Source: a virus (taxonomy: Duplodnaviria; Heunggongvirae; Uroviricota; Caudoviricetes). From it: a stretch of DNA of 25,465 nt. The position numbers and the translations under genes are program-made. A model generated the notes under the pieces. It was not told the origin of the DNA. It made no database searches and saw only the letters and a program-made list of their open reading frames with translations. Where the stretch lies: IMG/VR virus record IMGVR_UViG_3300047462_000211. One strand, written 5' to 3'. Positions 1 to 25,465 of the stretch are shown piece after piece; position 1 is the first letter of the stretch, and every line of letters begins with the position of its first letter.

Positions 1-89
1 GAATGCAAGATTTCATAATTCCTGTTCCTTTTGATGAAACTTCTGGAAATAGAGATATTCAACCAATTAAATATTTAATAGAGAATTAA
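1..89 (+). CDS. 3' end of an upstream gene (partial, ...MQDFIIPVPFDETSGNRDIQPIKYLIEN*)
   Basis: Open frame from base 3 to TAA at 87-89, ending just before the next ATG at 93. Confidence 0.6.
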   Translation, partial: MQDFIIPVPFDETSGNRDIQPIKYLIEN

Positions 90-92
90 TAA

Positions 93-242
93 ATGAAAAT
101 TGAACATAATTTTGTAACGATAGTAGAACATTTACTTATTCGTGATACGGATACTGGTGAAATATTGCTTAATGAAAGACCAAAAAAGGTAAAGCCAGAA
201 CAAGAGATAAATAACTTAAAAGACGGATTTAAAAATGACTGA
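93..242 (+). CDS. 49-aa mini-protein, paralog of the N-terminus of the downstream protein (not in ORF track)
   Basis: MKIEHNFVTIVEHLLIRDTDTGEILLNERPKKVKPEQEINNLKDGFKND*. HLLIRDTDTGEILL matches HVLIRDTDTKEILL in 235..885. Its stop overlaps the start of the next gene. Confidence 0.75.
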   Translation: MKIEHNFVTIVEHLLIRDTDTGEILLNERPKKVKPEQEINNLKDGFKND

Positions 243-885
243 TTTAGATGGTTTTCATGATAGCACAAACTGTAAAATGTTTGGACATGTTTTGATTCGC
301 GATACTGACACAAAAGAAATTTTGCTTGATAAATTCAATGCGATTAATTTTGAAAATATGTCACAAGCATTAGCATTAAGTTTGGCTGACAGGTCTACTG
401 GACATATTTTTTCAATGGTTTTTGGTAATGGTGGTTCAATTGCCAATGCTGTTGGTGATTTGAATTATCTTCCACCAAATGTTACTGGAACAAATGCACA
501 ATTATATAATCAAACATATGCTCAAATCGTTGATGATATGTCACCATTAAATACTTCTCCAACAACTAATTATCTTCGCGTAAATCATACAGCAAATACA
601 ACATATACCGATATCGTAGTAACTTGCACGTTAGGGTATAATGTTCCTGCTGGACAATTGGCATTTGATGATGCGCCAATATCAAACAATACACAAACAA
701 ATGGAACATCAATTACAAGTGGTAATGTTAATGCAACTTATATTTTTGATGAATTGGGTTTGAAGGGATTTAATACCGTTGCTGCAAATCAACCATTACT
801 TTCACATGTAATTTTTCATCCTATACAAAAAGCACTTAATCGTTCTATTGAAATAATATATACAGTTAGAATTTATGTGAGCTAA
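235..885 (+). CDS. Putative virion structural protein (baseplate/tail-associated type)
   Basis: N/T/G-rich, beta-type composition. The C-terminal FDELGL...LLSHVIFHPIQKALNRSIEIIYTVRI resembles, from recollection, jumbo-phage structural proteins. Function is inferred. Confidence 0.5.
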   Translation: MTDLDGFHDSTNCKMFGHVLIRDTDTKEILLDKFNAINFENMSQALALSLADRSTGHIFSMVFGNGGSIANAVGDLNYLPPNVTGTNAQLYNQTYAQIVDDMSPLNTSPTTNYLRVNHTANTTYTDIVVTCTLGYNVPAGQLAFDDAPISNNTQTNGTSITSGNVNATYIFDELGLKGFNTVAANQPLLSHVIFHPIQKALNRSIEIIYTVRIYVS

Positions 886-886
886 T

Positions 887-1420
887 TTGAAATTTTCAGA
901 AATAGAAAATAATGAGTTAACCGAATCAATGTGGTGGGTGCAACGTTGGGTATCTGGTTCTATTAATGACCAAGATTGGGATACATCGTGGCTGACTAAA
1001 ATAAAAGATGTGAAAACAGCTTTTCAAATAGTGCATAAATTTGTTGGAAACAAATATTCAATAAATAAAATTTTGTGGCGTTATATTAAATTATCAAAAA
1101 TTGAAGCTGATAAATTAATATCTTCAAAAATTTTAAATCCTCACAATAATCATCATAGCCCATTTCAAAGTTTTACTACCAATAAATCAGTTGCTTTAAA
1201 TTTACCAGGAGAATTATATATCCAAAATGGAGATACTGATGTTTTAATCAGTGCAAAAATTCCAGAAAATTTAATAATGTTTGGAATGAAAGATTTATTA
1301 ATGTCAAAAAATAATATTGTAAAAGAATATATAGCATCTCTAGATTTGTGGTATGAACAAGATGAAGTAATTGTTTATTTAAAAAATCCAATACAAATAA
1401 TTAGTGCAGAAATTATATAA
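887..1420 (+). CDS. Putative R-S-E class ADP-ribosyltransferase-fold protein (TTG start)
   Basis: LWR65Y, FQS95FTTNKSVA, a strand VLISAKIP and W155-Y-E-Q158-D-E160-VIV occur in the canonical ART order. Confidence 0.6.
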   Translation: MKFSEIENNELTESMWWVQRWVSGSINDQDWDTSWLTKIKDVKTAFQIVHKFVGNKYSINKILWRYIKLSKIEADKLISSKILNPHNNHHSPFQSFTTNKSVALNLPGELYIQNGDTDVLISAKIPENLIMFGMKDLLMSKNNIVKEYIASLDLWYEQDEVIVYLKNPIQIISAEII

Positions 1421-1430
1421 ATAATAAATA
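1415..1430 (+). promoter_or_regulatory. T4-like late promoter motif TATAAATA / ATAAATA
   Basis: tataaataataaata lies upstream of SD aagga and ATG 1451. The leader ATAAATAAGTAAAAGG recurs nearly identically upstream of the gene starting at 17744. Confidence 0.5.
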
Positions 1431-1450
1431 AGTAAAAGGATTTTTTAAAA

Positions 1451-1771
1451 ATGACTGAAATGAAAACTTACATTGAATTAATTGAGAAAGCATTATTTTC
1501 CAAAGAAACTGATGCTGGTCATTTATTGCATCAAATGGAAATAGTTTCCAAAATGATGGACGATGGGCATTATGACGGTCATTTTGAAATCATGGATGTT
1601 GGACCATCAATTCGTCCAATTTTGCGTAGAGAATTAACCAAATTGCAAAACTCAGGTCTCAAATTTGAAGAATTAAAAACAATGTTGCATTCAACATTTA
1701 TTGTTCATTGCGAATTGAATTTAGCACATGCAATCATTGCAGATGTTTTTAAAGCTTTACACGATTCTTAA
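1451..1771 (+). CDS. Hypothetical protein with a T4 internal-protein-like N-terminus (MKTYIELIE)
   Basis: ORF with SD. The N-terminus resembles the T4 IPII/IPIII capsid-targeting sequence MKTYQEFIAE. Confidence 0.75.
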   Translation: MTEMKTYIELIEKALFSKETDAGHLLHQMEIVSKMMDDGHYDGHFEIMDVGPSIRPILRRELTKLQNSGLKFEELKTMLHSTFIVHCELNLAHAIIADVFKALHDS

Positions 1772-1832
1772 ATTGTAAACCAAGGACCAGAAAAAATCAT
1801 TATCATCCCATTTTTTTGGAATTTCTATAACA

Positions 1833-2051
1833 CTATTTATCTTCTTTGACGCAAACCAGTAACCAAACCATATTGAACATTTGCGAATTTTTCTTTTTTC
1901 TTCCTTGAAGAATTCCATAACAAAAAGCATCAGTCAACGCACGTTTTAATTCTTTTGAAATATTTGTTTCAGACCCATTTACAAGTTTACCAACAGGACC
2001 AGAAATCCCTTCAAGAAATTCATGCAATGCAATTCTGTCATCATTGCGCAT
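1833..2051 (-). CDS. Hypothetical protein (72 aa)
   Basis: ATG overlaps the trpS stop (TAATG), consistent with translational coupling. Confidence 0.65.
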   Translation of the reverse strand: MRNDDRIALHEFLEGISGPVGKLVNGSETNISKELKRALTDAFCYGILQGRKKKNSQMFNMVWLLVCVKEDK

Positions 2052-3031
2052 TATAAAAATCCAACAAGTCTTTCTGCTTCAGAAACAATTGGTTCAGAAA
2101 TTTTTTTCATTCTTTGTGCATTTTTAGAAAGCAAATCAAGCAATGAAATTTCATCTTTCAAAATAAGATTTGCTTCTTTGCTAATTGGAATTAATTTCTG
2201 AATCAATATTTCAGTTAAATCCTTTTTAATCATTGAATATTGTTTGCCAGCATATGTTTCAACAACAAATTTTAATTTAATTCCAGTCATACCAGAAAAC
2301 ATCTTTAATAAATTTGCCGCTTCTGGAGAATGCTCAAGAGTATCTTCATTATCAGGCAATGGTTCTGTTGTTGAATATGCGCGTTTCATTTTTGCTGTAA
2401 TAGCTTTTTCGTCATCAGTTAAATTAATTCGATTGAAATCAAATTCATCCGATTTTGACATTTTCTTTGTTGGCTCACGTAAAGCCATTACACGTGCATT
2501 TGTTTCATTGATAATCGGTTTAATGTATGGAAAGAAATCAATTCCATAATCATGATTAAATTTTTCACCAATATCATTTGCAAGATTTAAATGTTGAAGT
2601 TGGTCTTCACCAACAGGAACATGTGTTGCGTGAAATGAAAAAATGTCAGCCGCCATCAGATTTGGATATACATATAATCCAGTTGATGAATTGGCATCTG
2701 ATTTGTCTTTAAACTGGGTCATACGATTCAACCAACCAGTTCGCGCAACACAATTAAATATCCACGCCAATCTTGCATGTGTCGATAATTGTGATTGAAT
2801 ATAAATTTTATGTTCATCAATTCCACATGCCATGAGCAATGCAGCATTCAATAATGTTGCTTTACGCAACATCTCTGGATTTTGATAAACAGTAATTGCA
2901 TGCATGTTCACCAAACAATAAATTTGTTCGGCATCATTATTGTTTTGTAAATCAACCCAATTTTTGATTGCACCCAAATAGTTACCTAAATGAATTACAC
3001 CTGTTGGTTGAATTCCAGAAAATATTCTCAA
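2051..3031 (-). CDS. trpS: Tryptophanyl-tRNA synthetase
   Basis: FSGIQPTG, HLGNYLG (HIGH), YPNLMAADI, VPVGEDQLQHL and KKMSKS motifs; TTG start with SD gagga. Confidence 0.97.
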   Translation of the reverse strand: MRIFSGIQPTGVIHLGNYLGAIKNWVDLQNNNDAEQIYCLVNMHAITVYQNPEMLRKATLLNAALLMACGIDEHKIYIQSQLSTHARLAWIFNCVARTGWLNRMTQFKDKSDANSSTGLYVYPNLMAADIFSFHATHVPVGEDQLQHLNLANDIGEKFNHDYGIDFFPYIKPIINETNARVMALREPTKKMSKSDEFDFNRINLTDDEKAITAKMKRAYSTTEPLPDNEDTLEHSPEAANLLKMFSGMTGIKLKFVVETYAGKQYSMIKKDLTEILIQKLIPISKEANLILKDEISLLDLLSKNAQRMKKISEPIVSEAERLVGFL

Positions 3032-3033
3032 AA

Positions 3034-3204
3034 TTAATAATCCTCTTCGATTGGTTCACTATGAGAATAGTTTGAATCCTCAAAGATTTCTGGACGAAAT
3101 TTTTGTTTTACTTCCGTCTGACATTTATCACAAACATATGCACAGAAAATTCCTCTTGCATCATATAATGGACGTTTGCCATTTGGATGGTCACAACGCA
3201 TCAT
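3034..3204 (-). CDS. 56-aa Cys-rich hypothetical protein (not in ORF track)
   Basis: MMRCDHPNGKRPLYDARGIFCAYVCDKCQTEVKQKFRPEIFEDSNYSHSEPIEEDY*. It has an ATGA overlap with the upstream gene and fills the gap before trpS. Confidence 0.75.
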   Translation of the reverse strand: MMRCDHPNGKRPLYDARGIFCAYVCDKCQTEVKQKFRPEIFEDSNYSHSEPIEEDY

Positions 3205-3449
3205 TGCGCAATTCCTTCTGAATTATATTCTGGAAAATGTTCAGCAACATGAACAGTTCTGCATTCACATGGTTTATTTGCTTGATATGCACAACCCCGA
3301 AATTTCGGAAGATGCCGTTCACATTTTTTCATGATAGCACAAATTTCTATGACATTACCAGAATGCCGTTTGTTCTCTTTAAATAAACGAAAATTTTCTT
3401 TCCGTAAATTCTCATTCTGTAATTTCAAATCTTCAATCAAATTATCCAT
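3201..3449 (-). CDS. Hypothetical protein (N-terminal coiled coil, Cys-rich C-terminus)
   Basis: First gene behind a TTGACA promoter, coupled to the next ORF. Confidence 0.65.
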   Translation of the reverse strand: MDNLIEDLKLQNENLRKENFRLFKENKRHSGNVIEICAIMKKCERHLPKFRGCAYQANKPCECRTVHVAEHFPEYNSEGIAQ

Positions 3450-3455
3450 AATATT

Positions 3456-3483
3456 AACATATCAAATAATATATTTTTGTCAA
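3456..3483 (-). promoter_or_regulatory. Sigma70-like promoter for the trpS operon
   Basis: Minus strand TTGACA-N16-TATGTT. Confidence 0.5.
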
Positions 3484-3499
3484 ATTGAATTTTAGACAA

Positions 3500-3526
3500 G
3501 AAAAAAGGGGGTGCAGAACCCCCTTT
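3500..3526 (-). terminator. Intrinsic terminator
   Basis: 8-bp stem aaaggggg/cccccttt with a 7-nt loop and a T-run on the minus strand. Confidence 0.75.
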
Positions 3527-3735
3527 CCCCCGACACATCGTTCCTGTAAGCCCCCTCACCCTTTTGGTTTGGCGGTCCCAGTTTCCTTCGCAACAGGCGA
3601 ACGATTATTAATCAAGTTGGTTGCGACAACTCTCAAAATTTATCGTCCCTATAACAAACGATGTGTTCTAAAAAAGCAATTGGCACTCGCACCGAACCGT
3701 TTAGTCCAGATATTACGAATACCGCACGCTCCAAT
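3500..3735 (-). ncRNA. Candidate structured non-coding RNA, family unassigned
   Basis: GC-rich intergenic block bounded by its own promoter and terminator. A perfect 10-bp long-range stem (3533-3542 with 3657-3666) encloses several hairpins. Confidence 0.55.
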
Positions 3736-3739
3736 TACT

Positions 3740-3767
3740 TTTATACACTAAATATTTTTTCTGTCAA
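3740..3767 (-). promoter_or_regulatory. Sigma70-like promoter (leftward)
   Basis: Minus strand TTGACA-N16-TATAAA. Confidence 0.6.
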
Positions 3768-3796
3768 GTCTTATGGAAAACAAATAATTAAATAAT

Positions 3797-3824
3797 TTGA
3801 CAGAAATTTTTATTGTGTTATAAT
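3797..3824 (+). promoter_or_regulatory. Sigma70-like promoter (rightward) for the tRNA-like RNA
   Basis: TTGACA-N16-TATAAT with an extended -10 TGn. Confidence 0.75.
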
Positions 3825-3847
3825 CATTTTATGATATCGCAGTACGC

Positions 3848-3955
3848 ATCGTAATAGCCTAGTGGCAGGCACGTAATCGCAGCGGTGATGGTCCAATTTA
3901 AGCAAGCTTTATAAACTTGTGGGATAGCTTGGTTCGAATCCAAGATGCGATATCA
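3848..3955 (+). tRNA. Atypical 108-nt tRNA-like element, anticodon unresolved
   Basis: Canonical U8A9, D arm gcct-agtggc-aggc and T arm cttgg-ttcgaat-ccaag. Acceptor atcgtaa/atgcgat has 6 of 7 pairs. There are 57 nt between the D and T arms, and the 3' end is A-TCA rather than CCA. Confidence 0.55.
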
Positions 3956-4657
3956 TTTCAAAGAATATTTTTTATCAATTAATTTTTGTTTGACTTTAAC
4001 CAACTTATCAATATATCCTAAAGACCTAATATTCTTATAAACAACATTGTCAGTGGAATATTCCCCGCCATTATCTAATCCAACTGTACGAAAGTCATGG
4101 ATTTTTTTCAAAAGAAAATCAATGTGCTCAATTGTTGGACTACTTATAACTTCATCTAAATCTTTTTTTATGTTTTTTGTTTTCTGAGATATGTCAGCAT
4201 CGTTGTAATTGGGATTTTTATCTGACGGAAATTTTAACCATTTTCCATACAATAAACTATAAATTCCATTAGAATCAACACCTTCTGATGCATCTTGAAC
4301 ATATATTTCAGTTGGAACACCATGTATTTTGATAGAATAATAATAACTCCACAGAAATCTTTTAGTGTCACATAAATTTTTTAATATATCCGCATCACGA
4401 TAATTTGAAAAATCTACAATGATGTGTAAATCTAAATCAGATTTCGCGGTATAGTTGTAACCAGCATTTGACCCAGTAATTATAATATCCTGTATTTTCA
4501 AGTCGTTAACACCTAAAAATTTATAGAATAATAAAACTTCCTTCAAAAGTTTTACTCGAATTTGAATATCCAAATCATGTGTTTTTACATCCCAAATCTT
4601 GGGATTTAATTTTTTATGATAGGAATAAGTGTGTCTTTCTGGTAACAGTTTAGTCAT
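3953..4657 (-). CDS. Pol-beta superfamily nucleotidyltransferase
   Basis: IIITGSNAGYNY...SDLDLHIIVD (hG[S]...DxD), with the third acidic residue in PTEIYVQD. Confidence 0.85.
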   Translation of the reverse strand: MTKLLPERHTYSYHKKLNPKIWDVKTHDLDIQIRVKLLKEVLLFYKFLGVNDLKIQDIIITGSNAGYNYTAKSDLDLHIIVDFSNYRDADILKNLCDTKRFLWSYYYSIKIHGVPTEIYVQDASEGVDSNGIYSLLYGKWLKFPSDKNPNYNDADISQKTKNIKKDLDEVISSPTIEHIDFLLKKIHDFRTVGLDNGGEYSTDNVVYKNIRSLGYIDKLVKVKQKLIDKKYSLK

Positions 4658-4662
4658 CTATA

Positions 4663-4669
4663 TATTTAT
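4663..4669 (-). promoter_or_regulatory. Late-type motif ATAAATA, 5 nt upstream of the NTase ATG
   Basis: Minus strand ATAAATA-tatag-ATG with no SD, which could give a leaderless or near-leaderless mRNA. Confidence 0.4.
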
Positions 4670-4733
4670 TCAAGGTTGTATTTAAATGCTATCTAATTGA
4701 TTTTGTTAATAAAAAAATTTGTAAAATTATTTT

Positions 4734-4762
4734 TTGACATTTAAAAGTTCTCTATTTACTTT
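4734..4762 (+). promoter_or_regulatory. Sigma70-like promoter for the 342-aa gene
   Basis: TTGACA-N17-TACTTT. Confidence 0.45.
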
Positions 4763-4854
4763 TTTTATTAATAGTTGTAATTAAAATTATCAGTCCTAAG
4801 TTCGTGATGGTCACGAATTGGCTGGCTAATTTCTGAAAAAGGATTTTTGTTATT

Positions 4855-5883
4855 ATGAAGAAAAACTTTGCTTTGACCCTGAACTCGGCTGCGCGTTCCC
4901 TGCTTTTTTCCAACAGCCAAACAGCACTTCGTATCCAGCGCGATGGTGCTCTCGCCATCAAGTCTGGCATCAATCCGAACGCCAAGGATGCCATCGGCGT
5001 TGAAGTGCCCGAAAAAGGCGCTCTTGTCGCAAATATCACTGGCACGGATGCTGGCAATCTTGCCAAGGCTTTCAAGAAACTCGGTTACGAAAAGTCGCCC
5101 TATTTTACGCTGAATCGCGGGACTGGCGGCTGGTATGAACTCCAAAACGTTGAAGCAACCAAAATGCCGGGTGTGGCATGTGTGAAGGTGGAAATCCCCG
5201 ATAACGTGGATGAAATCGTGGCGGCGGCTTCCGTTGTGAAGAAACGCGGTCCAAAGCCGGGTTCGAAGCGTGCACCAAAAGCCGCCAAGACTGCCAAGAA
5301 AACTGGCAAGAAAACCAAGATTGAAGCATCTGAATTCCAGGACGAGGATTTTCAAGGTTATGAGCGCCGGTTGTTTGACGCAGCAACCATCATTGCGGCA
5401 TCAACTGGTCAGGCGGGTCGCCCGTCAAGCGAATTGGTTGCTGCCAAGGCAACATTGCTTCGCGCCGAAACGCTGTTCAATAAATTCATGGGCGGCACAA
5501 GCTTGAATGTCATTGCTGAAAAAATGACTGAAGGCTTGAAACTGATTTCGGAAAGCTTCGAACTGATTTCGGCGGTTGCTGCCCATCAGGAAAATCTTTC
5601 GATTATCGCCAATTCGATTGTCGAGAGTGAAATCCAGCAGGAAGCGGCACAAAGCGAAATCACCCAAGAAATCGGTGATGAAGAGGCGGAAGCTGCTGCC
5701 GCGCAATGGTTGAAACCAACGGCGGAAGATGGAGCAACAACTGGTGAAACAACTGACGGCGGCGAATCAATGGAAATTTCGGAAACCGTTGATGAAACCG
5801 AAGTTAAGGAACCAGAAGCAGAAACGGCAAAATCTTCGCCGTCCCGCTCACGTTCGAATCGGCGCATTCCAGAAGCAGCGTAA
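4855..5883 (+). CDS. GC-rich hypothetical protein with an AT-hook-like/Lys-Ala segment and an acidic tail (putative DNA-binding)
   Basis: Contains KKRGPKPGSKRAPKAAKTAKKTGKKTK, a helical middle and an E/T-rich tail. Has SD, promoter and terminator. G+C is 32/60 at 4981-5040. Confidence 0.85.
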   Translation: MKKNFALTLNSAARSLLFSNSQTALRIQRDGALAIKSGINPNAKDAIGVEVPEKGALVANITGTDAGNLAKAFKKLGYEKSPYFTLNRGTGGWYELQNVEATKMPGVACVKVEIPDNVDEIVAAASVVKKRGPKPGSKRAPKAAKTAKKTGKKTKIEASEFQDEDFQGYERRLFDAATIIAASTGQAGRPSSELVAAKATLLRAETLFNKFMGGTSLNVIAEKMTEGLKLISESFELISAVAAHQENLSIIANSIVESEIQQEAAQSEITQEIGDEEAEAAAAQWLKPTAEDGATTGETTDGGESMEISETVDETEVKEPEAETAKSSPSRSRSNRRIPEAA

Positions 5884-5901
5884 AACCTTGATAAAAGGTT
5901 T

Positions 5902-5936
5902 TGAAAATAGGGGGCAATTTGCCCCCTATTTTTTTG
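5902..5936 (+). terminator. Intrinsic terminator
   Basis: aaaatagggggc-aattt-gccccctatttttttt. Confidence 0.9.
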
Positions 5937-5966
5937 TTGACAATTTATAATTGTTTTGATATAAAT
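5937..5966 (+). promoter_or_regulatory. tmRNA promoter, with sigma70-like and overlapping late-type motifs
   Basis: TTGACA-N17-TATAAA, where the -10 region also reads TATAAATA. Confidence 0.6.
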
Positions 5967-5971
5967 AAATC

Positions 5972-6218
5972 TTGACGTTGAAATTAGGAAATAGACAGGA
6001 TATACTTGGAATGCAAAATCCAACATCTCCACCAATTTCTATCACTTTGGGGATGAAATAGTCTCGCTATCGGTTGAAGGACTAATGGAGTCAAGGGTAA
6101 GATACGACCCAAAATTTGTTCGAATTTTAAATGCCAACGACAACGTTGCATTCGATAAAGTGGCAATCGCCGCCTAAAATCGATGAGTTTGGTCAGCTTT
6201 GAAACAGAAATGACTTGG
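5972..6218 (+). ncRNA. ssrA: Circularly permuted (two-piece) tmRNA, tag ANDNVAFDKVAIAA
   Basis: T-arm and CATCTCC-A-CCA end at 6034, then a 14-nt intervening segment, then GGGGATG at 6049. The acceptor stem has G3.U70. The tag reading frame gcc aac gac aac...gcc gcc taa spans 6133-6177. Outer ends are approximate. Confidence 0.92.
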
Positions 6219-6245
6219 AAAGAGAGCCAAAAGGCTCTCTTTTTA
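6219..6245 (+). terminator. Intrinsic terminator of tmRNA
   Basis: aaagagagcc-aaaa-ggctctcttttt. Confidence 0.9.
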
Positions 6246-6296
6246 TTTTGACAAGAATTCAATATAAGTATATTCGTTTTTGCATAACACAGGAGC

Positions 6297-6539
6297 ATGA
6301 GCATGCTATTGGACAACAAAATTGAAGCATTGAAAAAAATTGTTCCTGACAATCAAAACAATCCAGAATATACAAAAAAAAATTCTGAAATTTTGATTAG
6401 TACAATTGAAATGGCAGAAGCTTTGAATCAAAGAGATGACACAAAATATCGTCATTTATGTAAAGAAAATGTAGCAGATAGAGAAAATCCAGGCAAATAT
6501 AAAATTTGCAATTTCGGTTTCATTTTTCATTTACCTTGA
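6297..6539 (+). CDS. Hypothetical protein (80 aa)
   Basis: SD AGGAG directly upstream and TTGACA at 6248. Confidence 0.7.
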   Translation: MSMLLDNKIEALKKIVPDNQNNPEYTKKNSEILISTIEMAEALNQRDDTKYRHLCKENVADRENPGKYKICNFGFIFHLP

Positions 6540-6575
6540 AAATCTTATAACACTTAAAATAAATGAATATTTGAA

Positions 6576-7037
6576 ATGATGTGTTTTCATTTTCCAGAAT
6601 TAAGAAAATATATATGGTTTTATCACGTTGATAAACAAGATTTTGAAGATGTTTCTTTGAATGAATGTTTCAAAGAAATGCAAAATATATTCAGCAATAA
6701 ATTACAAATTTCACTTGGTGACGATTATGTTTGCATATCCATGAGTAAACGATATGTCGCAAATTTTATTCTTCTTTACAAAAACGATTCTCGTTTACTA
6801 ATGTCAATTAATAAAAAGAAAAATTTCATATCGTTTATGTTTAAAAGCGGGCGCGCTTCAGATATAGATGAATTGTGGAAAATGAGGATTAAAGCAATTG
6901 AAAATATTTTATATAAAAAGGCAATATATTACCCATTTAAAAAAACAAAATCGTTAGATGATGTTCCAGCATACAAATTATATTTTGATATAGATAAAAA
7001 TGGTATTTACAGAAGAAATAAAAACGTATCCTCTTGA
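6576..7037 (+). CDS. Hypothetical protein (153 aa)
   Basis: Long ORF co-oriented with its neighbours; no recognisable motif. Confidence 0.7.
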   Translation: MMCFHFPELRKYIWFYHVDKQDFEDVSLNECFKEMQNIFSNKLQISLGDDYVCISMSKRYVANFILLYKNDSRLLMSINKKKNFISFMFKSGRASDIDELWKMRIKAIENILYKKAIYYPFKKTKSLDDVPAYKLYFDIDKNGIYRRNKNVSS

Positions 7038-7071
7038 CAAAAAATAAATTTTAACTGTACCATACAACAGA

Positions 7072-8373
7072 ATGATTACGTTATATGATACAAAAACTCG
7101 CGAGAAACAACTATTTGTGCCTCTCAATCCAGAAAAGATTGGGCTATATTTGTGCGGTCCAACGGTTTATGATTTAGCGCATATTGGTAATGCAAGAAAC
7201 GCGATTGTTTTTGATGTTCTTGTTCGACTATTGAGGAAGTTATATCCAAATTCAGAAATTAAATATGTCAGAAATATCACAGATATTGATGATAAAATCA
7301 ACAATAAAGCTATCGAACTTGGTGTTGATATTTCTGAAATAACATCTAAAACAATTGTTCAATATCATGAAGATATGGCATCTTTATTTGTGTTGCCACC
7401 AGATGTTGAACCAAGAGCAACAGAACATATTGATGAAATGATTATGATAACCGAAAGGCTTATTCACAATCATCATGCTTATGTATCACAAGGTCATGTA
7501 TTATTTGATGTTCATTCAAATCATAATCGTGATGTTTTGACCAAAACCATTACAACAGAACCAGATAATGATTTAACACCAGAATATAAAAAACATATTG
7601 AAGATTTTGTTTTATTTAAACCATCATCTTCTGAATTTCCTGGATGGAATTCTCCTTGGGGTAGAATTCGTCCAGGTTGGCATCTAGAATGTACAGCAAT
7701 GACATGGAAACATCTTGGCTCTGATTTTGATATTCATGGTGGTGGTGTTGATTTAATTTTTCCACATCATGAAAACGAAATTTCTCAATCTTGCTGCGCT
7801 TTTCCTGGTACAAATTATGCAAATTATTGGGTCCACAATCAAATGATTTTGGTTGATGGTAAGAAAATGTCAAAATCTCTTGGCAATTTCAAAACCATTC
7901 GCGATGTTTTAAAAATGGTTCCTGGTGAAGCATTACGGTATTTTATCTTGAAAACTCATTATCGTTCAACATTAGATTTTACAGTTGATAGTTTGTATGA
8001 ATCTAAAAGAGAATTGGATAAATTCTATCGAGTTTTGGAAAACCATGTTCCCAATTCTTTATCATATATTGAACCAGCATTACTTGATGATTTAAATATA
8101 CCATTAATGATTTCTGTAATGCATCAATATGTAAAAGAAAACAAACTTGATGAATTGTATAATGCTGGAAAATTGATTGGGATATTCAATCATACTTCAG
8201 AAGAATGGTTCCGTGGTGATATCGAAACAAGAATTCTTGGTCTGATTGAAGAAAGAAATCAGGCTAGAATTAATAAAGATTTTGCCAAATCTGATGAAAT
8301 AAGAAATCAATTGAAGAATGAAGGTATCATTCTTGAAGATTTATCTACTGGAACAACTTGGAGAAAATCATGA
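7072..8373 (+). CDS. cysS: Cysteinyl-tRNA synthetase
   Basis: YLCGPTVY, HIGNAR (HIGH), RPGWHLEC, DIHGGGVDLIFPHHENE, KMSKSLGN and a C-terminal anticodon-binding domain (...GTTWR). Upstream TTGACA-N18-TACCAT at 7034-7063. Confidence 0.97.
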   Translation: MITLYDTKTREKQLFVPLNPEKIGLYLCGPTVYDLAHIGNARNAIVFDVLVRLLRKLYPNSEIKYVRNITDIDDKINNKAIELGVDISEITSKTIVQYHEDMASLFVLPPDVEPRATEHIDEMIMITERLIHNHHAYVSQGHVLFDVHSNHNRDVLTKTITTEPDNDLTPEYKKHIEDFVLFKPSSSEFPGWNSPWGRIRPGWHLECTAMTWKHLGSDFDIHGGGVDLIFPHHENEISQSCCAFPGTNYANYWVHNQMILVDGKKMSKSLGNFKTIRDVLKMVPGEALRYFILKTHYRSTLDFTVDSLYESKRELDKFYRVLENHVPNSLSYIEPALLDDLNIPLMISVMHQYVKENKLDELYNAGKLIGIFNHTSEEWFRGDIETRILGLIEERNQARINKDFAKSDEIRNQLKNEGIILEDLSTGTTWRKS

Positions 8374-8585
8374 CTTTAAATCTTTTAGCAAGATATTATT
8401 TAAAATTATCGGAAGCGGAATATGCATTAAAACAAGTCGATGATTTTGATTTACAATCTGAAATACCAGAAAGTTGTAATCAATTCAATAAGTTGCAAGA
8501 AGAAAGCGCAAAACAACAATTAAATCTAATTGATTTTGTTGTGAAACATTCTACTGAATTAAAACATGAAATCAATAAAATATAA
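8370..8585 (+). CDS. Hypothetical helical protein
   Basis: ATG 8370 overlaps the cysS TGA (ATGA) and is preferred over the TTG at 8358. Confidence 0.7.
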   Translation: MTLNLLARYYLKLSEAEYALKQVDDFDLQSEIPESCNQFNKLQEESAKQQLNLIDFVVKHSTELKHEINKI

Positions 8586-8599
8586 AGGAGATTAACACA

Positions 8600-8905
8600 A
8601 TGATGATGTTTTTAAGCATACTAAATCAACATTTTGATGCTATTTTTATAACTGTTGGTTTGATGATTTTTATTTTGTGTGACATTAAATCATCGAAATC
8701 AAAAATTCGTCTTGGTAAAACAAAACCAACAAAATTATACATAGGAATTAGTTTAACTACTGACGCCGTAAAAGAACGTGCTGAATTAGTACGATTAATC
8801 AGATGTGTAGCAGACAGGCTTGAAGAAGAACCAGAAAAACCAACTATGAATGCACAGATATTAGATTACAATAATGCACCAGTTGGTAAAGCATTGCTTT
8901 ATTAA
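8600..8905 (+). CDS. Hypothetical protein with one N-terminal TM segment
   Basis: SD AAGGAG; hydrophobic AIFITVGLMIFILC followed by a basic stretch. Confidence 0.7.
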   Translation: MMMFLSILNQHFDAIFITVGLMIFILCDIKSSKSKIRLGKTKPTKLYIGISLTTDAVKERAELVRLIRCVADRLEEEPEKPTMNAQILDYNNAPVGKALLY

Positions 8906-8907
8906 AT

Positions 8908-9417
8908 TCATCGCCATCCGTTTTTCCAATTTAATGTTTTTCCATTAAATTTTAATGTTGGAATAATAATTACACCACTCCAAAATTCCACATCAATATT
9001 TGCTTCTTTAAAAAAATCAAAAGCCATTTGTTGTGATTCTTTTATCGTTATCGAATCATGAATTGGTGCATCTTTGTGAACGATTACTTTTTTAATACCA
9101 CTTTGAATAATTGCCCTGGCACATTCTGCACAAGGTGCCCAAGTTACATATATCAAGCAATTATCACATGATATCCCATTTCTTGCGCAATTATAAATTG
9201 CGTTGCGTTCTGCATGTTCCATTGCAAAATGCTTGTACGGTTTTTCATATATTTTTGGATTGGTATCATCAACACCACGCAACGGACCATTATATCCGCG
9301 CATGATGCTGATTTTATCTCGAACAATTACTGCACCAACTTGTGTTGAAAGGTCTTTTGATTTTGAAGCATAAAGATATGCTTCATTCATAAACAATTCA
9401 TCAAAAGTATCAATCAC
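8908..9417 (-). CDS. cd: dCMP deaminase
   Basis: TQVGAVIV, GYNG, HAERNAI and PCAECARAI zinc-deaminase motifs; GTG start. Confidence 0.9.
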   Translation of the reverse strand: MIDTFDELFMNEAYLYASKSKDLSTQVGAVIVRDKISIMRGYNGPLRGVDDTNPKIYEKPYKHFAMEHAERNAIYNCARNGISCDNCLIYVTWAPCAECARAIIQSGIKKVIVHKDAPIHDSITIKESQQMAFDFFKEANIDVEFWSGVIIIPTLKFNGKTLNWKNGWR

Positions 9418-9420
9418 AAA

Positions 9421-10719
9421 TTATAAGCCTTTTAGAAGGTTTGAAATATTTTCTGGCGCATCATTACCAAAAAGATTTAAAACAGGCTGTACAGGCTCTT
9501 GTGGCGTTTCTACAGGGGTTTCAGGCGTTGGTTCAACATTGCTATCACTAACCGCAACTTCTCCAATTGATGTATCAATTAATTCAACATTTTCATTCGA
9601 ATCAGTTTGCGCATAAAAACCAGTATTTGGCGGAACCAATTCATCATTTTCAACTGTAAAACCATTATATTTTTTTGCAGCAGAAATAATACCTTCTAAT
9701 TCTTCAACTTTGGCTTTTTTGCGCAATGCTTCCAATTCAGCTTTATGAAATTTTTCCATTTCTTCGTCTGTCGGAATTGTTGGCGGCGGAACAAAATAAT
9801 AATCTTCCATTACACAGGAAGAATTATCGTCATCTTCATCTTCATCTTCATTTCCCATCACATCCCAACGTGAATCATCTTCTGTTTTATAAAATTCAGT
9901 TTCATTAAATACAGCTTTAGACCCAAGAATATCGTCTTTATCTGAACCAGTATATTCAGAAACCACAAGATATTCACAACATCTAACTTTTGCGGCGTTA
10001 TGGTCAACAGGAACAGACACAACATCTTTTGGATTAACTTTAACGATTACAATTTTATTTCCGCCACCAACACCAAATGATGGCAAATAACTCATTGAAC
10101 AAAAATGCAAACCAGATGAACAAGTATCATTCGGATTATCAGAAACTTTATTACGTGGCATTGTAACAACAGTACCAGGGCTATTATCCATGGTTCTCGT
10201 ATGCAAATCTTTGAAATTTTCTGTTACACGTTTATAACCAAGAATAAAACCATCTTCAGTTATTCCCATTTTATGACGTTCAATAAAATCAAATAATTGT
10301 TCAATTGAACGATGGGATGTATTTTGCATCAAATTCTTTAAGAAATTTACATAAGGGTCCATATCAAACCCTTCTGAAATTCCCCAAATAATTCTATTCG
10401 TTAAAGTATTGTTGATTGGCGAGCCTTCATAATAAAGAACACCATTTTCAATGGTAACTTCACCAGAAGCGATAATTTTTTTAATTGGTGCAATCAAATT
10501 TTCTAATTCTTCAAAAGCAAAAAGAACACCGACGTGGTTTTCAACGGCATCATCAAGTTCAACATCTTCATATAATGTATCTTTAATAAGATTTTGAATT
10601 TCTTTGATTTTTTCTTTTGCTAAAAGAAAATTATCATGACTTGAAGTAACTGTTTGTGTTTTTCCTTCTAGATTTGTGAAGGTAAGAGATGATGGTGTAA
10701 TTAAAAATCCAAATGCCAT
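9421..10719 (-). CDS. rIIB: rIIB-like protein with an acidic C-terminal extension
   Basis: GYKRV...MPRNKVSDNPNDTCSSGLHFCS...VKVNPKDVVSVPVD...KVRCCEYLVV. ATG 10719 with SD aagga is preferred over 10749. Confidence 0.9.
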   Translation of the reverse strand: MAFGFLITPSSLTFTNLEGKTQTVTSSHDNFLLAKEKIKEIQNLIKDTLYEDVELDDAVENHVGVLFAFEELENLIAPIKKIIASGEVTIENGVLYYEGSPINNTLTNRIIWGISEGFDMDPYVNFLKNLMQNTSHRSIEQLFDFIERHKMGITEDGFILGYKRVTENFKDLHTRTMDNSPGTVVTMPRNKVSDNPNDTCSSGLHFCSMSYLPSFGVGGGNKIVIVKVNPKDVVSVPVDHNAAKVRCCEYLVVSEYTGSDKDDILGSKAVFNETEFYKTEDDSRWDVMGNEDEDEDDDNSSCVMEDYYFVPPPTIPTDEEMEKFHKAELEALRKKAKVEELEGIISAAKKYNGFTVENDELVPPNTGFYAQTDSNENVELIDTSIGEVAVSDSNVEPTPETPVETPQEPVQPVLNLFGNDAPENISNLLKGL

Positions 10720-10720
10720 T

Positions 10721-12742
10721 TTAAGTTCCTTTTTTGTCGCACATTTCAATGTAGTCTTTTACTTGTGTAGATGATGCTTGTCTTATATAACCTAACAATG
10801 GATATAATCCATTTATTTTTTTTAGAAATTCTTCAGTTTCTTTTTTAGAACTAATTATTTTCTTGTTTTCTATTTTTAACAATAATGCAGCGTCTTCAAT
10901 ATATGCATTTTGCTGATTTTTATTTTTTAATATTGTTTTGCTCATTTTTTTAGCAAAATGATTTACATCTAATAAACTATTAGAAAGCAATTCTAAATTT
11001 CTTTCATCGCAATTCGTTAAATCGTAAATGAAAAAATCATGTTTCTGATAATATTCATGTATTTTATCTTTTAATACGTCATTAAAAGATATCAATTTTG
11101 TTTTTAGTTCATTTTCTATTTTTTTTGTTTTAACAATAATTTGATAATCCAAGAAAAAATGTCTAACTATTTCATTAAAAACATCTTTTCTATATGTTAC
11201 GTCATCTACTTTGACATTATGATACACAGATGATTTTTCTGTAATATACAAAATAGGTTTAGATACATCCAAAATAGTTGAAAGAAATCTTTCCTTAGTA
11301 AAATAATAAACTGATGCTTGTAATTTATATGTTGGATTTCTTTTTTCTGTTGGTTTTTTGTCCCATTCAGCAACATTTCCAACATCATATCCAGTATATT
11401 TTTTAATAAATTTATCTATAGTTTCTTTGTTTCCTCGCAATATTGAGATTGGTGTTTGTTTAGTTTGTAATCTATAATAAATTTTTCCAATATTACCTTT
11501 TTCATTATTATCAACTGCTAAATTAGCATCGATACTTAATGTGTATGCTGGACTTTTTGTGTTATAGTGATTTATCAATACTTTTTTAAATGTATAAAAA
11601 GTATATTTTTTTCTTTTTCTGCCATTACGATTTTCATAATGCTGGATTTCCAAATCAGGAAAATCATCATCAAAATTGACATATTCGTTTTCAGAATTTA
11701 TTACCATATCATTATATTTGAAAATAGTTTTGAAAACATCTTTGCCACCACAATTTTCAATATATTCTTTATATAATTGATGTGCATTTTTTAAAGATGC
11801 GGCGTTTTTAATTTTATCTTCTGCAACTTTTTCATATTCTTTATGAATATTATCTAATGCATTTTTTAACCATTCGATAGTTCTTTTATCATATGATAAT
11901 TCTTCTCTACCAGCGGTAATATCTACATCACCAATATTAGCTTGGATTACAAAAGCTTTTCTATTACCGTGAAATTGTTGATAATAACTAAATTTTTCAA
12001 TGAATTTATTTGAAACCTGATTCTTATCAAGAGGATAAGCAATATTACCCATAACAATACAATTTTGATTAGAAAAATTATAATCAACAACTGACCAATT
12101 GGTTCCAGACAAATTTGCATTCATTTCTGGATAAATTAATAAATTAGATTTTGGTTTTACAGGAAACCATCTGAATATAAGATTTGCTTCAAGATTAAAA
12201 GTAGAAAAATCAATTTGATTAACAGGAACAATAACTTCCAAACCAGATGGTTCAGAAGATTTTTGTATATGAATCAAATTTAAAGACGGATTGCCAGTTT
12301 CATCCAAAGCAGCAACATAAGTTGATTTAATACCATTATGTCTGGAAATCGTTGTATATGAATCAACATAAGAAAAAGGCGATTTAGAACCTAATCCCAA
12401 AGCACCAATATAATCATCTGATTCAGATTTTGTTGATAAAAAATACGTTGTGTATATTTCTTCAATTGCATCTTTATCTAATCCAGGACCAAAATCTCTT
12501 ACACCAAAATGCGGTTCTAAACTATTAGGTAAATGGATTTCAAAAGGTAAATCTTTTTTACCAACAGAAATATGAGCATCATAAGCATTACAACCAAGTT
12601 CTCTTACTATGGCTTTGATTTTATTTTTGTATAATGATGAAGATAAAATCTTAAAAGCTTTTGAAGTAGCTCTAATCGTGTAATTCTTAGTTGATTGAAT
12701 ACCGTGTGATTCAATTTCTCTTGTTTCAACACCTAATCTCAT
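10721..12742 (-). CDS. rIIA: rIIA-like protein (N-terminal GHKL ATPase)
   Basis: IVRELGCNAYDAH, RDFGPGL, YFLSTK and IGALGLGSKSPFSY; directly upstream of rIIB. Confidence 0.92.
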   Translation of the reverse strand: MRLGVETREIESHGIQSTKNYTIRATSKAFKILSSSLYKNKIKAIVRELGCNAYDAHISVGKKDLPFEIHLPNSLEPHFGVRDFGPGLDKDAIEEIYTTYFLSTKSESDDYIGALGLGSKSPFSYVDSYTTISRHNGIKSTYVAALDETGNPSLNLIHIQKSSEPSGLEVIVPVNQIDFSTFNLEANLIFRWFPVKPKSNLLIYPEMNANLSGTNWSVVDYNFSNQNCIVMGNIAYPLDKNQVSNKFIEKFSYYQQFHGNRKAFVIQANIGDVDITAGREELSYDKRTIEWLKNALDNIHKEYEKVAEDKIKNAASLKNAHQLYKEYIENCGGKDVFKTIFKYNDMVINSENEYVNFDDDFPDLEIQHYENRNGRKRKKYTFYTFKKVLINHYNTKSPAYTLSIDANLAVDNNEKGNIGKIYYRLQTKQTPISILRGNKETIDKFIKKYTGYDVGNVAEWDKKPTEKRNPTYKLQASVYYFTKERFLSTILDVSKPILYITEKSSVYHNVKVDDVTYRKDVFNEIVRHFFLDYQIIVKTKKIENELKTKLISFNDVLKDKIHEYYQKHDFFIYDLTNCDERNLELLSNSLLDVNHFAKKMSKTILKNKNQQNAYIEDAALLLKIENKKIISSKKETEEFLKKINGLYPLLGYIRQASSTQVKDYIEMCDKKGT

Positions 12743-12829
12743 ACTTAAAATATCTCCAATTCAAGAGATGTTTTATTCATATAAACTCATTATTTCAATA
12801 ATTATTTGCCCCCAGTTGCCTAATACCTG

Positions 12830-12857
12830 ATTATAGGTAATGTCACTTTTGTCTCAA
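12830..12857 (-). promoter_or_regulatory. Sigma70-like promoter for rIIA-rIIB-cd
   Basis: Minus strand TTGAGA-N16-TATAAT. Confidence 0.55.
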
Positions 12858-12964
12858 ATAAAATTCCATAGATATATACTACATATTATTAAAATAATGA
12901 CAAAAATATTTTGACAAAATTAAATAAAGAACTATTTTTAGAAAGATTTTGCCTTAATTTTGCC

Positions 12965-14095
12965 TTATTTTTTTAAGTTTGTGAGAATATCTGTGATATC
13001 TTTTCCGGTTCTTTGATATTCGATTAATTCATCATCTTCGTAAATGGCAAAATCCATCCAATCTTGTAAAACCATTCCGTTATTTTTTTCTACATGGACT
13101 TGAATTCTTTTCATTGGACATTCTTTTGACAATGAATTTACACTAATTAAAAATGTTGCCAATTCTGTTTTGTTAAAAATATCTCTAATGTCTGAACCAA
13201 TCAAAACAGATTTTTGTTTATTGTAATAAACACTAAAAGGTTCATTGACAAAAGTTATTTTAAAATTTTTGTCAAAACAAACTATCATATCTATGTTGTT
13301 TGATTTTGAAGCATCTAATGGTTTTGTGCCTCTAATATCTTTAATATTGATTAAAGATGCTTCTCTATCATTCCAAGTAATATCTGCACCAGACAGAACG
13401 AATTCTATTGTCCCTGAATTGCCGTTTACTTCAACAATTTCTCCTGCTGATAATTTTATACTTTCTAAACTAATTGTGTTGTTTAAAATATCTTTGGCGG
13501 TTTTATTTGATGCGACAATTTCATTATCTTGTAAAATAACAATACCATCAATACATTCATTGAATAATATTTGATATCTATGTTGTATTTCAATATTTGT
13601 TTTTTTGATTTTATTTTCTTCGCTTATATCTTTTATTAGAATCAAAAATAATTTACTACCATCTGATTTTGTCATGGTTTCCAATTTAACATCTATTGGA
13701 AAACTTTCACCATTTTGACGAAGACCTTTGGTTGTTGGTTTTACAACATCATGCCAAAAATCCTCTGTATATAATGAAAATAGGATTTTTATATTTTTCT
13801 TTAAAAGATTAGATGATGTGGTGGCGAATATATTTTCAGTTGCTTGATTTAAAGCAAGAATTGTTCCAGATTCATCACAAACAATAAGAGAATCTTTTAT
13901 GATTTTCATAGTTGTTTCAAATTGTTTGATAGAATCTTCAAGATGCTTTTTTAAAGCAGCCGTCACATATGATGCTGCATCAGCAGTTGTGATGGATGCT
14001 TCTAATAATGCTAATTGACTGGCAGAAATTTTTCTATTCTGTTCTTCTTCAATTCGCTCTTGTTCAATTTTCTTTTTAGATTTCCAAAAAAACAT
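12965..14095 (-). CDS. Stand-alone multi-PAS protein (three PAS-like domains, no output domain)
   Basis: PAS1: DSLIVCDESGTILALNQATENIF...GLRQNGESFPIDV...IKDISE. PAS2: RYQILFNECIDGIVILQD...IKDI. PAS3: DMIVCFDKNFKITFVN...GKDITD, followed by a stop. Confidence 0.85.
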   Translation of the reverse strand: MFFWKSKKKIEQERIEEEQNRKISASQLALLEASITTADAASYVTAALKKHLEDSIKQFETTMKIIKDSLIVCDESGTILALNQATENIFATTSSNLLKKNIKILFSLYTEDFWHDVVKPTTKGLRQNGESFPIDVKLETMTKSDGSKLFLILIKDISEENKIKKTNIEIQHRYQILFNECIDGIVILQDNEIVASNKTAKDILNNTISLESIKLSAGEIVEVNGNSGTIEFVLSGADITWNDREASLINIKDIRGTKPLDASKSNNIDMIVCFDKNFKITFVNEPFSVYYNKQKSVLIGSDIRDIFNKTELATFLISVNSLSKECPMKRIQVHVEKNNGMVLQDWMDFAIYEDDELIEYQRTGKDITDILTNLKK

Positions 14096-14343
14096 TATAA
14101 TTTTCCACGAATTTCATATAATACATTTTTCAAATTATTTAGAGCTTCAGTAAGTGAAATATTTCCTTTGTAATATGAATCAACAATGTTAGAAATTTTT
14201 TCATCTTTGTTGTGTAATTCTTTTAAAATTCTTGTTCTATCATAAAGCAATCCAATAATAAAAAGAATTAGAATTATGATAATGGCATGTGGACCACCAC
14301 CCAAAATATCACTGATTAAAGTTACTATGCTGCCTAAGTCCAC
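14095..14343 (-). CDS. Single-TM membrane protein (holin/antiholin-like candidate)
   Basis: GGGPHAIIIILILFIIGLLYDR followed by an amphipathic helix; GTG start with SD agga; TAATG-coupled to the PAS gene. Confidence 0.8.
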   Translation of the reverse strand: MDLGSIVTLISDILGGGPHAIIIILILFIIGLLYDRTRILKELHNKDEKISNIVDSYYKGNISLTEALNNLKNVLYEIRGKL

Positions 14344-14375
14344 GTCAAATATCCTAAATTATTTTTTTTCTTTTG

Positions 14376-14382
14376 TATTTAG
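14376..14382 (-). promoter_or_regulatory. Late-type motif CTAAATA upstream of the TM-PAS operon
   Basis: Minus strand aaCTAAATAca, 32 nt upstream of GTG 14343. Confidence 0.45.
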
Positions 14383-14495
14383 TTAAAAAATTTGACGAAA
14401 ATATGGACCTTTAATTCTTTAATAAAATAACAGAATAACTTTTTTTACCATAAATTATCGAATAACCTAATCTTTCGTCGCAACATATTCTGTAC

Positions 14496-14633
14496 TCAGG
14501 GGATTTGCTCATTTGCGGTCCTCTCTCTCTCAATACCATATCCTTCATCAATACCAATTTCGTATTTTTCACCATTAGGTGTATCAAAAACGCCATACCA
14601 TGATTTTACAGAAACCCCATAAAATAATTTCAT
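14496..14633 (-). CDS. Possible 45-aa ORF (MKLFYGVSVKSWYGVFDTPNGEKYEIGIDEGYGIERERTANEQIP)
   Basis: Starts 8 nt after the upstream stop and has protein-like composition. It is an alternative frame to the tracked 14411..14596 ORF. Confidence 0.4.
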   Translation of the reverse strand: MKLFYGVSVKSWYGVFDTPNGEKYEIGIDEGYGIERERTANEQIP

Positions 14634-14641
14634 GCATATAT

Positions 14642-14959
14642 TTATATGACACACAATTTAAATAAACATGCTTGTTCTTTGTTTTCAAAACAGAATTTAA
14701 TCCCTAACAATTGATTCTTCATAGAATATAATCCAGTGTTGTTTTTTACTTTTCCAAACATTTTAACAGTTATATTATTTTCTTGAATATATTTTTCAAA
14801 AATATTAATATCAAAATTTGTTAAATCTCTTAATGCAAAATACAATTTACTTTCATCTGTTTTTTTATAAGCAAAACCATCAATATTAAATGGTATGTGT
14901 TTTGATTTTAAACAAGTAACTAAATCCTCTAATGATAGTTCAAATTCTAATATAGCCAT
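14642..14959 (-). CDS. Hypothetical protein with the C-terminal F-x-N...FKL motif
   Basis: Ends FCFENKEQACLFKLCVI, like the ORFs at 24170 and 24597; ATG 14959 with SD aagga. Confidence 0.7.
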   Translation of the reverse strand: MAILEFELSLEDLVTCLKSKHIPFNIDGFAYKKTDESKLYFALRDLTNFDINIFEKYIQENNITVKMFGKVKNNTGLYSMKNQLLGIKFCFENKEQACLFKLCVI

Positions 14960-15007
14960 TATCAATCCTTTAAGCAGGAGTTGATTATAGCATAAAGATA
15001 TATCACT

Positions 15008-16543
15008 TCACAATTTTAAGACCGAGTAAAAATGAAAATCAACGTCATCTATGTTGTTGTATATTTTACTTAAGTGTTTTTTAAATTCTTCTTTTGAAAG
15101 TTCAGCAAATCTAACAGAAACATAATTATGCAAAAGAACTAATTCACCAGCAAGGTCTTTTATCTGAAACCCTAAAGCATTTTCAACATGCTGATGTATC
15201 GCCTCATCCGAACGCCATACATATAAATTACCTTTCAAATCCATTATACCACGAAGTTCATGATATTTTGTATAATGAAGTAAATCATAAAATTGTAATT
15301 TGGATGGATTGGTCCAAACATCTACAGGATATTCATGACCTTGTGATTTTACAGTTATTGTTTCTTTACTTTCAACAAGACGCAATCTATCATTATACAA
15401 ATAAAAATCCCAATCACCATATGCATTTTTTATTGCTGGAATGTTTTTAAATTCTTTTTTTACAGGATTTTGATTAACTCTAAATGAAATTCTAACTTCT
15501 TTACGAGACATGTAAAATGAATAAACATCATGAATTCCTAATTTTACAATAACGTCATCATGTATAGCCACTCTTGAATCCCAAACATAAAGATTTTGAA
15601 AATCATCTATAACACCACGCAATTCTCCATGTTTTTCAATTAGTTTTTTAAATTGCTCATGAGATGGGTCAATGTAAACAGTAACTTTATCATTCCATGA
15701 ACTGTAAACCGTTTCCGTTCTTTCATTTAAATATTCATTTGGAAACCATCCTGATGGTGGATTGCCTGGATATTTTCCATCCCAATCATCTATGTCTGTA
15801 ATTAAAATTTTAATCATTGATGGTGGCACAATATGATTTATTTGCTCTTCATATCGTATTGGATGTTGAATTAACCAATTTGAAGGTATCGTCAATTCCA
15901 AAATACTCAAAGGAATATCTTCTAATTCATCACCTAACCAATTGGTTAATGCATCTTCCATTGAAATAGAATCAGGAAAAACAAAAAGTGATTTATGTTT
16001 TTCTTTAGCACTTTTACTTCTTTTTCCGATTTGTGGAAGTAATCCTTGTTTCATAATTTTTGCAACATTGACGGAAGGTGTAATATGCCAAACTTTCCGC
16101 ATTGGCTCAATTTCTTCGTTGACTATATCAGAAAATGGTCCGTCAATATCCAAATCATCAAGATTATTGCTTGGTAAAATTCTTTTTATTGATGGTATTT
16201 CAATAAGTTTTTGTAAAAATTCTTTCTTTTTTTCTTTGAAAAAATTATAATCAAGTCGTTTATCAGATGGTGTAATATAAATGTATCCCCCATCATTCAT
16301 AAATAACAAATTAAATAATGGGTTTTCTATACCCATAAGTCTGGTAATTTTTTCATGAACTGCTAATCTTGCTTGCCAAATATACAAATTATTATATTCA
16401 TCCAAAATACCACGCAATTCATCGGTTTCTTTAAAAGCATTTAAAAATTGATTAAGAGTAGGATTTTGACAAACAAATATTTCTTTTGAACCAGCATCAA
16501 CTTTTTCAATTCTACCTTCAATTAAGTTGATTAAATCACGCAT
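15008..16543 (-). CDS. Modular protein: three copies of an ELRG...LYxW...AxH domain plus one H-type ART-like domain
   Basis: Repeats at about aa 10-125, 275-385 and 392-511. Domain aa 148-248 has WHIT...IMKQGLLP...LFVF...YEEQI...VPPSMIKI. Confidence 0.8.
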   Translation of the reverse strand: MRDLINLIEGRIEKVDAGSKEIFVCQNPTLNQFLNAFKETDELRGILDEYNNLYIWQARLAVHEKITRLMGIENPLFNLLFMNDGGYIYITPSDKRLDYNFFKEKKKEFLQKLIEIPSIKRILPSNNLDDLDIDGPFSDIVNEEIEPMRKVWHITPSVNVAKIMKQGLLPQIGKRSKSAKEKHKSLFVFPDSISMEDALTNWLGDELEDIPLSILELTIPSNWLIQHPIRYEEQINHIVPPSMIKILITDIDDWDGKYPGNPPSGWFPNEYLNERTETVYSSWNDKVTVYIDPSHEQFKKLIEKHGELRGVIDDFQNLYVWDSRVAIHDDVIVKLGIHDVYSFYMSRKEVRISFRVNQNPVKKEFKNIPAIKNAYGDWDFYLYNDRLRLVESKETITVKSQGHEYPVDVWTNPSKLQFYDLLHYTKYHELRGIMDLKGNLYVWRSDEAIHQHVENALGFQIKDLAGELVLLHNYVSVRFAELSKEEFKKHLSKIYNNIDDVDFHFYSVLKL

Positions 16544-17250
16544 TATTTGACCAAAAGCAAAGCTAAATCCGAATTTGTATTTTGAATTAAAATATTATCT
16601 TCAATTGCATTAATAATCCAATTTTCACCAAGCACTTTATTTAATTTGCTTGAATGTACTGCTTCATTAAATGTAAATTTTACTGCTTTATCAGACAAAT
16701 CGTTTTCATAAAGGATTTCATCAACGTCACCAAAATCACGTAATTCAAATTCTATATTCTCATTCATAATTAATGTTGAATCATTAATTTGTAAATTATT
16801 CAAACAACTTTCTTTGAAAAAATCATAAATTTTTTCTTCTTTCAATCTATTGGCTCTTTCTATCCCTTTAACTAAATCATCTTGTGTATAAGGAACCAAA
16901 CCTTTTGTTTTTCTTATTCTCATTTTCCAATTATCAATATCAACTAATGGCGATACTTCTTTAATCAAACTATCAACCGCTTTTGAAAATTTTGCATCGT
17001 TCATGATTTCAACAAAAACATAATAATACCCATGTTGGTCAGGAGCAGGAGATACATCAGTATCTAATAAATTAACTGGTGATTTTTGAATGAACCTATT
17101 TAAATCTTGAGCAGCATCTTTATCATGAACCAAAAATCCAATAACAATTGCCTTTTCAGATAATCTACTCACATACTCATCAACCGATATTAAAGGCAAT
17201 ACAATGTCTTTTAAATCTTTGGCTCTCATACCTTCATTTAAATTTTTCAT
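16543..17250 (-). CDS. Hypothetical protein (phage-core-like, N-terminus MKNLNEG)
   Basis: Long coupled ORF. The ISVDEY...DLNRFIQKS...DVSPAPD pattern is recalled from jumbo-phage hypotheticals and is unverified. Confidence 0.85.
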   Translation of the reverse strand: MKNLNEGMRAKDLKDIVLPLISVDEYVSRLSEKAIVIGFLVHDKDAAQDLNRFIQKSPVNLLDTDVSPAPDQHGYYYVFVEIMNDAKFSKAVDSLIKEVSPLVDIDNWKMRIRKTKGLVPYTQDDLVKGIERANRLKEEKIYDFFKESCLNNLQINDSTLIMNENIEFELRDFGDVDEILYENDLSDKAVKFTFNEAVHSSKLNKVLGENWIINAIEDNILIQNTNSDLALLLVK

Positions 17251-17744
17251 TGTGGTGGTTGCCCAGAAGTATCTCCATTTTGTTCATCGGACATGTAAGC
17301 ACTTTCATTATCCATTCCCGCATCTTTAGCAGCATCAATATCATCTGTATCAACTTCATCTTCATAGAAATCATCATCAGTGCTTTGAATTTGATTAATT
17401 AAACGTCTTGGTATCGAAATAGTCACCATCCAAATCTGTTCTTCATCAGCTTGTTGTTCTTTACCAGTATAAAGATTTTTCTTTACTTGTTTTTGAATTT
17501 TCTCAAATTTTACTTTCAATCCAAATTTAATCATTCGTAAACAAGCAGATGGGTCTGGCATTTTATCCAAAGTATAACCAATACCAATATCAACCCAATA
17601 TTTTTTAACATTAGGACCAGATATGATTTCTCCAGTAAACCAATTTTTATAAACATAAATGTCTAATGAATCTAAAACATCTTCACATTGAATCAATATG
17701 TCCAATATATGTTTAGAATCTTGAATTTTTTCTAAATCAATCAC
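17247..17744 (-). CDS. Hypothetical protein with an acidic C-terminal tail
   Basis: LDIYVYKNW..GE...GP...YWV...KMPDP pattern; GTG start; late-type ATAAATA at 17763-17769. Confidence 0.85.
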   Translation of the reverse strand: MIDLEKIQDSKHILDILIQCEDVLDSLDIYVYKNWFTGEIISGPNVKKYWVDIGIGYTLDKMPDPSACLRMIKFGLKVKFEKIQKQVKKNLYTGKEQQADEEQIWMVTISIPRRLINQIQSTDDDFYEDEVDTDDIDAAKDAGMDNESAYMSDEQNGDTSGQPPQ

Positions 17745-17762
17745 GTAAATAACCCTTTTACT

Positions 17763-17834
17763 TATTTATCCACGAATTATTTTTGGAATATTTTTTTTAA
17801 CACAACTTTAAAAATATGACAAATTACCTAAATA
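17763..17834. promoter_or_regulatory. Divergent late-type promoter motifs
   Basis: ATAAATA on the minus strand (17763-17769) and CTAAATA on the plus strand (17828-17834). Both leaders carry AAAAGGGTT as SD. Confidence 0.45.
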
Positions 17835-17865
17835 TTTATATGAAAAATAAAAGGGTTTTTAGAAA

Positions 17866-18636
17866 ATGATTTCTAAAATATTTAATAAAACAAAGGCTTT
17901 TTTTAAAGCAACACCAGTAGAAAATAGAACTTTAACTATTGGTCCAAATATTGCAATTGTAAATTGTTGCAAATTAATTTCTGCTGATGAAATTACAAAA
18001 GCTGTAGAAGCAATTCAAATACAAATTGATAGAGATTTAGTTCCTATTTGGAATCTTCCTGCTAATTTATACGTTTATCAACAATCAGATGTTTTGCCAA
18101 AAAACTCTTGGGTGATGTATATTATGGATACATCAGACCAAGCAGGAGCATTAGGATATCATGAATTAACTGAAGAAGGTAATCCAATTGGTTACGTTTT
18201 TGCAGCAGATGATATTAAATATGGATTAAGTTGGACGGTAACTCTTAGCCACGAAATAATTGAAATGCTTGGTGACCCATTTATAAACCAAGTCGTTTTT
18301 GTTCAAAAAACAAATACAACAGGAACACTTTATTCTTGGGAACTTAATGATGCAGTTGAAGATGATTCTCTTGGATATAAAATAAATGATGTTTTAGTAA
18401 GTGATTTTGTAACACCACAATGGTTTCAAGAATTTAAAACACCAAACTCAACACAATTCAGTTTTATGAATAACGTTCATGCTCCATTCGAATTAGCCAA
18501 TGGTGGATATATCGGCGCATTTGAAGTTGGTCCGCCGGATTCACAAGGTTGGACACAAGTAACACCAGCAAGTGGTATCGGAAAAAGATTGGCTATCAAA
18601 GGACCATTTAGCAGAAATGCTCGTAGAATGAAATAA
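17866..18636 (+). CDS. Putative zincin-like / Phi-1(EXORDIUM)-like protein
   Basis: ALGYHE...VTLSHEIIEMLGDP...WELNDAVE...VLVSDFVTPQWF; an HExxE-x-x-DP motif. Confidence 0.5.
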   Translation: MISKIFNKTKAFFKATPVENRTLTIGPNIAIVNCCKLISADEITKAVEAIQIQIDRDLVPIWNLPANLYVYQQSDVLPKNSWVMYIMDTSDQAGALGYHELTEEGNPIGYVFAADDIKYGLSWTVTLSHEIIEMLGDPFINQVVFVQKTNTTGTLYSWELNDAVEDDSLGYKINDVLVSDFVTPQWFQEFKTPNSTQFSFMNNVHAPFELANGGYIGAFEVGPPDSQGWTQVTPASGIGKRLAIKGPFSRNARRMK

Positions 18637-18647
18637 GGAACAAAAAT

Positions 18648-19043
18648 ATGAATCAGGTCCATTCCATTTTGATAAAAAAAATAAAAGATTCAACAACCAA
18701 AAATGGCGGATTGTTGGCTGATAAATTTTCATCAATGAATGATGACCAGATAATGCGTTTAATGTTTTCAAATTATCGAGGAAAAGAAAATTCTCGCGGA
18801 ATGCGTCTTACTATGTTTGGTTTGCAAGTTATGCAGCAATTTTTTAAAGGAACTTCTATCATAGTTCCTAATAAAAAAATGTCTACAGTACATATGCTTT
18901 ACTTGGAAAAATCTGCGAAATTCCCTTATTATTTTTCAAATGAAGAACTAATCGTATTTGATGATATGCTCGGTTTCAAATTAAAATTGGCAGATGGTGA
19001 TATCGACACTTTGATAAAAATAGAAAGAACCGAAGTGCAATAA
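18648..19043 (+). CDS. Hypothetical protein
   Basis: SD aagga; RLTMFG...PYYF...FKLKLADGDI; no firm family. Confidence 0.8.
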   Translation: MNQVHSILIKKIKDSTTKNGGLLADKFSSMNDDQIMRLMFSNYRGKENSRGMRLTMFGLQVMQQFFKGTSIIVPNKKMSTVHMLYLEKSAKFPYYFSNEELIVFDDMLGFKLKLADGDIDTLIKIERTEVQ

Positions 19044-19148
19044 AGTTCATTAAACCTACATTTACTTTTCGCCATGAATTAAATTGACTAACTCACTCCA
19101 AATGATTGATATTCTGAAAACTGAATTCTTTTGGAGATTGAAAAAAAC

Positions 19149-20573
19149 ATGTCAACTAAAGCCCAATCAAAATTAACATCATTTAAAATGTCACCATCAC
19201 AAGTTTCCGCCGCCTTGGATAAAATGGTGCATACAGGACGTTCAATCTTCTTATGGGGTCCACCAGGAGTTTCAAAATCAGCCGTTTCACAACAATTCGC
19301 TACAAAAAATAAAGTAGCATTTATCGATATTCGTCTTTCTCAAATGGACCCAACAGATTTACGCGGTATTCCATATCCAATTAATGAAAATAATGTTTCT
19401 GGTGTTCGTTGGTCCGCACCATTAGCACTCCCAAGAGATTTGGATATCAGCACAGTTTTGGAAACAAAATTTGCAGAAACACAAACAATGAAATTCAGTT
19501 TGGTTAACCCAAAAGGTTCAAATGGAATTCATTATGTTCAAGAACCCATATTTGAAATTAAATCACTAACACCAAATACAACTGCTGAATTAATTGAATC
19601 TGGTCCAGATTATTGTACAGTTGCATTATACGCCACAGATAATGATGGCGTTGTTTCAAAAAATCTTTCCGCTGGCGCTGTTCGTGTAAATGTAACAGGA
19701 AAAGCAAAAGCCGTTGTTGGTCTTGAAGAATTCAATTCAGCACCACCAAGCGTTCAAGCCGCCGCATATCAGTTAATTCTTGATAAACGCCTTGGTGAAT
19801 ATATCGTCCCAGAAGGTTGTTATTTAATGGCAATGGGCAACCGTGACACAGATAGAGGCGTCACATTCAAAATGGGTTCCGCCATCTCAAACCGTTTTGT
19901 TCATATCGAAATGGAACATTCGTTTATTGATTGGCAAAATTGGGCAGTCGCTAATTACGTACATCCTCACGTGGTTGGTTTCCTTTCAGCATTTACTGAA
20001 AAACTTTTCCAATTTGACCCAGCATCCGCTTCAAGAGGGTTTCCAACACCGCGTTCATGGGAATTTGTAAGCGATATTCTGAATTCAAATGAATTCAAAG
20101 GCAAAGATGATTTCGGTATCCTTCAAGGTCTTGTCACTGGTGCAATTGGTGATGCTGTTGGTATGGAATTTATTGCATTCCGTGAAATCGCCGTTGATTT
20201 GCCAGATGCCGATTTGATTCTATCTGGTAAAATCAAGAAATTGGATGTTAAAAATGACCAGAAAACATCTGAAACACAAATTATGTATGCATTAACAACA
20301 ACAATGCTGTATCGTTTGGCAGATAAAGCAAAACTTCTGAAACGCGAAAATCCTGATAAAAATCGTGTTTCTCAAATGGGCGATAAAGGCAAAGAATTCT
20401 TCAATGCTGGTGATAATTTCATTGAATTCATGCTCAATAATTTCAGAGCAGAAATCACGTTGATGGGCGTGCGTTCATCAATTAAAATTCACAAATTGCC
20501 ATTTGAATTGGAAGCCATGAAACACTTCAGAACAGTCGCAGAAAAATATTCCAGCATTGTTCTTGGTGCCTAA
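19149..20573 (+). CDS. MoxR-like AAA+ ATPase with an ~85-aa insertion
   Basis: LWGPPGVSKS, IDIRLSQMDPTDLRG, LEEFNSAPPSVQAAAYQL, MGNR, NRFVH and TPRSWE motifs; SD ggag before ATG 19149. Confidence 0.9.
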   Translation: MSTKAQSKLTSFKMSPSQVSAALDKMVHTGRSIFLWGPPGVSKSAVSQQFATKNKVAFIDIRLSQMDPTDLRGIPYPINENNVSGVRWSAPLALPRDLDISTVLETKFAETQTMKFSLVNPKGSNGIHYVQEPIFEIKSLTPNTTAELIESGPDYCTVALYATDNDGVVSKNLSAGAVRVNVTGKAKAVVGLEEFNSAPPSVQAAAYQLILDKRLGEYIVPEGCYLMAMGNRDTDRGVTFKMGSAISNRFVHIEMEHSFIDWQNWAVANYVHPHVVGFLSAFTEKLFQFDPASASRGFPTPRSWEFVSDILNSNEFKGKDDFGILQGLVTGAIGDAVGMEFIAFREIAVDLPDADLILSGKIKKLDVKNDQKTSETQIMYALTTTMLYRLADKAKLLKRENPDKNRVSQMGDKGKEFFNAGDNFIEFMLNNFRAEITLMGVRSSIKIHKLPFELEAMKHFRTVAEKYSSIVLGA

Positions 20574-20585
20574 TTGAAAAAATGT

Positions 20586-20615
20586 GTTTCTCCCGATACT
20601 TTTGTGTCGGGAGAA
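20586..20615. other. Strong intergenic hairpin between the AAA and VWA genes
   Basis: tttctcccgatac-tttt-gtgtcgggagaaa, with no U-tract on the plus strand. Confidence 0.6.
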
Positions 20616-20670
20616 ATATATTGAAAAACATTAATCGAATTTTGTATTATGATTTTTTGAGGAACTACAA

Positions 20671-21966
20671 ATGAACCAATTGACCGAACAAGAAAAAGTG
20701 CAGAACGCACAACAAAGCCTACAACAAAATCAAAATGCAAATAAAGATAACGACCCAGTTTATATTGAATTGGTCACTTGCAAAGTTAAATTGCTTTTAG
20801 AAAAACCATTTTTCGGTTTGCTGTTGGTTCGTATGGATTTGGTTGAAGCAAATTGGTGCAGAACAGCAGCAACAGATGGGCGTAGATTTTATTATAATCG
20901 CGAATTTATTAAAACATTAAATCGTCCAGAATTGCTTTTTATGATGGGTCACCAAGTATTGCATGCTTGTTTTGACCATTTGGGTAGACGTGGAAAAAGA
21001 GACAAACAACTTTGGGATATGTCAACAGATTTCGTTACCAATGCCACCCTTAAAAAAGAAAATATGGGCGTAATGCCCGCTGGCGGTTTGTTTAATGAAT
21101 CATTCACCCAAGAAATGACCGCTGATGAAGTTTACGATATTCTAAAACAAAATTCCACAGAAATTCAAATGCCATTAGATGACCATTTGGAAATGGATGG
21201 TGATGGTGACGAAGATGGTGATGGTGATGGTGAAGGTAATGGAGACGGTGATGGCAAATCTGTAAAAGTTACCGTTGTTGGTGGAAAAGATGGTCCACCA
21301 AAATTGAGCAAAGAAGAAATTGAAAAAATCAGAGCAGAAATGAAATCTGCTTTGTTGCAAACAGCACAACAATGTGGCGCTGGTAATGTTCCTTTGGGCG
21401 TTCAAAGATTATTAAATGAATTAACCCAACCAAAACTTGATTGGAGAACGTTATTAGATGCTCATATTCGTTCTGCCTTAAAAGATGATTACACTTTCCA
21501 AAGAATTGGCAGAAGAACATGGGGAACTGGCGCAATTCTTCCCGCACAGAATTTCATGGATAGAGTGGAAGTCGTGTGTGCAATCGATGCATCTGGTTCA
21601 ACATCACAAGAAATGGTGACAGACTTTTTGACAGAAGTTGCAGGTATAATGTCGAGTTTTCGGGATTTCAGGGTTACTCTATTCAGCTTTGACACGCAAG
21701 TTTATAATCAAGTTGAAATAACACCAGAAAATGAACACAGCATTTATGAGTATCAATTAAAAGGCGGTGGTGGTACTATGTTTGAAGAAATATTTGAACA
21801 TATGAAACGTGAAAATATTGAACCACATAGGTTGGCTGTTTTTACAGATGGATATCCTAACGCGAGCTGGGGCACCGAAAATTATTGTGACACAATATTT
21901 ATCGTGCATGGAAATAATCATATTGAAGCGCCTTTTGGTATTACGTGCCATTACGAACCAAAATAA
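20671..21966 (+). CDS. DUF2201-type metallopeptidase-like + VWA domain protein
   Basis: TAATDGRRFYYN, GHQVLH (HExxH position), a GD-rich linker, MIDAS AIDASGS, GGGGT and VFTDG. Confidence 0.9.
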   Translation: MNQLTEQEKVQNAQQSLQQNQNANKDNDPVYIELVTCKVKLLLEKPFFGLLLVRMDLVEANWCRTAATDGRRFYYNREFIKTLNRPELLFMMGHQVLHACFDHLGRRGKRDKQLWDMSTDFVTNATLKKENMGVMPAGGLFNESFTQEMTADEVYDILKQNSTEIQMPLDDHLEMDGDGDEDGDGDGEGNGDGDGKSVKVTVVGGKDGPPKLSKEEIEKIRAEMKSALLQTAQQCGAGNVPLGVQRLLNELTQPKLDWRTLLDAHIRSALKDDYTFQRIGRRTWGTGAILPAQNFMDRVEVVCAIDASGSTSQEMVTDFLTEVAGIMSSFRDFRVTLFSFDTQVYNQVEITPENEHSIYEYQLKGGGGTMFEEIFEHMKRENIEPHRLAVFTDGYPNASWGTENYCDTIFIVHGNNHIEAPFGITCHYEPK

Positions 21967-21976
21967 AATAAAATGT

Positions 21977-22008
21977 AAAAACCCAGCAAAAAATGCTGGG
22001 TTTTTTAT
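21977..22008 (+). terminator. Intrinsic terminator (probably bidirectional)
   Basis: aaaacccagca-aaaaa-tgctgggtttttt. Confidence 0.85.
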
Positions 22009-22041
22009 TGCTTAATTAAAAAAAATTGTTAAAATATTTTT

Positions 22042-24093
22042 ATGATAGATATAAATACAATTAAAAAAATAATAAATGATTATCCAAATATCGAAAAAAC
22101 TTTGATGGATGATTTACTAAATATTTTGATTGAAAATCACTTTCTTATTACAAAAAGACATTATACAACACAATCTTATACTAACATTGGAATATTAGTT
22201 AGGGTTTTATATTTTCTGGGTTCAACAAATGAAGAAGTAAGAATTTTTTTTACACCATTTGAAAAAGAAAATATTTACAAAATTATCACAAAAGAAAACG
22301 GTATATGTAAACTTGGAAAAACATTAAATTTCAATAAACGTCTTATGCTATATAGAGGATGTGGAAACGGAACGTCATGTATATGTATGAGAGAAAAACT
22401 TTCATTGATATCATTAAACATGAGTGATGATAAAAAAAATCAAATAAAAGAGAAATCCAAACAGACCAATATGGAAAGATATGGCGTTGAGTATTCATTA
22501 CAATCGTTGGAAATAAGAGAGAAATCAAAACAGACCAACATGGAAAGATATGGCGTTGAAAATCCTGCACAAAATTTACAAATAAGAGAGAAATCAAAAC
22601 AGACTAACATAGAAAGATATGGCGTTGAATATCCAACACAAAATTTAGAAATAATGAAAAAAACAAAAACCACCAATATGGAAAGATATGGTGTTGAATA
22701 TTTGCAACAATCTTCGGAAATAAGAGAGAAATCAAAACAGACTAATATGGAAAAATATGGTGTTGAGTATCCTGCACAAAATTTAGAAATAATGGAAAGA
22801 ACAAAAAGCACTAATATGGAAAGATATGGTGTTGAAAATCCATCATCCAACGATATAATTAAAAAAAAGAGAATAGAAACAAATTTGGAATTATATGGTG
22901 TTGAAAATCAATTTGCTTCTAAAGAAGTTCAAACAAAAACAAAAACAACCAATATGGAAAGATATGGTGTTGAATATCCAACACAAAATTTGGAAATATT
23001 AGAAAAAATAAAAATCAGTTCTAAGAAAACCAATTTAGAAAAATTTGGAACAGAATTTTCATCACAAAGACATTTATCGAAAGAAACAATAGATTTATTA
23101 AACAATTCAGTTTCTTTCATTGAGAGATACAAAAGCAGATACGATTACAAAGAATGTGCTGATGAATTGGGAATCCATCAAGCCACTTTTTTAATATATC
23201 GAAAAAAATATGGATTGGAAATAAAACAAAATAGAAGCAGTTATGAATATGATTTGGAAAATTTTTTATTGGAAAACAATATTGTTTACGAAATCAATAA
23301 TCGAAAACTTATAGCTCCATATGAATTGGATTTTTATTTGTCAGATTATAATCTTGCCATAGAAATAAATGGAGTATATTGGCATTCGGAACAATTAAAG
23401 GGTAAATCTTATCATAAAATGAAATATGATTTGTGTAGTCAAAAAAATATTAAACTATTGACCATAAATGAAGATGAGTGGGTGTATCGAAAAAATTCGA
23501 TAAAAAACAAAATATTGAACTTATGTGGAAAATCAGAAAAAGGTATTGGCGCAAGAAAATTAAAAATTCAATCAATTAATAATAAGTTAGCTATGGAGTT
23601 TTGCGAAAAATACCATATACAGGGGAAAACAAATAATGTGAAACATTCATATGGGGCATTCAATAATGAATCTGGATTTCCAGTATTGGTTGCTGTAATC
23701 TGTGTTGGACTTGTTAGAAATACTAAAATAACTAATTTAAGTAGATTTTGCACTGATGGAAAAATATATGCTGGGGTGTTCTCTCGTTTATTTAAATTTT
23801 ATCTAATAGACCAGAACCCAGAAAAAGTAATTACATTTGCTGATTTAAGATATAGCAATGGAAGTTTATATGAAACTACAGGATTTATCAAAGATAAAAA
23901 AAACAGTCCTGATTATGTATATGTTATAAACGGAAAAACTTATGATAAACAAAATTTTACAAAGATAAAAATAAAGAAAAAATTCCCCGAAATATACTCA
24001 GAAGACAAAACTGAATATCAGATGATGTTAGCAATTGGATATGACAGAATATGGGATTGTGGAAAAATCCGATATTCTTGGAGTCACATCTAA
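22042..24093 (+). CDS. Putative free-standing Hef-like homing endonuclease with 23-aa repeats
   Basis: Nine TNMERYGVE repeats, a PD-(D/E)xK/Vsr-like ELDFYL...LAIEINGVYWH, and a C-terminal HIQG...RFCT...TFADLRYS...IWDCG module. Confidence 0.75.
   Translation: MIDINTIKKIINDYPNIEKTLMDDLLNILIENHFLITKRHYTTQSYTNIGILVRVLYFLGSTNEEVRIFFTPFEKENIYKIITKENGICKLGKTLNFNKRLMLYRGCGNGTSCICMREKLSLISLNMSDDKKNQIKEKSKQTNMERYGVEYSLQSLEIREKSKQTNMERYGVENPAQNLQIREKSKQTNIERYGVEYPTQNLEIMKKTKTTNMERYGVEYLQQSSEIREKSKQTNMEKYGVEYPAQNLEIMERTKSTNMERYGVENPSSNDIIKKKRIETNLELYGVENQFASKEVQTKTKTTNMERYGVEYPTQNLEILEKIKISSKKTNLEKFGTEFSSQRHLSKETIDLLNNSVSFIERYKSRYDYKECADELGIHQATFLIYRKKYGLEIKQNRSSYEYDLENFLLENNIVYEINNRKLIAPYELDFYLSDYNLAIEINGVYWHSEQLKGKSYHKMKYDLCSQKNIKLLTINEDEWVYRKNSIKNKILNLCGKSEKGIGARKLKIQSINNKLAMEFCEKYHIQGKTNNVKHSYGAFNNESGFPVLVAVICVGLVRNTKITNLSRFCTDGKIYAGVFSRLFKFYLIDQNPEKVITFADLRYSNGSLYETTGFIKDKKNSPDYVYVINGKTYDKQNFTKIKIKKKFPEIYSEDKTEYQMMLAIGYDRIWDCGKIRYSWSHI
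22450..23064 (+). repeat. Nine 69-bp (23-aa) coding tandem repeats
   Basis: Recurring accaatatggaaagatatggcgttga; the last copy is degenerate. Confidence 0.95.
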
Positions 24094-24135
24094 TAATAAA
24101 AAGAACTAAATTCCCACATTGGTTTAAAACAAATC

Positions 24136-24164
24136 TTGCAAAATAATTACCACAATGTTAACCT
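24136..24164 (+). promoter_or_regulatory. Sigma70-like promoter
   Basis: TTGCAA-N17-TAACCT with TGn. Confidence 0.45.
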
Positions 24165-24169
24165 AATAT

Positions 24170-24607
24170 ATGGTTTTTGATAAAAAAGAAAATCGTTTTA
24201 TTGTTTGGCAAGGATATGGAAATATGCCTAGGTTAATGGAAGACGAATTAGCCAAACTGTTGGGGTGCAATCATCATTTACTATATAATGATGATAGAAT
24301 GGCTATTTCATATATTCCTCTTTTGAAAATTACATCCAATATGCTTTGGTATGATGGCAAATATAGTGCAGAATTTGGTAAACTTTCTGAACACAATGCG
24401 ATAATATTTGAGCCGTGTATTAAAGGATATACAGATACAGTAGGGCAATTATATGAACTTTTTTTAAACCGTAATGTAAATTGCGTAGTTAAAGTAAATT
24501 ATCGTTTGGATTTTCGTATCAAACAAAGAGATTTATATTTCAAAAACAAAGACCATCTTTTTTATTTCAAATTGTTTTATGAACAAGAGATGTTAAATGG
24601 AAATTGA
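24170..24607 (+). CDS. Hypothetical protein, paralog A
   Basis: ISYIPLLKITSNMLW...YFKNKDHLFYFKL. Confidence 0.8.
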   Translation: MVFDKKENRFIVWQGYGNMPRLMEDELAKLLGCNHHLLYNDDRMAISYIPLLKITSNMLWYDGKYSAEFGKLSEHNAIIFEPCIKGYTDTVGQLYELFLNRNVNCVVKVNYRLDFRIKQRDLYFKNKDHLFYFKLFYEQEMLNGN

Positions 24608-24911
24608 AAATTTAAAAAAAATATCTGAATGTGTTCATTGTTTTGAAGAAACATTTTCTTATATTTCTTATTTGCCTCTTATAAATATTACCAAAAATTT
24701 TTTGTGGTTAGCTGGAAGCAGATTTACATTTTATACTGAAGATGACCATGATAAAATAAAAATAAAATATGCAAAAACAAATTTTGATGAAATATTAAAA
24801 TTTTCCTCAGAAATTAATTGTATTCTTCAAATTATTGATACTGAAAGAAAAAGAAAATTTTATTTCAAAAATGAACATGATTTATTTTATTACAAACTGT
24901 TAGGAGATTGA
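24597..24911 (+). CDS. Hypothetical protein, paralog B
   Basis: ISYLPLINITKNFLW...YFKNEHDLFYYKL. Confidence 0.8.
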   Translation: MEIENLKKISECVHCFEETFSYISYLPLINITKNFLWLAGSRFTFYTEDDHDKIKIKYAKTNFDEILKFSSEINCILQIIDTERKRKFYFKNEHDLFYYKLLGD

Positions 24912-24924
24912 TATGCAAAAATAT

Positions 24925-25203
24925 TTAAGTAAATTTTCTAATATATCCTATCGCTGCTGGACTACCTTTACTTAATTTCATTTTTTCTCCAAGATGAATG
25001 TAAATTTTTAAAGCAGCACCGCAATTACCAATCACATTCAAAATAGAATCACAACTTCTACAAGCTGGTTTTTGATTTTCTTTTATGTTTTTGCCACCAA
25101 ATTGTTTTTCTAAAATACAACGCATACGCAAAGACTTATTGGTTTTACGACTATTGCATTCTTTAATCGGTAAAACATTTATGCCGCAAAATACACAATT
25201 CAT
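24925..25203 (-). CDS. Zinc-finger protein resembling a degenerate HNH domain
   Basis: CVFC...FGG...N...ACRSC spacing as in HNH domains, but without the catalytic His. Confidence 0.5.
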   Translation of the reverse strand: MNCVFCGINVLPIKECNSRKTNKSLRMRCILEKQFGGKNIKENQKPACRSCDSILNVIGNCGAALKIYIHLGEKMKLSKGSPAAIGYIRKFT

Positions 25204-25465
25204 TTGATTAACAAATAGTTAAAAACTTGTTCGGATGGATTTTGAATAAATTCGATTGAAAGTCTATTTTGTTTAACAGCAGCTAATTGCACTTGTTCAG
25301 ATGGATTTTTAATATATTGGATTGCATATCCGTTTTGTTGAACAGCGGCTATTTGCACTTGTTCAGATGGATTTTTAATGTATGTGATTACAAGACCATT
25401 TTGTTGAACAGCAGCTAATTGCACTTGTTCAGATGGATTATTAATATATCTGATTGCATATCCAT
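25200..25465 (-). CDS. 3' part of a DUF4116-like 22-aa repeat protein (starts outside the window)
   Basis: The frame stays open to the window edge; repeat EQVQLAAVQQNGxxIxYIKNPS. Confidence 0.85.
   Translation of the reverse strand, partial: GYAIRYINNPSEQVQLAAVQQNGLVITYIKNPSEQVQIAAVQQNGYAIQYIKNPSEQVQLAAVKQNRLSIEFIQNPSEQVFNYLLIK
25224..25465 (-). repeat. 66-bp coding tandem repeat
   Basis: (c/a)acttgttc(a/g)gatggatt at 25224, 25290, 25356 and 25422. Confidence 0.95.

Follow-up and report, generated by a model that had tools for sequence, protein, structure and literature searches.

The minus strand of the phage DNA analysed here carries a predicted gene for a small multibranch non-coding RNA, in which two hairpin loops are complementary to each other and may form a kissing interaction. 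We assign a probability of about 0.9 to the gene and its secondary structure being real. At the level of sequence and predicted folding, the layout of promoter, core and terminator as well as a conserved pseudoknotted secondary structure are established. A preliminary description, made from the letters alone, had proposed a multibranch non-coding RNA that possesses a promoter and a terminator and could not be assigned to SRP, RNase P, 6S RNA or a riboswitch. This proposal is supported by our analysis, including the lack of an Rfam match and homologs in which the pairings are maintained by compensatory changes. Judged by its sequence the RNA is a new family, which adds a small and well-defined member to the orphan structured phage RNAs. 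Its novelty refers to Rfam, and it may already be listed in the candidate viral RNA catalogue (PMC10690425).

Promoter, terminator and predicted fold

The whole stretch of 25,465 nt (the window) is part of an 89,465-nt AT-rich contig from an uncultured T4-like jumbo phage and has a G+C content of 31%. Among its T4-like genes are rIIA/rIIB-like ones. From a permuted tmRNA at 5971-6177 (Rfam, 86.3 bits) and an AAA ATPase whose best cultured match is found in Sinorhizobium phage Phosso (43%) we infer an alphaproteobacterial host. On one side of the RNA gene lies an ORF of 82 aa, on the other a tRNA-like RNA in divergent orientation. Nearby are genes for TrpRS, located downstream of the RNA, for CysRS and for a nucleotidyltransferase (NTase) of the Pol-beta type, which lies upstream on the same strand. 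The tRNA-like RNA (3831-3956, plus strand) contains hairpins that resemble the D and T arms as well as a terminal helix of 11 bp. It possesses a perfect TTGACA-N16-TATAAT promoter (3797-3824), from which it would be transcribed away from the kissing-loop RNA. It was missed by ARAGORN and Rfam, and it is not seen in this slot in the related loci L201-L204 described below.

The elements of the RNA gene are, in the direction of transcription:

3740-3767, minus strand: sigma70-type promoter with the -35 box TTGACA (3767-3762), a 16-nt spacer and the -10 box TATAAA (3745-3740)
3670-3732, minus strand: 5' accessory module, an irregular G-U-rich hairpin of ~60 nt followed by six U (3675-3670), z = -2.71
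3657-3666, minus strand: 5' strand of the 10-bp closing stem P1, from folding, the helix list and the three-copy pair table
3599-3648, minus strand: P2 arm, consisting of P2a (3648-3642/3605-3599) and P2b (3632-3627/3619-3614)
3641-3639 (AAA) and 3610-3606 (UAAUA), minus strand: A-rich internal loop of the P2 arm, with the same elements in the homologs L201 and L230
3620-3626, minus strand: loop L2, UCGCAAC, first kissing strand and exact complement of L3
3585-3597, minus strand: P3, a hairpin of 3 bp (CCU/AGG) that presents loop L3, GUUGCGA (3594-3588), as the second kissing strand, supported by the homologs
3544-3584, minus strand: AAA linker (3584-3582) followed by P4, a variable-length hairpin with the base CUG/CAG, which contains the CGCC/GGUG stem
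3533-3542, minus strand: 3' strand of P1, from the same three sources as the 5' strand
3500-3530, minus strand: intrinsic terminator, a 13-bp hairpin with a U run, duplex energy -18.5 kcal/mol

Both the TTGACA-N16-TATAAA promoter and the strong terminator were found as previously described, the latter as the 13-bp hairpin at 3530-3500. The -10 box lacks the T at position -7, which is missing in 57-70% of the promoters across three alphaproteobacteria (PMC7703639). Transcription would start at about 3735-3732. Sites of the form TTGACA-N16-18-TAnAAW occur four times in the window, compared to 0.86 expected, and three of the four sit before RNA genes. A consensus scanner of promoters and terminators listed neither the promoter nor the terminator of the RNA gene, probably because the U run is taken up by the terminator stem and the last T is missing from the -10 box. 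The high G+C content (34 of 60 nt at 3541-3600) was reproduced and amounts to 47% over the unit, i.e. well above the value of the window. Also in agreement with the earlier reading, no credible ORF exists on the RNA strand, where none reaches 60 aa.

The whole unit folds with -84.7 kcal/mol (z = -4.21), which is better than 200 of 200 shuffles, while the core alone gives a z of -3.17. The 5' hairpin, the core and the terminator are predicted to fold independently of one another. The closing stem comprises 10 bp (3666-3657/3542-3533) and encloses exactly the 114 nt that had been noted, and the pairings GGACGAU/AUCGUUC, the inner GAGUUG/CAACUU and CGCC/GGUG are all present. P1 closes a 4- to 5-way junction, in which P2a and P3 are joined by a single G. 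The list of all perfect helices contains a feature absent from the preliminary description: L2 (3626-3620) is exactly complementary to L3 (3594-3588). A nested fold that leaves both loops free lies only +0.5 kcal/mol above the minimum-energy fold, and the loop-loop duplex is worth about -8.8 kcal/mol. A CCUGUU/AACUGG hairpin around GCGAAGGA, as proposed before, contains a U.U mismatch, is not kept in the homologs and would abolish the loop-loop pairing. Since the homologs support a 3-bp CCU/AGG hairpin that kisses the loop of the long arm, we replace the former stem by the latter. P2 of the window also contains a tandem G.A of k-turn-like appearance, which is not kept in the homologs.

Regarding the ~60-nt module at the 5' end, the hairpin stood up to the analysis but the suggested boundary pairing AAUUGG/CCAAUU did not, as it starts at 3736 and thus within 4 nt of the -10 box. 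These letters are part of a 12-bp inverted repeat with one G-U pair (3742-3731/3683-3672, minus strand), whose halves lie on either side of the 5' hairpin. As the repeat reaches into the -10 box, a transcript from this promoter cannot contain all of it. If transcription begins at 3735-3732, (U)GGAGCG/UGCUUU(U) is predicted to close the 5' hairpin instead. The six U that follow this hairpin are possibly a weak stop or a processing point. The module lies outside the conserved core (3666-3533): inside P1, L201 contains no more than a hairpin of 13 nt, and the hairpin of ~56 nt found there in L230 is unrelated. The length of ~230 nt originally given for the unit has to be reduced accordingly, with a conserved core of about 110-135 nt and a homolog, L201, that lacks a separate 5' module.

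Homologs, conservation and distribution

Relatives of the locus were traced via the NTase protein at 65-67% identity, which provided four loci (L201-L204). In L201 (Logan SRR29078253, NTase with 67% protein identity) the gene order is kept, and the RNA is found in the same slot after the NTase, which again lies upstream on the same strand. The L201 RNA has a length of ~110 nt (6387-6494) and is preceded by a promoter-like TTGACT-N17-TAATAG (6353, 6376). A terminator-like two-way hairpin begins at 6498 and faces a convergent gene. Directly upstream of this homolog (6124-6326, plus strand) we observed a hydrophobic 35-aa ORF of no family with its own TTGACA promoter, a strong ribosome-binding site and a single membrane pass.

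A motif derived from the window and L201 was scanned over the JGI metagenomes, where P2b, P3 and the complementarity of the loops were not required. One of the five matches, L230 (Ga0307471_100338705), carries the whole fold. It has a G+C content of 48%, contains short unannotated ORFs and probably belongs to an unrelated phage. Unconstrained folding closes the L230 RNA with a P1 of its own, and a terminator-like hairpin (517-465) follows the core. The ORF after the RNA in L230 (141-446, minus strand) has no Pfam match and begins with LEDRCLPS, a possible planctomycete extracellular-protein motif that may hint at the host.

The closing stem and the long arm interrupted by the A-rich internal loop are present in all three copies, and so are the 3-bp hairpin, the linker (AAA or UAA) and an additional hairpin. 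P1 consists of 10 pairs in the window, 5 in L201 and 7 in L230. P2a is nearly invariant; since the motif scan demanded the letters of P2a and of the internal loop, these are conserved by construction in L230 and provide no independent evidence. P2b is fully paired in each copy with unrelated letters. P3 reads CCU/AGG in the window, CUG/CAG in L201 and CCC/GGG in L230, with covariation at positions 2 and 3 (CG/UA/CG and UA/GC/CG). The loop pairs are UCGCAAC/GUUGCGA, AUUGCC/GGCAAU and CUGCUC/GAGCAG, respectively, i.e. 19 of 19 pairs are Watson-Crick while the letters differ. P4 is a 14-nt GAAA hairpin in L201 and a GUGAUC/GAUCAC hairpin in L230. The P2 arm measures 20-22 nt per strand in each copy, and this constant length suggests a geometric constraint. 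No long single-stranded stretch that might serve as a seed for antisense pairing is common to the copies, the conserved letters being those of short stems and unpaired A's.

A collection of homologs with a check for covariation, as recommended in the preliminary description, thus yielded two homologs with compensatory changes in the loops, P3 and P2b; the conservation is that of three sequences, a number too small for a formal covariation statistic. Random flanks give the features that had not been asked for at a rate of 1-1.6e-5 per motif match, such that L230 is no chance match among the few dozen that were inspected. A descriptor that is light on sequence found only the window, L201 and L230 in 6.3 Mb, and upon loosening one extra match consisting of A and T only.

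The RNA is not present in this slot in the three close relatives L202, L203 and L204, and the NTase occurs without the RNA in L202-L206. No protein gene is common to the three RNA loci and their neighbours differ. The meaning earlier attached to the position within a translation cluster was not borne out, with the 16-kb locus of L201 containing no tRNA, tmRNA or synthetase. In L202 the corresponding slot is occupied by another structured RNA, of ~115 nt (1465-1610, plus strand, z = -4.62), with a TTGACA...TATAAA promoter, for which neither an Rfam match nor similarity to the core was found. Its presence suggests that the slot is an exchangeable RNA cassette. L202 further contains a weak match to RAGATH-18 (10234-10299, plus strand, 29.5 bits vs a cut-off of 44.9) at ~370 nt from a tRNA-Ser gene.

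When the three copies were compared by blastn to 50,697 phage records, L201 gave no match and the others only short chance matches. Motif scans of IMG/VR provided no homolog, the matches being without P3 or loop complementarity, and none of the 10 matches from a motif scan of GTDB had the fold. One of the latter (L240) has a 6-nt complement and was rejected due to a competing hairpin and the lack of P2b. In 802 cellular genomes, of which 401 were sampled from the phylum to which a Planctomycetota MAG belongs and 401 from the class that includes a Mesorhizobium genome, the matches did not exceed those of a reversed-pattern control. These motif searches need invariant letters, such that distant members may be missed. 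With a covariance model built from two sequences, neither 97 loci nor 48 records of distantly related jumbo phages (Phosso among them) yielded a new member; this result carries little weight, as L230, a true homolog, reaches only 20 bits with the model. Closer relatives identified via other marker proteins (L265-L278) contained no copy in the DNA examined. We also rejected L227, whose 18 letters in common with the window lie inside a 330-codon ORF, as well as L215, L217 and L219, where the motif is present without the fold. The last three are related viral contigs that have in common an apparently non-coding structured stretch of ~400 nt with substitutions and without an Rfam match at gathering score.

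Comparison with known RNA families

The earlier statement that the RNA matches neither SRP, RNase P and 6S RNA nor a riboswitch was upheld, as Rfam gives no match over the unit at gathering score. With Rfam 15 at E<=10 only terminator-driven or sub-threshold matches were obtained, none of which is common to the three copies, and no ribozyme or riboswitch model appeared for any of them. Rfam scans of the window, L201, L202 and L230 likewise returned nothing relevant. On the basis of these comparisons the RNA belongs to none of the families considered. In the lysine riboswitch aptamer, likewise a multiway junction, P2 is bent and its loop pairs with L3 in a kissing interaction. The phage RNA, compared to it through Rfam and without a match there, differs in that it has no loop-E motif, a P3 of only 3 bp and, in L201, no expression platform. 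A T-box leader was rejected: The T-box-like UGGGACCGCC (3580-3571) lies in the variable P4, has no overlap with the terminator, is absent from both homologs and has no Rfam match. The S domain of SRP was rejected as well, with GAAGGAA belonging to L3, P3 and the linker, not being kept in L201 and L230, and no SRP model matching.

That the RNA is a strongly diverged housekeeping RNA, i.e. a 6S RNA, an SRP Alu domain or a tRNA-like T4 species 1/2, is highly unlikely, and we consider this reading largely refuted. It would agree with the size, the closed ends and, in the window, the nearby tmRNA, TrpRS, CysRS and tRNA-like RNA. Furthermore, one gappy alignment to a Rickettsiales 6S RNA scored above 499 of 500 shuffles. 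However, 24 comparisons were made in all, strict gap costs leave only about 20 nt of this alignment, located in the variable P4, and neither L201 nor L230 shows it. 6S RNAs from two alphaproteobacterial genomes and one planctomycete genome served as references. The phage RNA has a multibranch fold with a pseudoknot and not the long rod with central bubble of 6S RNA (RF00013), and it lacks GGGAGCUGUC and GGCGCC-CACCU, which are common to the two alphaproteobacterial 6S RNAs. The Alu domain adopts a protein-free compact fold with adjacent kissing hairpins (PMC4231752) and resembles the phage RNA in that a closing helix surrounds two neighbouring hairpins joined by a loop-loop pseudoknot, after which a further helix is found. 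The phage RNA is nevertheless without helix 2 and S domain, has a single G in place of the UGU linker and very unequal arms, and gives no match to RF01854. RNA C and RNA D of T4 (species 1/2; NC_000866) are likewise small stable phage RNAs of 120-140 nt beside tRNA genes. They carry a tRNA-type T arm and are located within the tRNA gene cluster, whereas the phage RNA has its own promoter and terminator, neither a T arm nor tRNA-like ends, and no sequence similarity to rnaC or rnaD. Nor was a cellular homolog found in the GTDB scan and the 802 sampled genomes. Even less credible is the absence of any functional RNA, where the signal would stem from chance structure, from the back of a plus-strand ORF or from an element acting at the DNA level. 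An 88-codon frame with a TTG start does span the unit on the plus strand (3485-3751), but the equivalent frame has stops in both homologs, many G-U pairs favour the minus strand as RNA, and the compensatory changes together with the chance estimate of 1e-5 speak against it.

Possible functions of the RNA

As function we predict a compact decoy or scaffold RNA that acts in trans, for which we see a chance slightly short of even. In this mechanism the RNA would be transcribed by the host sigma70 polymerase during infection. The P2 arm would bend at the A-rich internal loop, such that L2 meets L3 within one molecule. Kissing would provide a compact, nuclease-resistant body, to which the conserved unpaired A's may contribute minor-groove contacts, while P4, the 5' hairpin and P1a would be exchangeable appendages. 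Most likely the RNA would then bind a host or phage protein, e.g. an RNA-surveillance, defence or translation factor, and would not act by pairing with mRNA. Action in trans is suggested because the L201 terminator faces a convergent gene and the next gene of the window has its own promoter. Action by shape is suggested because conservation concerns the unpaired A's and the lengths of the elements (20-22 nt for each strand of P2, 3 bp for P3 and 6-7 nt for the loops) and not a single-stranded seed. Counting against the decoy or scaffold are the lack of a co-occurring partner gene at the three loci and the absence of the RNA from the slot in L202, L203 and L204.

Pairing between molecules is a real alternative to intramolecular closure, since both loops are fully paired on a 3-bp stem and two sharp turns are needed. 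In this case L2 of one molecule would pair with L3 of the next and give rise to dimers or rings, as for pRNA or ROOL and GOLLD, an outcome that we regard as rather unlikely. The loops are without spare nucleotides, and ColE1-type loops of 7 nt that are fully paired bend by 120 degrees and build rings (PMC6832290). The order of the arms resembles that of the phi29 pRNA, which multimerises by intermolecular kissing (PMC4201828). This RNA also has a domain of ~120 nt with a closing helix and long and short arms with complementary loops, whose letters vary while the complementarity is kept. It differs by its three-way junction, its 2-5 kissing pairs and its role in the packaging motor of small Bacillus podoviruses. 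In the phage RNA the junction is 4- to 5-way, the loops form 6-7 pairs and the second arm comprises 3 bp; the RNA belongs to a T4-like jumbo phage, is found near packaging genes in no copy and is optional among close relatives. Kissing loops between chains also occur in the phage ROOL and GOLLD RNAs (PMC12286853), which similarly are phage-borne orphan RNAs, often near tRNA islands, with kissing loops kept by covariation. With 500-800+ nt they are far larger than the about 110-200 nt and one pseudoknot of the RNA described here, which has no Rfam match. Also opposed to self-assembly are the loops, which are not palindromic, and the conserved A-rich internal loop, which appears to be placed where an intramolecular hinge would be needed. 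Unlike ROOL and GOLLD, the minimal natural form, L201 with its ~110 nt, is of a size amenable to direct tests, and the three natural loop pairs provide built-in compensatory controls to discriminate intra- from intermolecular pairing.

A new small ribozyme or an aptamer that sponges a metabolite or signalling nucleotide is improbable to a greater degree. A compact pseudoknotted multiway junction with a variable periphery is the layout of many ribozymes and aptamers, and the invariant A-rich loop, the AAA linker and the variable peripheral helices would be in agreement with it, as would the Pol-beta-type NTase gene upstream in the window and L201. The NTase, though, is found without the RNA in L202-L206 and is missing from the 1.6 kb of L230. 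No ribozyme or riboswitch model was matched by the three copies, and it is not obvious what a self-cleaving RNA would do in a short unit that has a promoter and a terminator to itself. Control of read-through into the following gene by a riboswitch or attenuator acting in cis appears very unlikely. The core does abut a terminator at all three loci, GAGGGGG (3557-3551) could pair with the 3' strand of the terminator, and ORFs on the same strand lie downstream in the window and L230. However, this alternative pairing (-12 kcal/mol) is weaker than the terminator (-18.5 kcal/mol), the ORFs that lie downstream in the window and in L230 are not related to each other, and the following gene of the window has a TTGACA promoter of its own at 3483. 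The terminator of L201 faces a convergent gene, such that there is nothing to regulate. Taking catalysis and self-assembly together, a phage RNA class of ~110-135 nt may be envisaged that occurs both in an unrelated soil element and in a clade of jumbo phages of Alphaproteobacteria. Such an RNA would be either a ribozyme or aptamer of a new class or, by means of fully paired kissing loops of 6-7 nt, the smallest natural ring-builder outside the phi29 family. We hold this to be possible but doubtful.

Besides the RNA gene, the region between the NTase and a G+C-rich 342-aa gene contains an interrupted palindrome of the type TTCGTGA...TCACGAA (4801-4817 in the window). It is kept in three relatives (L201 at ~5255-5270, L202 at ~574-590 and L203 at ~268-283) and may be read as an operator-like element or as a leader hairpin.
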